From Alphaproteobacteria bacterium (GTDB lineage Bacteria; Pseudomonadota; Alphaproteobacteria; CAAGCB01; CAG-977): a DNA stretch of 64,000 nucleotides. The number at the start of each line of letters is the position of its first letter. Positions within the stretch are counted from its first letter, which is position 1. A program made the translations under genes and the position numbers. Below the pieces are notes generated by a model. The model was not told where the DNA came from and did not search any database. It was given only the letters and a program-made list of their open reading frames with translations. Location: the NCBI GenBank assembly GCA_900768845.1, contig CAAGEK010000025.1, positions 778 to 64,777 on the forward strand, given 5' to 3'. Positions 1 through 64,000 of this stretch are shown here, one piece after another.

Positions 1-342
1 TGTTTCCGTATATCCCGCTTCTTTAAAACATAAAACCGTCTTTTGTCTTACAGTTTCTCGGCGTTGTTCCCCGAAAGTCGCCGGCAAACGATTTTTCCCT
101 TTCCCGCGATTCCTGCCGTTTTTCATCCGTACCGACCGCCGCTTTTTTCTGTTTTTTGTTCCGAAAACCCGTCCGTTTCCCCCGTTCAAAGCACCGGTGC
201 CGGAAGTCAGGGAAGGAAAGCGCGTTGAATCCGCTCATGTAACGGGGAGGATCGAGCGTTGAGGAGGGGATCCCGATTCAAACGGCACTTTCCTTGTTCT
301 GACCGCTTGCCGTCTTTTGTCCGGCAAAAGAGGCTGAGCGGT

Positions 343-1203
343 TCAAGCCGCATTCCGGACGAAAGAAGCCATCTTTTCGACGGCGCGGTTTTCAATTTGG
401 CGCACACGTTCGCGACTGACGCCCAGACGTTCTCCCAAAACATCCAGAGTTTCCGGCGTTTCGGTCAGCCTGCGTGCGGTGATTACGGCGCGTTCGCGGT
501 CGCTCAAACTGGCCAACGCCTGATTCAGCATCAGCATTTTTGCGTCGTTTTCCTGACGTTCCGCCAATTCTTCCTCGATATTCGATTCCGAACGGATGAA
601 GTCTTGGCGTTCTGCATATCCTTCGTCGTAAATCGGCGTGTTCAACGATACGTCGCCGTTCAAACGTTGATCCATCTCGATGACGGATTCTTCGGAAACG
701 TCCAAATCTTCGGAAATCGATTTGACGCTTTCGCCGTCCAAAGACGCATCGCCGTACAACCCCAGTTTGGCCTTGATGCGGCGCAGGTTGTAAAACAGCT
801 TTTTCTGTGCCGCGACGGTTCCGATGCGAACCAAAGACCACGAACGTAAAATGAATTCGTTGACGGCGGCCTTGATCCACCAAACGGCATAAGTCGACAG
901 GCGCGTCCCTTTTTCGGGTTCAAATTTCTTGACCGCCTGCATCAGGCCGATGTTGGCCTCGGAAACGATATCCTCCATGGGCAATCCGTAAAACCGGTAA
1001 GTGAAAGCCACCTTTGCCGCCAAACGCAAATGGCTGGCAATCAGTTTTTTGGCGGCGTCCAAATCGCCGTATTTTTTGAAACGGGTCGCCAGCATATATT
1101 CTTCCTCCGCCGATAAAACGGGAAGACGGCGTATCGAGCCCAGATAGCCCCTTAAACCGGCTCCGCCCGCCACAACGGGAAGTAAAGCTGATGTCGTTGC
1201 CAT
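343..1203 (-). CDS. rpoH: RNA polymerase heat-shock sigma factor RpoH (sigma-32)
   Basis: 286-aa ORF with RpoH box QKKLFYNLRRIKAKL, region 2 STYAVWWIKAAV and region 4.2 HTH LGVSRERVRQIENRAVEKM. GGAG RBS lies upstream of the ATG. Confidence 0.93.
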   Translation of the reverse strand: MATTSALLPVVAGGAGLRGYLGSIRRLPVLSAEEEYMLATRFKKYGDLDAAKKLIASHLRLAAKVAFTYRFYGLPMEDIVSEANIGLMQAVKKFEPEKGTRLSTYAVWWIKAAVNEFILRSWSLVRIGTVAAQKKLFYNLRRIKAKLGLYGDASLDGESVKSISEDLDVSEESVIEMDQRLNGDVSLNTPIYDEGYAERQDFIRSESNIEEELAERQENDAKMLMLNQALASLSDRERAVITARRLTETPETLDVLGERLGVSRERVRQIENRAVEKMASFVRNAA

Positions 1204-1363
1204 TATAAATCTCCTTTCCCTGAGTTATCTTTATTGTTGTATAGGAAAGAACACGGCCATTTCATGTTCTTGTCACATCCTTTCTGTAAGCAACATGACC
1301 TTGAAGGCCGACGCCTTCAAGCGTTCGGGAAAACCTCGGATGAGCATTTCCCCTCACAGTGCC

Positions 1364-1391
1364 AGTATACAAAAAACGGCAGGGAAATCAA
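1364..1391 (-). promoter_or_regulatory. candidate sigma-70-type promoter of rpoH (TTGATT-N16-TATACT)
   Basis: On the minus strand, the -35 TTGATT is at 1386-1391 and the -10 TATACT at 1364-1369, with a 16-nt spacer, about 160 nt upstream of the rpoH ATG. Pattern match only. Confidence 0.35.
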
Positions 1392-1477
1392 TAGACATTA
1401 AGGATAATTTTAATAATTCTAAACAATCGGATATATTGCCTTGAAACAAATGAAAATTTTGTAATTAACTTCTAATG

Positions 1478-1727
1478 GCGGAAAGGGAGGAGCCGGAGAG
1501 CGGCCGCCCGCAAAAGGGATGGGGCGGCCGCAAAGGAGAAGGGTCAACCGCAAAGGGGAACGGACGGCCGCAAAGGGGAACGGACTGCCGCAAAGGGGAA
1601 CGGGTGGCCGCAAAGGAGAAGGGGCGGCCGCAAAAGGGATGGGGCGGCCGCAAAGGAGAAGGGTCAACCGCAAAGGGGAACGGCCGCCCGCAAAAGGGAT
1701 GGGGCGACCGCAAACGGAAATCCGGTA
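1478..1727. repeat. tandem array of a 20-bp unit (consensus CCGCAAAGGGGAACGGNCGG), about 11 phased copies
   Basis: CCGCAAA starts fall on an exact 20-bp lattice at 1508, 1528 ... 1708. A degenerate unit lies near 1478. Units 1508-1567 recur at 1628-1687, giving a 120-bp higher-order repeat. Confidence 0.95.
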
Positions 1728-1758
1728 AACAGGGCGAAATGTAAAAATTTTTGAAGTG

Positions 1759-1788
1759 TTGACTTTGTAAATATTCTATTTTTATACT
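1759..1788 (+). promoter_or_regulatory. candidate sigma-70-type promoter (TTGACT-N18-TATACT) for the DUF805 gene
   Basis: TTGACT at 1759-1764 and TATACT at 1783-1788, about 35 nt upstream of the ATG at 1823. Pattern match only. Confidence 0.35.
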
Positions 1789-1822
1789 GATCAAATGATG
1801 TAAATATTTCCGGAGAATTGCA

Positions 1823-2401
1823 ATGAATGTTGAAAAATGGGCGGAACTTAACGAATTAAGGGAAAAAGGCCTTATTTCGCAAGAAGAATATGAAGTAAAA
1901 AAGAAAGAGATTTTAAACGGCCTGTCATCGGAAACGCCTTCCGATAAAAAAGAGGACGCCGGTAAAATCTCGTTGTGGCAATATTTTATTTATTGCATTA
2001 CAAAGAAATACGCTTCTTTTAAAGGGCGCGCTCCGAGAAGTGAATATTGGGGATTTACTTTATATGTGATACTTTTGTCGTGTTTACTCGGTTTTTTGGG
2101 CGGCGTGTTCGGGCTTCTTGAATATATGCTCGTTGTGAGTGCTTTATTGCCTTTCGTTTTCGTGCTTCCCTCTTTCGCCGTTACGGTCAGAAGGTTTCAC
2201 GACTGCAATAAAAGCGGCAAGTGGTTGTTGGTTTCGTTCGCTTTGGGCGTCATTCCTTGGATTATTGCCGACCCCGTCGTGTTTTTGCTCTGCGGTTCGG
2301 GAGGGATTGTCATATGGCTTCTCTTCTTTTATTGGCTGGTTAAAAGAGGGGACGATAAGGAAAACAAATACGGCCCTGTTCCGACGGGTCTTGACAAGTA
2401 A
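1823..2401 (+). CDS. DUF805-family inner-membrane protein with N-terminal SHOCT-like segment
   Basis: N-terminus LISQEEYEVKKKEIL is SHOCT-like. DUF805 hallmarks are RAPRSEYWGFTLY and VTVRRFHDCNKSGKWLL, with several hydrophobic helices. Confidence 0.8.
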   Translation: MNVEKWAELNELREKGLISQEEYEVKKKEILNGLSSETPSDKKEDAGKISLWQYFIYCITKKYASFKGRAPRSEYWGFTLYVILLSCLLGFLGGVFGLLEYMLVVSALLPFVFVLPSFAVTVRRFHDCNKSGKWLLVSFALGVIPWIIADPVVFLLCGSGGIVIWLLFFYWLVKRGDDKENKYGPVPTGLDK

Positions 2402-2569
2402 ATGATTCGCGTCGGAAGAAGCGTGTCGCATTTACGGGAACACTTGTCGGAAAAAACATAATTTCCAACGGAACACGGGGAAAATCCCTTTCCTGAAATA
2501 TATCCGGTGAATCAAAAAAGGAAGAAAGAGCGTAACAGGCCTTTCTTCCTTTTATATTTTTGCGTCGCT

Positions 2570-5500
2570 TCAGTTGTCCTTGTTGAAAATGCGGGACAAC
2601 AGCATATACAGCCGTCCGGCTTCGGAACCGAGCAGAATGCCCAACAGGACGTCACTGCGTTCATTGGCTTCCGCCCGTGCCAGCACGCCTTTGAATTCGC
2701 CCATGTACTTGGATACATAATCGCGAAATTCGGAATCCGAAGTAAACAGGTCGCATATCTTGCGGACTTGGCTTTTGTCGACGGCGCGAGACAGGTAACG
2801 GATGAATGCGCTACGGTCGCCGCTGTAATAACGTTTCCACAAATCCTCTTCGACATTCGGCGCAAACAGACGCGCAATATCGACGCCCAAAGATTGCAGA
2901 CGTTCGAAAATGAAAGAGGTGTCTTTCATAAAGCGTTCGGTATCGGCTTCCTCTTTGCGTTTATCCAGCTGGATGATATAGTTTTCCGCCGATTTTGAAG
3001 CGGAAATCAACGCTTGAACCTGACGGTTGAACGCGCCGCCCAACTTGATGGACTGAGCCGCGATCTTTTCTCCGGAATCGTGGATTTCATCGGCGTTGCT
3101 GCGCATCAGGCGGAGCAATTCGCCCAAGCGTTTCATCGAATCGTCGGCGGCCATGGTCAAAGCGTCGGATTGGTTGATGAATTGTTCTCCCGATTTTTTG
3201 ACTTCGGCGACAATCCGTTCGGAATTGTCCGCCACGTCGGTGATCATGGAACGCAAACGCTGTCCCGCCAAATCGATTTGGATGACGCCGCGATTCGACA
3301 TTTCTTCAAAATCATGACCGATTTGAGAAATGCTGTCATTCAGGGTGCGGACGCGCAGATTCGCGTTTTCCGCCGTTTTATTGAAATCCGCACTGCGTTC
3401 GTGCAGGGAGGCGGTGAAGTTTTTGATGGCTTTTTGAGCTTCGTCCGAAATGCGGTTGATCTGGTGCGATTGAACAAGGAAGGTTTCGCCGGCGTTTTCC
3501 AGCTGTTCCTGAGCCATTTCCGACGCCGCTTCCATCTGGGAGGCGCGCATTTTGAATTCCTGAGCGGCAACGTCGAGGGCTTCAATAACCTGATCCGTCA
3601 CCTTGTCCAACGCCGCCGCCTGTTCTTCAAGGAAAAGGGCGGCGGTTCTGGAACGGCGCAATCCGTCTTCCGCGGATTTCACCGCTTCGTCGTTTCTCTG
3701 GCGCAACGTTTCGCCCATCGCATCCAATTCAAACCCGATGCGCGACGACGCCGTCAGCAAATCGTTCGTACTCTGGCGCGTGGCTTCGCTGACCGTGCGG
3801 ACTTGGGTGACGATTTCTTCGGCGGCTTCCTTCATATGGCGGATTTGCTGATCCATGGCCGCTTCACCCAAACGGGCTTGCGTCGAAACAAGGTTTGCCA
3901 CGTCGCTCAGGTCGATAATCTGGCGTTGGAGGGAATCGCGCACCATAACGGCCTGTTGGGTTGATTTCGTCGTGTGGGTTTGCAGATTTTCGGCCTGTTC
4001 CTCCATCGCGGAACACAGATTGCCGACTCGAGCCATCAAATCGTCGGCCGCCCTGTCGAATACGGAACGTTGTTTTTCCAAAACGCCGGAAGTTTCTTCG
4101 GAACGCAGGCTTGTTTCCTTTAATGCGACATTGAATTCCTGAGTTTTGGTCGAGAACAGATCCGATACGGAGGAAATCTGCTCTCTGGCGGAATCGGCCA
4201 GCCGGTACAAGGATTCGGCCTGATGCGCCAGCCCGTCTCCGACGGTTTCCAGTTGGGTCAATGTCGTTTCCGAAGCGTTGGTCAGTTCTTTCGATTGAGT
4301 GTTCAGGCTTTCTTCGATCAAACGGATGCGTGACAACAGACGGTCGAAATCCTTGTCAATCTGCTCGGATTGATCGCGCAACATCGCTATGACCTGACGC
4401 GTCTGGTCGTTCAGTCTTTCCGAAGCGTTCGCCAGAGAGTTCCCCTGTCGTCCGAAAAGGGAATTCAGCTCGCTTGTCTTGACGGACAGGGAATCCGAAG
4501 AAGACGCGACCGCTTCCAGCAATTCCGCCGTTCCCGTATGGAAATCGCGGAATTGCAACTGCATGGCGGATACGCAGCTTTCCGTTCTGGTGCGCAGGTT
4601 TTCCGCGGCGGCGTCCATTTGGGCGATTCTGTCTGAAATTTTCGCATCGACTTCTTCGGCGAAAACGGACAATCCGGCGGACGTTTCCTGCCACGCGGCC
4701 TTATGCGTTTCCACTTCCTCTTTCAATGTTTCCGCCGCCTGAGCCGTTTTGCGCGCCGATTCGTCCAACGCGTCCGTTTGCTGTCCGATCGCTTGCGCCG
4801 CGTCAAGAACCGTGTCGACAATCCCGTTCGCCTGATCCAGTGCCGCCGTCAGCTGTTTCGCAAGGTTCGACGTCGCTTGCGAAGTCCTGTCTTCCAACAG
4901 GGCGGACATCGCCGTCAAATCATCGGCCTCTTCTTTCAAAGAAGCTTTTATTTCTTCAATGCGGCTTGTCGCGCCGGAGATGTACTTCTGCTGTTGAGCC
5001 AGAGAGGTTTCCGTGATCATGGATTGCGAGGACAATGCGCCCGCCAAATCGGTCAGTTCGGAAACGTTTTTGACGATTTTAGCGCAGAAATCATCCGATT
5101 TTTCAACGGCGGCGTCCGTTTTTTGCGAAAAATCGGAAATCCGCGTTTCGACTTCGCGACTGCTCCGTGCGACTTTTTGTAAAATCTCATCCAGCGTTTC
5201 GCTCAGGTTGTGAACGTGTTCGGCGATCGACATTGCGGCGTTTTCGGCGTTTTCTTCCAGATTTTCAACGGATTTTTCCAACGCGTTGCGGTGGCCGGAA
5301 AGCGTTTCCGATACGCTTTCGATGCTTTCCTCCGCGGTTCGGGCGGCGTCGACGACGGCGTCCTTCTTTTCAAACAGCGTTTGCGTGACGTCGTTGATGC
5401 GTTCGATCGTCGTGTCGGACACTTCGCCGATTTCTTTGGTGTAAAGATCCAAAGTCCCTTCAACGGTTTTAAAGCGGGTCAGGATTTTTTCGGCTTCCTG

Positions 5501-6724
5501 ATTCATCAGGAGGTTTTGCTCTTTGAACGTTTTCGCCAACCGTTCCGACGTTACGGTCAGCGTTTCGTTTTGTTCGCTGATGACGGTGTTTTGTTCGGCG
5601 AATATCTTGCCCAAAGTTTCCGCACGGGATGTCAGGCTGTCCGCCATGCGGTCGGCCGTTGCGCGGGCTTTTTCCGAAACGCCGGCCAGTTTGCGGGTTT
5701 GTTCTTCCAAATCCAGATTGACGGAATCCATGTTGTCACGCGCCGTATTTCCGGCTTCGCTCAAAGAAGCCAGCAACTGCCCCGTGTCATCCGCGATGGC
5801 GGCGATCTGGCGGCTCAACAGGTCGTGCATCGCCGTTCCCGCTTGTGTCAAAGCCGAACTTTGGCGCGTGATTTCCGCCGTGACCGCTCCCGTCTGTTCG
5901 CTTAAAAGCGTTCTGGCGTTTTCCGAAGCGTTCCGGACAAGGGAAATCTGTTGCCGCAATTCCGCGGCGATCAGATTCGTTTCATCGCGCACGGCGTCAC
6001 GCGTTTTACGCAGGTGCGCTTCGTTTTCCATCAAAGACCCGTTGAAATCGTCCATGGCCGACACGACGTTTCGCGCCGTTTCGTTGATGTCGGATGCGGA
6101 CGCTCCCAGCATTTCGATTTTTTTGCCGGCCGCGTCCGAAAACGAACGTGTCGCGCTTTCAATCAATTCGGAAGCGTCTTCCAAACGGTTGAAAGCCGCT
6201 TGGGTTTCCGCATTCACCTTTTCGGACAGAGCCTGAACTTCCTTCAGCCTTTTTTCCAGCAAATCGCCGCACGAGAATATCTTGCGGTAAACGTCGTTCA
6301 AATCCGCGACCTGTTCTTTCAGGCCTTCCATCATGTTTTTGGATTGGATTTTATGCTTGGAAGTCGGAAACATGAACGCGTGCATATACTTGCGCAGTTT
6401 TCGCGCTTCGTATTCGTTTCTGGAATATCCGGACAGAAACAGCCCCGCAATCCAGATGAAGGCCATCGGGAACAAAATGCCGGTGACAAAGCTGAAAAAT
6501 TCGGGCGGGGTCATTTCATAACGCTGTTCCCACCATCCCGAAACGATCAGGTATCTGGCGACCGCGGCGATCCAAACCGCGCAAAGAACCGTACCGGCGA
6601 TCGTCCCTTTGTTTTCATACCAAGCCTGCGATTCGGCGGGAACGTCCTCTTGCGAAGAAAAAATCGGCGCGCCGTTTTGGTCTTCGGTGAAAGCATCCGT
6701 TTCTGAACCCGTGCGTTTTGACAT
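2570..6724 (-). CDS. giant membrane-anchored coiled-coil protein (function unknown; TipN/GPR-like polar scaffold candidate)
   Basis: The ORF is open to 6733 (1387 aa). The second ATG at 6724 has an AAGGA RBS 8 nt upstream. Two N-terminal TM helices (GTVLCAVWIAAVARYLIV, ILFPMAFIWIAGLFL) are followed by more than 1100 aa of heptad-like low-complexity sequence and a compact C-terminal domain (DLWKRYYSGDRSAFIRYL...). Confidence 0.85.
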   Translation of the reverse strand: MSKRTGSETDAFTEDQNGAPIFSSQEDVPAESQAWYENKGTIAGTVLCAVWIAAVARYLIVSGWWEQRYEMTPPEFFSFVTGILFPMAFIWIAGLFLSGYSRNEYEARKLRKYMHAFMFPTSKHKIQSKNMMEGLKEQVADLNDVYRKIFSCGDLLEKRLKEVQALSEKVNAETQAAFNRLEDASELIESATRSFSDAAGKKIEMLGASASDINETARNVVSAMDDFNGSLMENEAHLRKTRDAVRDETNLIAAELRQQISLVRNASENARTLLSEQTGAVTAEITRQSSALTQAGTAMHDLLSRQIAAIADDTGQLLASLSEAGNTARDNMDSVNLDLEEQTRKLAGVSEKARATADRMADSLTSRAETLGKIFAEQNTVISEQNETLTVTSERLAKTFKEQNLLMNQEAEKILTRFKTVEGTLDLYTKEIGEVSDTTIERINDVTQTLFEKKDAVVDAARTAEESIESVSETLSGHRNALEKSVENLEENAENAAMSIAEHVHNLSETLDEILQKVARSSREVETRISDFSQKTDAAVEKSDDFCAKIVKNVSELTDLAGALSSQSMITETSLAQQQKYISGATSRIEEIKASLKEEADDLTAMSALLEDRTSQATSNLAKQLTAALDQANGIVDTVLDAAQAIGQQTDALDESARKTAQAAETLKEEVETHKAAWQETSAGLSVFAEEVDAKISDRIAQMDAAAENLRTRTESCVSAMQLQFRDFHTGTAELLEAVASSSDSLSVKTSELNSLFGRQGNSLANASERLNDQTRQVIAMLRDQSEQIDKDFDRLLSRIRLIEESLNTQSKELTNASETTLTQLETVGDGLAHQAESLYRLADSAREQISSVSDLFSTKTQEFNVALKETSLRSEETSGVLEKQRSVFDRAADDLMARVGNLCSAMEEQAENLQTHTTKSTQQAVMVRDSLQRQIIDLSDVANLVSTQARLGEAAMDQQIRHMKEAAEEIVTQVRTVSEATRQSTNDLLTASSRIGFELDAMGETLRQRNDEAVKSAEDGLRRSRTAALFLEEQAAALDKVTDQVIEALDVAAQEFKMRASQMEAASEMAQEQLENAGETFLVQSHQINRISDEAQKAIKNFTASLHERSADFNKTAENANLRVRTLNDSISQIGHDFEEMSNRGVIQIDLAGQRLRSMITDVADNSERIVAEVKKSGEQFINQSDALTMAADDSMKRLGELLRLMRSNADEIHDSGEKIAAQSIKLGGAFNRQVQALISASKSAENYIIQLDKRKEEADTERFMKDTSFIFERLQSLGVDIARLFAPNVEEDLWKRYYSGDRSAFIRYLSRAVDKSQVRKICDLFTSDSEFRDYVSKYMGEFKGVLARAEANERSDVLLGILLGSEAGRLYMLLSRIFNKDN

Positions 6725-6880
6725 AAAAACCATCCTTCAGGAAGCACTTCTTTCCGGTAAAAAAGATTCCGTAAAAACAGGTTTTCGTCAAGGATTGTAT
6801 TGACTTTATCCTGCGTACGGTTAAAACAGAACCTATATCTATCACAAAAGTCTTAAAAATATCTTTGAACGGGTGCGAAA

Positions 6881-9800
6881 ATGGCGGAAAAAGTGAAACA
6901 CTATCCCGAAATTCAGGCCAAAGCTGATTTTCCGGAGATTGAAAGGGAAATTCTGGCGTATTGGCGGGAAAACGGCACGTTTGAAAAAAGCGTGCAAAAC
7001 CGCGACGCCGGAAAAAACGGCGATAACGAATACGTTTTTTACGACGGTCCTCCGTTTGCGAACGGTTTGCCGCATTACGGACACCTTGTCACGGGGTATG
7101 TCAAAGATATCGTCCCCCGTTACCAAACGATGCGCGGCCATCGCGTCGACCGCCGTTTCGGTTGGGACTGCCACGGTCTGCCCGCGGAAATGGACACCGA
7201 AAAGTTCTTGGGGTTTTCGGGGCGCGACGCGATTACAAAGTTCGGAATCGGCAAGTTTAACGAAACCTGTCGCGAACGCGTCCTGATGTACACGAAAGAA
7301 TGGGAAAACACCGTGACGCGTCAGGCGCGCTGGGTCGATTTCTCCCATGATTACAAGACGATGGATCTTTCCTATATGGAAAGCATCATTTGGGCGTTCA
7401 AAAAACTGTACGACAAAGGTCTGATGTACGAAGGCGTCCGCGTCCTGCCGTACAGTTGGGCGGCGGAAACCCCCGTTTCCAATTTTGAAACGCGCATGGA
7501 CAACTCGTACCGCGAACGTGAAGACCCCGCCGTTACGGTTATGTTCACGTTGCTTCCCGCCGCCGGCGAAGACAAGCCCGTCAAAATGCTGGCATGGACG
7601 ACGACTCCGTGGACTCTGCCGTCGAATCTGGCTTTGGCGGTCGGTTCCGACATTGATTATGCCCTGTATGAAGAAGACGGCGTCCGTTACGTCATCGCCG
7701 AAGCGTTGGCCGGAAAATACAAAAAGGAACTGGCCAAGGCGCAAAAGGTCGGATCGCTGAAAGGCAAAGACCTGATCGGGCGCAGGTATGAACCGTTGTT
7801 CGACTATTTCAAAGACCTGCCCAACTGTTTCCAAGTCATCGGTGCGGATTATGTGTCGGTCGAAGACGGTACGGGGATCGTTCACATCGCCCCCGGATTC
7901 GGCGAAGACGACTTGAACGCGACGATTCCCTATAACATCCCCGTCGTTTGTCCCGTCGATACCAAAGGCCGCTTTACCAAAAAAGTTCCGGATTACGAAG
8001 GGATGCAGGTTTTTGAAACGAACCTGCCGATTATCGAACGGCTGAAAAAAGAAGGAAAGCTGGTCAGGCGCGAACAGTACCGCCACAGCTATCCGCATTG
8101 TTGGCGCACGGATACGCCGTTGATTTACAAGGCGATTAACAGCTGGTTTGTCAAAGTGACCGATTTTCGCGACCGGATGGTCGAGCTGAATCAGCAAATT
8201 ACATGGATTCCCGAACACGTCAAGAACGGTTCTTTCGGCAAATGGCTGGAAAATGCGCGTGACTGGTCGATTTCGCGTATGCGTTTCTGGGGAACGCCGA
8301 TTCCCGTTTGGAAATCCGACGATCCCCGTTATCCGCGCACCGACGTTTACGGCAGCATTGCCGAGCTGGAACGCGATTTCGGCGTGAAAGTCACCGATTT
8401 GCACCGTCCGTTCATTGATTCTCTGGTTCGTCCGAATCCCGACGATCCGACGGGAAAAAGTATGATGCGCCGCGTCGAAGACGTGTTTGACTGCTGGTTT
8501 GAATCCGGTTCGATGCCCTATGCGCAGGTTCATTACCCGTTTGAAAACAAAGAATGGTTTGAAAACCATTTCCCCGCCGATTTCATCGTCGAGTATCTGG
8601 CTCAAACACGCGGGTGGTTCTATACGTTGATGGTTATGTCGACGGCTTTGTTCGATCGTCCGCCGTTTAAAACCTGTCTGTGTCACGGGGTCGTTTTGGA
8701 CGAGAATCAGCAAAAGCTTTCCAAGCGTTTGCGCAATTATCCCGCTCCCGACGAAGTGTTCAACACGCTGGGGTCGGACGCTTTGCGGTGGTTTTTGGTT
8801 TCTTCTCCGATTTTGCGCGGCGGCAACCTGTCGATCGACCGCGAAGGAAAAGAAATTGCCAAAGCGTCGCGCAAAGCTTTGATTCCTCTGTGGAACGCGT
8901 TTCATTTCTTCTGCCTGTATGCGAACGCCGAAGGGTTGAAAGCCGGAATCGTGACGAAGCCGTCGGATGTTTTGGATCGTTATATTCTTGCCAAACTGCA
9001 CGATTTGATTAAAGGGCTGACGGAAAAGCTGGATGCGTGCGATATTGTGGCGGCGTGTGCGGACGTTGCGGATTTTCTGGAAATCCTGAACAACTGGTAC
9101 ATCCGCCGTTCGCGTGCGCGGTTCTGGTCGTTGGATCAGGGGCGCGAGGCGTTCGACGTCCTGTATACGGTTTTGCATACGCTGGCCAAGGTTCTGGCTC
9201 CGTTGTTGCCGCTGACGTGCGAATACATCTACCGCGGATTGACGGGGGAGGAAAGCGTCCATCTGACCGATTGGGTTGATGCGTCGATGTTTGCGGCGGA
9301 ACCGGAACTGGTTTCCGACATGGATTTCGTGCGTTCCGTCTGTTCGACGGCCAAAGCGGTGCGCGAAGAACGCAAATTGCGCAACCGTCTGCCTTTGGCG
9401 TCTTTGACGGTGGCGGGCGAAAAGGCCGGACGGTTGGCGGATTATGTGCCGTTGATCGAAGACGAAATCAATGTCAAACAAGTCGTTTTGGAACGCGATG
9501 TTCGGGCGTTGGCGGATTATACGCTGTATGTCCTGACGCCGGTCGTCGGCAAACGTTTGGGACGGTTTATGAAAGACATTCTGACCGCGTCGAAAACGGG
9601 CGAGTGGTCGAAAAACGCGGACGGCACGCTGTCAATCGCCGGACAAACGCTGAACGCCGACGAATTCGAGTTGCGCTTGGTCTTAAAAGAAGGCGCGGCG
9701 GGTATGGCTTTGCCGGACAACACGGCGGTCGTCGTTTTGGACGTCACAAAGCATCCCGAACTGGAACGCGAAGGCATTGCACGCGATTTCGTCCGCGTCG

Positions 9801-10024
9801 TTCAGGAAACGCGCAAAAACAGCGGTTTTGACGTGTCCGACAGAATCGAAATCGTTTATGCGTCGGACGATGATCGGGTTTTGGAAGCTCTGAAAGAAAA
9901 CAGGGATTACATTTCCGAGCAGGTTTTGGCCGTTTCGTTTGAGGAAAAACCTTCCGTCGAAAATGCAAAGACGGAGGAAGTCGGCGATTCCCGAGTGGCT
10001 TTCGCCGTGAAAAAGTCGGCATAA
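6881..10024 (+). CDS. ileS: isoleucine--tRNA ligase, type 2 (eukaryote-like form)
   Basis: 1047 aa. The HIGH-region is PPFANGLPHYGH and the KMSKS variant is KLSKRLRN. No C-terminal CxxC zinc-knuckle pair typical of type 1 is present. Confidence 0.95.
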   Translation: MAEKVKHYPEIQAKADFPEIEREILAYWRENGTFEKSVQNRDAGKNGDNEYVFYDGPPFANGLPHYGHLVTGYVKDIVPRYQTMRGHRVDRRFGWDCHGLPAEMDTEKFLGFSGRDAITKFGIGKFNETCRERVLMYTKEWENTVTRQARWVDFSHDYKTMDLSYMESIIWAFKKLYDKGLMYEGVRVLPYSWAAETPVSNFETRMDNSYREREDPAVTVMFTLLPAAGEDKPVKMLAWTTTPWTLPSNLALAVGSDIDYALYEEDGVRYVIAEALAGKYKKELAKAQKVGSLKGKDLIGRRYEPLFDYFKDLPNCFQVIGADYVSVEDGTGIVHIAPGFGEDDLNATIPYNIPVVCPVDTKGRFTKKVPDYEGMQVFETNLPIIERLKKEGKLVRREQYRHSYPHCWRTDTPLIYKAINSWFVKVTDFRDRMVELNQQITWIPEHVKNGSFGKWLENARDWSISRMRFWGTPIPVWKSDDPRYPRTDVYGSIAELERDFGVKVTDLHRPFIDSLVRPNPDDPTGKSMMRRVEDVFDCWFESGSMPYAQVHYPFENKEWFENHFPADFIVEYLAQTRGWFYTLMVMSTALFDRPPFKTCLCHGVVLDENQQKLSKRLRNYPAPDEVFNTLGSDALRWFLVSSPILRGGNLSIDREGKEIAKASRKALIPLWNAFHFFCLYANAEGLKAGIVTKPSDVLDRYILAKLHDLIKGLTEKLDACDIVAACADVADFLEILNNWYIRRSRARFWSLDQGREAFDVLYTVLHTLAKVLAPLLPLTCEYIYRGLTGEESVHLTDWVDASMFAAEPELVSDMDFVRSVCSTAKAVREERKLRNRLPLASLTVAGEKAGRLADYVPLIEDEINVKQVVLERDVRALADYTLYVLTPVVGKRLGRFMKDILTASKTGEWSKNADGTLSIAGQTLNADEFELRLVLKEGAAGMALPDNTAVVVLDVTKHPELEREGIARDFVRVVQETRKNSGFDVSDRIEIVYASDDDRVLEALKENRDYISEQVLAVSFEEKPSVENAKTEEVGDSRVAFAVKKSA

Positions 10025-10030
10025 AAAAAG

Positions 10031-10060
10031 AAAGGGGCTTCGGATCTGCGAAGCCCCTTT
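10031..10060. terminator. bidirectional rho-independent terminator between ileS and the convergent gene
   Basis: GGGGCTTCG (10034-10042) pairs with CGAAGCCCC (10049-10057) around a 6-nt loop, with an A-run before and a T-run after. Confidence 0.8.
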
Positions 10061-10063
10061 TTC

Positions 10064-11143
10064 TTATTCAAGAATGACGACTTTCAACGCATTCCCGTTT
10101 TTGATAAGAGCTTTCGCTTCCGATGGTAAAAAGCTGAAATAACCGATACCGTCCAATTCGGGGGAAAGGCAGGCGACGGCATACGGCGCAGGCTTTTTGT
10201 AAAGTGCGTCCGAAGAGGGCAAAAGGCTTAAACGCTTAAAGACGGGCGTTTTCAATGCGAAACAGACGCCCGAACCGTCGGCCGCCGGCAGGAACGGCAT
10301 TCCGAAATCGGCCAGATATGTGAAATTCCGGAATTTTTGATTTTCAACGTCAAATACGGCGGAAAAAGCAGCTTGTCTTAACGGGACGACAGCCTTTTGA
10401 AACGCGTTTTCCGACGCTTGTCCGCCTTTTTCCGTCGTTCCGAACAGGTAAAACAAACGTTTGCCGGCCGGATGCGGAACAAAGGCTTCATATCTGTTTT
10501 CCGGCGGCAGAAAAAATACGTTTTCATAATCTTCCGAACGGGTGTTGTAAAAAATAAGGGCGGCGCGTCCCTGATATTCGCCCAACATGACCAGATCGCC
10601 GATTTTATTGATGTGGAAATCGATTAATCGGGAAAACAGGTTGAACGGACGTACGGATTTTATTTCCGTTCCGTCGGGATTCAAATGAGCCAGAAAATAC
10701 GCCCGTCCCTGCGGATTTTCCGGTACGGAATCCGGTTGGGGGGCGGACAGGGAGTTCGTGCGTCCGCTTATCCATAAAGTCCCGTTCGCGTCAACGCGTA
10801 GCCGTTCGGGAAAGTCGGCGGCAGATTCATTGGCATAGGTCAGAAATTCTTTGTTTTTTCCCGTGCGGTCGTATCTTGCCAACATGAAAGACGGGAAACG
10901 ATCGGGATGCTTTTTCGGGGCGTCCGGCGTGGCTTCGTCCAATCCCGAATACGGACGCGTTTGCACAGCCAGATGCACTTTTCCCGTCGCATCGACGTCA
11001 ACCGCCGCCGGACTGAAAGGAAAATATTTGGTGCGGATTCCGTCGCCGGACAAAGAAACCGTCGTCAGGGAAACGGAGGGATTTTGAGCAAAAGCCGGCA
11101 CGATGGAAAATAAAATCAAGCACGATAAAAAGGACAGATTCAT
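10064..11143 (-). CDS. secreted hypothetical protein (signal peptide; beta-rich)
   Basis: 359 aa. N-terminus MNLSFLSCLILFSIVPAFAQ is a signal peptide. I recognise no catalytic motif. Confidence 0.7.
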   Translation of the reverse strand: MNLSFLSCLILFSIVPAFAQNPSVSLTTVSLSGDGIRTKYFPFSPAAVDVDATGKVHLAVQTRPYSGLDEATPDAPKKHPDRFPSFMLARYDRTGKNKEFLTYANESAADFPERLRVDANGTLWISGRTNSLSAPQPDSVPENPQGRAYFLAHLNPDGTEIKSVRPFNLFSRLIDFHINKIGDLVMLGEYQGRAALIFYNTRSEDYENVFFLPPENRYEAFVPHPAGKRLFYLFGTTEKGGQASENAFQKAVVPLRQAAFSAVFDVENQKFRNFTYLADFGMPFLPAADGSGVCFALKTPVFKRLSLLPSSDALYKKPAPYAVACLSPELDGIGYFSFLPSEAKALIKNGNALKVVILE

Positions 11144-11229
11144 TTTTTAACCGCCGAAGAGTATGATGTTGCTCAAAGAATCTCATATTTTGAAAAAATT
11201 GTCTAAACGAAAATCGAAGCGGGGGCGAA

Positions 11230-12330
11230 ATGGGATTGAATCTGATAAAGCCGCAAGCGTTGAAAGCGGGTGACAGCGTTGCATCCGTATCTTTGTCTTG
11301 GGGCGGGGCGGGCGAAGTGCCTTATCGTTTTGAACGGGGGGCTTTGGCGTTGGAAGAGGCGTTCGGAATCAACGTCGTTCCCGCTCCGAATTCGTTGCGT
11401 CCCGATTGGGAATTGTACGACAATCCGCAATTAAGGCTGGACGATTTGATATGGGCGTTGGAAAATCCCGAAATCAAAGGGATTTTTTCAAATATCGGCG
11501 GAGACGACAGCATTCGTGTGGCTCAATTGGCCGACGAACGGGTGTTCAGGCTGATCAGGGAGCATCCGAAACCGTTTATCGGATTTTCCGACAGCACGGT
11601 GATCCACTATATGTTTTTAAAAGCCGGAGTCAGGTCGTTTTACGGCCCCTGCATTATGGGATATTGGGCTGACAACGGCGGAGTCAGGGATTATGTGCGC
11701 GACGGGGTTGAACGGGCTTTGTTTTCTTCCGCCCCGATCGGGGAACTGTATCCTGCGGGCGAATGGTCGATTGAAAAAATCGATTGGAGTGAAGAGCTGG
11801 CCGATTTGCCCAAAACGTACTATGAAGACCTGCCGCGGGAAACGGTGCAGGGGGAGTCCGCCGTCGAAGGCCGCTTGATCGGCGGGTGTATGGAAGTCCT
11901 TGAAATGCTCAAAGGCACGTTTTTGTGGCCGGAACCCGACGTTTGGAAAGGAGCCGTTTTGTTTTTGGAAGTGTCGGAAAACCATCCCGCCCCCGAATAC
12001 GTCCGGTATTGGCTCAGAAACTATGCGGCTCAGGGGATTTTGCAAAATGCCGCGGCCGTTTTGTTCGGCCGGCCGGGGGCGACGATCCGTTTTGATTCCG
12101 AAACGTATGAAGAAGAAGGCGAGGAATACCTTCATTCACTGGATTTATATGAAGAGGAACTGGCCGGCGTGTGTGCGGAATGCGGCCGTTCCGATATGCC
12201 GGTGATTTCACGGATGGATTTCGGGCACACTTTTCCTGCCATGACTTTGCCTTTCGGCGCACGCGTCAGGGTCGACCCCGAAAACCGCCGCGTCGACGTT
12301 TTGGAAAGCGGCGTGAAACCCCGCCGTTAA
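11230..12330 (+). CDS. LD-carboxypeptidase, peptidase S66 (LdcA/MccF-like)
   Basis: 366 aa with the nucleophile-elbow motif GFSDSTVIHY. Overall layout and length resemble MccF-type S66 enzymes. Confidence 0.75.
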   Translation: MGLNLIKPQALKAGDSVASVSLSWGGAGEVPYRFERGALALEEAFGINVVPAPNSLRPDWELYDNPQLRLDDLIWALENPEIKGIFSNIGGDDSIRVAQLADERVFRLIREHPKPFIGFSDSTVIHYMFLKAGVRSFYGPCIMGYWADNGGVRDYVRDGVERALFSSAPIGELYPAGEWSIEKIDWSEELADLPKTYYEDLPRETVQGESAVEGRLIGGCMEVLEMLKGTFLWPEPDVWKGAVLFLEVSENHPAPEYVRYWLRNYAAQGILQNAAAVLFGRPGATIRFDSETYEEEGEEYLHSLDLYEEELAGVCAECGRSDMPVISRMDFGHTFPAMTLPFGARVRVDPENRRVDVLESGVKPRR

Positions 12331-13382
12331 GGAGTGCGGGTTATTTTTGAATGATAGGGCAGGGGCTTGCTTCCTCTGCCTTTTTTCAGGTCTTCGATTT
12401 TTACGAACACGATTTTCCCGAGCGGAGTCATAACCTGAACCCATTCGGATTGAAAAAGAGTCCCCGTTATCCGGAGCGTCGTTTGCTCCTCCAGCATTTC
12501 GACAATGCCGCAATCCTTGCACGGAGCCTGATATGCGGGTGTTTGAAGGGCTTCGGTATGGAACAAAAGGGTTTCATCGGACGGATCGACTTTGATCGGC
12601 ATGACGGGCAAATGCTTGTAATCCGCCACGTCGAAAACCTGCAACCTGACGGCGGCTTGGCGGAGGGAGGGGGTGAAAATCACGGCGGATGCGACGATTA
12701 CTGCCGCAAATAAGGGAAAATAAACTCGCAAAACATCCGTCCACCGGATTTTCCAATAATCGTCGTCTTGGCGTTTCGGCGTGTCCGGCAAAGCGGACAG
12801 AAAAGCGTCGATTCCGGCTCTTTGCGCGCTGGTTTGCGCAAACGATTTGGCTTGAACCGCCAGAAAACGCGCCAGATCGGGGCGGTTTTCACAACGGAAC
12901 GCCGCCGCGTTTTGCATTAAAATTTCAACGTTCCCGTCGAACGGTTTTTCTCCGACGGCCAGATTGTTGCGTAACGCTTTTATTGTCCGCCAAGGGTGGA
13001 AAAAGATATGCCTCCAATTTGTCAAAGCCGACCGCAGTTGCTGTTTCGACGCACAAGGACGGCAAAATACGCCGGATCGGAAAACGCCCCCTTCGTCAAA
13101 CAGGATATAACGCGGCTGTTTCGCGTGAATGCCGCAAACATGGCACGGAACAAAGCCGTCGTTTCCCGTGCGCGGCCTGTCGTAAGCCTTTCGCGCTTCG
13201 GGATTGCTCAAAACGCGGTAAGCTTCGTTCAGGCGCAAATATTTTTCTGCCGCACCGTCTTCCTGATTCCGGTCGGGATGGTATATTTTCACCAAACGGC
13301 GATAGGCGGCTTTGATTTCGTCGCCGTCCGCATTTTCGGGAACCCCCAGAAGGGCATAAAATCCTTTGGCGTCTTTGCTCAA
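12327..13382 (-). CDS. J-domain (DnaJ-like) membrane protein with C-terminal SH3-like domain
   Basis: J domain FYALLGVPENADGDEIKAAYRRLVKIYHPDRN, an internal TM helix (VYFPLFAAVIVASAVIF) and a TTG start overlapping the upstream TGA (GTTTGAGC). Confidence 0.8.
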   Translation of the reverse strand: MSKDAKGFYALLGVPENADGDEIKAAYRRLVKIYHPDRNQEDGAAEKYLRLNEAYRVLSNPEARKAYDRPRTGNDGFVPCHVCGIHAKQPRYILFDEGGVFRSGVFCRPCASKQQLRSALTNWRHIFFHPWRTIKALRNNLAVGEKPFDGNVEILMQNAAAFRCENRPDLARFLAVQAKSFAQTSAQRAGIDAFLSALPDTPKRQDDDYWKIRWTDVLRVYFPLFAAVIVASAVIFTPSLRQAAVRLQVFDVADYKHLPVMPIKVDPSDETLLFHTEALQTPAYQAPCKDCGIVEMLEEQTTLRITGTLFQSEWVQVMTPLGKIVFVKIEDLKKGRGSKPLPYHSKITRTP

Positions 13383-15289
13383 ACCAAAACCCCCCGTTTT
13401 GCCGGTGCGTTTCCGTCTTCGGGACGCAGGTCGATGAATTCATCCGTTTTGTCGATTTTCAAATTGCCCGCATAGGACAAAGCGTCCAACGTTTTGAAAA
13501 ACAACTCCCCGACCGTCGGTGCAAACTCGGACGGCATTACGCTTTGATGGCGGATTGTCAGGTCGAAACGGCGGTTTTGCCGTCCGGCCAGTCCTTCCAT
13601 TTGGATTTTGCCCAAACGTGACAAAGACATATCCAAAACAAAGCGCACGGCGTTTCGAGGGGCGGCATGGCGTTCTTTTCGGCCGGATTCTTCGGGCGGA
13701 CGCTGTAAAAACAGGGAAACGGGCTCGACGATGTTTCCCGATAACAACGGAATATCCCAGCCGTGCCAAGACGTTCGTCCGTCCGTCATTTTTTTCGCCG
13801 ACGTTGAAAACTCGCGTTCCAACCGTTTTAGAACGGCCTCTCCCGACGGGATTTTTTGTATCGCCGCGACGTTCGCTTCGCCCAGCCATACGCGCAAAGG
13901 AACGTTTTGCGCCGCCGCGTTCATAAACGACAGCATCAATGCCGGCAGTTTGTTTCCCGTTGCGGGCAGGATTTCCTTCACGGCTTTGAAAGCGGTTTCG
14001 TCAACCCGTTTTAACGAGTCCAGCGCAAATTTTAAAACCGTCCACATATTCCGTTCCGTTTTTACGGAAGCGTCGTCGGAAAAAAACGGTTCTTCGACGG
14101 CCGTAATTTGAATTGTCAAAGGCAGAAGCGGCGGGAGTTTCACTTTATCGTTCAAAGCCAAAATCCCGACTTTCGTCGCGATCAGCATCGGTTCGTCGTT
14201 CGAAACGGAAAAAGGGACGCCTTTTAACGTCAGGTCGGGTTTTAAAAGGGGGAAGTCCTGCCGTTCTTCCTTTTCGGCGGGGGAAGCGGTTTCATTTTCC
14301 TGCAACGACGGAACGGGGGGAGGGGGATTCGTTTTGACCGGCGTGTTTTGAACGGCGGTTTCGGGGGCTTTTTTCAGTAAAACGGGGGAAAACGCATCGG
14401 AGGCGTTTTCAGCCTTTGCAGGATTTTCGGGAATTTTCAAAGCCGTTTCAATGACTTCGTCCTGCATTTGTTTTACGAAAACGGCACTTTTTTCATTTTG
14501 TAATAAAGTTACATTTTTGATAATGCCGTTTTCGGAAGAAACTTCGGCGTCGGGCGGAAAAATATTGTTTTGCGTCGGATTGAGTGATGCCGGTTTTTCT
14601 TTCACGCCGGTTTTTTGAAGTGCGGGAAACAAGGCGTCCGGAACGTTTTCCGGTTTTTCCGTTCGGGAAACGGTCGAAGCCTGTTTTTCGCCGACGTTTA
14701 CGTTTCCTTCGGGCTGATTCGGGGCAAAGGAATCCTCTTTCGCCGGATTTTCCCCTTCATCGGGCAAGATGATGAAAGAAATTTTCGTGTTAAAGGGGAT
14801 TTGCCGTCCGGATGCTTCAAACAGGATCGGAGCGATTTCTTGCGGTAAATTTTCAACGGCTTGAGGCGGAAGGGCGTTCAGGAAAGAACCTTGTAAAACG
14901 GGGGGGCGGAGTGCCGGCGGAGCGGCTTGTCCCGAGAGGACGGCCGGTTCCTCGCGCACAGGGGGTAAGGCCGTTTTCGGCAAGGTTTTGATTTGCACTT
15001 TTAATGCGTTTTCAAACGGCGTTTCAATGATTTTCAGGGAAACCGGCGTTTGAACCGCTACGGGACGGTTTACTCCAGCCGGAATTTCCAACGTTTTTCC
15101 GTCGGGCAGGGTTACTGACACAACAGGCGGTTTCGCCGCCGTTTCAGGGGGGAGCAACATTCCCTCCAATACCGTTTCCGGCGCAAGGGCGGCCAATTCT
15201 GCGGGAACGGCGGGGACGACGACTTCCAACGCCGTCAACGGCGGGGATTGAACGGCAAAAGAAGGCGGAAGCGAAACGGAACTGCTCAT
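13379..15289 (-). CDS. proline-rich flagellar-operon protein with FliK-like C-terminal segment (tentative)
   Basis: 636 aa with a Pro-rich N-terminal half. The C-terminal VRFVLDMSLSRLGKIQMEGL...TLDALSYAGNLKI parallels ININLKPKELGNIQVRLE...LKQALAEAGLK of the bona fide FliK in this window. Confidence 0.5.
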   Translation of the reverse strand: MSSSVSLPPSFAVQSPPLTALEVVVPAVPAELAALAPETVLEGMLLPPETAAKPPVVSVTLPDGKTLEIPAGVNRPVAVQTPVSLKIIETPFENALKVQIKTLPKTALPPVREEPAVLSGQAAPPALRPPVLQGSFLNALPPQAVENLPQEIAPILFEASGRQIPFNTKISFIILPDEGENPAKEDSFAPNQPEGNVNVGEKQASTVSRTEKPENVPDALFPALQKTGVKEKPASLNPTQNNIFPPDAEVSSENGIIKNVTLLQNEKSAVFVKQMQDEVIETALKIPENPAKAENASDAFSPVLLKKAPETAVQNTPVKTNPPPPVPSLQENETASPAEKEERQDFPLLKPDLTLKGVPFSVSNDEPMLIATKVGILALNDKVKLPPLLPLTIQITAVEEPFFSDDASVKTERNMWTVLKFALDSLKRVDETAFKAVKEILPATGNKLPALMLSFMNAAAQNVPLRVWLGEANVAAIQKIPSGEAVLKRLEREFSTSAKKMTDGRTSWHGWDIPLLSGNIVEPVSLFLQRPPEESGRKERHAAPRNAVRFVLDMSLSRLGKIQMEGLAGRQNRRFDLTIRHQSVMPSEFAPTVGELFFKTLDALSYAGNLKIDKTDEFIDLRPEDGNAPAKRGVLV

Positions 15290-15315
15290 TCGGCTTCTCC
15301 CGACGACGGTTGTGT

Positions 15316-16131
15316 CTATCCCTGTTCCCCGTTCAAGCGTGCGGCGACGGCTAAAACGTCTTCGGCGGCTTCGGTGGCGGGATGGCGGATCAAAATGGGC
15401 GTTTGGTTGCGGATGGAATCACGGACGCGGGTATCGCGGCGGATGACGCCGGCCAAAGGCGGGGAAATCCTTAAAAAGCCCTGACACGCTTTTAACAGGG
15501 TTGCATACGTTCTTTCCCCTTCGCGGGCGGAATTGGCCGAATTGACGACAATCCGGATGTTCGGCTGGCTTTGTTCCATGCACAGCATTTTGATGAAGGC
15601 GTAAGCATCCGTCAAGGAAGTCGGTTCGTCCGTGCAAACCATCAGCAACGTGGCGGCGGAGGAGGCGAACATCCGGACGGGTTTTTCGACGCCTGCGCCC
15701 AAATCGACGATCACGCGGTCGTATCCGCCCGCCAAAATGCGCAGATCGTCGTTGATCAGTTGCAAGCGGCTGATCGGCACGTTTGCCAGACTGCCCGATC
15801 CCGACCGTCCCGCGATAATGTCGAATCCGCCCGCCGGAAACGGTGTTACGGCTTGGTTCAACGTGATTTTTCCGGCAATGACGCTGCCCAAATCGTGTGC
15901 AGGCATCAATCCCAGCTGGATGTCGATGTTCGCCAAGCCCAAATCGCCGTCGAACAACAGCGTTTTCAGCCCGCTGCGCGCCAAAGCGTTGGCCAGCGTA
16001 ATTGAAAACCACGTTTTGCCGACGCCGCCTTTCCCCGATGCGACGGCGATCATGTTTCTGGCTTGCGGCTTTGATATTTTCCGCGGCGCAAGAGCCAGCT
16101 GGGGCATGGATGTTTGCGGTGTTGTGTTCAT
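15316..16131 (-). CDS. flhG: MinD/ParA-type flagellar number regulator FlhG (FleN)
   Basis: Deviant Walker A IAVASGKGGVGKTWFS. It follows flhF with an ATGA overlap. Confidence 0.88.
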   Translation of the reverse strand: MNTTPQTSMPQLALAPRKISKPQARNMIAVASGKGGVGKTWFSITLANALARSGLKTLLFDGDLGLANIDIQLGLMPAHDLGSVIAGKITLNQAVTPFPAGGFDIIAGRSGSGSLANVPISRLQLINDDLRILAGGYDRVIVDLGAGVEKPVRMFASSAATLLMVCTDEPTSLTDAYAFIKMLCMEQSQPNIRIVVNSANSAREGERTYATLLKACQGFLRISPPLAGVIRRDTRVRDSIRNQTPILIRHPATEAAEDVLAVAARLNGEQG

Positions 16132-17105
16132 GGTTTTTTCCTTGTTTCAGGTTCACTTTCCTCTTCCGAGGACGACAATAGCAACCGTGCCAGAGAAACG
16201 GCGTTGATGGGGCAAAGGCCTCTGGCGACGTTGGGGCTCATGCTGGCTTCACAGATGGTCAGCCGTCCTCCCGCCGCCGCGGCAAGGACTCCGCCGAAGC
16301 GTCTGGCGGCGTCCAAACGCGTGGCCAACAGGTAAACGGCTCCGGCTTCGGCAAAGGATTCCGCCGTTTCCGAAGCTTCCACCGGATCGATCCCCGCGGG
16401 AACGGTCAAAACGGGCAATGCGTTCGACGCTTGCGCATACGAGGCCAGATAATCCATATCGTCGGGTTGAAACGGGTTCAGCCCCGGCATATCGATGAAA
16501 ATCAAGTCACAGGTGCGACGCAACGATTGGACATGGGAACGCAGATTGGAGGATGAACGCGCCTTTAACAGCGTCACATCCAAAATACTGGTGAACGCCG
16601 CCAGCTGTTCCGTCGCTCCGGCGCGGACGGAATCGGCGGCGATGATGCCGACTTTGCGTCCGGTCATACACGCTCGCGCCGCAAGTTTGGCTGTCGTGAC
16701 CGTCTTTCCCGAACCCGCGGGTCCCGTTATCATAAACGCCTGTCCCTTCATCCGTTCGGGTAACAGATGGAAATCGAAAACCGTGTCCAAAGCCGTTGCA
16801 AATGCGACCAGCCGGTCTTTTTTTCCGGCTTCCCTGATATGCGACAAAATCCGTTCGGACAAAAGCTCCGGAAGTCCGTGATATGCCAGAGCGCGCCGGA
16901 CGGCTTCCTGAATTTCCGTATGTTTCGGCGCGTTAAACGGGAAATCCTCGTCGGAAGCGGTTTCTTCGATCGCCGCGGTGACGCGGACGCCCGCGCCCGC
17001 CCCCAAACGCTGGGTGGAAATGATGATCGCGCTTTCCCCCAGTTCCTGACGCACTTTGTCCATGGCTTCGGACATTGCAGAGGCGGTATACGTTTTTATT
17101 TTCAT
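16128..17105 (-). CDS. flhF: flagellar biosynthesis SRP-type GTPase FlhF (short form)
   Basis: G1 is ITGPAGSGKTVTT, a G3-like motif is IDMPG and a G4-like motif is TRLD. It lies between flhA and flhG. Confidence 0.85.
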   Translation of the reverse strand: MKIKTYTASAMSEAMDKVRQELGESAIIISTQRLGAGAGVRVTAAIEETASDEDFPFNAPKHTEIQEAVRRALAYHGLPELLSERILSHIREAGKKDRLVAFATALDTVFDFHLLPERMKGQAFMITGPAGSGKTVTTAKLAARACMTGRKVGIIAADSVRAGATEQLAAFTSILDVTLLKARSSSNLRSHVQSLRRTCDLIFIDMPGLNPFQPDDMDYLASYAQASNALPVLTVPAGIDPVEASETAESFAEAGAVYLLATRLDAARRFGGVLAAAAGGRLTICEASMSPNVARGLCPINAVSLARLLLSSSEEESEPETRKKP

Positions 17106-17137
17106 TCGGTCGTCCGTTTGTTCATGAACGTTTATCC

Positions 17138-19258
17138 TTAAATCTGGCCTATCGTTCTGATTTTAGCCCTCGGATGAATTTCATTTTGAGATATTACCAC
17201 AGTTACGGGGCGAAAGCGTTCAATAATTGAACGGACATACGGCCTGATGGCGGGGCTGGTCAGCAAAACGGGGGATTCTCCGCGTTTTGCCAGCTCTTCA
17301 AAAACTTGACGGACGCGGTTGATAAAGCGTTGGATATGCGACGGAGGCATGGAAAGCTGTTTTTCATCCCCGTTGCCCAGTAAAGACTCGGCAAACGCCT
17401 GTTCCCATTCGCCCGACAGCGTTACCAGAGGGATGATCCCGTCCGATCCCGCGCACGCCGCGGAAATCTGGCGCGACAGGCGCGTTCTGGAATGTTCGGT
17501 AATCAGCATCAGGCTTTGAGTGACGGTACAGGCTTCGGAAATGCCTTCCAAAATCGTGGGCAGGTCGCGAATCGAAACGCGTTCCTGCAACAGGTTTTGC
17601 AAAACGCGTTGAACGCCTCCGACCGTGATGCGTTTGGGAATCAGCTCCGCCACGAGTTTTTGCTGATCCTTGTCCAGTTCGTCCAACAGCTTTTGCGTTT
17701 CCGTATAGGACAACAGCTCGGACATATTCATTTTAACCAGTTCGGTGATGTGCGTCGTGATGATGGTCGGCGGATCGACGACGGTATAACCGCGGAACAT
17801 CGCGTCTTCGCGTGCCGTCAGGTCAATCCACATCGCAGGCAGACCGAACGTCGGTTCACGGGTTTTTTCGCCTTGCAAAGTGATTTCTTCGCCACGCGGA
17901 TCCATGACCAGCAATTTGTTCGGGCGCAATTCCCCGCGTCCCGCTTCGGTTTCCTTGACATAAATGACATAAGTGTTCGGCGGCAGTTGCATATTGTCCT
18001 GAATACGCACCGAAGGCATGACAAATCCCATATCCAATGCCAAAGCACGCCTTAAAGCCTTTATCTGGTCGGTCAGACGGCGGTTCGACGTTTCGTTGAT
18101 CAGGGAAAGAAGGCTGTACCCCAGTTCCAGACGCACCAAATCCATTTTTAAAACGCTGGAAATGGGTTCTTCGACAATCGGCGGCGGAGCGGGCGGTTCT
18201 TCCGCCATCTGACGTTCCACCTGTTCTTTGAGCTTTTCCTCCTGCCTGTCAAGGAAAACTGCCGCCGCACCGGTGATTGCGCTTAAAAGCAAAAAGGGAG
18301 CCCCCGGAGTCCCCGGAAGCAAAGCCAGCATACAGGCCAAAAAGGACGTCATCCCCAACGATTTCGGATAATGGGACAACTGGCCGAACAAAACTTTTTC
18401 CGTTCCGCCGGAAATGCCCGCTTTCGATACCATGATACCGGCGGCGACGGAAATGATCAGCGCGGGAATTTGTGATACCAACCCGTCGCCGACCGTCAAT
18501 CGCATATAGGTGTCGGCGGCTTTCATGAACGGCATCTTCATTTGCAACATACCGATTAAAATGCCGGCGATGATGTTGATGGCCGTGATGATCAACCCCG
18601 CAATCGCATCTCCGCGCACGAATTTTGACGCACCGTCCATCGCACCGTAAAAACTGCTTTCCTGAGAAAGTTCGTCACGACGCTTTCTGGCTTCGGCTTC
18701 ATCAATCAGTCCCGAAGACAAATCCGCGTCGATCGCCATTTGTTTTCCGGGCATGGCGTCCAACGCGAAACGGGCTGCGACTTCGGCGATGCGTCCCGAA
18801 CCTTTGGTAATCACCATGAAATTGACCAGAACCAAGATGGCGAAAACAATGATTCCGATGACGAAATTGCCGCTCATGATGAAATTGCCGAACGCTTCGA
18901 TAACGTGTCCGGCGGCGGCGGTTCCTTTATTGCCGTTTGCCAAAATCAAACGCGTCGAAGACAGGTTCAACGCCAGACGGTACACCGTGGAAATCAGCAA
19001 AATGAGGGGAAACGAGGTGAATTGAATCGGTTTTTCGATAAAAATCGACGTCATCAACACCAAAACCGAAAATGTCAAAGACAACGCCAGCGCAATATCC
19101 AACAACAAGGGCGGCAACGGCAAAATCAGGATGACCAGCATCAGGACAATGCCCAGAGCAAGGAAAATGTCTCCGCGTTTGCCGAAGGAGGAAAGCCCCT
19201 GTTTCAAAGCGGCGGATTTTGATGCGGGTTGCGATGCCGGAACGGGTTGTTGCGCCAT
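17138..19258 (-). CDS. flhA: flagellar export apparatus protein FlhA
   Basis: 706 aa with an N-terminal polytopic region, the conserved KFVRGDAIAGLIIT loop and a large cytoplasmic C-domain. Confidence 0.95.
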   Translation of the reverse strand: MAQQPVPASQPASKSAALKQGLSSFGKRGDIFLALGIVLMLVILILPLPPLLLDIALALSLTFSVLVLMTSIFIEKPIQFTSFPLILLISTVYRLALNLSSTRLILANGNKGTAAAGHVIEAFGNFIMSGNFVIGIIVFAILVLVNFMVITKGSGRIAEVAARFALDAMPGKQMAIDADLSSGLIDEAEARKRRDELSQESSFYGAMDGASKFVRGDAIAGLIITAINIIAGILIGMLQMKMPFMKAADTYMRLTVGDGLVSQIPALIISVAAGIMVSKAGISGGTEKVLFGQLSHYPKSLGMTSFLACMLALLPGTPGAPFLLLSAITGAAAVFLDRQEEKLKEQVERQMAEEPPAPPPIVEEPISSVLKMDLVRLELGYSLLSLINETSNRRLTDQIKALRRALALDMGFVMPSVRIQDNMQLPPNTYVIYVKETEAGRGELRPNKLLVMDPRGEEITLQGEKTREPTFGLPAMWIDLTAREDAMFRGYTVVDPPTIITTHITELVKMNMSELLSYTETQKLLDELDKDQQKLVAELIPKRITVGGVQRVLQNLLQERVSIRDLPTILEGISEACTVTQSLMLITEHSRTRLSRQISAACAGSDGIIPLVTLSGEWEQAFAESLLGNGDEKQLSMPPSHIQRFINRVRQVFEELAKRGESPVLLTSPAIRPYVRSIIERFRPVTVVISQNEIHPRAKIRTIGQI

Positions 19259-19267
19259 TGGCCGTCC

Positions 19268-20599
19268 TTATCCGAAATCGTTGGGGGCGGGAGGCACTTC
19301 CGTACCTTCTTCCGAGTATTGTTTCAGCTTGTTGCGCAGGGTGCGGATGGATATGCCCAAAATGTTGGCGGCATGGGTTCTGTTGCCCAACGTGTGCTTT
19401 AACGTATCGATGATCAGGTTCTTTTCGACGTCGGCGACCGTGCGGCCGACCATGCCCGCAGTACCCGACAGAGCCGGATCGGAAGCGTTTTGATCGCCGG
19501 ATTGTTCGGTCAGCATGACGGCGTCCGCGTCGATTTCATTTCCCGTTGACAGGATGACGGCGCGGTGAATTGTATTTTCCAGTTCGCGCACATTCCCCGG
19601 CCATGAATATGCCATCAACTTTTTCTGCGCTTCGGCGGAAACCGGTTTGACGGGAATGGCGTTCAAATCCGAATATTTGCGCACGAAAAATTCCGTCAAC
19701 GGCAAAATGTCGCCTTTTCTGTCCCTCAGGGCGGGAATGGCGATGTTGACGACGTTCAAACGGAAATACAAATCTTCACGGAACAGCTTTTCCCTGACGG
19801 CTTCGTGCATATCCCTGTTTGAAGTCGCCAGAATGCGCACGTCGACGTTGACGGGGGCTTTGCCGCCGATGCGGTCGATTTGGCGTTCCTGAATGGCGCG
19901 CAACAGTTTCGCTTGCAACCGGACGTCCATTTCCGTGATTTCATCCAACAGCAATGTCCCGCCGTTCGCTTCTTCAAACTTGCCGATGCGTCGGGCGACC
20001 GCGCCGGTGAACGCGCCTTTTTCATAACCGAACAGTTCAGATTCCAAGAGGTTTTCGGGAATGGCCGCACAGTTGACGGCAATGAACGGTTCGGCGGAAC
20101 GTTTGGAATTGGCGTGAATGTATTTTGCAAAAACCTCCTTGCCCGTTCCCGATTCTCCCGTAATCAGGACGCTTGCCGCCGAAGGGGCGACCTGTTTCGC
20201 CAGTTTTAAAAGGCTTTCGGTGGCGGGATCTTTGAAAACGACTTGGGCGTTTTCCATGGAAACCGCACTGAGTACGGCTCCGATCAATTCCGCGTCCGGA
20301 GGCAGGGGGATGTATTCTTTCGCGCCGGCTTTGATGGCTTTGACGGCGGCTTTCGCATCGGCGGCGACGCCGCAGGCGACGACGGGAATGCTGATGCGTT
20401 CCTGATTCAGGCTTTCGACAAGGGAATAAATGTCCAAACGGACGTCCGCCATGATCAAATCCGCGCCGCGCCCCGAACGGAGCAGATCCAACGCCGCGTT
20501 TATATCGGGGGCGTGAATGACCGAACCGCCCTGTTTCGCAGCGATTTGCGCGGCGGATCCGATTTGACCGTCCATAGTTCCGATAAGCAGCAGACGCAT
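19268..20599 (-). CDS. flbD: sigma-54-dependent flagellar transcriptional activator (FlbD/FleR-type response regulator)
   Basis: Receiver-like N-terminus, an AAA+ core with GESGTGKE and ELFGYEKGAFTGA, and a C-terminal Fis-type HTH AANILGISIRTLRNKL. Confidence 0.9.
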   Translation of the reverse strand: MRLLLIGTMDGQIGSAAQIAAKQGGSVIHAPDINAALDLLRSGRGADLIMADVRLDIYSLVESLNQERISIPVVACGVAADAKAAVKAIKAGAKEYIPLPPDAELIGAVLSAVSMENAQVVFKDPATESLLKLAKQVAPSAASVLITGESGTGKEVFAKYIHANSKRSAEPFIAVNCAAIPENLLESELFGYEKGAFTGAVARRIGKFEEANGGTLLLDEITEMDVRLQAKLLRAIQERQIDRIGGKAPVNVDVRILATSNRDMHEAVREKLFREDLYFRLNVVNIAIPALRDRKGDILPLTEFFVRKYSDLNAIPVKPVSAEAQKKLMAYSWPGNVRELENTIHRAVILSTGNEIDADAVMLTEQSGDQNASDPALSGTAGMVGRTVADVEKNLIIDTLKHTLGNRTHAANILGISIRTLRNKLKQYSEEGTEVPPAPNDFG

Positions 20600-20629
20600 G
20601 ATTTCCCCTTAAAAAGTCCGGCGGAAGCG

Positions 20630-21001
20630 TTAATTTCTTTCCGCTTTGATGATTTCCGTCATCGTTATGCCCAAACGGTCGTCGACGACGACGACTTCAC
20701 CGCGTGCAACCAAGCGGTTGTTGACGTAAATGTCAATGGCTTCGCCGATTTTGCGATCCAACTCGACAACCGCGCCGCGCCCCAGTTTTAACAGCTGGTG
20801 GACTTGCATTCTGGATTTTCCCAAAACGGCCGAAACCTGAACGGGAATGTCGTAAACGGCTTCCAATTCCGCGGAAGACTTCGGCTTTTCGGGGATTTCC
20901 TCGTTATAACGGCTTCCGCTTTGCGGATTGCGGGAAGGCGTACCGTTCGGATCCAGTTCGTTCAGGTTCAGTTCCGAATCACCCGTTGGTTTATCAGCCA
21001 T
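20630..21001 (-). CDS. fliN: flagellar motor switch protein FliN
   Basis: 123 aa with the SpoA-like core VQVSAVLGKSRMQVHQLLKLGRGAVVELDRKIGEAIDIYVNNRLVARGEVVVVDD. Confidence 0.92.
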   Translation of the reverse strand: MADKPTGDSELNLNELDPNGTPSRNPQSGSRYNEEIPEKPKSSAELEAVYDIPVQVSAVLGKSRMQVHQLLKLGRGAVVELDRKIGEAIDIYVNNRLVARGEVVVVDDRLGITMTEIIKAERN

Positions 21002-21914
21002 TTTTTTCTCCTTCGTTCATCGAATCGGACGGGATGTTGCGATATAATCTTAACAGTTCTTCCGTCTGATTCAAAACATCTTGAGTGTTTCTTTCCATTC
21101 CGCCGTTTTTCCATTCGATGCTGCAATCGCCAGACGCGATCGATTCATCCCTTAAAACGGTGATTTTTCCGGCATAAGCCGTTTTGACGACAAGTTGCGC
21201 AATATGTTTTTTTATAGGTTCCGCATCGGCGGGATTCAAGCGAATGATGATTTTGGCTTCTTCGGTCAGGAATTGGAAATTCTTTTCCAGCATTTCCCGC
21301 ACTTCGTTGACGCCGCAGGATTTTCCCAATGCCGGAAAAGCCTTTTTACAAACGGCGAAAGCCAGTTCCGTCGCCGTGTCGAATGCGGTTTGAGCCGATT
21401 TTTTGCAATACGGTTCCAAATCTTTCAACAAACCGGAAATCCGTTCCAATACGTCCGTTTGATGTTTTTCGGCGGATTCCATGGCTTCTTTCCACGCGGC
21501 GTCCCTTCCTTCCTCGATGCCTTTTTGACGGCCTTCTTCAAACGCCACGGAACGGGCGGTTTCCATTTCTTCTTCCGTAAATCCGGCGACGACGGGGGGC
21601 GGTTCGCTTTCCTGTTGCGTTTCTTGCGCCGTTTCCGGATCGTTTCCCGTTTCCGAATCCGTTCCGTTACGGGCTTCCTTTAACAATTCTTCGGCGGCCG
21701 TTTCTATGTCCAACGTCAGAACCTGAGCGTTTAAAGAATCCAGTATTTCCGAAATGGAAGGGACGGGAGCCGGCACATCGGATCCTTCGGCGGTTTCGGA
21801 AGGGGCGGCGGAGGGCGAAACGGCGGGAGCGGGAGCGGAGGTTTCGGGCGCGAAATCGTCTTCTTCGGGCTCGTCAAACCGCCTGTCGAACATGAATTTG
21901 TATTCTTTCGCCAT
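20994..21914 (-). CDS. fliH: flagellar assembly protein FliH
   Basis: 306 aa with an acidic Pro/Glu-rich N-terminus and a C-terminal FliH-like block ending GDCSIEWKNGGMERN. It sits between fliG and fliN. Confidence 0.75.
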   Translation of the reverse strand: MAKEYKFMFDRRFDEPEEDDFAPETSAPAPAVSPSAAPSETAEGSDVPAPVPSISEILDSLNAQVLTLDIETAAEELLKEARNGTDSETGNDPETAQETQQESEPPPVVAGFTEEEMETARSVAFEEGRQKGIEEGRDAAWKEAMESAEKHQTDVLERISGLLKDLEPYCKKSAQTAFDTATELAFAVCKKAFPALGKSCGVNEVREMLEKNFQFLTEEAKIIIRLNPADAEPIKKHIAQLVVKTAYAGKITVLRDESIASGDCSIEWKNGGMERNTQDVLNQTEELLRLYRNIPSDSMNEGEKNG

Positions 21915-21941
21915 ACTTCCCGCCTTTTAAAAACAAGCCGT

Positions 21942-22964
21942 TTAGTAAATCAGCTCGTCTTCGGAACCGCCTTCGGAAATCGTGATTTCACCGTTGTTCG
22001 CCAATTCCTTGGCCAGCTGGACGACCATGGCCTGCGCTTCGTCGACGTCGCGCAAACGGACGGGGCCCATCGCTTCCATGTCTTCGCGCATCATCTTGCC
22101 CGCACGTTCGGACATATTTTTAAAGAACAAGTCTTTAATGACTTCCGACGCACCCTTTAAGGCAACGCCCAGTTTTTCCTTGTCGACGTTACGCAACAAA
22201 ACCTGAATGCCCAAAGAATCCAGTCGGGTGAGGTCTTCAAACGTAAACATAAGGGATTTGATGCGTTCGGCGGATTCGCGGTTGCGTTCCTCCAAAGCGG
22301 CCATAAAGCGGCCTTCGGTGTTGCGATCCAAACTGTTGAAGATTTCCGCGATGAGTTCGTGGGAATCGCGGCGCGAAGAATGCGCCAGATTGTTCATGAA
22401 TTCGGCACGCAAGGTTTGTTCCACGCCGTCCAGAACGTCTTTTTGGATGGCTTCCATACGCAACAGGCGCATGATGACTTCCATCGCGAAAGATTCTGGC
22501 AGTAAAGCGATGACGCGGGCGGCGTGATCCGATTTGATTTTTGACAGGATGACCGCGACGGTTTGCGGATATTCGTTTTTCAAATAATTCGCCAGCACCT
22601 GTTCGTTGACGTTGCCCAGCTTGTCCCACATCGTCCGTCCCGCGGGGCCCCGTATTTCCTCCATGATGGCGGCGACGCGGTCTTTGCCCAACGATTTCAT
22701 CAACAGGCGTTCGGTGCTTTCATAATTGCCGATCAACCCGCCGGGGTTTGCGAACGCGTCGGCAAATTCAAGGAACAATTTTTCAACGGTTGCCGCGGGA
22801 ATAACGCCCAAACCCGCCATAATGACGGATATTTCGCGGATCTCGTCGTCTTCCATCAGGGAAAACAGCTTCGCCGTATGCTCTTCTTCCAGAGCCATCA
22901 TCAAAATAGCCGCTTTTTGGGATCCCGTCAGGTTGCGGTAGTCTTCAATCGCTGTAATCGCCAC
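21942..22964 (-). CDS. fliG: flagellar motor switch protein FliG
   Basis: 340 aa with [26 protein letters not shown] and the MFTFEDL motif. Confidence 0.95.
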
Positions 22965-22976
22965 GTCCGGACACTC

Positions 22977-24599
22977 CTATCGCTCGTCATAAAGCCAGTT
23001 GCGGATGATGTTGACCGCTTCTTCGGGATGCTGTTCGATAATCTCCCCTATTTTTTTGACGGAAGACGCTTTGACGCGCCCCTCCACGCGGGCGATGTCG
23101 ATCAGCTCTTCTATTTGTGCCGCCGTTCCTCCGCTGACAACGTCCATATCCGGACCCGTCAGCTGGGGAGGCATTCCGTTTTGTGCCGGCATGAGCAAAT
23201 TCTCCTCTTCTTCGATGTCGGTCGGTTCAAACGCTTTGACAATCAAGGGGCGAACCACCAGTAAAATGACCAGAACGGCAACCAAGGCCACGCCCAGCCC
23301 TTCGACCATTTTTATGACTTCCTGCTTTGTAAAGCCCATGAACAGGATGGGATCGTCAGCCCTGAGCAGGTCTTCGGGGTTGAAAAAAGGCAGGTTGACG
23401 ACTTCGATCGTGTCGCCGCGGTTGGCGTCGTATCCGACGGCGGAACGCACCAACGCCGCCAGCAAATCCATTTCCCGTTCCGTCCTCGGCGTGTATTCGC
23501 GTGTTCCGTTCGGCAGGGTGCGATACGTTCCGTCAATGATGACGGCGGCGGAAATGCGTTTGATGACGCCGTTTTTGCGCGTTTGGCTGATGACTTGTTT
23601 GGATATTTCGTAGTTGACGGTTTCCTCCGTCCGATTCGCTTGGGACGTGACCTGATTGGCGTTTTTGACCTCGGCGTCCGGCAGGTTCTGTTCAACGCTG
23701 ACGATCGGTTCCTTTTCGTCGGTTTTCGAGTTTTCTTCAATCGTTGTCGAAGAGCGCAAAACCTGCGTTTCGGGATCGAACAGTTCCTTGTTGACGACGA
23801 CTTGGTCGAAATCCATTTCCAAAGCGATATTGACGCGAACCTTGTCATGTCCGACGGATTTTTCCAACAATTCCTGAACCGCACGCGTCAGGCGTTGTTC
23901 CTGATCCCTGCGCATTTCCTCGTTGGTCGACATCGTGCGTTGTTCTTCGGAAACGTATTCCTTGGTCAGCAAGGCTCCGCGGGTGTCCAAAATGGACACG
24001 TTTTGCACGTCCATTTTCGGTACGGCCGCGGCGACCAGACGCTGGACGCCTTCAACCTGTTTCGCGGTCAGGTTTTTCTTGTCTTCCATTTTGATGATGA
24101 CCGACGCCGAGGGTTTTTGTTCTTCGCGGGAAAACATCTCGCGTTTGGGCAGAACCAGATGGACGCGGGCGGCCTTGACATGATCGATGGCCTTGATCGT
24201 TCTGGCCAGTTCGCCTTCCAAAGCGCGCAACATCTGCAGGTTCATGACTTCGTGGCCGATGCCGGGGGATTGCGTCTTGTCAAACAATTCGTATCCGACG
24301 ACGCTTCCCGCGCCGGCGGTTTCGGCCAGCTGAACGCGCAATTTCAGGACTTCGCCGACGGGAACCTGAATTTCCGTGCCGTTTTTAAACAGCTTGTACG
24401 GCACGTTTTGTTCGTCCAGCCTTTCGATGATTTTTTTCGCTTCGGCGGGTTCCAGTTCGTTGAACAGGACGCCCGTTTCCGTGCCGCCCAGCCGTGTCGC
24501 CAGATAAATCAGAAAGCCCATCAGGAAAACGGCGATGCCGCCCATGGCTGCAAGGCGGGCGGTTCCAAGGCTTTTTAACGTTTGTATCAGCGAAATCAC
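22977..24599 (-). CDS. fliF: flagellar M-ring protein FliF
   Basis: 540 aa with an N-terminal TM helix, the YscJ/FliF fold region, a second TM helix near the C-terminus (GLGVALVAVLVILLVV) and a FliG-binding tail. Confidence 0.95.
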   Translation of the reverse strand: MISLIQTLKSLGTARLAAMGGIAVFLMGFLIYLATRLGGTETGVLFNELEPAEAKKIIERLDEQNVPYKLFKNGTEIQVPVGEVLKLRVQLAETAGAGSVVGYELFDKTQSPGIGHEVMNLQMLRALEGELARTIKAIDHVKAARVHLVLPKREMFSREEQKPSASVIIKMEDKKNLTAKQVEGVQRLVAAAVPKMDVQNVSILDTRGALLTKEYVSEEQRTMSTNEEMRRDQEQRLTRAVQELLEKSVGHDKVRVNIALEMDFDQVVVNKELFDPETQVLRSSTTIEENSKTDEKEPIVSVEQNLPDAEVKNANQVTSQANRTEETVNYEISKQVISQTRKNGVIKRISAAVIIDGTYRTLPNGTREYTPRTEREMDLLAALVRSAVGYDANRGDTIEVVNLPFFNPEDLLRADDPILFMGFTKQEVIKMVEGLGVALVAVLVILLVVRPLIVKAFEPTDIEEEENLLMPAQNGMPPQLTGPDMDVVSGGTAAQIEELIDIARVEGRVKASSVKKIGEIIEQHPEEAVNIIRNWLYDER

Positions 24600-24756
24600 G
24601 ACAATCTTCCCGATTTTGTATATAAATCAGCAAATCATACCAGAATCTTAAAAAATGAACATAAAAAAACGGTTAATAAGTAAAGATTTTGTAAAATTTA
24701 ACGGCTTGACTTTCATTTCGGTTGTATGTTTGAAAACGACCGTACATAATGACGGG

Positions 24757-26071
24757 ATGAAGAAAAACACCGAAGCGTTATGCCCTGTTTGCCGCCGTCG
24801 TCTTCCCGCCGAAAAAACGCGGAAAGGCTTTGACGTCTTTTGACACGCGTCTGTCCGGAACACGGCCTGTTTGAAACGAAAATATCCAAAGACGCCGGTC
24901 GTTTCTTTGACAAGACCTTTTCCGTCAAAGGCAAACCGTTCACACCGTCCGTTTCGCAAAAAACGGGGAGATGTCCGGACGATTGCGGGTAGTGCGACCG
25001 TCACGAACAGCACATCTGCACCGGATTGATTGAAGTGACCGACGTTTGCAATATGGCTTGTCCCGTGTGTTATTTAAAGGGGCGAACCACATTTCCGTCG
25101 AAGAGTTCGGGAGGCGGCTTGAAACGTTGCTGGCCGTTGAAAACGGGTCGCTTGACGTGTTGCAGATTTCCGGAGGCGAATGCACGCTTCATCCGGATTT
25201 CGACAGGTTGGTCGAAACGGCGGTTCGGGCGGGCGTCGGGCGCGTCCTGATCAACACGAACGGTTTGAAGTTGGCGGAGGACGGAGCCGTTTTCGAAACG
25301 GTTTTGCGCCATAAGGACAAGGTTGAGGTCTATCTGCAGTACGACGGTGCGGACGACGGCGTTTACGCCGATTTGCGCGGGCGGGCGATGGCCGGATTGA
25401 AACAGCGGGTCTTGGATCGTTTGGAAGAACGTGACGTCAAGGTTTGTCTGGCCGTGACGGTGTACCGGAAAAACCTGAAGGATTTGCCGGACATTCTGCG
25501 CACGGCCTGCCGCAGAAGCAACGTGACGGGCGTGACGTTCCAGCGGTTGGAAAAAACGGGAGCCGCACGGGAAAGCGATTTGGAAAGCGTGTTGCAAGAA
25601 GACATTTTGCACGCGCTGGCTCAAAGCGGATTGATGGAATACAAGGATTTGATCCCCTTGCCGTGTTCGCATGAAAACTGTACGTCTTTGGGCTTTTTGT
25701 TCTGTACGTCGGACAGGATTTATTCTTTGGGCTATTATGTCGATTTCACCAAATGCAAAGAAACGATTTCAAACCGCATCGCTTTTGACAAAACCGTACT
25801 GGATTATATGAAAAAAAACGTATGCAAGTGCTTTGTCGGAAAGGTTTTAGGGGATCGGTTCCTGTTGGACCGGTTGCAACAGTTTGCGTCCGCGGGGGAG
25901 GGGTCTTCGTATCGGGATATGAAAATCGTACGGATTATCGTCAAAAATTTTATGGACGCCCAAACGTTCGACTTTGAACGTGCGCGCAAATGTTGCGTCG
26001 GCGTTTCCGTCGGCGGCGGCAAAGTCATTCCGTTTTGCTTGTACAACAATTTAAAAGGGATGTTGCCATGA
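24757..26071 (+). pseudogene. disrupted radical SAM enzyme with N-terminal zinc-ribbon and twin CX3CX2C motifs
   Basis: The reading frame runs frame 1 (MKKNTEALCPVCRRRL...DVF), then frame 3 (LTRVCPEHG...CPDDCG*CDRHEQH...EVTDVCNMACPVCYLKG), then frame 2 (ANHISVEEF...SGGECTLHPDF...PFCLYNNLKG). There are one-base deficits at the T-run near 24837-24841 and the A/G-run near 25078-25084, plus an in-frame TAG at 24990-24992. Confidence 0.8.
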
Positions 26072-26439
26072 ACACGGAAACGCCGGCGGACGGTGCGGAA
26101 GCTTTTCCTTCGGACGGAACGCCCGCGCCCGAAAACGGCGGGGTTTGGCGGGAAGTCTTGTCCTTTATTCTGAAAGTGTTTTTGCTGTGTTTCATTTTTG
26201 TGGGAACGTGCGCTCCGTTGGGAGTGCTTTTCGTCGGCTTTTTTAACAGTCTGCCCGACGGCATCGGGCTTGCCACTTTCGGAAGCCTGTTGCTTCTTTG
26301 CGTAATATGCCTGTTCAAAGCCCGAAAAGAACCGCGCAAAAGCCATCGGTACGCCTTTTTCACCGTCGGCGGCCTTGCCGGAGGGTGGTTTGTTTTCCTG
26401 CTGTACGGTATTGTACGATCTTATATCAAGCATCATTAA
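26068..26439 (+). CDS. small polytopic membrane protein, paralog 1 (conserved GTC box)
   Basis: 123 aa from an ATG that overlaps the radical SAM stop (ATGA). Contains WREVLSFILKVFLLCFIFVGTCAPL and further hydrophobic helices. Confidence 0.65.
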   Translation: MNTETPADGAEAFPSDGTPAPENGGVWREVLSFILKVFLLCFIFVGTCAPLGVLFVGFFNSLPDGIGLATFGSLLLLCVICLFKARKEPRKSHRYAFFTVGGLAGGWFVFLLYGIVRSYIKHH

Positions 26440-26480
26440 ACAGGGCGTATTCTGAGCAAAAATCCGAAGGGGCGAAAAGT

Positions 26481-26771
26481 ATGGCGGAAGAAAATCCGGA
26501 AGAGGCGGGTGAAACGGAACGGCTGGAAAAACAGCCTCTCTGGAAGGAAATACTGACTTTTATCGTAACGGTCTTGTGGTTGGCGATGCTCTTTTCGGGA
26601 ACGTGCCTTCCTTTATTTCAATCGGACGGGCGGGCTGTTGAGATTTATACGGCAGTTTTTTCCGTAATCTGCCTTGTCTGGGCGGCGAAGGTGCGAAGAA
26701 ACGGCGTCCGTGCGGCTTTCCTTGTCATGGGAGTGCTGTTGGGATGGATTGCTTTGAACTTTTTATTGTGA
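26481..26771 (+). CDS. small polytopic membrane protein, paralog 2 (conserved GTC box)
   Basis: 96 aa with a GAAGGGG RBS about 8 nt upstream. LWKEILTFIVTVLWLAMLFSGTCLPL aligns with paralog 1, and the shared VICL...R.AF...G.L.GW pattern follows. Confidence 0.65.
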   Translation: MAEENPEEAGETERLEKQPLWKEILTFIVTVLWLAMLFSGTCLPLFQSDGRAVEIYTAVFSVICLVWAAKVRRNGVRAAFLVMGVLLGWIALNFLL

Positions 26772-26786
26772 GGGGGCGAGCCGGAG

Positions 26787-27443
26787 ATGCTGGCTTATTG
26801 CATTTGCATCGCAATCGGGTGTTTATGTGCGGCGACGGCGTATAAATATGCAGATTTTCCAAAACGTTCCAAAGATCCCGACGCGTTTATCGCGGGCGGT
26901 TTCGCCCTGATTTTGGGAGCCAAAATCCCCGTTTGGATTTCCTACGGGCTGTCTTGGGAAACGGTTGTTCAGGGCAAAAGTTTCGCCGGCGCGTTAATCG
27001 GCGCGTTTCTGGGATTGAATCTGTATAAAAGGCTTTCCGGTCGTACACGATCCGGCTTCGGTTCCGGCTTTGTCATTCCTTTGGCGATTGTCGCGGGGTT
27101 TGGAAAAATCGGGTGCTTTCTGGCCGGATGCTGTGCGGGACGGAAAACGGGAATGGCGTTTCCGGAGTTCTATCCCGCCCAATTGGTTGAAAGCGCGTTT
27201 CAGTTCACGGCCGCTTTTGTTTTGTGGCGGCTTTATAAACGCGGAATGCAGCCGGACAGGTTGTTTCCCCTGTATGCGGCGTGTTACCTGACAATGCGTT
27301 TCTTTGTCGAGTTTATCAGAACGGAACCCGTCGTTTTCGCAGGGCTGACCGTGTATCAGATTGCGGCTTTGGCCTTCATTCCCGTTTTCGTTTTTCTGTT
27401 CAAGCAAAGAGGGACTTATGGAAATCATCCGGACATTGGCTGA
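26787..27443 (+). CDS. short prolipoprotein diacylglyceryl transferase (Lgt)-family protein
   Basis: 218 aa with Lgt-type motifs GFGKIGCFLAGCCAGR, YPAQLVESAFQF and YLTMRFFVEFIRTEP. Confidence 0.75.
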   Translation: MLAYCICIAIGCLCAATAYKYADFPKRSKDPDAFIAGGFALILGAKIPVWISYGLSWETVVQGKSFAGALIGAFLGLNLYKRLSGRTRSGFGSGFVIPLAIVAGFGKIGCFLAGCCAGRKTGMAFPEFYPAQLVESAFQFTAAFVLWRLYKRGMQPDRLFPLYAACYLTMRFFVEFIRTEPVVFAGLTVYQIAALAFIPVFVFLFKQRGTYGNHPDIG

Positions 27444-28392
27444 ACGCTCGGGCGTTCCCGCCTTGTATATGTGGGCTTTGGGCGTGCTGTATCTGACGGG
27501 GGCGGTTCTGTTGGGAAGCGTCGCGTATAAATTCCGTATGTATGCCAAAATGAACCGGCAACCGGAGCAAAGAAAGAACTCCGTCGTTGACACGATGTCA
27601 ATGACGGCCGTTTTGGCGGCGTGTTTTCCTTTTATGGTCACTTCTTCGGGACGGATCGATTCGGGTCGGGAAACGTTTTTGTTTTTCGGGTTGGGGATTT
27701 TCCTGATGCTGTTCGGAACGGGATGGCATTTAAAGGCGAAAAAGGACATCGGGCGGTTCTGGTCGGATCAAATCGAAGTGCAACACGAACACCGGCCGGT
27801 TTTTTCCGGAGCGTATGCGTTGGCAAGACACCCGATGTACGGATCTTTGGTTTTGTGGGGATGGGGGGCGGCTTTGGCGTTCGGGAACCTGCCCGCCTTT
27901 TGCATTGTGACGTTCGTGTTCCTGCCGATGACGGCTTACCGTGCGGCGCAAGAGGAAAAAGTCTTGGAAACCGTCTGTCCCGATTATGCGTTTTACCGCC
28001 GGAATGTCGGGCGGCTTCTGCCCGCGTTCGGCGGAACCGCGGCTCTTGCCGTTCGGGTGTCGGCAATCGTGTGGTTCGGGTGGGAGATTTTTGCAGGAAT
28101 CACGCCCGCCGCGTTATTCTTGCTGGTCTTTGTCCATTTAGCTTTGGGATATATGCTTAAACCCGACAATGTCGCTTTTTCCTACCGGTCGAAATCGGGA
28201 ATGATGCTGGTCGTTTACGCGGCGTCTTTGCTTTATGCGCCCGTTTATCATTTTTATTGGATCATATGGGCGATGTTTGTTTATTCCTTGCACGGCCGGT
28301 GTCCCTGTATGCGCGTTTACGACAAATACCACCGCTGTCCGTGCTTTGCACTGTTGGAAAAATGCCTGTTAAAAAAAGACCCCCGAAAATAA
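27418..28392 (+). CDS. ICMT/PEMT-family membrane methyltransferase with Cys-rich C-terminal extension
   Basis: The ATG at 27418 has an AGAGGGA RBS. The ICMT-type core is GRFWSDQIEVQHEHRPVFSGAYALARHPMYGSLVLWGWG. Extra TM helices follow, and the tail is HGRCPCMRVYDKYHRCPC. Confidence 0.75.
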   Translation: MEIIRTLAERSGVPALYMWALGVLYLTGAVLLGSVAYKFRMYAKMNRQPEQRKNSVVDTMSMTAVLAACFPFMVTSSGRIDSGRETFLFFGLGIFLMLFGTGWHLKAKKDIGRFWSDQIEVQHEHRPVFSGAYALARHPMYGSLVLWGWGAALAFGNLPAFCIVTFVFLPMTAYRAAQEEKVLETVCPDYAFYRRNVGRLLPAFGGTAALAVRVSAIVWFGWEIFAGITPAALFLLVFVHLALGYMLKPDNVAFSYRSKSGMMLVVYAASLLYAPVYHFYWIIWAMFVYSLHGRCPCMRVYDKYHRCPCFALLEKCLLKKDPRK

Positions 28393-28431
28393 ATCGGGGG
28401 CGAAGTTTAAAGGGATGAGAAAAACGGCATA

Positions 28432-31035
28432 TCAGCGTTTGATCGTCATCAGCTCTTCCAACATCGAATCGGACGTCGTGATGATTTTCGCCGCCGCCGA
28501 GTAGGCGCGCTGGGTTGTAATCATGTTGGTGAATTCCGTCGCGATGTCCGCCGTGGAATTTTCCAACGCGGTTCCCGTGATCGCTCCAGATCCCGCTTCT
28601 CCCGCCGTCCGCAAGGTCGGTTGGCCGGAACGGTCGGTTTCGATCCATGTGTTCCCCGTCAAAGCTTCCATGCTGTTGGGATCGACAAAGGTCGCCAGCG
28701 GCACTTGGGCGATCGGGCGGGTTTCGCCGTTGTCGAACAAAGCCGTTACGATGCCTTCCTCGCTGATGGTCACGCCGACATAACTGCCGTATTTCGCGCC
28801 GTCCTGCTTGATGTAGTTCGTCGTGTAGTCGCCGGCCAGATGCGTCAGGCCGTTTGCGGTGTTTACGTCGCCCATAAACAGGGAAAGCTTGTTGGATTCA
28901 TCATAATTGCCGGTCATGTCTTCCGCGCCCGTCGCCCATTCGATGGAAATGCTGTCGACATTGATGTATTTCGGCGTTCCGTCGGCGTTGAAGCATACGG
29001 CGGGAATGCGCGATCCCGTTTCCGCATCGGCCGTGGCGTTGAAAGTGAACGTTTTGGTCACGACCAAGGGATCTCCGGCGTCCAGCGTATCGATAACGCT
29101 TTGCTGGCCGTTGGTTTTGCCTTTTCCGCTGACGGCGGCTCCGATGCCGTCAAAGGTTTGGAGCGTACCGGTAACGGACGATGCGGTAATCAGGTTCGAT
29201 GTGGAAATCAACGTCGAACCGCTGGTCTGGAACAGGTTGTAGCGTTCCGGATCGGGATCGTTCGCATAGGCTTTTTTGATTGCGGCGTTCAAAGCGTTCA
29301 TAACGTTCGCCGCCGTTGTGTCTTCGCCCGTCGCAATGCCGCTGATGTCGATTTGCAACGGATTGGTCGGATCTGCGCCGGCGGTCATGAACGTATAGGT
29401 TTTGCCGTCCAAAGTCACCGTCTGATTGTCATAATCGGCAAGGTTGTTGCTGGTGAAATTGATCCGCGCCGAATTCGCCGAAGACACCAGAATCGGCGTT
29501 CCCGAAGAGCTTTGATGAATTTCGATCGATGTTCCGCTGGCGACGAAACGGACGGGATCGACCGACGTTTCGGTGATGCCGACGTTCAACAGGGAAACCA
29601 GCTTTTGCAGGTTGATTTTCCCGTTTTCGTCAATTGCGCCTTTCAAATCGACGCCGACATTGGGCTGGGTCGCCGTGACGGGCGGCGTCGCGGTGGAGTT
29701 CGTGAATTGAAAAATCGTCGATCCCAGCGTTATGGTTTTGCCTTCGTATGCGGCGACGTCCGTGCTTTTGAAATCAATCGTCGCAATGTTTTTGATGTCC
29801 CAGTCGATTTCGGGCAGTTTGAAACGTCCCGAAGCAATGCCCGTTTCAGGGTCGGGATTGGCGGCGGACTGGATGCAGCTGAGGCAGTTCGAGGCGTCGA
29901 ACGTAATCGCCGCTCCGCCCAAAGACTGCTCTACGCTGACTTTCGTGCCGTCGGGCGTAAAACGGTTGCCGTTGGGGACGGTCGCTTTGATGACGTTCGC
30001 AAAACGTTCGATGGCGTCGGCGACCGTGACAATGCCGGATTTGATGTCGACTTTGACCAGCGTTTCATCGGGCGACGGGGAATACGTCAACGTGTCGTCC
30101 GTCGTAAATTCAAAGATATACTTTTTATCGCCTTCGACTTCCATGGAAATGGTCGAATGGTTGGACGGGATTTTCGTAAATTCCAACTGTGCGCGTGCGG
30201 AATAAACGTCGGGAGTCGTATCCTGCGACACTTCGCGGTTGCCGTACGTTACCAAAGTCGCCGCGCCCGAAGGCATTTGAACGTCCAAACCCCATGCGTT
30301 GGGCTGTTCTTTGGTGTATTGGAAATTGACGTTATGCGAATTTCCCAGCGAATCATAAATCAGCACGGCCGTTTTATGGCGTCCGCCTTTTTCCGGAGCG
30401 GTCGGGTCGAAAACGGGATCGCTGGAAGGCAAATTCGCGCCCAGCTGGATGTTACGCGTCGGCGTCGCACTGCCGCCGATGGTGGACAGGCTGATCGGTT
30501 TGAGGTTCGTGCTGTCAATGATGTTGTCGTTGACATAAACCGTATTTCCCAAGTCGTTTTTGTAGGCTTTCATATAATAGTTGTCGCCGACTTTGACGAC
30601 CGAAGCGTTCGGGGAACCGTCGTAAGGCAACAAAGTCCATCCTTGCAGATAATAGCCCCCCGTATTGACCAGATAGCCTTCACGGTCTTTTTGGAACGAT
30701 CCGGCACGCGTGTATCCCCACATATCGTTCGCTCCGGGGTTTGCGGCTTCGTTGACGACGAAAAAGCCCTGACCGGAAATGGCCATATCCGTCGAATACG
30801 ACGAAGACGACAGCAAACCTTGCGCGTCAATGCCCGAACTGGGGCGGCACTGGACGCCGCCGCACGAATACTGGGTCGTTGAAACCTGTTTGGTTACCAG
30901 CGTCGAAAATTTCGCCGTCGTCGCTTTGTAACCCGTCGTATTGATGTTTGCCACGTTATCGGAAATAATTCCCATCGCGCTGGCTTGCGAAGTCAATCCG
31001 GACACGCCGGATTTTAAAGCTCCGAATAAAGTCAT
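28432..31035 (-). CDS. flgE: flagellar hook protein FlgE (unusually large, 867 aa)
   Basis: The N-terminus SGVSGLTSQASAMGIISDNVANINTTGYK and the C-terminus ALENSTADIATEFTNMITTQRAYSAAAKIITTSDSMLEELM are hook/rod-family termini. A very long central insertion separates them. Confidence 0.93.
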   Translation of the reverse strand: MTLFGALKSGVSGLTSQASAMGIISDNVANINTTGYKATTAKFSTLVTKQVSTTQYSCGGVQCRPSSGIDAQGLLSSSSYSTDMAISGQGFFVVNEAANPGANDMWGYTRAGSFQKDREGYLVNTGGYYLQGWTLLPYDGSPNASVVKVGDNYYMKAYKNDLGNTVYVNDNIIDSTNLKPISLSTIGGSATPTRNIQLGANLPSSDPVFDPTAPEKGGRHKTAVLIYDSLGNSHNVNFQYTKEQPNAWGLDVQMPSGAATLVTYGNREVSQDTTPDVYSARAQLEFTKIPSNHSTISMEVEGDKKYIFEFTTDDTLTYSPSPDETLVKVDIKSGIVTVADAIERFANVIKATVPNGNRFTPDGTKVSVEQSLGGAAITFDASNCLSCIQSAANPDPETGIASGRFKLPEIDWDIKNIATIDFKSTDVAAYEGKTITLGSTIFQFTNSTATPPVTATQPNVGVDLKGAIDENGKINLQKLVSLLNVGITETSVDPVRFVASGTSIEIHQSSSGTPILVSSANSARINFTSNNLADYDNQTVTLDGKTYTFMTAGADPTNPLQIDISGIATGEDTTAANVMNALNAAIKKAYANDPDPERYNLFQTSGSTLISTSNLITASSVTGTLQTFDGIGAAVSGKGKTNGQQSVIDTLDAGDPLVVTKTFTFNATADAETGSRIPAVCFNADGTPKYINVDSISIEWATGAEDMTGNYDESNKLSLFMGDVNTANGLTHLAGDYTTNYIKQDGAKYGSYVGVTISEEGIVTALFDNGETRPIAQVPLATFVDPNSMEALTGNTWIETDRSGQPTLRTAGEAGSGAITGTALENSTADIATEFTNMITTQRAYSAAAKIITTSDSMLEELMTIKR

Positions 31036-31140
31036 GTTTCTCTCCCTTTAATCAGGTCTTTTTCCGGTGTTTCCTGCCGGTAAAAGACTTTTATTTCACC
31101 GCTTGTCTCTTTCTGTCCCGCGGCGTTTGTTTTATTGTTT

Positions 31141-31914
31141 CTATGCCGCTTCGACGTTTTCGGGCGGTGTTTCCGTATCAGGCGGTACGACGTCCCCTTT
31201 GTCCGGATTTTCGGGAACCAGAACGTCTTTACCGTGGATTGCAAGAACGCTGTTCATGTTGACGACGACGTCGCCCATGCCGAGGGCGATCACATCGCCG
31301 TCGTAAGCGACGCCCGTAACCTTGCCGTAAGCGGTTGTCGTGATGCCGACTTCCGAATCGTCCTTGCTTGTCGCCGAAACGACGATTTTATATGCGCCGT
31401 CGGGCAATTTCTGCCCGTCGTTGTCGGTTCCGTCCCAATCGATGACGTGACGGCCGGAGGTCAGTTCGCCCGTGAACGTTTTGACAAAGTTCCCGTCGGA
31501 ATCCTGCAAGGCGACGACGCAGGAAGCCGCTTCCTTGTCCGTGATGTATGCGAATTTTGCAAAACCGTCTTGCAAGGGGACGTAACTCGTTTGAGATTGT
31601 ACGACCTGATCCATGTAACTGACGGCCTGACTGGACATTCCGGCATTGTTTTGGGAAATGATCGTTTCCAGATAGCTGTTGGTTTGAATGGTTTGTTCGA
31701 CTTCCGCATATTGAACCAGCTGGTTGGTGAATTCGCTGGAATCCATCGGCGAAAGGGGATCCTGATATTTCAACTGGGTCGTCAGAAGGTAAAGAAACGA
31801 ATTCATGTCTTCCGACAGCTTTAACGCCGAAGACGTCGAATCCTTCCCTTTTTCCACCGCATCATTCAAAGCCTGCGTGCCGGTCAAAGCCGATGTCGAA
31901 GAAACGTCGCTCAT
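31141..31914 (-). CDS. flgD: flagellar hook assembly/capping protein FlgD
   Basis: 257 aa with FLYLLTTQLKYQDPLSPMDSSEFTNQLVQYAEVEQ. Confidence 0.93.
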   Translation of the reverse strand: MSDVSSTSALTGTQALNDAVEKGKDSTSSALKLSEDMNSFLYLLTTQLKYQDPLSPMDSSEFTNQLVQYAEVEQTIQTNSYLETIISQNNAGMSSQAVSYMDQVVQSQTSYVPLQDGFAKFAYITDKEAASCVVALQDSDGNFVKTFTGELTSGRHVIDWDGTDNDGQKLPDGAYKIVVSATSKDDSEVGITTTAYGKVTGVAYDGDVIALGMGDVVVNMNSVLAIHGKDVLVPENPDKGDVVPPDTETPPENVEAA

Positions 31915-31930
31915 GACAAATCCTCCCTAC

Positions 31931-33898
31931 TTAAACCCGAATGTTCAAGGCGTGGCGGGACGTCCACCCCGAAGCGATCAGGGCTTCGGTCAAATCGTCC
32001 GCTTCGCCGTTCGCCGTTTCGGGCGCGTTGAACGCCTGAGCCTGATGATCGCTGCCGCGGCGGCCGTTCTGTGCGAATTGACTTGCATCTTGTTGCTGTT
32101 GTTCGCCGCGATAGCTGAAATTGAAAGCGTTGTCGTCCGTTTTCAAACCCGCTTCCGCCAAAGCCTGTTTCAAAACCGAGGCGTCTTTTTGCAACATATC
32201 CAAAGTTTCGGGACGGCTGGCGATGATTGACGCTTTGATGTTTCCGCGACCGTCCGTTTCCAACCTGACCTGAATGTTGCCCAGTTCCTTGGGTTTCAGA
32301 TTGATGTTGATTTTTTCGACGCCTTCTTTGGCGGCTTTGGAAATACGGACTTTGATCTGGTCGACCAGCTCGTTTGTCGGGATGTTCGGCTTGGCGGCGG
32401 CATTTCCGGCCGTGGCTTTACCTTTCAAAACGTCGTTCCGCACGGCAAAGGCGGACGTATCCGCCGCGGAAGCGGGCGAAGACGCCGAAACTCCGGAAAC
32501 GCCTTCAGCCGTTCCGCTTTTCACCGCGCTTGCAAAATCCTGAGATTGAACGGGAGCCGTTCCGTTCGTTGCGATTGTGACGTTGTTTTGAGGCTGAGCC
32601 GTTTGAAAAGAGCCGTTTCTTGAATTTTGACCGTTATCGGCGTTCCGTTCCGGCACGTTTTCTTCGGGAAGAACCGCTTCGAGCGTTTCCGTCGGAGCCG
32701 CGCTTTGTTTTACGGCCGCCGTTACGGTTTCTTCGGCCGGAGCTTCCCGTGTCGTGCGCACGGATTTGGCAAGCGTTTCGACGGCGGGGGAGGCGTCCTG
32801 AACCGTTTCGCCGGAAAAAGCCGCGACGTTGTTTTCGGTTGCGGAAGAGCGTGACTGCAAAACCGCCGCCGGACGTTCGGAAACCTTTTCGGCTTTGTCA
32901 AAGGCAAAGAGGGCTTCTTCCGTTTCGGGGGCGTCAATGTCGTTATGCACTTCGGTCATTTCGATTTTTAATTTCGTGTTTGCGGGCAATGCCTGAGCCA
33001 GATTGTCCGCTTGAGCCGTCGCCGTCGCGCCGTGCGTTTCGGAAACGTCCCGTCCGGCGGCCGCGTTTGCTTCATTCGCGGGAGCGGAGCCGGAGGGGGC
33101 TTGTGTTTGCGGCATTTCCGCCGAGACGGTTTTCTCTTCCCCTTGTTCCGTCAAAGCGGAAAAGTCCGTTTCTTTTGCGGAAAGGGAGGGCGTCGCCGAA
33201 GCCTTGTCCGTTTCGGCGGTTTTTTCCGGTGCTTCGGTTCGTGCGACGGGCGCGAGCGGTTCATTTGCGTTGACGTCCGTATCCGAAAGCGGAAAAACCG
33301 TTTCATTTTCCGCGCCGGCCTGTTCCGTGCGGACTTCAACGCCTTCGCCTTCCGCTATAACCGGTTGCGCTTGAATCTCGGCGACCGGAGCGGCAACCGA
33401 AGCTAAAACGGCGGTCAAAGCTTTTGTTTCCTCATCCGTTTCGTCGGTTTCCGTCTTGTCCGTTACGGTGTTTCGGGCTTCATCCGCCTTTATTGTGCCG
33501 GCGTTATCCGAAAAAGCGGATTTGTCTTCCTTTTCCGGTTCTTCGGAAGAGGTATTTTTTGCAACGCCGTCGTTTTGGGCGGGAATCTTTTGCCCATCCG
33601 TTTGCGTTTTCGTGTTTTTCTGCGGCCGGCTTTCGGTTTTTGCATCCGTTTTGTCCGCCTTTTTCTCAACGGAGGTCTTCGCCGCCGTTTTTTGTCCGAC
33701 GTCTTTGAATGCCGTTTTGGCGTTCGTCTGTTCCGTCATGTGCGACAGCACGTTGTGCGCGGAACGTTCCTGTGTCGATCCGGAAACACGCAAATTGTCC
33801 AGCAAAGACAGGAAAACGTCGCTTGTTTCCTGAACGTTGATTTTTTGCGCAAAGGGGGCGTTCGGTTGTTTATTATATTTAACGGCGGATACATCCAT
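31931..33898 (-). CDS. fliK: flagellar hook-length control protein FliK
   Basis: 655 aa with a low-complexity Ala/Glu/Thr/Pro-rich body and the C-terminal Flg_hook-type block ININLKPKELGNIQVRLETDGRGNIKASIIASRPETLDMLQKDASVLKQALAEAGL. It lies upstream of flgD-flgE. Confidence 0.85.
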   Translation of the reverse strand: MDVSAVKYNKQPNAPFAQKINVQETSDVFLSLLDNLRVSGSTQERSAHNVLSHMTEQTNAKTAFKDVGQKTAAKTSVEKKADKTDAKTESRPQKNTKTQTDGQKIPAQNDGVAKNTSSEEPEKEDKSAFSDNAGTIKADEARNTVTDKTETDETDEETKALTAVLASVAAPVAEIQAQPVIAEGEGVEVRTEQAGAENETVFPLSDTDVNANEPLAPVARTEAPEKTAETDKASATPSLSAKETDFSALTEQGEEKTVSAEMPQTQAPSGSAPANEANAAAGRDVSETHGATATAQADNLAQALPANTKLKIEMTEVHNDIDAPETEEALFAFDKAEKVSERPAAVLQSRSSATENNVAAFSGETVQDASPAVETLAKSVRTTREAPAEETVTAAVKQSAAPTETLEAVLPEENVPERNADNGQNSRNGSFQTAQPQNNVTIATNGTAPVQSQDFASAVKSGTAEGVSGVSASSPASAADTSAFAVRNDVLKGKATAGNAAAKPNIPTNELVDQIKVRISKAAKEGVEKININLKPKELGNIQVRLETDGRGNIKASIIASRPETLDMLQKDASVLKQALAEAGLKTDDNAFNFSYRGEQQQQDASQFAQNGRRGSDHQAQAFNAPETANGEADDLTEALIASGWTSRHALNIRV

Positions 33899-33936
33899 GA
33901 TTTTCTTCCCTGTGAAGCAATAACCGATAAAACATA

Positions 33937-33952
33937 TGCAATCGGCGTGCCA
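33937..33952 (-). promoter_or_regulatory. sigma-54 (RpoN) promoter of the fliK-flgD-flgE operon
   Basis: The minus strand reads TGGCACGCCGATTGCA, an exact TGGCAC-N5-TTGCA. The -12 element is about 40 nt upstream of the fliK ATG, and an FlbD-type activator is encoded in the window. Confidence 0.8.
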
Positions 33953-33976
33953 AATTTAAATCGGAAGGGAAGATAT

Positions 33977-34008
33977 AAAAAAAAGCCCTCCGGAAAGGAG
34001 GGCTTTTG
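33977..34008 (-). terminator. rho-independent terminator downstream of rpsD
   Basis: GCCCTCC (33985-33991) pairs with GGAGGGC (33997-34003), followed on the minus strand by a run of 8 T. Confidence 0.8.
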
Positions 34009-34024
34009 TAAAGGAAACGCCGGA

Positions 34025-34639
34025 TTAACGGGAATAGAATTCGACGACCAGATTCGGTTCCATCTGTACGGGGTAGGGAACATCAGCCAGTTTCGGCGTG
34101 TGCAGGAAAGTCCCCTTGCACGCTTTCTGATCGACTTCCATATATTCGGGAATTTCGCGTTCCGTCGATCCCTGAGCTTCGATAACGCAAGCCAGCTGGC
34201 GGGATTTTTCGCGGACTTCGATGACGTCGCCTTCTTTGACCAGATAGGAAGGAATGTTGACGCGCTTTCCGTTGACCAGAATGTGACCGTGATTGACGAA
34301 CTGACGGGAAGCGAAAACGGTCGGTACGAATTTCATACGGTAAACGACGGCGTCCAAACGGGTTTCCAACAAACCGATCAGGTTTTCGGACGTGTCACCC
34401 GTGCGACGGATGGCTTCGGCATAGTACTTGCGCAACTGTTTTTCGGAAACATTGCCGTAATAGCCCTTCAATTTCTGCTTTGCCAGCAATTGCGTGCCGT
34501 AATCGGTCGGTTTCCCCTTGTGCTGTCCGTGCTGTCCGGGGCCGTATTCACGTTTGTTGACGGGGCTTTTCGCACGTCCCCACAGGTTCAATCCCAGACG
34601 GCGGTTGATTTTGTATTTGGCGGCTAAACGCTTAGACAT
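34025..34639 (-). CDS. rpsD: 30S ribosomal protein S4
   Basis: 204 aa with [22 protein letters not shown] and the S4 RNA-binding domain [38 protein letters not shown]. Confidence 0.97.
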
Positions 34640-34764
34640 GATTTTTTCTCCGTTTCATTTGTTATTGTCCCGATAGTCCGTTCCGCGGAATGCGGCGGCG
34701 GGGCGGCTTTGCGCCCTCTTTCTCGGAAGTAGCGGCATCATACCCGATTTGACGGCGTTGTCAA

Positions 34765-34796
34765 TGAAAAAAGCCGCCCGAAACGTCCGGACGGCT
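34765..34796 (-). terminator. rho-independent terminator downstream of mlaC
   Basis: On the minus strand, hairpin GCCGTCCGG/TCGGGCGGC (with G:U pairs) is followed by CTTTTTT. Confidence 0.6.
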
Positions 34797-34810
34797 TCTT
34801 TCGCGACGGC

Positions 34811-35422
34811 TTATTTCTTTTTCGGATTGCGCAGGGCTTCGTTCTTTTGGTTCAACAGATTGATTAAAATCTGCAAATCGCCGTTGCTTTGCTGTAATAC
34901 CGAAGAATATTCGTTGCGATAGCTCAACAGCATACTGACGCCTTCGACGACCAAATCCGACAAGGTCAGTTTGTCGTTTTTGGCGTTGATGCGCCAGATG
35001 ATTTCAATGTCGTTTTCGGTGTCCGGAACGTCCAAAGAAGATGTGACGTAAAAATCGTTCTTGTCTTGCCGCACACTTTTAAACTTGACGGATTCGCCCG
35101 CATAACTTCCGAAGCGATCCGCCCACGTCAGGATGATGTTATCGGTGAACGCTTTGGTGAAGGCGTCGATTTGTTCCTTGTCCGCGGTTCTCGCGTAACG
35201 CCCCAAAGTGAATCGGGCGATTTTGTTAATGTCCGTCGCGCCCAAAAAGATTTTGCGGAAAGCCGTGCGCTTTTCGGCGGAGGGGGCGGAGGATTTTACG
35301 ACCTGCGTCATTATTCTATCGGCCAGCGTTTCGGCAAAGGCCTGCGCCTGTTGCGTATCCGCGGCTTGTACGGGGAAAGCCGTAAAAAAGGCCAGAAGGG
35401 TGCAAATAAGATGTTTCATCAT
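34811..35422 (-). CDS. mlaC: phospholipid-binding periplasmic protein MlaC (Ttg2D family)
   Basis: Signal peptide MMKHLICTLLAFFTAFPVQA and a MlaC-like block FRKIFLGATDINKIARFTLGRYARTADKEQIDAFTKAF. It is adjacent to mlaA. Confidence 0.8.
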   Translation of the reverse strand: MMKHLICTLLAFFTAFPVQAADTQQAQAFAETLADRIMTQVVKSSAPSAEKRTAFRKIFLGATDINKIARFTLGRYARTADKEQIDAFTKAFTDNIILTWADRFGSYAGESVKFKSVRQDKNDFYVTSSLDVPDTENDIEIIWRINAKNDKLTLSDLVVEGVSMLLSYRNEYSSVLQQSNGDLQILINLLNQKNEALRNPKKK

Positions 35423-35428
35423 TTTCCG

Positions 35429-36226
35429 TTATTCCCAATCGTCTTCGTCGTCAAAAGAAAATTCATAAGACTGTTTCGCCGGTTCGTCCGCGGACGAAGC
35501 CTGAGCTTTTTGCATTGCGGCGCGCCTGAATTGCTGGTGCATGGATCTCATGTACGCGTAAAAATCCAGCGAATTTTTTTTCGCGTCGTCCATCAAATCG
35601 ACGACGTTTTCATAAGAAACGACCGCCTCCAACACATCCACGCCCAAAGACAGGGCAAAGACAGTGTCGTTATCCTTGTACGCGGCCAGATATGTGACGG
35701 GATCCAAGAAAATGTCCGCCACCATTCCCGTCGCGTCGCGAATGTTGGAAGGGCCGAGCAAAGGCAACATCAGATACGGCCCCGACGGAACCCCCCAAAC
35801 GCCCAGCGTGTTTGCGAACCCTTCGGTATGCGGGGCGATTCCCAACCTGTCCGCCACGTCGAAGACGCCGAAAAATCCCAATGTCGTATTTATGGTGAAA
35901 CGGGACAGGGAACGCCCCGCGTTTGCAAAATTCAGCTGTAAAACGTCGTTGACGACCGTCAAAGGCGTTTTCAGGTTGGCGAAAAAAGTGCGGACGTTTT
36001 TGCGGAAATCGGGCGTCGTGATATAGCGGTATCCGTTGATTACGGGACGCATGACATACTTGTCCGCACGCAGGTTGAATGCGAAAATCTGGCGGTTCAA
36101 CGGTTCCAACGGATCGTTGTTCGCCTCGAAAACGGCGCGTTCACGCGGGTTTTCGGGGACGGTCGCGCACGACGAAAGAAACAGTGCCGACACAATCAAT
36201 ATTATCGTGGTTGAAAAGCGTTTCAT
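35429..36226 (-). CDS. mlaA: outer-membrane lipoprotein MlaA (VacJ)
   Basis: Lipobox LFLSSC and VacJ motifs DPLEPLNRQIFAFN and GPYLMLPLLGPSNIRD. Confidence 0.9.
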   Translation of the reverse strand: MKRFSTTIILIVSALFLSSCATVPENPRERAVFEANNDPLEPLNRQIFAFNLRADKYVMRPVINGYRYITTPDFRKNVRTFFANLKTPLTVVNDVLQLNFANAGRSLSRFTINTTLGFFGVFDVADRLGIAPHTEGFANTLGVWGVPSGPYLMLPLLGPSNIRDATGMVADIFLDPVTYLAAYKDNDTVFALSLGVDVLEAVVSYENVVDLMDDAKKNSLDFYAYMRSMHQQFRRAAMQKAQASSADEPAKQSYEFSFDDEDDWE

Positions 36227-36416
36227 TTCGTGTCCCGCATTCGGCTGCCGCCGGTTTGAATTTTAGAAGACGAGAATGGACTCGAAACCGGAAAGTGTCA
36301 ATGTTTTTTATAGGAAGATATAGAAACTTTAACGTGTCGGGGCTGAAAAATTCGGGTGGCGTTTTATTTTCGACCGATGTAGTCTTTTCTGAATCGAAAC
36401 CGGAAAAGAGGTATGA

Positions 36417-37304
36417 ATGACCCGACAGGAACAGGACGGACAGGAACAGGACGGAGTGACGGCGAAACAGATTGTCGATACGCTGTTCGGCCCCGACGAA
36501 GCGGTTTTCGACCGCGAAGGGCGGGGCGTGTCGATTGACGAGTTGTATCCCGCTTTTTCCGCAGATCCGGACGGACAGGAGATTTTGCCGTTGTCGGGGA
36601 CGACATTCGGAGAACCGGTCGTCGTGGAAGAACCGAATCTGAGTTTCCTGACGCCGTATTTGGATGAATTGCGCCTGTTTGAAAAACGTTGGGGGTTTGT
36701 CAAAGGCGGGGAAACGCGTGAAGAATGGTGTTTGCGGATGCGTGAGGAAGTCGCTCCCGTTTTAAACGAGCTGACGAAAATCTGTTCCGAAGAGGAGATT
36801 ATGCATCCGCAAGGGGTGTATACTTATGTTTCCTGTGCGGCGGAGGGGGAAACGCTGTTTTTGTTTCCGAACGGGGAAACGGAAGCCCCCCGTGCTTTGA
36901 ATTTTCCCCGTTTGGCGAACGGGGCGTGTTTGTGCGACCGTTTCAAAACCCTTTCGGGCGGCGGTCGCGACGCCCTCGGTTTGATTGCCGTCAATCTGGG
37001 AACGAAAGTTTATGAAACGGTTCGGTTGTGGACGGAACAGGGACAGGCCGAAGACGCAAAACTGTTGGACGGGTACGCCGTCGAAATGGCGTACGCTCTG
37101 ACCGGATACGTCGCATCAATGATGGGCGCGCAGGGCGTTTGCGTCGGCAATCTTCACCCCCTTGGCGTTTCAAAAGAAGGGAACGCCAAGGATCAATCCG
37201 TTTTGATCAAACTCGTCCAAGCCCGAAGCATCGGCATTTCATTCAGCGGCAATTACCGTATGACGCCCGAATATGCGGCGTTGGCGTTGCTGTTGCCGCG
37301 GTGA
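36417..37304 (+). CDS. stand-alone methionine-synthase activation-domain-like protein
   Basis: 295 aa. Its C-terminal half resembles the MetH reactivation (AdoMet-binding) domain and ends IGISFSGNYRMTPEYAALALLLP. Recognition is by eye only. Confidence 0.5.
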   Translation: MTRQEQDGQEQDGVTAKQIVDTLFGPDEAVFDREGRGVSIDELYPAFSADPDGQEILPLSGTTFGEPVVVEEPNLSFLTPYLDELRLFEKRWGFVKGGETREEWCLRMREEVAPVLNELTKICSEEEIMHPQGVYTYVSCAAEGETLFLFPNGETEAPRALNFPRLANGACLCDRFKTLSGGGRDALGLIAVNLGTKVYETVRLWTEQGQAEDAKLLDGYAVEMAYALTGYVASMMGAQGVCVGNLHPLGVSKEGNAKDQSVLIKLVQARSIGISFSGNYRMTPEYAALALLLPR

Positions 37305-37319
37305 AACGGACGCGGCGGC

Positions 37320-37904
37320 TTATTTGCTTTTCGCTTCGTTTCCGGTGATTTCCCCGTCAATCGCCGGCAGGATTCCGTCAACGGAATCGACGTACGTCAC
37401 CAGATTTGCGTGTTCGGGCAGGACGTACCCTTCGGCGATCAAGGCATCGATGATGTTGCGGAACGGTTCCCAAAATCCGTTCGCATTATACATGATAATC
37501 GGCTTGGAATGTTCCCCGAGCTGTTTCAGCGTCACGATTTCAAACACTTCGTCCAAAGTTCCGATTCCCCCCGGTAAAACGCAAAAAGCGTCGGCGGCTT
37601 CGAACATGGCGTCTTTGCGCACGTGCATGGACGGCAAAACCTTCAATTCGCTCAACTCGAAACGGGGAACCTCGCGGCTTTGCAACAAGTCGTTGATAAT
37701 GCCGGTGACTTTTCCTCCGGCATTCAGCGTTGCTTCCGCGACGGCTCCCATCATTCCGGTGTGTCCCGCTCCGTAAACCAGACGGATGCCGTTTTTTCCC
37801 AAAAGCGTGCCCAATTCTTCGGCCGCCTTGATAAATGCGGGGTTTTTACCGTTTGAAGCTCCGCAAAATACGCCGAGCGATTTGATTTTTGCCATATTCG
37901 TCAT
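37320..37904 (-). CDS. LOG-family nucleotide 5'-monophosphate nucleosidase (TIGR00730 type)
   Basis: 194 aa with GAGHTGMMGAVAEA and the diagnostic PGGIGTLDEVFE. Confidence 0.88.
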   Translation of the reverse strand: MTNMAKIKSLGVFCGASNGKNPAFIKAAEELGTLLGKNGIRLVYGAGHTGMMGAVAEATLNAGGKVTGIINDLLQSREVPRFELSELKVLPSMHVRKDAMFEAADAFCVLPGGIGTLDEVFEIVTLKQLGEHSKPIIMYNANGFWEPFRNIIDALIAEGYVLPEHANLVTYVDSVDGILPAIDGEITGNEAKSK

Positions 37905-37987
37905 TCTTCCTGTTTAAAAAAATTGAGGGATTGCCTATAATCGTATAAAACGTTTATTTAATCTTTCCTTAATTTCCGACGGAAGCC

Positions 37988-39184
37988 ATGAAAAAGTTTT
38001 TTGTTTTGTTCAGTTTTTGTTGTCTGGGGTTTGTCGGGTCGCTTTGCGCCCAAGGTTTGGACGGCTTGTTTGATGACACGGATTTTTCGGGAAAGATTGA
38101 TGCGGCTCCTCAAAAAACTTCATCCGCTCCCGCCGCCGTTCCTGCGCCCGCTTCCGTTTCCGCAGGGACGCCGGCGGCTGTCGCGCCCCCCGTTTCCGCT
38201 TCTTTTCCGCCTCCCGCCGCGATGAACGCCCCCCGACCTTCCGCCGCGCCCGTCCCGCCGCAACCTTCATCCGCTCCCGTTGCGGCTCAGGCGACCGCTC
38301 CGGCTTCCGGAACCTCTCAAGCTCCGCAACCTTCTTCGTTGATGATGCACGGCGGATTCGGCGTGCCGCAAACGACGCCGTCCGCTTTGTCGTTGCCTTA
38401 CACGGGGGCGGTCGCCCCTTCGAACAAAGCGGGGCTGTTGTCGCGAATGGGAGGAGACGCCCCCGATTTGCCGATGTTGGGAATGGGCGGAGGTTCAAAA
38501 AAATCCGGCGGCGAGGAACAGCTTTCCCTGTTCGAGCGCAGAAGGCGCGAATTGGGCGATTACGAATCGAATGCGGCGGATTTCGACATCGCGGGCATGA
38601 TGTTGGGGATGACTCCCTCAGAAATCATGGAAGCCGCCGCCGCGAACGGTTTTTCCGTCAAATTCAGAAACCGGAAAATCCCGTCTTTCCTGAGGTGGAA
38701 ATATAAAAAACTGTGTTTGAAGGAGACGTCTTTTTCTTATGCCGCGTTGCAACAGTGCATCAAGGAGGCGGCAGAGGGCGAAGAACAGGAATATGTATCG
38801 CGTCTGCAGTTTGTAAAACCCGAACTGAAGGAAAAAATCAACGTCGAATTCACCAGCGGTTTCGGCGGCAACAAGGCGTATCGCATCCGGTATGAAAACA
38901 AGGCGGATCATTCTTTGGGGGCGACGGCGGAAGGCCAGTATCACAAAAACAAGCGGCGCAGGGATTTTATGTATGCCGTTTTGCAAAAATACGGACAGCC
39001 CGACGACGAAGACGCGATGTTGTGGGGCATGAAAGACGAAGGGGCGTATTTGGAAGCCGCGATTTCCCCCGCTTTTTTGGATGTGACTCTGACTTTGGAA
39101 AATATGGATCTTACGGATACCGACTCGGACAATATGTTTTTGGCCGATAAAAAAGAAGCCTTGGAAACCAAGTTCAGCTTTTAA
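37988..39184 (+). CDS. secreted Pro/Ala-rich protein of unknown function
   Basis: Signal peptide MKKFFVLFSFCCLGFVGSLCAQG, about 120 aa of PA-rich low complexity, and a globular C-terminal half. Confidence 0.65.
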   Translation: MKKFFVLFSFCCLGFVGSLCAQGLDGLFDDTDFSGKIDAAPQKTSSAPAAVPAPASVSAGTPAAVAPPVSASFPPPAAMNAPRPSAAPVPPQPSSAPVAAQATAPASGTSQAPQPSSLMMHGGFGVPQTTPSALSLPYTGAVAPSNKAGLLSRMGGDAPDLPMLGMGGGSKKSGGEEQLSLFERRRRELGDYESNAADFDIAGMMLGMTPSEIMEAAAANGFSVKFRNRKIPSFLRWKYKKLCLKETSFSYAALQQCIKEAAEGEEQEYVSRLQFVKPELKEKINVEFTSGFGGNKAYRIRYENKADHSLGATAEGQYHKNKRRRDFMYAVLQKYGQPDDEDAMLWGMKDEGAYLEAAISPAFLDVTLTLENMDLTDTDSDNMFLADKKEALETKFSF

Positions 39185-39225
39185 AGCGTTTGCGGCTGTT
39201 TGAAAAAGAAGACGGGGCTTCGTTC

Positions 39226-39882
39226 ATGCCGGTTTTGAAAAACAAAAAGGCGAATTTTGAAAAACTGGCCGCTTTCGGTTTTAAACGGGAAGGAAAGGAT
39301 CTCGTTTTCCGCACGTCTTTGGCCGGAGGAATGTTTCAAACGACCGTTTCCGTTTCGGATGGCGGCGTTTTAAGAACCCGAACGACGGATGCGGACACTC
39401 TTGAACCTTATGATTTGCATTTGGTTGAAGGGGTGACGGGGGCTTTTGTCGGAAAGTTGCGTGAAGAATATGATGCGTTTTTGAACGGCGTCGTTGAACG
39501 GTGTTTTGACGAAAACGTTTTTAAAAGCGCGCAGGCTGTTGAAATTATTGATTTTATCGCACGAGAATACCGCGTTTCACCCGAATTTTTGTGGGCTAAG
39601 TTTCCCGATAATGCGGTGTTTCGGAAAAAAGCGAACGCCAAATGGTTCGCCGCTTTGCTGACGGTGGAGGAAAGTAAAGTCCGGACGGGCGGAACGGGAA
39701 AAATCGAGATTGTCGATTTGAAAATGCGCGCCGGAGAGCGTGAGAGCCTGATTGATAACGAAAAATATTACGCCGGTTGGCACATGAATAAAAAAACATG
39801 GTTTACAATATGTTTGGACGGTTCCGTCCCGACAGGGGAGATTTTCGACAGAATCCGGAACAGTTATGAATTGGCGGTTTGA
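39226..39882 (+). CDS. MmcQ/YjbR-family protein with extra N-terminal domain
   Basis: The C-terminus KWFAALLTVEE...YYAGWHMNKKTWFTICLDGSVP is YjbR-like. The ORF is open from a TTG at 39190, but I prefer the ATG at 39226. Confidence 0.65.
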   Translation: MPVLKNKKANFEKLAAFGFKREGKDLVFRTSLAGGMFQTTVSVSDGGVLRTRTTDADTLEPYDLHLVEGVTGAFVGKLREEYDAFLNGVVERCFDENVFKSAQAVEIIDFIAREYRVSPEFLWAKFPDNAVFRKKANAKWFAALLTVEESKVRTGGTGKIEIVDLKMRAGERESLIDNEKYYAGWHMNKKTWFTICLDGSVPTGEIFDRIRNSYELAV

Positions 39883-39997
39883 CGCTTTTTCGTTGATTAT
39901 GCCGGCTCTTCTTTCTCAGGCGGCCGGAAATAAAGAGGGAAATGAAAAAGCGGAAAAGCCCGACCGCTTTTCCGCTTCAACCGTTTGCCGCCCTTTT

Positions 39998-40540
39998 TTA
40001 ATAAGAGCCCAAATCGATCGTCCCTTCGCCCAACAGGACGGAACGTTGTTTGTCAAAAGAACCGGTGCGTTTGTATGCTTTGATCGTCGCCTGATAAGTG
40101 CTTCCGGTTTTGAAACACGGCGGCAGGTAGGCAAAAGGCTTTGCAGGGTTTGCACGGTTGGCCTTTTCTTCAAAGGCGTACGGAGGCAGAACGCCGGATT
40201 CTCCGGGAACGGGCATTAGCGTTGCCGATGAAGAACCGTCATGATAAAAACCGACCGATCCCAATCCGCCGTCGGTCGCCAAAGCCGGAACGCTCAGATT
40301 GTTGATTTCCATGATCAGGACGTTCGTACCGGAAGGAATGCCGGAAACATACACGGCCGGCGTGTTTCCCGCACCGCCGACGCCGCGGCACATCTGAACG
40401 GCCGGAAAGTCAAAGCCGTTCCAATCCGTCGGTTCTATAAAGCGGACGTCCAATTCGGGGAAACCGCCGAAGAACAGCGGTCGGGAGCATCCCGTCAAAG
40501 CGGCCATCATCAAAACCGATAAAAACAGTCGTTTCATCAT
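39998..40540 (-). CDS. lipoprotein of unknown function
   Basis: MMKRLFLSVLMMAALTGC is a lipobox signal peptide. The longer ORF from 40603 lacks signal-peptide logic. Confidence 0.65.
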   Translation of the reverse strand: MMKRLFLSVLMMAALTGCSRPLFFGGFPELDVRFIEPTDWNGFDFPAVQMCRGVGGAGNTPAVYVSGIPSGTNVLIMEINNLSVPALATDGGLGSVGFYHDGSSSATLMPVPGESGVLPPYAFEEKANRANPAKPFAYLPPCFKTGSTYQATIKAYKRTGSFDKQRSVLLGEGTIDLGSY

Positions 40541-40609
40541 TTTTTCGTTCCGTTTTAAAAAGTCTATATTTAAGCTTATAGCAAATTTTTTATTAAGGAA
40601 CAATTTATT

Positions 40610-41338
40610 ATGGCTTTTCGTATTTTGGACGCTTTTTTTCCGCCTTTATGCCTGTCGTGCGGCAAACGGATCGAAAATGCGGGAAAGCTTTGTTCCGGCT
40701 GTTTTTCAAAATTGAAATTCGTCAAGCCCCCGTTTTGCGGCGTTTGCGGCAAACCGTTGCCCGACGGATGCGGTTCGCCGGTTTGCGGGGAATGTTTGAC
40801 GCACTCTTTCGGCTTTTCAAAAGCCCGATCCGCATTGTGTTACGGTGAAATTTCCAAAGATTTGATTTTGGCTTTGAAATACGGCGACCGGACGGACGGA
40901 GTCGATTGGATGGCTTCCGTCATGCAATCGGCGGGGGGCGATGTTTTGAACGGGGCGGATGTGCTGATTCCCGTTCCGCTTCACCGTTACAGGCTGTTGT
41001 CCCGAAAATACAATCAGGCGGCGTTGTTGTCCGCATCTTTGAGCGGTTTGACAGGCGTTCCGTCAGATCCGTTCGTTTTAAAACGCAACACGGCGACCGC
41101 GAAACAGGGGCATTTTTCCCGCGCCGGACGTTTTAAAAACGTTCAAGGGGCTTTTCAGGTTTGCGCCGGACAAAACATAAAAGGGAAAGTCTGCGTTTTG
41201 ATTGACGACGTCATGACGTCCGGAGCGACGGCCGACGCTTGCGCCGCCGTTTTGAAAAAAGCGGGAGCGGGGGACGTCCGCGTCCTGACGTTGGCGAGAG
41301 CCGTGGATCATCAGGCCGTGACGGCGCAAATTTCATAA
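40610..41338 (+). CDS. comF: ComF-family phosphoribosyltransferase-like protein
   Basis: N-terminal Cys4 pairs (CLSCGK...CSGC, CGVCGK...CGEC) and the PRPP loop VCVLIDDVMTSGATADA. Confidence 0.85.
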   Translation: MAFRILDAFFPPLCLSCGKRIENAGKLCSGCFSKLKFVKPPFCGVCGKPLPDGCGSPVCGECLTHSFGFSKARSALCYGEISKDLILALKYGDRTDGVDWMASVMQSAGGDVLNGADVLIPVPLHRYRLLSRKYNQAALLSASLSGLTGVPSDPFVLKRNTATAKQGHFSRAGRFKNVQGAFQVCAGQNIKGKVCVLIDDVMTSGATADACAAVLKKAGAGDVRVLTLARAVDHQAVTAQIS

Positions 41339-41933
41339 ATGTCGCCGCCGCAAACGCGGTCGAAGCGGGCTTTGAGTTTTTGCGCGGCGTCGGCCAAAAC
41401 CATCGTCCTGCGTTCGGGCAGCTCCGAATAGCGGCGGATCAGCGATCGCGCCCTGAATTCTATCGTACAGTCGGTTCCGCAGTCGTTCAACCAGTCGCAC
41501 AACTGAATCAACCTGTCGTAGTCGTCGTATCTTAACGGGCGAACCAGCCGCGCCGCCTCCGCGACCAGATTGTCGGGGTTCGGCATCAGGTTTTTGCGCG
41601 ACCCGCGAACCAGAAACGAATGGGTCAGACAAGTCCTTGCGACTTCTTTAAATCCGAAAGCCGACATATAATGGTATCCGCTTAACGGATGAAAAGTGTT
41701 TTCCCCGTATTCGTTCCATCTTTTGCCTATGTCGTGAAGCAATCCCGAAACATAGGCTCTGTAAGGATCCATAAAGGACGTGCGGGCGGCGATTTTTTCT
41801 GCCAGACGCGCAACGCCGAAGGAATGAGCCCGCCAGGAAACCTCGTCGAATCCGTCGGGAGAAACTTTCATCCGTCTTTCGGCCGCTTCGTCGATCAATT
41901 CCGCCGCATATTCTCGCGAAGGGCTAAACACGG
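41311..41933 (-). CDS. HD-domain phosphohydrolase
   Basis: HD motif VSGLLHDIGK. The proposed GTG start at 41933 overlaps the cupin stop (GTGTTTAG); the alternative ATG is at 41871. The 3' end overlaps convergent comF by 28 nt. Confidence 0.6.
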
Positions 41934-42316
41934 CCGTAAGCGTCCTCGTAACGCGTAATGTCCGACTCGTCCAGCGTTTCGCCGGTTTGCACTTCGATGA
42001 AAACCATCGGATCCCTGCCTGCGTTTGCGATACGGTGCTTGGTTTTCGCAGGGATGAAAAACGGCGTTCCGGCTTTTGCGGTGAAAGTGTCCTCACCGAT
42101 TCGGACTTCGGCCGTTCCCTGAACGATGATCCAATGTTCGTCGCGATGCTCGTGGCTTTGCAAGGATAAAACCCTGCCCGAATCCACGGTGATTTTTTTG
42201 ACGGCGAAAGCGTCGCCCGTTTCCAAAACTTCCCAACAGCCCCACGGACGCGTATCGCGGTCGGATTTTGCATAATTGACGGCCAAACTTGTTCTCCTTT
42301 GTCCGTAAAAATTCAA
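41924..42316 (-). CDS. cupin-fold protein (mannose-6-phosphate isomerase type II-like)
   Basis: 130 aa with RPWGCWEVL and the cupin metal motif LSLQSHEHRDEHWIIVQGTAEV...PAKTKHRIAN. Confidence 0.8.
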   Translation of the reverse strand: MNFYGQRRTSLAVNYAKSDRDTRPWGCWEVLETGDAFAVKKITVDSGRVLSLQSHEHRDEHWIIVQGTAEVRIGEDTFTAKAGTPFFIPAKTKHRIANAGRDPMVFIEVQTGETLDESDITRYEDAYGRV

Positions 42317-42442
42317 GACAGAACGAGTTTCGGCTCCTTTTTATGAAAAGGCAATATTTTTTCGGCTAAATCTTGCTTTACCGTCCGGAACATTGTATGA
42401 ATGTTCGTTTTTAATCGAAACAAGGAACCGGAATAAAACCTG

Positions 42443-43672
42443 ATGGTATGTGTTGTACAGAAATTCGGCGGAACCTCGGTCGCCGACGCCGAACGGATCC
42501 GGAACGTCGCGCTGAAGGTCAAGGCGGAATATGACGCGGGCAATCAAGTCGCCGTCGTCGTTTCAGCGATGGCGGGCGTGACAAACCGGCTGGTCGCTTA
42601 TTGCAGGGAAATCTGCGAAGATTACAGTCCCGAAGAATACGACGTCGTCGTTTCGACGGGCGAACAGGTTACAATCGGCCTTTTGGCGATGGCGTTGCAG
42701 GCGATGGGGCTTCCCGCACGGTCGTGGACGGGATGGCAGCTTCCCTTGGTTACGGACGAAGCCCACTCGAAAGCCAGAATCCAACGCGTCGAAGTCGAAA
42801 AGCTTAAATCCGCGATGGCTAAAGGGGTGATTCCCGTCGTCGCCGGATTTCAGGGAGTGACGGAAGACGGCAGGATTACGACGCTGGGGCGCGGCGGATC
42901 CGATACGTCGGCGGTGGCTTTGGCGGCGGCGTTGAATGCCGACAGATGCGACATTTATACGGACGTCGACGGCGTTTACACGACCGATCCCCGCATCGTC
43001 AAAACGGCGCGCAAGCTCGACAGGGTGACGTATGAGGAAATGCTTGAAATGGCGTCGTTGGGGGCGAAGGTTCTCCAAACGCGCTCCGTCGAACTGGCGA
43101 TGAAGTATCAGGTCAACCTGCGCGTCGTGTCCAGTTTTGAAGATCAACCGGTCGGAACGACTATTTGCGATGAGGAAGATATCGTGGAAAAAGAAATTAT
43201 CAGCGGCATAACCTACAGCCGTGACGAAGCAAAAATCACTTTGGCGGGCGTTCACGACAAACCGGGCGTATCTGCGGCGATTTTCAACGCGATGGCCGAA
43301 GCCAACATCAGCGTCGACATGATCGTGCAAAGCGATTCGCCGGACGGCAAATCGACGGATATGACGTTTACACTGGCCGAATCGGAATTGAAAAAGGCTT
43401 TGGACATTTTGGAATCCTCGCGGGAAGCCATCGGTTTCAATTCTCTTTTGTCCGACAGCGACGTCGTCAAAATTTCGGTCGTCGGCGTGGGGATGCGCAC
43501 CCATGTGGGCATTGCGCGCAAAATGTTTCAGGCTTTGTCGGAACGCGGCATCAACGTTCAGGCGATTTCAACCTCTGAAATCAAAATCAGCGTCCTGATC
43601 GCCAGCGAATATGCCGAATTGGCGGTTCGCGCCCTGCACGCGGCTTTTAACCTTGATAAAAAGGAAGGGTGA
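42443..43672 (+). CDS. lysC: aspartate kinase
   Basis: 409 aa with VVQKFGGTSVADAERI, GRGGSDTSAVALAAAL and two C-terminal ACT domains. Confidence 0.95.
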   Translation: MVCVVQKFGGTSVADAERIRNVALKVKAEYDAGNQVAVVVSAMAGVTNRLVAYCREICEDYSPEEYDVVVSTGEQVTIGLLAMALQAMGLPARSWTGWQLPLVTDEAHSKARIQRVEVEKLKSAMAKGVIPVVAGFQGVTEDGRITTLGRGGSDTSAVALAAALNADRCDIYTDVDGVYTTDPRIVKTARKLDRVTYEEMLEMASLGAKVLQTRSVELAMKYQVNLRVVSSFEDQPVGTTICDEEDIVEKEIISGITYSRDEAKITLAGVHDKPGVSAAIFNAMAEANISVDMIVQSDSPDGKSTDMTFTLAESELKKALDILESSREAIGFNSLLSDSDVVKISVVGVGMRTHVGIARKMFQALSERGINVQAISTSEIKISVLIASEYAELAVRALHAAFNLDKKEG

Positions 43673-44709
43673 CAATGACGGTTGATAAGGCTTCCTGCGA
43701 TATATTGGATGCTTTTTGGAAACGCGGGCGTGAATTTTTGGGCACGCGCTATTCCGTTATGGGCGGCGCGATGTCGTGGATTTCGGAACATCATTTGGTT
43801 TCCGCCATTTCCAACGCCGGCGGTTTCGGCGTCATTGCAAGCGGCGCGATGCCTGCGGATTTGTTGGATCGGGAAATTGCGGCGACACGGGAATTGACGG
43901 ACGCGAACTTCGGCGTCAACCTGATCACGATGCATCCGCAACTGGACGACCTGATAGACGTGTGCATCAACCGCAAGGTGTCCCATGCCATTTTGGCGGG
44001 CGGCATTCCGACGGGGCAGTCGATTAAAAGGCTCAAGGACGCGGGCGTTAAAGTCATGTGCTTTGCGCCGGCTCTGGTTTTGGCCAAAAAGATGATTCGC
44101 GCCGGAGCGGACGCTTTGATTATCGAAGGGACGGAAGCCGGCGGACATATCGGTCCCGTTGCGACGAACATTTTGGTTCAGGAGATTATTCCGCATATTT
44201 CCGACGTTCCCGTATTTGTCGCGGGCGGCATCGGGTCGGGTGCGATGATGGCCGCATTTTTGGAAATGGGGGCGGCGGGATGCCAGCTCGGGACGCGTTT
44301 CGTATGCGCGACGGAATGCATCGCCCATCCGAATTTCAAAAAAGCCTTTATCAACGCCAATGCCCGCGACGCCGTACCGACGGTTCAAATCGATGCGCGA
44401 TTTCCGGTCATTCCCGTCCGTGCGATTGCAAACGAAGGGACGCGCCGCTTTATGGATTTCCAACTGGAAACGATTGAAAAATACCGTCGCGGCGAAATCG
44501 AACTGAAAGACGCGCAAATGGCGATCGAACATTTCTGGGGCGGGGCTTTGCGTCGCGCCGTTATCGAAGGCGACGTCGAAAACGGATCCCTGATGGCGGG
44601 ACAAAGCGTCGGTTTGGTAAAGGACGAACGCCCCACACAGGAGATTATTGACACGCTGATCAACGAAGCGGCGGAGTCCCTGTCGCGTATCCGCGGCGTT
44701 TTGTCGTAA
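43669..44709 (+). CDS. FMN-dependent nitronate monooxygenase / FabK-family oxidoreductase
   Basis: 346 aa with GGAMSWISEHHLVSAISNAGGFGVI, IIEGTEAGGHIG and FVAGGIGSG. Confidence 0.8.
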   Translation: MTMTVDKASCDILDAFWKRGREFLGTRYSVMGGAMSWISEHHLVSAISNAGGFGVIASGAMPADLLDREIAATRELTDANFGVNLITMHPQLDDLIDVCINRKVSHAILAGGIPTGQSIKRLKDAGVKVMCFAPALVLAKKMIRAGADALIIEGTEAGGHIGPVATNILVQEIIPHISDVPVFVAGGIGSGAMMAAFLEMGAAGCQLGTRFVCATECIAHPNFKKAFINANARDAVPTVQIDARFPVIPVRAIANEGTRRFMDFQLETIEKYRRGEIELKDAQMAIEHFWGGALRRAVIEGDVENGSLMAGQSVGLVKDERPTQEIIDTLINEAAESLSRIRGVLS

Positions 44710-44732
44710 CCGGATAAATAAGGGGGGCGGAA

Positions 44733-45770
44733 ATGGAGGAACAAACGGAAAGCAAGACGGCGGAAAGCGGAAAAAAGGCCGGCGTTTCCGCAAACGTCCC
44801 CGTCGAAGAAACTGCTTCCGGCGATGAAAGCGCGGGGGCGGTTTTGCGCCGCGCCCGTTTGGCCAAACACTTGGAAATCAGGGAGGTTGCGGCCTCTTTG
44901 TGTATTCGCCCCCGTTTTTTGGAAGCCCTTGAAAACGCGGAATACAAAGAACTCCCCGGCGGAGCCTATACGATCGGTTTCATTCGCAGTTACGCCGCGG
45001 TTTTGGGATTGGATGCGGACGAGATCGCCGGCAAATACAAATCCGAACTCTCGGAAACCGCGGAGCGCGGCGAAACGATTGTTTCCGGACTTGAAAAAAA
45101 CGGTGAAAACGCGCTTCCCGGATTGAAAACCGTTTTGGCGTCTTTGGCTTTGTTGGCACTTTTGTTCGCCGTTTCCAAAACGTTCAGGGAAGAACCGGCG
45201 GCTTTCGAGGACGAAACGGCGGAAGCGACCCTTCCCGTTCCGGAAAGCTCCGGCGGCGGTTCGTCCGGTTTTACGGCGGTTTCCGTGTCGCCCGTTCCCG
45301 CGGATACGCAACGGATCGCCGTCATTCCCCCCGTTCCGCCCGAAAAACCCGCTTTTTCCGAAGAGGGACAAGAGGCCTCCGTTACGGCGGAGCCTCCGTC
45401 CGTTGCGGAAAAGGATGTTTCGGGCACTCCTCTGGCCGAAGGGAGGAAAACGGATGACAACGTTCCCGATTACCGTATATTCGGACAGAAAAATTATAAT
45501 CCGCGCATCGTTCTGATTGCCAATTCCAATGCGTGGATCAAGGTTGTGCGCGGTGATTTCGTTTTGATTTCCCGCACTTTGAAAAAGGGCGACCGTTATC
45601 AGGTTTCGCGCAATTCCGAAAATCTGTATTTGGAAACGGGCAATGCGGGCGGTTTGGACGTTTATGTCGAAGGATTGCTTTTGCCGCCTTTGGGGTCAAG
45701 GGGAGAGAGGATGTCCGCAATCCGTTTGGATGCGGAAGAGCTTTTGTCCCGATCGATGAAAAACGATTAA
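44733..45770 (+). CDS. rodZ: RodZ-like cytoskeleton protein (HTH + TM + DUF4115)
   Basis: HTH region LRRARLAKHLEIREVAASLCIRPRFLEALENAEY...GFIRSYAAVLGLD, a TM helix LASLALLALLFAV, and a position immediately upstream of ispG. Confidence 0.8.
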   Translation: MEEQTESKTAESGKKAGVSANVPVEETASGDESAGAVLRRARLAKHLEIREVAASLCIRPRFLEALENAEYKELPGGAYTIGFIRSYAAVLGLDADEIAGKYKSELSETAERGETIVSGLEKNGENALPGLKTVLASLALLALLFAVSKTFREEPAAFEDETAEATLPVPESSGGGSSGFTAVSVSPVPADTQRIAVIPPVPPEKPAFSEEGQEASVTAEPPSVAEKDVSGTPLAEGRKTDDNVPDYRIFGQKNYNPRIVLIANSNAWIKVVRGDFVLISRTLKKGDRYQVSRNSENLYLETGNAGGLDVYVEGLLLPPLGSRGERMSAIRLDAEELLSRSMKND

Positions 45771-45787
45771 CGTTAAGGGATTGATAA

Positions 45788-46885
45788 ATGAGTCCGGAAA
45801 AAATCCAGCGGCGTAAGTCGCGCCGCATTTATGTCGGTTCCGTTCCCGTCGGGGACGGCGCGCCGGTTTCCGTCCAGTCGATGACGAACACGCTGACGTC
45901 CGATGCGGCGGCGACGATTGCACAAATCCGTGCGATGGAAGCCGTCGGCGTCGATATCGCCCGTGTTTCGTGCCCTGACGAAGAATCGACGGCGGCGTTG
46001 CGGGAGATTGTCAAAAACGTTTCCGTTCCCGTGGTCGCCGACATCCATTTTCATTACAAACGCGGAATCGAAGCCGCCGAAGCGGGGGCGGCCTGTTTGC
46101 GCATCAACCCCGGCAACATCGGTTCGGCGGAACGCGTGCGCGAAGTCGTTCGGGCGGCGAAGGATCATAACTGTTCCATCCGTATCGGGGTGAACGGCGG
46201 GTCTTTGGAAAAGGGGCTGTTGGAAAAATACGGGGAACCGTGCCCCGAAGCCATGGTCGAAAGCGCGCTGAACCAAGCAAAAATGCTGGAAGACGAAGAC
46301 TTTTTGAATTTTAAAATCAGTGTGAAATCTTCGGATACGCTGATGATGATCAAGGCTTACCGGCTTTTGGCGCAAAGTTGCGATCACCCGTTGCATTTGG
46401 GCGTCACCGAAGCGGGCGGATTGCGTGCGGGAACGGTCAAGTCCGCATTGGGTATCGGTTCTTTGTTAATGGACGGCATCGGCGATACGTTGCGCGTTTC
46501 CCTGACGGCGGACGTGACCGAAGAAGTCAAGGTCGGGTTCGAGATTTTGCGTTCTTTGGGATTGCGCTACCGCGGCGTCCGGATTGTTTCGTGTCCGACG
46601 TGCGCACGGCGGGGGATTGACGTTGAAAAAACGGTGCGCGCTTTGGAAGAACGGCTGGAACATATTTCCGTTCCGCTGAAACTGACGGTTTTGGGATGCG
46701 TCGTAAACGGCATCGGTGAAGCGCACGAAGCCGATTTGGGCGTTTGCGGCGGCGGAAACGGTCAGGCTTTGTTATTTGTCAAAGGCGAACAGCAAGGCCG
46801 GATCGCAACAAACGAGGTTATTGACACGATGGTGATGCTGGCGGAGAAAATGGCTTCGGAAAAACAGGCGGGAGAGGTGAAATGA
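45788..46885 (+). CDS. ispG: 4-hydroxy-3-methylbut-2-en-1-yl diphosphate synthase
   Basis: 365 aa with [16 protein letters not shown] and the C-terminal Cys ligands SCPTCAR...[10 protein letters not shown]. Confidence 0.96.
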
Positions 46886-48144
46886 CGGTACAGCCTGCGC
46901 GGGGGACGCGTGACATTTACGGGGATGAACTCAGGGCTTTCGCATTCGTCGAACAAACGGCGAAAGATATGGCCGGACGGTACGGATACGGAGAAATCCG
47001 CACGCCCGTTTTTGAATTTACCGAAATTTTTTCCCGCGGCATCGGCGAAGCGACCGACGTTGTCAGCAAAGAAATGTACACGTTCACCGACCGCGGCGGC
47101 GAAAGCCTGACTTTGCGTCCCGAAGGAACGGCGGGCGCGGTTCGCGCATTCATTTCCGAAGGCATGGAACAAAACCAGCCTGTCAAATTGTTCTATTCGG
47201 GGTCGATGTTCCGTTACGAACGCCCTCAAAAAGGCCGTTACCGCCAGTTCAACCAGATCGGGGTCGAATTGTTGGGAGCTTCGACGCCTCAGGCCGATAT
47301 AGAAGTCCTGTCTTTGGCATGGGAGTTTTTGAAGGCTTTGGGATTGAAGGATTTTATCCGTCTGGAGCTGAATACGCTGGGGGATGCGGACAGCCGTGCG
47401 GCTTACCGCGACGCGTTGGTGGGGTATTTTTCCGCGCATAAAGGCGAATTGTCCGAAGACAGCCTGAACCGTTTGGATAAAAACCCGTTGCGCATTTTGG
47501 ATTCCAAAGACGAAGGCGACAAGAAAATCGTCGAAGGCGCGCCTGAAATGACGGCGTACCTGAACGAAGAATCCCGCAAGTTTTTCAACACCGTTCAAGA
47601 AGGTTTGAAAGCTTTGGACATTCCGTTTACGGTCAACCCCCGTCTGGTGCGCGGGTTGGATTATTACCGGCATACGGTTTTTGAATTCATAACGGAATCT
47701 TTGGGAACGCAGGGAACGGTTCTGGGGGGCGGCCGGTACGACGGTTTGGTTCAGGAGCTGGGCGGTTCTCAAACATCGGGAATCGGTTTCGGGTCGGGCG
47801 TCGACCGTTTGGCGATGTTGCTTATGGAAACGAAGCTGTTACCGCCGGCGACGCGTCCGGTCGCGGTCGTTCCCGCCGGTGAAGACGCCGTTCTGCCCGT
47901 TATGAAAATTGCGCAGGATTTGCGGCGTGCGGGATGCATCGTTGATATGACGTATTCGGGGAATATGGGCAAGCGGTTGAAAAAAGCCAATAAAATCAAC
48001 GCTTGCGCCGCCGTTATCGCCGGATCGGACGAATTGTCCAAAGGGGCGGTTTGCGTCCGCGATTTGGACAGCGGCGAGCAATCCGAAGTATTGATAAAGG
48101 ACTTGGCCGGTTATTTGAAAAAATACGGCGGAGAACGCATATGA
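46882..48144 (+). CDS. hisS: histidine--tRNA ligase
   Basis: 420 aa with [28 protein letters not shown] and GGGRYDGL. Confidence 0.96.
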
Positions 48145-49217
48145 GCTTTGAAGAGAAACTCAATGTCGTTTTGGCGCGTCATGAAGAGCTGGAAGCGTTG
48201 CTGGGGTCGGGCGAAAGCACGGACGGCGAAACGTTTGTAAAACTCTCGAAAGAATTGGCGAACCTGAAAGACGTTGTGGAAGCCATTCGCGCCTTTAAGG
48301 GGGCGCAATCGGAAATGGCGGACGCCGAAGCGATGATGGCGGACGGTTCTTTGGACGCCGATATGCGTGCGATGGCGGAAGAGGAGTTTTACGCCGTCAA
48401 GGAAAAACTTCCCGAATTGGAACGCAATCTGAAAATCCTGTTGTTGCCGAAAAACGCTGTCGACGAAAAGAATGCGATTTTGGAAGTCCGTGCGGGCACG
48501 GGCGGGGAGGAAGCCGCTTTGTTCGCCTCGGAACTGTTCAGGATGTACGAGCATTTCGCCGCGGAACAGGGGTGGAAGTTTGAAACGCTCAGCGTCAACG
48601 ATACGGGGCTTGGCGGATACAAGGAAGCGTCGGCAAGCGTGACCGGCAAGTCCGTTTTTGAAAAGTTGAAATTTGAATCGGGCGTTCATCGCGTCCAACG
48701 CGTCCCCGAAACGGAATCGGGCGGACGGATTCATACGTCTGCGGCGACGGTGGCCGTTTTGCCCGAAGCCGAAGAAGTCGATTTGAAAATCGATCCGAAG
48801 GATTTGAAAATCGACGTTTACCGTGCTTCCGGCGCGGGCGGCCAGCACGTCAACAAAACGGAAAGCGCGGTGCGCATCACGCACATTCCGACGGGGGTTG
48901 TCGTCGAATGTCAGGATGAACGTTCGCAATTCAAAAACAAAGACCGCGCGATGACGATTTTGCGTTCCCGCCTGTATGACGCACAACGTCAGGCGTTGGA
49001 CAGCGAACGGGCTTCCGACCGTAAAAATCAGGTCGGGTCGGGCGACCGTTCCGAACGCATCCGCACATATAATTTTCCGCAAGGGCGCGTGACGGATCAC
49101 CGCATCAATCTGACTTTGTATAAGATTGATCAGGTGATGAACGGCACGGCTTTGGGCGAGATTATCGACGCTTTGGTGACAGAGGATCAGCTGGTGCGGC
49201 TGTCCGAATTGGAATAA
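48141..49217 (+). CDS. prfA: peptide chain release factor 1
   Basis: The ATG at 48141 overlaps the hisS stop. Contains GGQ motif [23 protein letters not shown]. The longer ORF from 48003 is an in-frame upstream extension inside hisS. Confidence 0.95.
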
Positions 49218-49218
49218 G

Positions 49219-50100
49219 ATGCGCGTTCGGGAACTTTTGGACGGTTTGGCATGCCGTTTTTCGGCGGCGGGGATTGATTCCGCCCGAACGGATGCGCGTT
49301 TGCTGGCGGCTTTTGCAATGAAGGTCGCGCCCGTGGCGTTGCGAATGAATCCCGATTTGGAAGTTCCCGCGGACGTTTCGGAGAAAATCGAAGAATACGC
49401 CGCCCGTCGCATCCGGCGCGAACCGGTGTCCAAAATTTTGGAAGCCCGCGGCTTTTGGAGCTTGGATTTCAGGGTGACGAAAGACGTTCTCGATCCGCGC
49501 CCCGATTCGGAAACGTTGATTGAAACGGCGACGGAAATTTTTCCGGACAGGACGAAAGCTTTGGAAGTTTTGGATTTGGGAACGGGATCCGGATGCCTTG
49601 CCCTGTCCGTTTTGGCGGAATATCCGAATGCGACGGCTGTCGGTACGGACGTTTCGGAACGGGCTTTGGCGGTTGCACGCGAAAATGCGGCTTGCAACGG
49701 CTTGTCCGGCCGCTTTACCGCCGTGTGCGCCGATTGGACGCACCAAGGGTGGACACAGGCGTTAAACGGCCGCCGGTTCGATTTGATTTTGTCGAATCCC
49801 CCCTACATCGCCGAAAACGAACGCGAAACTTTGGAGCCCGAAGTCGTAAACTTCGATCCTTGCGAAGCTTTGTTCGGCGGTGAAGACGGGCTTGATCCGT
49901 ATCGTGTTCTGGCTCCCGTATTGGGAGGGATGATGAAGGCGGACGGGGCGGCGATATTTGAATTCGGCAAAGGCCAACACGAAGCGGTCAGACGTATTTT
50001 TGAACAAAACGGGCTTGTTTTCGGGCGTTTCGGAACGGATTTGGGCGGCGTCGTCCGGTGTATAACGGCTTTTCGTGAAAAAAACGCTTTGAAAGCATAA
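49219..50100 (+). CDS. prmC: release-factor glutamine N5-methyltransferase PrmC (HemK)
   Basis: 293 aa with the SAM motif VLDLGTGSGCL and the catalytic LILSNPPYI. It lies directly after prfA. Confidence 0.92.
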   Translation: MRVRELLDGLACRFSAAGIDSARTDARLLAAFAMKVAPVALRMNPDLEVPADVSEKIEEYAARRIRREPVSKILEARGFWSLDFRVTKDVLDPRPDSETLIETATEIFPDRTKALEVLDLGTGSGCLALSVLAEYPNATAVGTDVSERALAVARENAACNGLSGRFTAVCADWTHQGWTQALNGRRFDLILSNPPYIAENERETLEPEVVNFDPCEALFGGEDGLDPYRVLAPVLGGMMKADGAAIFEFGKGQHEAVRRIFEQNGLVFGRFGTDLGGVVRCITAFREKNALKA

Positions 50101-50230
50101 AAAATTATTGAAATAACGGCCGTATCCTTTTAGTGTAAAATCGTAAAAAAGGAAGAAATAAGACCTTCCTGCCGTTAAAACGTACGGTGTTTTTTATTTT
50201 TTAATGAAATCAAATCTCGGATGAAAAGAC

Positions 50231-50857
50231 ATGGGAATGAATCCTAGAGGACGTTCACGCGGACGTAATCATAATTACAACAACAATAACCGCCGTTTTA
50301 ACAATTACGGCCTGTCCCGAAACACAGTGTTTGACAGTCTGGGGCCTGCGGGACGGTTGCGCGGAACGGCATTCCAGCTGATGGAAAAATATCTGGCGGC
50401 GGCAAAGGACGCCATGTCTTCCGATCGCGTTTTGGCGGAAAACTGTTTGCAACACGCGGATCATTATATGCGTTTGAACGCGATGGCGATTGCGGCGGAA
50501 AATCAAAACCGTTTCCAGCAAAACCAGCCGCAACCCGTTATTGAAAATACGCCGCTTATTGCCGAAGCCGAGCCCGAACCCGCCGCGGAACCCGTTGAAG
50601 AAGCTGTTGAAGAGGCGGTCGAGGCCGAAGCACCGGCGGAAATCTCTTGTGACGTCGAAAAACCGGTTGATTTGTCAATGATTGCCGGAGCGGATTTGTC
50701 CGTGCCGGTCAGGGCGATTGAAGAAAACCACGCTCAACCGGCCGCCCCGCGCCGTCGGGGTCGTCCGCCGATGCGCCGGTTGATTCCGGAAACCGAACCC
50801 GCCGCGGATTCCGTTCCCCGTCGTCGCGGCCGTCCGCCCAAACAGGCCGAAGTTTAG
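50231..50857 (+). CDS. DUF4167-domain protein with C-terminal RGRP (AT-hook-like) motifs
   Basis: N-terminal Asn/Arg-rich segment, then RGTAFQLMEKYLAAAKDA...CLQHADHYMRL. Two RRRGRPP motifs lie near the C-terminus. Confidence 0.8.
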   Translation: MGMNPRGRSRGRNHNYNNNNRRFNNYGLSRNTVFDSLGPAGRLRGTAFQLMEKYLAAAKDAMSSDRVLAENCLQHADHYMRLNAMAIAAENQNRFQQNQPQPVIENTPLIAEAEPEPAAEPVEEAVEEAVEAEAPAEISCDVEKPVDLSMIAGADLSVPVRAIEENHAQPAAPRRRGRPPMRRLIPETEPAADSVPRRRGRPPKQAEV

Positions 50858-50887
50858 TTTAAACAAAAGAAAACGAAAGGAAACAGA

Positions 50888-51070
50888 ATGGAACAGTTGC
50901 TGATAAAGCTTGTATGTGCGTTTGTTCACCCGAAAAGCAAAAGCAAACGCAAAGCCATGCGTGAAAAACTTAAAGCGGATTTAATCCGTTTTAAATGCCG
51001 TCTTTTATCCATGTCCGAAGAAGACGCTCAACGTATGATAGAAACCAGGGGGGGGGGTATCTCTAATTAA
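50888..51070 (+). CDS. 60-aa ORF ending just after a G10 tract; probable detached 5' part of the downstream glycosyltransferase gene
   Basis: A good RBS (AAGGAA, 6 nt spacing) precedes it. The ORF reads through G10 (51048-51057) and stops at TAA 51068-51070. Removing one G fuses it in frame to the next ORF. Confidence 0.5.
   Translation: MEQLLIKLVCAFVHPKSKSKRKAMREKLKADLIRFKCRLLSMSEEDAQRMIETRGGGISN
51048..51057. repeat. homopolymeric G10 tract (candidate slipped-strand phase-variation site)
   Basis: Ten consecutive G were counted directly in the sequence, lying between the two ORFs of the split glycosyltransferase. Confidence 0.9.
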
Positions 51071-51080
51071 ATACGCCTTG

Positions 51081-51935
51081 ATGAAGCGGCGTTTAAGGTG
51101 CGAAAAGAAACGCCGTTTTCCGCAATATTTGTCCGTATGCGCGATTGTTAAGAACGAAGCGGCCTATCTGCCGGAATGGATCGAATTTTATAAACTGGCC
51201 GGCGCAGATAAATTTTATATTTACGATAATGATTCAACGGATAACACCAAAGAAGTCCTAAAGCCTTATATTGATGCGGGCGATGTGGTTTATACGCTTC
51301 AATCCGGACAGGCTCAACAGGTTGTGGCTTATAACGACGCTGTGGCAAAATATAAAAACGAAACGAAATGGTTGGCGTTTTTTGATTTGGACGAATTTGT
51401 TTTGCCCCTTTCGACGCGAACGATTCCCGAATTTCTAAAAGATTTTGAAGAAGAGTGCGGCGTTGTCGTTTATTGGATGGTTTATGGCGACAACGGGCAC
51501 AAAACGAAAACGGACGGTTTGGTTTTGGAACGCTTTACGGCACATTCGACTGAAGATTTTGACGCAAACAGACACGTTAAAACAATAGCCAACCCGAGAG
51601 AGATAAAAGAGATGAACGTTCATCATGCCGTTTATCGCGGCGGTTTTGCCAAAGACGAGGCCGGCCGTACGATTACATGGGCAAAAGGGGTCAATTCTGT
51701 TGAAAAAATCCGGATGAACCACTATTTCGGAAAATCGTTTGAAGAATTTATGCAAAAAAGAAACAGAGGGATGGCGGATCATAAACGTAACGATTTACGT
51801 TCCGTAAGCGATTTTGAAATTCATAACCGTAATGAAATAACAAACGATACGTCGGCGGAAAAATACATCCGTCCGATAAAGGAAGCTCTGGCGCGAAAGG
51901 GATTTGACGAAAGCGGGCGATTATTGCCGCGCTGA
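51081..51935 (+). CDS. glycosyltransferase, family 92-like (DUF23-type)
   Basis: LSVCAIVKNEAAYLPEWIEFYKLAGADKFYIYDNDSTDNT matches the GT92 N-terminal signature. There is no Shine-Dalgarno ahead of ATG 51081 or TTG 51078. Confidence 0.75.
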   Translation: MKRRLRCEKKRRFPQYLSVCAIVKNEAAYLPEWIEFYKLAGADKFYIYDNDSTDNTKEVLKPYIDAGDVVYTLQSGQAQQVVAYNDAVAKYKNETKWLAFFDLDEFVLPLSTRTIPEFLKDFEEECGVVVYWMVYGDNGHKTKTDGLVLERFTAHSTEDFDANRHVKTIANPREIKEMNVHHAVYRGGFAKDEAGRTITWAKGVNSVEKIRMNHYFGKSFEEFMQKRNRGMADHKRNDLRSVSDFEIHNRNEITNDTSAEKYIRPIKEALARKGFDESGRLLPR

Positions 51936-52144
51936 TGTGTTCGGGCGGGAAAGGGCAAATTGTCTGCCGTTGAACGGATGAATGTAACGGCAGGAAGCTA
52001 AAACCGCGTATTCCCGCCCTTTCGGCAAAACGCCGCTGAACGGATGAAGGCAACGGCATAGAATGACTACTCTTCTCATTGCCTACCGGAACATTGTAGT
52101 CGCTGAACGGACGGGCGGCCGGAGCATCTATCGCCACCCCGCCG

Positions 52145-54760
52145 TCACCGGCCGTTGTTTTTCCTGTTCGACAGCAAGCGTGCTTTGCTTTCGGCAATCC
52201 GTCGTGCGGTTTCGTCTTTGACGTCGCTGCGCCGGTAATATTCCGACCATTGCTTTTCGGGCGAATATTTCCGGCTTTCCGCCAGTGTGTCCGACCAATC
52301 GCGTTGTGAAAGGGGAACCTTCATTTTTTGTTCCAACGCATCCAGTTCCTTTCCCGACAGCTTTGAAACGCTTTGGCGGATCATGGCAGGGACGTCGATG
52401 GCGATGCTGTTGAATTTATCGGCGTTCGTGCCTTTTTTGTCGTCGTTAAACCCCATCAGCAGACTTGCGCCGTTTTCGCGTTTTTCCAACATCATCATGT
52501 GTTGCGGCCGCCCGCTTTTCGTCAGCGCGACGACAACCGTTCCCGTTTGAAAACCTTTTTCTTCGGCCAAAGCGTTGAATTTTCCCGTGCCGCCCGTTTC
52601 GTACAAATGACCGCTTTCTTTTGTCGCTTCGATAAATCCTGCGGGTTTTAAGCCTTGTTTGGCGTCGGGCATGAAATCCAAAACGTTCTCGCCGTAGTAA
52701 GATTTCATTTTATAAAGGCTCAACAGGATGCCTTGAGCGCAATAACCGTGCAAATCTTCCGTTTTGCCCTCGTATTCCACCGAACCGTCGAAAAAGTCGT
52801 ACCGGTTTGTCTGGCTTTTCAAAACGGACATTTTTTCTTGGAACAAGGCTTGGTCGCCATGCGGGCCGATGAACATCCACTTGCCTTTTTCTTTGCGGAT
52901 TTTTGCTGTTTCTTCGGGAGAATCACGTTTCGCCGTTTCGTAAAGCGCGTTTATACGTTGAAAATCGCGTGCTTTGCAACAGTCCCCCAATTCCTGTATT
53001 TTCGCGGGATTGTTTTTATACAGCTTTTCCAGAACCGAGGCGGAAAAATCGGGTCTTTGTTCCGCCGTATTCAAAAACTCCTCCCGAAGGACGGGATTGT
53101 TTTCATATGTTTCAAGAGCTTTAGCGTTCAACGAGGAAAGAAAGGCGAAACGCTTTTGAACGTCCGCGACAAATTCATCCGTCAAAGCGGCGGCGATTTT
53201 GTCTTTTCTGTTCCGGTCGGTTTCAAGCAAAGCGGTCATTAAAGGCTTTTTTTCAGGCGTCGTCGAAAAAGCGGGGTCTTTGTTTTGTGGCAAAACGGTG
53301 TCTCCTTTGATTTTGATTTGTGCTCCCGACGGCAGAAGCAGTTTGTCCAAACCGGAGCAATTTTGGTTTTCCAACGTTAAATAATCACATTTCATCTTTC
53401 CAAAATCCACCGTCCCGTGTTCGGGCAATTTGACGTTGCTTAAAAAGAAAACGCCGCATTTTTCGGGATAATCGACGGTTTCCGTTCGGGACAAGTCGCA
53501 ATTTGAAAGGCCGACAACGCCGGTGCATTTGCTTAAATCAAGTTTTCGGGGGGCAAGACACCCGTCCATGAAAAAATCGCCGGTGAAACGGACGGTTTCC
53601 AAGTCTTCCGGCAGAGCCAGCGCGGAAAATTCCGCATTGGCGATTTCCCGTTTGCCGTTGCGGTTTTTGATTGAACCGCTGAAAACCAATCCGCGAATGT
53701 CGGGACGGAAATCAGCGTACCCGTCCGTTAAAGGAGCGTCCGATTTTTCATAAGGCACGACGGAAAATCCGGAAACCAGCCGGTTCATCCGTTCGGCCAT
53801 ATGGTCGTTTTTCTCGCTGACGTCATACGGCGTGTGAAGATGCGCGAATTTTTCCCATTCGGGGGAAACATAGCCTTTTTCGTCGGCGATTCGGACGATT
53901 TTTTCGCCGGCTTTCAAATAAACGGCCGTCAACGGATTTCTGTCGGGCAGGATTAAAGTTTCGTAATCGTCTTTGTTGTCGGGATGGCCGACGCATTCTT
54001 CGGAACCGTCGGGACGCTCCACACCGGCCATGCCGTAAAATTTCTGTCCGGCGAGTTCTTCAAATTCGTAAATGAAACCGTAAGGTATGCCGTCCGCTTC
54101 CTTGTACCTCAGCCCCGCGCCTTTGATTCCGTCGGCATACGTCGCGGCGGTGGCGAAATCCCTTGTGGCATAAACGGCGTCGCGTTGCCGCCTGTGAAAA
54201 GTCATCGCGTACGGATTGCCGCCCAGAGTGCCGCCACGATACAAACGTCCAGACTTGGGCGAAACGGGTTCCATTTCTTTTTGCGCGAATTCAAGTTGTC
54301 GCGCCGTAAAGGAAACGGCGTCCCGATCGTTCGGGTTGTTTTTCCCTATATCGATGATTTTACCGTCGTAAGTGCGGGTGAGGGCGGGGATCAGGTTTTC
54401 TTTTGCAACAGGCAAAGCCCGACTTGTCGGGATGCCGTTTCGCCGCATGATTTCATAAACGTCCGCCACGGCTTTGACGGCGTCTTCGGGGGTGAAAAAA
54501 GGGGTGCGGAGACCTGTTCCGTCAACGATGAAAGCGTCGGGAAGGTCTTTCGCATCCGGATGGTAATAGGGAACGGCGTTGATGCCGTTCAAACGCAACA
54601 GACTGACGGTTTCATCGACGCGTTTGCCTTCCGGATAAAGCCCCATGGATACGGAAACCGGATTTTTCAATTCGTCGAAATGATCCGACAAAACGGCGCG
54701 CAATCCGTCCTTGTAACCGGAAGCGTTGATAACGCTTTCTATGAAAGGTTTGTTTCCCAT
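52145..54760 (-). CDS. 871-aa orphan multidomain protein (effector/toxin-like; function unknown)
   Basis: Long uninterrupted ORF with no signal peptide or TM helix. A Cys-punctuated repeat region spans aa ~355-490. The C-terminal region has conserved-looking Cys674/His754/Asn-Asp772-773 spacing. Confidence 0.8.
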   Translation of the reverse strand: MGNKPFIESVINASGYKDGLRAVLSDHFDELKNPVSVSMGLYPEGKRVDETVSLLRLNGINAVPYYHPDAKDLPDAFIVDGTGLRTPFFTPEDAVKAVADVYEIMRRNGIPTSRALPVAKENLIPALTRTYDGKIIDIGKNNPNDRDAVSFTARQLEFAQKEMEPVSPKSGRLYRGGTLGGNPYAMTFHRRQRDAVYATRDFATAATYADGIKGAGLRYKEADGIPYGFIYEFEELAGQKFYGMAGVERPDGSEECVGHPDNKDDYETLILPDRNPLTAVYLKAGEKIVRIADEKGYVSPEWEKFAHLHTPYDVSEKNDHMAERMNRLVSGFSVVPYEKSDAPLTDGYADFRPDIRGLVFSGSIKNRNGKREIANAEFSALALPEDLETVRFTGDFFMDGCLAPRKLDLSKCTGVVGLSNCDLSRTETVDYPEKCGVFFLSNVKLPEHGTVDFGKMKCDYLTLENQNCSGLDKLLLPSGAQIKIKGDTVLPQNKDPAFSTTPEKKPLMTALLETDRNRKDKIAAALTDEFVADVQKRFAFLSSLNAKALETYENNPVLREEFLNTAEQRPDFSASVLEKLYKNNPAKIQELGDCCKARDFQRINALYETAKRDSPEETAKIRKEKGKWMFIGPHGDQALFQEKMSVLKSQTNRYDFFDGSVEYEGKTEDLHGYCAQGILLSLYKMKSYYGENVLDFMPDAKQGLKPAGFIEATKESGHLYETGGTGKFNALAEEKGFQTGTVVVALTKSGRPQHMMMLEKRENGASLLMGFNDDKKGTNADKFNSIAIDVPAMIRQSVSKLSGKELDALEQKMKVPLSQRDWSDTLAESRKYSPEKQWSEYYRRSDVKDETARRIAESKARLLSNRKNNGR

Positions 54761-54857
54761 CCGCGCAATTTCCTTTGCTTTCCTCCGTTTTTATATCAAA
54801 TTTCCGAAATTTTGTCAATAACGTGCGGTGTAACGCGAAAATAGATATACAAGCTAT

Positions 54858-54885
54858 CTTGCATCGGGAGCGACGAGTTCTATAT
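54858..54885 (+). promoter_or_regulatory. candidate RpoH (sigma-32)-type promoter of clpB
   Basis: CTTG (54858-54861), an 18-nt spacer, then CTATAT (54880-54885), about 45 nt upstream of the clpB ATG. This resembles the alphaproteobacterial CTTG-N17-CYTATNT consensus. Confidence 0.5.
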
Positions 54886-54930
54886 AAAAGAAAGCAGAAG
54901 TGCTTTAAAGGTTTTTAAGGACGGATAAGA

Positions 54931-57612
54931 ATGAATTATGATAAATTGACGGAGCGGAGCAGAGGGTTCATCCAATCTGCACAAAGCGCGGCCGAAGGGA
55001 ACGACAACCAGTTTTTAACACCCGAACATCTTTTAAAAGTCCTTTTGGATGATTCAAAAGGGATGGCGGCGGGTTTGATCGCCAAAGCCGGCGGCGACCC
55101 GAAAAAGGCGTCGACCGAGGTGAATCAAGCCGTCGACCGTCTGCCCAAAGTGTCGGGGGAAAGCGTCGAATGTCTGCCCAATCAGGAATTCGGCAAGATT
55201 TTAAATCAGGCCGAAGCGATTTCCGTCAAAGCGGGCGACGAATATGTCACCGTCGAACGGATTTTGCTGGCGATGCTGATCGTTCCGAACACGACGGTGC
55301 ATAAAATCCTGAACGAATGCGGCGTGACGGCTCAAGGGTTGAACTCGGCGATCGAGGAATTGCGTCAGGGCAGAAAGGCCGACAGCGCAAATGCCGAAGA
55401 CAAATACCATGCTTTGAAAAAATATACGGTCGATTATACGGATCGTGCGTTGAAAGGCAAGCTCGACCCCGTTATCGGGCGCGACGAGGAAATCAGGCGC
55501 ACGGTTCAGGTTTTATCGCGACGCACGAAAAACAACCCCGTTTTAATCGGCGAACCCGGAGTGGGTAAAACGGCGGTGGTGGAAGGGCTCGCTTTGCGCA
55601 TTGTCAACGGCGACGTTCCCGAAAGCCTGAAAAACAAAAAGCTTTTGGCGTTGGATATGGGGGCTTTGATTGCGGGGGCGAAGTACCGCGGCGAATTTGA
55701 AGAACGCCTGAAATCCGTTTTACAGGAAATTCAGGCTTCCGACGGGCGGATCATCCTGTTTATCGACGAAATGCACACGATTGTCGGCGCGGGCGCGTCG
55801 GAAGGATCCATGGATGCGTCGAATTTGTTGAAACCGGCTTTGGCACGCGGAGAGATGCATTGCGTCGGGGCGACGACCCTGAACGAATACAGGCAGTACG
55901 TTGAAAAGGATGCGGCTTTGGCCAGACGGTTCCAGCCCGTTTATGTGAACGAGCCGACCGTCGCCGACACGATTTCCATTTTGCGCGGGATCAAGGAAAA
56001 ATACGAATTGCATCACGGCGTTCACATTTCCGACAGCGCGCTGGTGTCCGCCGCGACGCTTTCCAACCGCTATATTGCCGACCGTTTCCTGCCGGACAAG
56101 GCCATCGATTTGATGGACGAAGCCGCCAGCCGTTTGCGTATGGAAGTCGATTCCAAACCCGAAGCGTTGGACGAAGTCGACCGCCGTTTGATGCAATTGA
56201 AAATCGAACGCGAGGCTTTGAAAAAGGAAACGGATGCGGCGTCGGTCGAACGTCTGGCGAAATTGGAAGGCGAAATCCTCAAGCTTGACGCCGAATCCGA
56301 AAGGATGTCGGCGGAATGGCTGGAAAGCAAGGCGGCGTTGGCCGGTACTTCAAAGTTGCGCGAACAGCTTGACGCCGCGAAGATCGGCGTTGAAAAGGCG
56401 ATGCGCGAAGGCAGTTACGAACGTGCGGGCGAATTGCAATACAAAATCATCCCCGATTTGGAAGAGCGGTTGAAAAAAGCGGAAGCGGCGGCGAATGCGT
56501 CGCAGGCTTCGGTCAGCAAAACCGTCACGTCGGAAATGATCGCCGCGGTCGTGTCGCGTTGGACGGGCATTCCCGTCGATAAAATGCTGACGGGCGAACG
56601 CGAAAAGCTGTTGAATATGGAAAACCATATCCAATCGCGGCTGATCGGTCAGAATGACGCCGTCAAAGCCGTTTCCGACGCCGTGCGCCGTTCCCGTTCG
56701 GGGTTGCAGGATCCGAACCGCCCGATGGGGTCTTTCCTGTTTTTGGGGCCTACCGGCGTCGGGAAAACCGAACTTGCACGTTCTTTGGCGGAATTTTTGT
56801 TTGACGACGAAACCGCAATGATCCGTATCGATATGTCGGAATATATGGAAAAACATTCGGTGGCGCGTCTGATCGGGGCTCCTCCGGGGTATGTCGGGTA
56901 TGATCAGGGCGGTTTTTTGACCGAAGCCGTCCGTCGCAGACCTTATCAGGTCATCTTGTTCGACGAGGTGGAAAAAGCCCATCCCGACGTTTTCAATGTG
57001 TTGTTGCAGGTCTTGGACGAAGGGCATCTGACCGACGGGCAGGGGCGCAAGGTTGATTTTAAAAACACGATTATCATTCTGACGTCGAACTTGGGGGCGG
57101 AATTTTTGGCGAACCAGCCCGAAGGGGAAGACGTTTCCGCCGTGCGTGAAGAAGTTATGGAAATCGTCCGGACTTCGTTCAAACCGGAATTTCTGAACCG
57201 TTTGGATGAAATCCTGCTGTTCCGCCGTTTAAGTCGCGCCGATATGTCGGGGATTGTCAGAATCCAGCTGAAACGCCTGTCTTCGCGTTTGGCCGACCGG
57301 CGCATCAGGTTGAACGTAACGCCCGAAGCGTTGAATTGGCTGGCCGATAAGGGGTATGAACCGATGTACGGTGCGCGCCCGTTGAAACGCCTGATTCAAA
57401 GGGAGCTGGAAAATCCTTTGGCCATAGCCATTCTGGACGGGCGGATCAGGGAAGGTTCCACTGTCGTCATTCGTGTCGGGAACGGGTCTTTGATTATCGA
57501 TCCCGACGCTCAGCCGGTTGCAAGGACGGGAGCCGTCAGAAAAGCCCCGCCCGTTTCCGGAAGAGCGGAAATGCGCAGACTGCCTCCGGCTCCGCCTTCA
57601 TCCGGCGGTTGA
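54931..57612 (+). CDS. clpB: ATP-dependent disaggregase ClpB
   Basis: 893 aa with two AAA+ modules ([13 protein letters not shown]; [15 protein letters not shown]), a long middle coiled coil and the Clp N-domain. Confidence 0.97.
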
Positions 57613-57633
57613 CAAGTAAAAACGACCGGCAAA

Positions 57634-57665
57634 AACGGCGGTGTTTTCATCCGCCGTTTTTTTGT
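57634..57665 (+). terminator. rho-independent terminator of clpB
   Basis: AACGGCGG (57634-57641) pairs with CCGCCGTT (57651-57658), followed by a T7 run. Confidence 0.8.
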
Positions 57666-57734
57666 CCCCAGAAAACGGAGTTCGGAATAACGACGACGCC
57701 TTGCGCTGTTTTCATCCGCCGTTTTTTTGTCCCC
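57643..57734. repeat. direct duplication of a 27-nt terminator-derived unit (TGTTTTCATCCGCCGTTTTTTTGTCCCC)
   Basis: Identical copies lie at 57643-57669 and 57707-57734. A diverged third copy is near 116-176. Confidence 0.85.
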
Positions 57735-58139
57735 CGAAAACCCCGCGCCAAGCATAAGCCGTGCGGCGGGAAACGATAATAAAAGCGGAGATGCTATCGA
57801 AAATGAGTGTTTGCAGACTTTTTAAAAAGGAAAAGCGGTTTGACGGTTTTTGAGCGTTGGAGCGACATAAAGTTTCGGTGCAAGCAGGGACTATCCGCGG
57901 GAAAGAACGCCCGTCAGATTGCAGAATAAATCATCTGAAGGAAGACGGTTCGTCAGAATCCCTGACGCCAGACCTGCCCGTCCCGTTTACGGAAGGCAAG
58001 TAAAAAAATGCACCTGCCAAAACGTTGTACGCCGTTCAGGCGTAGCCGGTGGCATGAGGCGATTCCGTCGTGTCAGGAACCTTTCGTCGGGCGGGCGTCT
58101 TTTTGGCTCGTTCGCCGCGGATTGCCCGAAACAAGGCTG

Positions 58140-59378
58140 TTAAGGTTGTTTCAACTCTTTGATGTCTTCGTTTGAAAACCTCATCCCCGTCAACATACAC
58201 ATTTCCGACAGGTCTATGCCCGTTTGCGGCATATGATGGCCGTAAACGTAAGCCCCCGCGAACCGTTTGAAATCTTGGGAATGCAACGTCCGTCCCGCCC
58301 CCAGGGAAATCCACGTCTGATCGGGCAGGATCATATGCTTCAGACTGCTGTAATATTCCAACTGGCTGCGTCCCAGAGCCGTTTTTTCCAGACGCGAGAA
58401 TTTCTGGTCTTTCGCCAGCAACAACGCCGCATCCGCCAACCCGTATGCCAGACTGCAACTGTTCAAAGAAGGATCGTGCTGGGTGTAAATGCTTTCCAAC
58501 AGCAAAGTCGTTTGTTTGACGGCGAAATTGATCAGATATTCGTTTTTCGTTTTTTGGTAACGGATGTACGCCGCCGCCATATCCCATGAATAATCGCGTG
58601 TATCGCGGATTTGGCGGTATTGTCCCGTATAAAGGTTGTCGACCTGCGCCAGCAAAACGTCCGTTTCCCCGTCGTCGGGGATCAGGCGGTTGTAAATCGA
58701 CAAAGCCAGCCATATTTCAGGTTGGAAAAAGTTCTTTGACGACGGATGTTTCAACGCTTCCTTTAAATGGAAAACCAGTGCGTCGCGCCATGCCGCCCGT
58801 TCCGATGCAAAAGACGCGTCGCTCGTGGCGTCCCAATATGTCAGTTCGGTCATCAGGGCGAAAGCCGTTGAAACGGCTTCGGCTTCCACCCTTTGCCGTT
58901 TTCTGCTTTCCGCGGCTTCCTCCGTCTGGTCGAAAGACAGCAAAGCCGATCCGCTTTGGTTGTAGTAAAAGGAAATCATCCGTCCGGGGATGTTTTGATG
59001 AGCCAGAGAAACGGCTTCGTACCCCCTCAACGCCTTGACGACGCTTTCCTTGACTTGGGCGGCCATCGGCTGGGCGATTTTGTTGCGGATCAGAAACGAA
59101 TAATATTTCGCCAGTACATATCCCGCACGCGTTTGATGGATGACGTTGTCCCAATTCGTATAGCCCCCCGTGATGAAATCGTATTCGTAATTGAAAAATC
59201 CGTCGGGCTTTTGCTGGTTCATCAAATGTTGGGCGGATAAAGACAGGTAATCCAGCACTTTCGTCGGAGATGCGGGCGTTTCGTCCGGATTTTTCCTTTC
59301 CTCCTTTGTTTCTTTGCACGCCGCAGAAACAAACGCGAGGACGGTGCAGAACGCCAATTTGAAAAAACAACGCGGCAT
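58140..59378 (-). CDS. putative lipoprotein, possibly alpha/alpha-toroid (prenyltransferase/terpene-cyclase-like) fold
   Basis: N-terminus MPRCFFKLAFCTVLAFVSAAC is lipobox-like. The QQKPDGFFNYEY motif is reminiscent of QxxDGGW repeats. The fold call is weak. Confidence 0.55.
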   Translation of the reverse strand: MPRCFFKLAFCTVLAFVSAACKETKEERKNPDETPASPTKVLDYLSLSAQHLMNQQKPDGFFNYEYDFITGGYTNWDNVIHQTRAGYVLAKYYSFLIRNKIAQPMAAQVKESVVKALRGYEAVSLAHQNIPGRMISFYYNQSGSALLSFDQTEEAAESRKRQRVEAEAVSTAFALMTELTYWDATSDASFASERAAWRDALVFHLKEALKHPSSKNFFQPEIWLALSIYNRLIPDDGETDVLLAQVDNLYTGQYRQIRDTRDYSWDMAAAYIRYQKTKNEYLINFAVKQTTLLLESIYTQHDPSLNSCSLAYGLADAALLLAKDQKFSRLEKTALGRSQLEYYSSLKHMILPDQTWISLGAGRTLHSQDFKRFAGAYVYGHHMPQTGIDLSEMCMLTGMRFSNEDIKELKQP

Positions 59379-59530
59379 TTGAGGGTATCCCTTGAAAAAT
59401 CAGACCTGTTCCCAGTGTACGAAGACGTTAAATGAAAATCAAAAGAAAATACGCTGGCTTGTTTTTTCAGATATGCTATACATTAGAGGTGAGAAGGGCT
59501 GTTCGCCCGCTTGAAAGACAGGATTTTCCA

Positions 59531-60229
59531 ATGCTGAAAAAAATCGGTTCCAGTGCTTTTGTTCAGGAATTTCTGGGCTTTTTGTTTTTTTTGTACACGG
59601 CGTTCGTGGTGAAAACCAGCCGCTGGACGATAGAAGGCTGGCCGAAAGACAGGGACGACGGGGGCAATTCTTTTTTGTTGCTGTTCTGGCACGGGCGGAT
59701 TTTCGCTACGCCGGCCATTCATTTCATCATCAGGCCGAAGATAAAATGTTACGTTCTTTCCTCTTTGCACCGCGACGGGCGCATTATGGCTTCGACGAAT
59801 GCCAGATGGGGGGCGGAAACGATTGACGGTTCGGCGTCGAAAGGCGGGATCGGAGCGGCTTTGACCATCCGTCGCGCACTGAAAAAATCGTCCCTGATCG
59901 CCATTACGCCCGACGGCCGCAAGCCCGCTTATAAAATGACAAAGGGCGCGATCATCATGGCAAGGGATTCCGGATGCCCGATCGTGCCGTGTTCCTATTC
60001 GTCGTCGCGGGCGAAGCAATTGAAGACTTGGGACAGTTTTCTGCTTCCCCTGCCGTTCGGAAAGGCGATGACCCTGATCGGCGAACCGGTTTTCGTTCCG
60101 AAGGACGCCGGTGAAGAAGACATTGAAAAATACCGCCAAATCGTGGAAGATAAATTGACCGCCCTGATGAATGAAGCCGACAGGCGCGTCGGACGGCAAA
60201 GCGGCGATTCGGAAAAACAGAAACAATAA
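59531..60229 (+). CDS. DUF374-family (lysophospholipid acyltransferase-like) protein
   Basis: LLLFWHGRIF...SSLHRDGRIMA...ITPDGRKPAYKMTKGAIIMARDSGCPIVP. It lies immediately upstream of waaA, as is common in alphaproteobacteria. I prefer the ATG at 59531 to the ORF start at 59432. Confidence 0.75.
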   Translation: MLKKIGSSAFVQEFLGFLFFLYTAFVVKTSRWTIEGWPKDRDDGGNSFLLLFWHGRIFATPAIHFIIRPKIKCYVLSSLHRDGRIMASTNARWGAETIDGSASKGGIGAALTIRRALKKSSLIAITPDGRKPAYKMTKGAIIMARDSGCPIVPCSYSSSRAKQLKTWDSFLLPLPFGKAMTLIGEPVFVPKDAGEEDIEKYRQIVEDKLTALMNEADRRVGRQSGDSEKQKQ

Positions 60230-60239
60230 AGGATGACAG

Positions 60240-61547
60240 ATGACCATACCGATGAATTTCATGTCCGTTTCCCTGTACCGTGCCGCGACTTATGCCGGTT
60301 ATCCGCTGATTGCGGCGTATCTGGCATACAGAAAGTCGAAGGGCAAAGAGGACTTGGATCGTTTTCCGGAACGTTTGGGATATGCTTCGATTCCCCGTCC
60401 CGAAGGCAGACTGGTATGGATCCACGGGGCGAGCGTCGGCGAAACGCTGTCCGTCCTGCCGTTGATTTCCGCCATTCTTGAAACATATCCCGATGTTTCC
60501 GTTTTGGTGACTTCGGGGACGGTCACGTCGGCAAACATAATGAAGAAACGCCTGCCCGAACGTGCGTTCCACCAATATATCCCCGTTGACAATGTCGCCG
60601 CCGCCAAACGGTTCGTCGAACACTGGAAACCGGATTTGGCGTTGTGGATAGAATCCGAATTCTGGCCGAATATCCTTTCCGCCGTTTCCGAAGCGAAAAT
60701 CCCGCTGGTTCTGTTGAACGGGCGCGTTTCCGACAAATCCTTCAAACGTTGGAAAAGAATGCCTAAGTTCAGTGCGCAGGTTCAGGGGATGTTCGATAAA
60801 TCGTTGGGTCAAACGCAAACGGACGTCGACCGGTTGCGGGAATTGGGGGCGAAAAATACGGAATGTCTCGGGAATTTGAAATTTTCCGCGGCCGATTTGC
60901 CTTTTGACGCCGAAGAATTCGACCGTTTGAACAAGGAAATCGGCGACCGCCCGCGCTGGATAGCGGCTAGCACGCACGCCGGTGAAGACGAAGCCGTCGC
61001 TTTCGCCCACATCGAAGCGGGGAAAAAGGCGAAAAACATTTTCACGATTTCGGCTCCGCGCCATCCGGCCAGAGGCGATGAAATCGAAGACATCTTGAAA
61101 TCAAAGGGGTTGAAGGTTGCGCGCCGCTCCCGAAAAGATCCGATTACGGCGGAAACGGACGTTTATCTGGCCGATACGATCGGTGAAATGGGGCTGTTCT
61201 ACCGCTTGGCTCAAGCGGCGTTTGTCGGCGGTTCCCTGATTCCTTTCGGCGGTCAGAACATCATCGAACCGGCAAAGTTGGAAAAAGCGGTTTTATGCGG
61301 GCCTCATATGATGAATTTCAGGGAAATCGTCGCAAAAGCGAAAGCGGCGGACGCCCTGACGGTCGTAGAGGATAAAGAGGCTCTGGCGGACGCGTTGGCG
61401 GGATTGTTGACCGATGAAGCCGCTTTGGACAAGGCTCGGAAAAACGCTTTGGCGTTCGCGACGGCGGAAGCAAACGTTTTGGAACGCGTGATGAAGGCGT
61501 TGGAACCGTATTTCAAACGGGAAAAGGAGGAAAAGGATGCCGGTTAA
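60240..61547 (+). CDS. waaA: 3-deoxy-D-manno-octulosonic acid (Kdo) transferase
   Basis: 435 aa with RLVWIHGASVGETLSVLPLI and the C-terminal GT-B block GGSLIPFGGQNIIEPA. Confidence 0.93.
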   Translation: MTIPMNFMSVSLYRAATYAGYPLIAAYLAYRKSKGKEDLDRFPERLGYASIPRPEGRLVWIHGASVGETLSVLPLISAILETYPDVSVLVTSGTVTSANIMKKRLPERAFHQYIPVDNVAAAKRFVEHWKPDLALWIESEFWPNILSAVSEAKIPLVLLNGRVSDKSFKRWKRMPKFSAQVQGMFDKSLGQTQTDVDRLRELGAKNTECLGNLKFSAADLPFDAEEFDRLNKEIGDRPRWIAASTHAGEDEAVAFAHIEAGKKAKNIFTISAPRHPARGDEIEDILKSKGLKVARRSRKDPITAETDVYLADTIGEMGLFYRLAQAAFVGGSLIPFGGQNIIEPAKLEKAVLCGPHMMNFREIVAKAKAADALTVVEDKEALADALAGLLTDEAALDKARKNALAFATAEANVLERVMKALEPYFKREKEEKDAG

Positions 61548-62529
61548 ATCTCCCGATTTCTGGCAAAAGCCCGACACGATTTTGTCCGGTCTTCTGTCGC
61601 CGTTTGCCAAAATATACGCTTGGGGTGCCGCAATCAGGATGCGTTCGACACGGGCTTACCGTTCCAAAGTTCCCGTCATTTGCATCGGGAATCTGGTGAT
61701 GGGCGGCGCGGGAAAGACGCCTTTGGCCGTTTCGATCGCCGAATTTTTTAAAATGAACGGTAAACGGCCGGTGTTTTTAACGCGGGGATACGGCGGCGGG
61801 TTGTCCGATATTCTGGTCGATTTGGACAGGCATACCGCCAAGGAAACGGGGGATGAAGCCTTGTTGCTGGCACGCGTCGCCCCGACCGTTGTCGATTTCA
61901 ACCGCGTCAGAGGGGCGAAAACCGCCGAAAAAATCGGTGCGGATGTCATTATTATGGACGACGGATTTCAAAACCCTCATTTGGAAAAAGATTTGTCTTT
62001 CGCCGTTTTCGACGGACGCTACGGCGTCGGAAACGGTAAAGTGTTTCCTGCCGGACCGTTGCGCGAAACGCTTGAAGAGGGGCTGAAACGCGCAAACGCC
62101 TTTATAATCGTGGGGCAGGATAAAACCGGCGTGCGCAAACGCATAGAGGAAATCCGTCCCGATTTGCCGTTTATCGCCGTTCACATCGAACAGCCTTTGG
62201 AAAAAGTGCAACAACTGTCGGATTTAAAGCTTTTTGCATTCGCCGGCATCGGATTTCCCGAAAAATTCTTTGATATGCTCAGGGATTACGGCTGTGATGT
62301 CGTCGGGACTCAGGCCTTTGGCGACCATTACCCCTATACGGAGCAGGATCTGTCCCGATTGGTTGACAAAGCCGCGAAGGAGGACGCCGTTTTGGTGACG
62401 ACGTCCAAAGATTTTGTGCGTATTCCCGCCGCTTTTGCATCACGGGTGAACGTTGTCGACGCGTACAGCGTTTGGGACACGCCCGATGTGATGATTTCTT
62501 TTCTTTCCGCTTTGCCGAATAAGGGCTGA
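61537..62529 (+). CDS. lpxK: tetraacyldisaccharide 4'-kinase
   Basis: 330 aa with the P-loop ICIGNLVMGGAGKTPLAV and ILTRGYGG-like LTRGYGGG. Confidence 0.93.
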   Translation: MPVKSPDFWQKPDTILSGLLSPFAKIYAWGAAIRMRSTRAYRSKVPVICIGNLVMGGAGKTPLAVSIAEFFKMNGKRPVFLTRGYGGGLSDILVDLDRHTAKETGDEALLLARVAPTVVDFNRVRGAKTAEKIGADVIIMDDGFQNPHLEKDLSFAVFDGRYGVGNGKVFPAGPLRETLEEGLKRANAFIIVGQDKTGVRKRIEEIRPDLPFIAVHIEQPLEKVQQLSDLKLFAFAGIGFPEKFFDMLRDYGCDVVGTQAFGDHYPYTEQDLSRLVDKAAKEDAVLVTTSKDFVRIPAAFASRVNVVDAYSVWDTPDVMISFLSALPNKG

Positions 62530-62531
62530 CC

Positions 62532-63554
62532 GTGTCGGACGATCAAAACATTTACGTTTTCCGGACGAAAAAAAGCGCGTATGACACTTACGTCCGCTAT
62601 CCTCTGGAATTTGTCGGGGCTGTCGTTTTCTGTTTTATTTTCCGCATCATGCCGTTGGATTGGGCGTCGGCGTTATGCGGTTTCGTTGCGCGTACGTTCG
62701 GTCCCCGAATGAATGTGTCGTGGGTGGCGCGTTATAATATGATGAAAGTCTTTCCCGAAAAAACGCCGGCGGAAATAGACGCTCTGGTCGTTAAAATGTG
62801 GGACAACATGGGGCGGACTTTCGGTGAATACCCTCATTTGCGCGCTTTGACGGAACATCCCGAAAAACGGATTGAAATCAGGGGGGCAGAACGTTTCCGT
62901 GAACTCGCTTCGGACGGAGTCCCCGGAATCGTGTTTTCCGCACATATGGGGAATTGGGAAATTTCGTCCGTTTCCTCGCGAACGGCGGGGGTGGAATACC
63001 ATCGCATTTATCGTTTTGCGAACAATCCTCTGGTTGAATGGCTGTTCACCTATTTTCGCGGAAAGATAAAGGGCGATTTGGTGCCGAAAGGCAAGGCGGG
63101 GATGCGGCGCATCGTTCATCAAATGAACAACGGCGGCCATTTGGCGTTGCTGGTTGACCAAAAGATGAACGACGGCATTTCCGTTCCGTTTTTCGGTTTT
63201 GAAGCAATGACGACTCCCGCTTTGGCGCGTTTGGCTTTGAAATATGACTGCCCGCTTTTGCCCGTCCGTTCCGAACGTTTGCACGGGGCTCATTTCCGCT
63301 TGACGGGAGACGAGTTCTTAAAATTTGAAAAAACGGGCGATATAAAAAATGACAGTCGGGCGTTGATGATAAAGGTCAATCTGTTATTGGAAAGCTGGAT
63401 TCGCGAAAAACCCGAACAATGGCTTTGGGTTCACAAACGCTGGCCGGATTCCAATATGGGCTCGATGAGGCTTTACGAAGACAGAAAGCTGTGGAAAAAA
63501 GGCGTCAAACCGCCCGAACTGTTCGCCGAATCCCAAGCCGGCCGTATCGTTTGA
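62532..63554 (+). CDS. lpxL: lipid A biosynthesis late acyltransferase (LpxL/HtrB family)
   Basis: GTG start, an N-terminal TM helix, the HX4E motif SAHMGNWEI, and QWLWVHKRW near the C-terminus. Confidence 0.88.
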   Translation: MSDDQNIYVFRTKKSAYDTYVRYPLEFVGAVVFCFIFRIMPLDWASALCGFVARTFGPRMNVSWVARYNMMKVFPEKTPAEIDALVVKMWDNMGRTFGEYPHLRALTEHPEKRIEIRGAERFRELASDGVPGIVFSAHMGNWEISSVSSRTAGVEYHRIYRFANNPLVEWLFTYFRGKIKGDLVPKGKAGMRRIVHQMNNGGHLALLVDQKMNDGISVPFFGFEAMTTPALARLALKYDCPLLPVRSERLHGAHFRLTGDEFLKFEKTGDIKNDSRALMIKVNLLLESWIREKPEQWLWVHKRWPDSNMGSMRLYEDRKLWKKGVKPPELFAESQAGRIV

Positions 63555-63704
63555 TGCGGATGCCATGTGGCGGAAGATGCTTTGAAAACCGTTTTTCTTC
63601 CTCTGTTCCTTTGCTCTGTCCGTCCTGCAGGATGTTTGCTTAATGGAACAAAACGGAAGTTCAGAAACAGAGAAAAGACCTATTTAAAATCTATCGCAGT
63701 AAAA

Positions 63705-63737
63705 AATCACCCCCGCATTTTGTATGCGGGGGATTTT
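63705..63737. terminator. bidirectional rho-independent terminator
   Basis: CCCCCGCAT (63710-63718) pairs with ATGCGGGGG (63724-63732) around loop TTTGT, flanked by an A-run and a T-run, between convergent genes. Confidence 0.8.
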
Positions 63738-63758
63738 GAGGTTTAAGAGAAGGTTATT

Positions 63759-64000
63759 TTATCCTTCAACGGCACAGTAACCGTTGGAACTGCAATGTTC
63801 ACCGCTTGCACAGTTGCTGTCTGAAGTACAGGTATTGCGATAGATACAATATCCGTCTTTGCATTTCTTTTCTGCGGAACAGTTCGCATCCGTCGTACAG
63901 CTTTCCGTCGTTACGACTTTGCACAGACCGGAGTCGGGAGTGCCTTCGTTGTACGCACCAGAGTAGAGAGCTTCACATTTGTAGCCACTTCCACATGAAG
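63759..64000 (-). CDS. C-terminal part of a cysteine-rich repeat protein (5' end outside the window)
   Basis: My own minus-strand translation gives ...SCGSGYKCEALYSGAYNEGTPDSGLCKVVTTESCTTDANCSAEKKCKDGYCIYRNTCTSDSNCASGEHCSSNGYCAVEG, with the stop at 63759-63761. It is not in the ORF track because no start codon lies inside the window. Confidence 0.6.
   Translation of the reverse strand, partial: SCGSGYKCEALYSGAYNEGTPDSGLCKVVTTESCTTDANCSAEKKCKDGYCIYRNTCTSDSNCASGEHCSSNGYCAVEG

Follow-up and report, generated by a model that had tools for sequence, protein, structure and literature searches.

What a tight group of five genes, some of them for putative lipid- or protein-modifying enzymes, does inside a flagellar gene array is the question raised by a 64,000-nt stretch of alphaproteobacterial DNA, here called the window. 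A sequence-only reading had proposed a substrate-plus-tailoring system for membrane lipids or lipoproteins. This interpretation is partly supported.

Gene layout, insertion site and decay

The five genes all lie on the + strand in a 3.7-kb block inside the flagellar array, between fliF (22977-24599) and flgE (28432-31035), both on the minus strand. They comprise a pseudogene for a Tes/TrsS-like radical SAM (rSAM) enzyme (24757-26071), a gene for a small transmembrane (TM) protein of 123 aa (26068-26439), one for its 96-aa paralogue (26481-26771), an LGT family gene encoding 218 aa with seven TM helices (26787-27443) and an ICMT/PEMT family gene encoding 324 aa (27418-28392). The common orientation and the junctions given in the sequence-only reading are exact: the rSAM and first small-protein genes share ATGA (26068-26071), the next two intergenic gaps measure 41 nt and 15 nt, and the LGT and ICMT genes overlap by 26 nt. 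The idea that the block separates two flagellar operons was not borne out, as fliK-flgD-flgE-fliF-fliG form a single co-directional array in a related species with an empty site.

In that species (loci L099-L103), fliF and flgE are about 82% identical to those of the window at the nucleotide level and only 187 nt apart. The insertion is therefore bounded at about 24700-28366 and contains the whole cassette. Upon alignment, window positions 24600-24699 match the first ~100 nt of the empty-site spacer and 28367-28431 the last ~60 nt, 26 nt of spacer being replaced where the cassette sits. The proposed accessory insertion is thereby confirmed. A terminator-like hairpin of flgE (28379-28401, minus strand), found in a terminator scan, also aligns with the empty-site spacer. 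Judging from this alignment, the hairpin was already part of the ancestral spacer, and the ICMT-like gene now takes its last codons and its stop from it.

The disruption of the first gene, noted earlier, consists of three lesions (all on the + strand), called against the intact relative L001, with 98% DNA identity (97% for its protein, P0001). One is a 1-nt deletion shortening a T-run from five to four (24838-24841), which causes a -1 frameshift leading to TGA at 24841-24843 (lesion 24838-24843). Another changes TGG (Trp) to TAG (24990-24992) in the conserved CG-W-C motif, as seen in the protein alignment and codon comparison. The last, a 7-nt deletion between 25075 and 25076 apparent from alignment with L001, L096, L097 and L098, removes CGGGGAC, part of the coding for CYFGDKG, and causes a second frameshift. 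In a sister strain the rSAM gene has another frameshift. The species thus has four independent lesions, all within this gene, and the LGT and ICMT genes have synonymous to nonsynonymous ratios similar to those of flagellar genes. By its sequence, the rSAM gene is dead in the window strain, while the remaining cassette genes are intact and look constrained. The suspected decay is upheld by this pattern, which marks the window cassette as a decaying copy in its lineage.

Recurrence across bacterial phyla

The four cassette families recur together in eight or more bacterial phyla, where their order varies and the flanking genes are unrelated. Carriers belong to Elusimicrobiota, Alphaproteobacteria, Kiritimatiellia, Goldbacteria, Cloacimonadota, Desulfobacterota, Acidobacteriota, Planctomycetota and Omnitrophota, and the rSAM and Lgt-like pair reaches many additional Planctomycetota. 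The order rSAM-small TM protein(s)-LGT-ICMT is present in Avelusimicrobium, Rhizomicrobium electricum, Kiritimatiellia and Goldbacteria, again between unrelated flanks. Among the GTDB orthologous loci L011-L038, 22 have this full order, five are cut by a contig end, and an integrase gene truncates one, L029. The four families are arranged differently in Acidobacteriota, Planctomycetota and Omnitrophota; in most of the distant Planctomycetota loci, an LGT-like gene lies directly 3' of the rSAM gene. Each sufficiently long orthologous locus examined has the same families together. ICMT is absent from some cassettes and the number of small proteins ranges from one to three. Lipid genes are found nearby in some clades: MarR and an LplT-Aas fusion directly upstream in Elusimicrobiaceae, and MarR, an acyltransferase, an AMP-binding enzyme and an alpha/beta-hydrolase upstream in Omnitrophota.

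The arrangement is far beyond chance. Because the families co-occur elsewhere, the objection that they might not, raised in the sequence-only reading, clearly fails. The gene comparisons show a conserved membrane module of four families, spread by horizontal transfer, of which the block is one copy; ICMT is usual in it and not universal.

The cassette proteins and their known relatives

Pfam profile matches agree with the families assigned earlier. For the rSAM gene they were obtained with the repaired instead of the native sequence (Zn_ribbon_HMPTM, PF23545, 9e-14; Radical_SAM, PF04055, 7e-12). The enzyme has a Zn-ribbon/rubredoxin-like N-terminus, an auxiliary cluster motif CPDDCG(W)CxxHxQHxC, the cluster-binding motif CNMACPVC and a C-terminal cluster CC...C. 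Its top curated NCBIfam family is TrsS (NF045646), matched over the full length (protein 4-431 against profile 2-430 of 441 positions) at 258 bits with a cut-off of 490, which none of eight bacterial relatives tested reached; Tes (NF045702) scores 195 bits with a cut-off of 450. Unlike TrsS, the window gene has no Sec codon. Among solved structures, GDGT-MAS is closest (PDB 7TOL, E 5e-43). Tes/GDGT-MAS and the cassette enzyme share in alignment the N-terminal CxxC...CxxH domain, the auxiliary motif CPxDCGxCxxH, the rSAM motif CxxxCxxC and the C-terminal FMDAxxFD...CC...PFC region. In contrast to Tes, the middle ~110 residues do not align, there is an invariant motif of its own, PLPCSHxNCTS, and the gene, a pseudogene in the window, always has genes for Lgt-like and small Cys proteins around it, a setting of which no mention was found in the literature on Tes or its bacterial homologues. 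On sequence, gene 1 is assigned to the bacterial Tes/TrsS-like ('Tes homologue') clade. Mss with Ger/PlsA, reportedly described by Sahonero-Canavesi et al. in 2022, likewise combines a bacterial rSAM enzyme, in that case for tail coupling, with a lipid-remodelling gene context. However, Mss belongs to a separate rSAM family and has not been described with Lgt-like, ICMT-like or Cys-bearing small proteins.

The fourth gene matches Pfam LGT (6e-22), and the AF2 model of its product (pLDDT 89) has E. coli Lgt (5AZB) as sole significant Foldseek match. Both have a seven-TM fold, predicted N-out and C-in with the active site on the periplasmic side, and Y167, R171, E175 and R178 map to E. coli Y235, R239, E243 and R246. 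The periplasmic head domain is missing from the Lgt-like protein, and GKIGCFLAGCCAG (27102-27140) stands in place of the Lgt signature GRLGNFINGELWG. The positions of N146 and E151 are Cys and that of H103 is Ala or variable, whereas in the Lgts studied these three residues are either essential or invariant (PMC4728403; bioRxiv 10.1101/2025.03.27.645668). The Y/R/E/R residues and the Cys triad are invariant; the acidobacterial Lgt-like protein retains just one of the three Cys. A stand-alone Lgt with the Cys motif was found in a Firmicute in a housekeeping-type context, which makes the motif compatible with genuine Lgt activity. The score against NCBIfam Lgt, 61 bits, is far under the equivalog cut-off of 334, and the gene is part of a mobile accessory cassette. 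The Lgt fold of this paralogue, which has no head domain, is confirmed.

The two small proteins are indeed paralogous (BLASTP 34% identity, E 5e-14); for protein 1, Pfam and NCBIfam searches returned no family. Its last ~15 aa are read in another frame than in the 126-aa form that most members of its cluster have. A lipobox-like motif, (F/V)(G/M)TC, is conserved: FIFVGTC in protein 1 (Cys48, 26209-26211) and MLFSGTC in protein 2 (Cys42, 26604-26606, matched by a motif HMM). The motif adjoins the rSAM gene in nearly all orthologous loci; in L012 rSAM and small protein are fused in frame, and in L032, L034 and L035 no small ORF was found under the criteria applied. Its Cys is invariant and the sole strongly conserved feature of these otherwise fast-evolving, duplicated proteins. 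It always follows a helix with Lys/Arg in front, and is therefore predicted at the outer leaflet, a topology that depends solely on the positive-inside rule. The canonical lipobox has G, A or S at position -1, whereas 27 of 34 non-redundant motifs have Thr. Compared to the secreted lipoproteins that Lgt modifies, the presumed targets also differ in being polytopic or C-terminal-motif membrane proteins. In the window, 50-75 residues including two more TM helices follow the Cys. Among distant loci, 26 of 51 have an upstream ORF that ends with a TM helix, the Cys and 5-13 aa. Short C-terminal forms, each followed by the stop codon, are LLFMTC-MGIIALAN (Elusimicrobiaceae), LLLLGMC-GLI (Kiritimatiellia), LLGTC-FLKWFY (Omnitrophota) and FFVGC-AMLLM (Planctomycetota).

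The last protein matches Pfam ICMT (3e-10) and PEMT (6e-8). Its AF2 model (pLDDT 87.5) has Foldseek matches including 5V7P and 4A2N (E 6e-6, TMt 0.71), and it shares with ICMT/Ste14 (Ma-ICMT, 4A2N) the fold and the SAM-binding motifs RHPMY and EE, which are invariant. It differs in having, after a catalytic part of about residues 1-205, four extra TM helices and a Cys-rich CPC...CPC tail, GRCPCMRVYDKYHRCPCFALLEKC, with no match in Pfam and no known family. The score against the ICMT family is 69 bits (cut-off 160). The earlier picture, methylation at a C-terminal Cys that carries a lipid, is at odds with the small proteins of the window: their Cys precedes 50-75 residues and should point into the periplasm, which puts it away from SAM.

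A possible lipidation pathway and its alternatives

Our preferred explanation, held tentatively and with somewhat less than even confidence, is lipidation of the small-protein Cys, followed by tail remodelling by the Tes-like enzyme and methylation by the ICMT-like enzyme. The Lgt paralogue would move diacylglyceryl, or a related lipid, to the motif Cys at the periplasmic leaflet, with a PG-binding and catalytic Y/R/E/R constellation that it appears to have kept; diacylglyceryl-type transfer is, to our knowledge, the only chemistry of the Lgt fold. The need for a dedicated paralogue would come from the unusual Thr at -1. The cytoplasmic N-terminus of the small protein would tether the rSAM enzyme to the membrane, and Tes-type chemistry would activate unactivated C-H bonds at alkyl-tail ends and then couple or cross-link the tails. 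Acting from the cytoplasmic side, the ICMT-like enzyme would place a methyl group on the product, at a carboxylate or a phosphate. Since the rSAM gene is inactivated, at most lipidation and methylation would be left in the window strain. Conceptually, the order resembles the CaaX pathway, in which Cys is lipidated and then methylated, but the cassette has neither prenyltransferase nor CaaX protease and its Cys is predicted on the opposite membrane side.

Co-occurrence, the lipobox-like Cys, the folds and residues, the lipid-gene neighbours and the decay pattern favour this pathway. The substrate-plus-tailoring idea gains from an invariant Cys that is predicted to lie where an outward-running TM helix ends, and it loses by the missing H103, N146, E151 and head domain of the Lgt-like protein. 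The Thr at -1, the cassettes lacking ICMT, the three loci without a small ORF and the acidobacterial protein short of two Cys count against it as well. Moreover, the rSAM and ICMT enzymes have their active sites in the cytoplasm and the Cys should be periplasmic, so tail access through the bilayer or flipping would be needed. The small proteins could be anchors instead of substrates.

An anchoring role belongs to a rather unlikely alternative, in which the Tes homologue joins tails of ordinary phospholipids such as PG into membrane-spanning or macrocyclic lipids (a proposal made for bacterial Tes homologues and brGDGT-type lipids), the Lgt-fold protein merely binds and presents PG or swaps its head group, the ICMT/PEMT-like enzyme is a methyltransferase for lipid head groups, and the small proteins are structural or anchoring subunits. 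The rSAM-small protein fusion, the proximity to GDGT-MAS/Tes, the Aas and acyl-activating genes nearby and the presence of a lipid A phosphate methyltransferase, LmtA (a weak match), within the ICMT family all suit it. On the other hand, it leaves unexplained both the lone conserved Cys and the intactness of LGT and ICMT after rSAM loss, and most carriers are anaerobes of gut and rumen, a group from which we are aware of no reported membrane-spanning lipids. In the literature, Tes homologues of Acidobacteria and Planctomycetes are regarded as candidate synthases of such lipids (PMC8941075, PMC11214058), and Terracidiphilus and one Acidobacteriaceae MAG carry the cassette. For tail coupling in bacteria, intermediates that carry PG have been put forward (PMC13274423), and Lgt uses PG as its lipid substrate (PMC4728403). 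The experimentally shown bacterial synthase is nevertheless another enzyme, Mss (PMC13159169, PMC13459092).

That many small proteins stop 3-13 residues past the Cys, and that their genes are tandem and fast-diverging as precursor genes are, would also suit a RiPP-like system, which we consider improbable. Here, signal peptidase II before the Cys, or a protease after it, would release a short lipidated peptide, possibly carboxyl-methylated, as a signal, surface or host-interaction molecule; the eukaryotic ICMT fold does act on C-terminal lipidated Cys (4A2N and 5V7P matches). The two TM helices beyond the Cys in window-type proteins argue against release, no recurring protease gene was found across the loci compared, and ICMT is often missing where the small proteins are of the C-terminal type. 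Very unlikely is a role in thiol, selenium or metalloid handling. In this reading, the Cys-rich membrane motifs (GCxxxGCC, CPC...CPC, GTC) would bind soft metals or chalcogens or pass them on, thiols or selenols would be the substrates of the ICMT-like methyltransferase, and the rSAM enzyme would make a C-S or C-Se bond. TrsS, the nearest curated family, is a radical SAM (seleno)protein, two planctomycete homologues have an in-frame TGA, and ArsP_1, Se/S-carrier or sulfur-transport genes (L072, L086) or a YHS/thioredoxin selenoprotein-like gene (L075) lie beside some cassettes. Such neighbours are sporadic, without recurrence across clades, and nothing comparable is close to the window copy; furthermore, the TrsS cut-off is not reached and the Cys triad also occurs in the housekeeping-context Lgt. 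Chance adjacency, with the Lgt-like gene as the cell's ordinary lgt, was rejected as almost certainly wrong: the public annotation 'prolipoprotein diacylglyceryl transferase' speaks for it, whereas the adjacency across nine phyla between unrelated flanks, the empty site, the low Lgt score and the lost residues and head domain speak against it.

No description of the cassette was found in the literature covered, outside which lies the paper by Haft and Tolstoy from 2025 that is said to define TrsS. As far as this coverage reaches, the combination is apparently undescribed, as had been claimed. For bacterial tetraether synthase homologues, the cassette provides a testable set of partners.

A conserved module inserted among flagellar genes

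The cassette consists of five genes on the plus strand, flanked by fliF (22977-24599) and flgE (28432-31035), both on the minus strand and both placed from the ORF list and the sequence. A radical SAM (rSAM) gene (24757-26071 after repair) is followed by the genes for small transmembrane (TM) proteins 1 (26068-26439) and 2 (26481-26771), an Lgt-like gene (26787-27443) and an ICMT-like gene (27418-28392). This arrangement, proposed in the sequence-only reading, agrees with the ORF list and the raw sequence, and the junctions given there are exact: an ATGA overlap at 26068-26071, gaps of 41 and 15 nt, and a 26-nt overlap of the last two genes. Its family assignments held in a Pfam profile search, in which the rSAM protein matches Zn_ribbon_HMPTM (PF23545, 9e-14) and Radical_SAM (7e-12), the Lgt-like protein LGT (6e-22), and the ICMT-like protein ICMT (3e-10) and PEMT (6e-8). 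The two small TM proteins match no Pfam family; they are indeed paralogous, with 34% identity (E 5e-14). In public records the parts bear generic names ('radical SAM protein', 'prolipoprotein diacylglyceryl transferase', 'isoprenylcysteine carboxylmethyltransferase family protein'), and there are no NCBIfam or Pfam models specific to any of the four cassette families. Rfam and tRNA scans of the whole 64-kb window returned no rRNA, tRNA or Rfam matches, and a promoter scan of the window gave no signal above background. As to the flagellar cluster itself, its FlgE (28432-31035) is unusually long at 867 aa, and a sigma-54 activator gene (19268-20599) lies downstream of fliN.

The cassette is a conserved, mobile, four-family membrane module. 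Co-occurrence was checked by inspecting contigs that encode rSAM homologues for neighbours of the four families, and the same families were found adjacent across phyla. The order rSAM, small TM protein(s), LGT, ICMT recurs in Candidatus Avelusimicrobium (Elusimicrobiota), Rhizomicrobium electricum (Alphaproteobacteria), Kiritimatiellia and Goldbacteria, each time with unrelated flanks, which excludes chance adjacency of the genes. A GTDB scan with one genome per species yielded 590 relatives, and HMMs of the cassette proteins were used to examine the best 79 of these loci. Within the orthologous group L011-L038, comprising loci of Elusimicrobiaceae, Alphaproteobacteria, Kiritimatiellia, Cloacimonadota and Desulfocapsaceae, rSAM is followed by LGT and ICMT in 22 loci, while 5 loci end at contig edges. 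The one apparent exception, L029 (2445-5716), was rejected as a counter-example, since rSAM and two small proteins are followed there by a tyrosine-recombinase gene, indicating a truncated cassette. This recombinase gene lies on the opposite strand, and C-G-L-I, which resembles a CaaX tail, forms the end of one of the two small proteins. Among the more distant homologues (29-36% identity, mostly Planctomycetota) in the best 79 of the 590, an LGT-like gene directly follows rSAM in most loci and ICMT is usually absent. With the ICMT-like protein as query, all four families were found in further orders: LGT-small-small-lipoprotein-rSAM-ICMT in Terracidiphilus (Acidobacteriota; L090/L091), rSAM-LGT-ICMT-small-small in Planctomycetaceae (L092/L093), and LGT-lipoprotein-small-ICMT-small-small-rSAM in Omnitrophota (L072).

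Clustering of neighbouring ORFs revealed no further universal partner. Cassettes of Acidobacteriota and Omnitrophota contain a further gene, for a protein of about 180 aa with a classical lipoprotein signal. In 16 Planctomycetota loci (e.g., L075:5378-6079, L048:5694-6374, L067:4121-4819) a conserved membrane protein of about 230 aa, without a Pfam or NCBIfam family, is encoded on the same strand upstream of the rSAM-LGT pair, and small proteins that have a zinc ribbon and TM helices often come after it. Genes for an ArsP_1 permease, a Se/S-carrier-like protein and YedE-type sulfur transport lie directly downstream of the Omnitrophota cassette (L072:8326-11696), and an ArsP_1-like gene is found near a Marinimicrobia locus (L086:10270-11175).

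Insertion of the cassette into the flagellar array in this lineage is evident from a related species with an empty site (L099-L103), in which fliF and flgE are about 82% identical in DNA to the window and the cassette is absent. There, fliK-flgD-flgE-fliF-fliG-fliH-fliN form a single co-directional array with a flgE-fliF spacer of 187 nt (e.g., L099:3575-7988). The first ~100 nt of this spacer match window positions 24600-24699, and the last ~60 nt, including the flgE terminator hairpin, match 28367-28431. The inserted block therefore spans about 24700-28366 and replaces 26 nt, and the last codons and stop codon of the ICMT-like gene are made from the flgE terminator hairpin. No target-site duplication was seen in the comparison with the empty-site spacer. 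The same alignment settles the start of the rSAM gene. P0001, the intact rSAM of a close relative, is called as a 474-aa product from an ATG corresponding to 24655, but this ATG belongs to the ancestral spacer and is shared with the empty site, and such a start disagrees with the homologues, which begin with MKK; the true start is therefore 24757. The empty site also agrees with the earlier description of the cassette as an accessory module. The window copy is an accessory and partly dead insertion, and is unlikely to be important for flagellar function.

Selective loss of the radical SAM gene

The first gene, which had been described as disrupted, is a true pseudogene. Compared with a metagenomic relative (L001-L003) that is 98% identical in DNA and carries the cassette at the same fliF/flgE position, the window gene has three lesions on the plus strand, so that its reading frame is broken by two frameshifts and one nonsense codon: the loss of one T from the run at 24838-24841, a change of TGG (Trp) to TAG at 24990-24992 within the conserved CG-W-C motif, and a 7-nt deletion between 25075 and 25076. 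The repaired protein is 97% identical to P0001. Recoding of TGA 24841 as selenocysteine or of TAG 24990 as pyrrolysine was ruled out, because the zinc ribbon resumes in another frame; it is also contradicted by the relative, where the T-run has a fifth T and the codon reads TGG. A sequencing artefact is unlikely as the source of the lesions: one is a 7-nt deletion and one a substitution, and a sister strain shows a different frameshift, the same in assemblies of three independent samples.

This sister strain (L096-L098), 99.7% identical to L001, has a single lesion, the loss of 1 nt from an A-run in rSAM, equivalent to window 25469-25473 (gene at L096:4501-5924, L097:2753-4176 and L098:4315-5738), and its other four cassette genes are intact. 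The rSAM gene has therefore been lost repeatedly in this species, and the decay suspected in the sequence-only reading is real and confined mainly to one gene: the species total is four independent lesions, every one in rSAM. As this gene makes up 36% of the cassette, uniform decay would place all four there with a chance of about 0.36^4, or 2%, the numbers being small. Synonymous and non-synonymous differences between the window and L001 amount to 13 and 10 for rSAM, 10 and 6 for LGT, 10 and 7 for ICMT, 18 and 9 for fliG, and 39 and 16 for flgE. From these counts, LGT and ICMT, downstream of rSAM, look constrained and the pseudogenisation looks recent. Overall, the rSAM gene has been selectively lost from the cassette in this lineage. 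Beyond these, the sole change is in the C-terminal tail of small protein 1, which is frameshifted: the protein has 123 aa in the window versus 126 aa in most relatives, and its last ~15 residues (26404-26439) are unlike those of all close relatives, owing to a pair of -2/+9 nt indels. This tail change may represent a fifth, milder cassette lesion.

Properties of the cassette proteins

By similarity, the rSAM protein is a member of the Tes/HMPTM/TrsS superfamily. It shares with the archaeal tetraether synthase (Tes, or GDGT-MAS; NF045702) a Zn-ribbon/rubredoxin-like N-terminus, auxiliary-cluster Cys motifs and CxxxCxxC, and its alignment to the Tes structure 7TOL (E 5e-43) is limited to residues 33-312 and 427-469, which make up the N-terminal two-thirds and the last ~45 residues. 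The alignment of homologues shows an invariant Cys/His pattern, comprising C9/C12/C33/H36, CPxDCGxCxxHxQHxC (C73, C77, C80, C88), CxxxCxxC (C98, C102, C105), PLPCSHxNCTS (C304, C309) and a C-terminal CC...C (C413, C414, C428). However, membership in either named family was rejected, as the protein scores 195 bits against a cut-off of 450 for Tes, matching profile positions 2-281 of 486 only, and 258 bits against 490 for TrsS (NF045646); seven further bacterial relatives score no better. TrsS contains selenocysteine in some members, whereas the window rSAM has no in-frame TGA aligning with a Cys, TGA 24841 being a frameshift product. Two Planctomycetota homologues (L044:8117-8119, and L050 at the same position) do have an in-frame TGA (...ACCAPGES-TGA-GP...), beyond which the frame stays open as far as the conserved C-terminus; in this clade, which scores below the TrsS cut-off, the TGA is a candidate for selenocysteine. 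The literature lists such bacterial proteins only under the name 'bacterial Tes homologues' and hypothesises that they produce membrane-spanning lipids (PMC8941075, PMC11214058, PMC13459092). An anti-phage defence system was discarded after a PADLOC search, in which rSAM showed only generic core similarity to pVip (E 6e-10) and the other four proteins had no match.

The Lgt-like protein has the seven-TM fold of Lgt (PF01790, EC 2.5.1.145), as indicated by the Pfam match and by an AF2 model (pLDDT 89, seven TM helices) for which Foldseek gave E. coli Lgt (5AZB) as the sole match with E<1e-3. Numbered as in E. coli Lgt, Y235, R239, E243 and R246, mutation of which is not tolerated (PMC4728403), correspond to Y167, R171, E175 and R178 and are invariant in the alignment of homologues. 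By contrast, the signature G142-RLGNFINGELW-G154 reads GKIGCFLAGCCAG (R143K, N146C, E151C), with a Cys triad that is invariant in 27 homologues. The H103-GGL motif, with His, or Tyr/Trp in Gram-positives, is replaced by GKSFAGALIG, the position being A/M/L/G in homologues, whereas H103 is essential in Lgt (PMC4728403). The periplasmic head domain is absent as well: about 50 residues separate TM4 and TM5 in E. coli Lgt (PMC4728403), compared to a link of about 17 residues (H96-113 to H131-151) in the model. Scores fall below the equivalog cut-offs (61 bits vs 334 for NF000778; 29.6 vs 118.9 for TIGR00544). By the positive-inside rule, the protein is predicted to be oriented as Lgt is, with its active site facing the periplasm. 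The Cys triad was dropped as proof that the protein is no transferase once a stand-alone Lgt of 255 aa (P0190; L094:6001-6768) was found on a Firmicute-like contig among the housekeeping genes for TatD, an RnmV-like Toprim protein and KsgA. It carries GRIGCFLAGCCYG, similar to the cassette motif, where the 'invariant' N146/E151 motif is expected; the motif is therefore not confined to the cassette and is consistent with Lgt activity. To judge from this protein, an entire lineage of what are presumably true Lgts may have Cys at both positions.

Residues 1 to ~205 of the ICMT-like protein superpose on Ma-ICMT (PF04140; 4A2N, Foldseek E 6e-6, TMt 0.71), with the SAM-binding motifs R137-H138-P139-M140-Y141 (RHPxY) and E179/E180 (EE) retained. 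It differs from ICMT in its score for protein-S-isoprenylcysteine O-methyltransferase (NF040696, 69 bits vs 160) and in an extra C-terminal module of 120 aa, made up of four TM helices and the tail NCPCMxVYxKYxxCPC. No family was found for this module in Pfam, even at E<=1, which also disposes of a DUF2892/YgaP-like identity.

In the small proteins, Lys/Arg is followed by a hydrophobic helix and then by an invariant Cys. Their sequences diverge fast and retain a single motif, for example PFLLFMTCMGIIALAN. In 34 non-redundant instances it has F/V at -3, G/M/L at -2, Thr at -1 (27/34) and the invariant Cys, followed by L/I/V and G/P/L; the canonical lipobox of bacterial lipoprotein precursors is [LVI][ASTVI][GAS]C after the h-region of a signal peptide. 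Judged by its residues, the motif is lipobox-like and non-canonical. Since the Cys always ends a helix preceded by Lys/Arg, an inside-to-outside orientation is predicted for this helix. The position of the motif is either TM1, which is the case in the window, or the extreme C-terminus with 3-13 residues after the Cys. Small proteins of the C-terminal type are found in Elusimicrobiaceae, Kiritimatiellia, Omnitrophota and Planctomycetota, and by a crude criterion such an ORF lies just upstream of rSAM in 26 of 51 distant loci. In one Elusimicrobiaceae MAG (L012:4498-6111) a small Cys-motif protein is joined in frame to the rSAM C-terminus. This fusion could be natural or an assembly error, and it would fit a cytoplasmic small-protein N-terminus and physical association with rSAM.

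Possible functions of the module

We tentatively favour, as a possibility somewhat short of probable, a combination of Lgt-like lipidation, Tes-like tail chemistry and ICMT-like methylation. The Lgt paralogue would lipidate the motif Cys of a small protein at the outer leaflet; the Tes-like rSAM, tethered by the small protein, would perform Tes-type radical chemistry on the alkyl tails; and the ICMT-like enzyme would methylate the resulting product. In two distant lineages, lipid-acylation genes lie immediately upstream of the cassette on the same strand: in Elusimicrobiaceae a MarR gene and an LplT-Aas fusion (MFS transporter, acyltransferase and AMP-binding domains), and in Omnitrophota genes for MarR, a hexapeptide acyltransferase, an AMP-binding enzyme and an alpha/beta-hydrolase. 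LplT-Aas is a lysophospholipid re-acylation system of Gram-negative envelopes (PMC11416262).

Alternatively, the substrates of remodelling might be free phospholipids, which the module would turn into membrane-spanning or macrocyclic lipids; in this scheme the Lgt-fold protein would present PG, and the small proteins would serve as anchors. We regard this as rather unlikely; it agrees with the literature hypothesis on Tes homologues, but accounts less well for the invariant lipobox-like Cys and for the persistence of LGT and ICMT once rSAM is lost. A variant with a released lipopeptide is less likely, as is a thiol or metalloid role of the cassette, sulfur-, selenium- and arsenic-type neighbours (ArsP_1, Se_S_carrier, Sulf_transp, YHS/thioredoxin) being sporadic only. 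Protein-linked lipidation, the favoured reading, can be extended to an unrecognised route in which a dedicated Lgt paralogue puts a glycerolipid on a non-canonical Thr-type lipobox Cys in very small membrane proteins, a Tes-type rSAM cross-links the protein-bound tails into a macrocyclic or membrane-spanning covalent anchor, and an ICMT-like enzyme methylates this anchor. In this full form the proposal is improbable. If true, many 'bacterial Tes homologues' of Acidobacteriota and Planctomycetota would carry out protein-linked lipid remodelling, instead of or besides bulk brGDGT synthesis. A literature search whose reach stopped short of the paper defining TrsS (Haft & Tolstoy 2025, mSystems 10:e0141724) found nothing relevant on the gene combination.

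A large part of the Tes-homologue clade is genetically locked to an Lgt-fold protein, to small proteins with a lipobox-like Cys and often to an ICMT-fold methyltransferase. Branched GDGTs are lipids widely used as palaeoclimate proxies, and bacterial tetraether synthase homologues have been listed as their candidate makers since 2022. The cassette provides these homologues with concrete, testable partners and candidate substrates, and cautions against inferring brGDGT production from a Tes homologue alone. Rhizomicrobium electricum is a cultured carrier, and natural strains with intact or frameshifted rSAM offer ready comparisons. The module further places one class of 'second lgt' genes in a functional setting, and raises the possibility that polytopic or C-terminal-motif membrane proteins are lipidated post-translationally.
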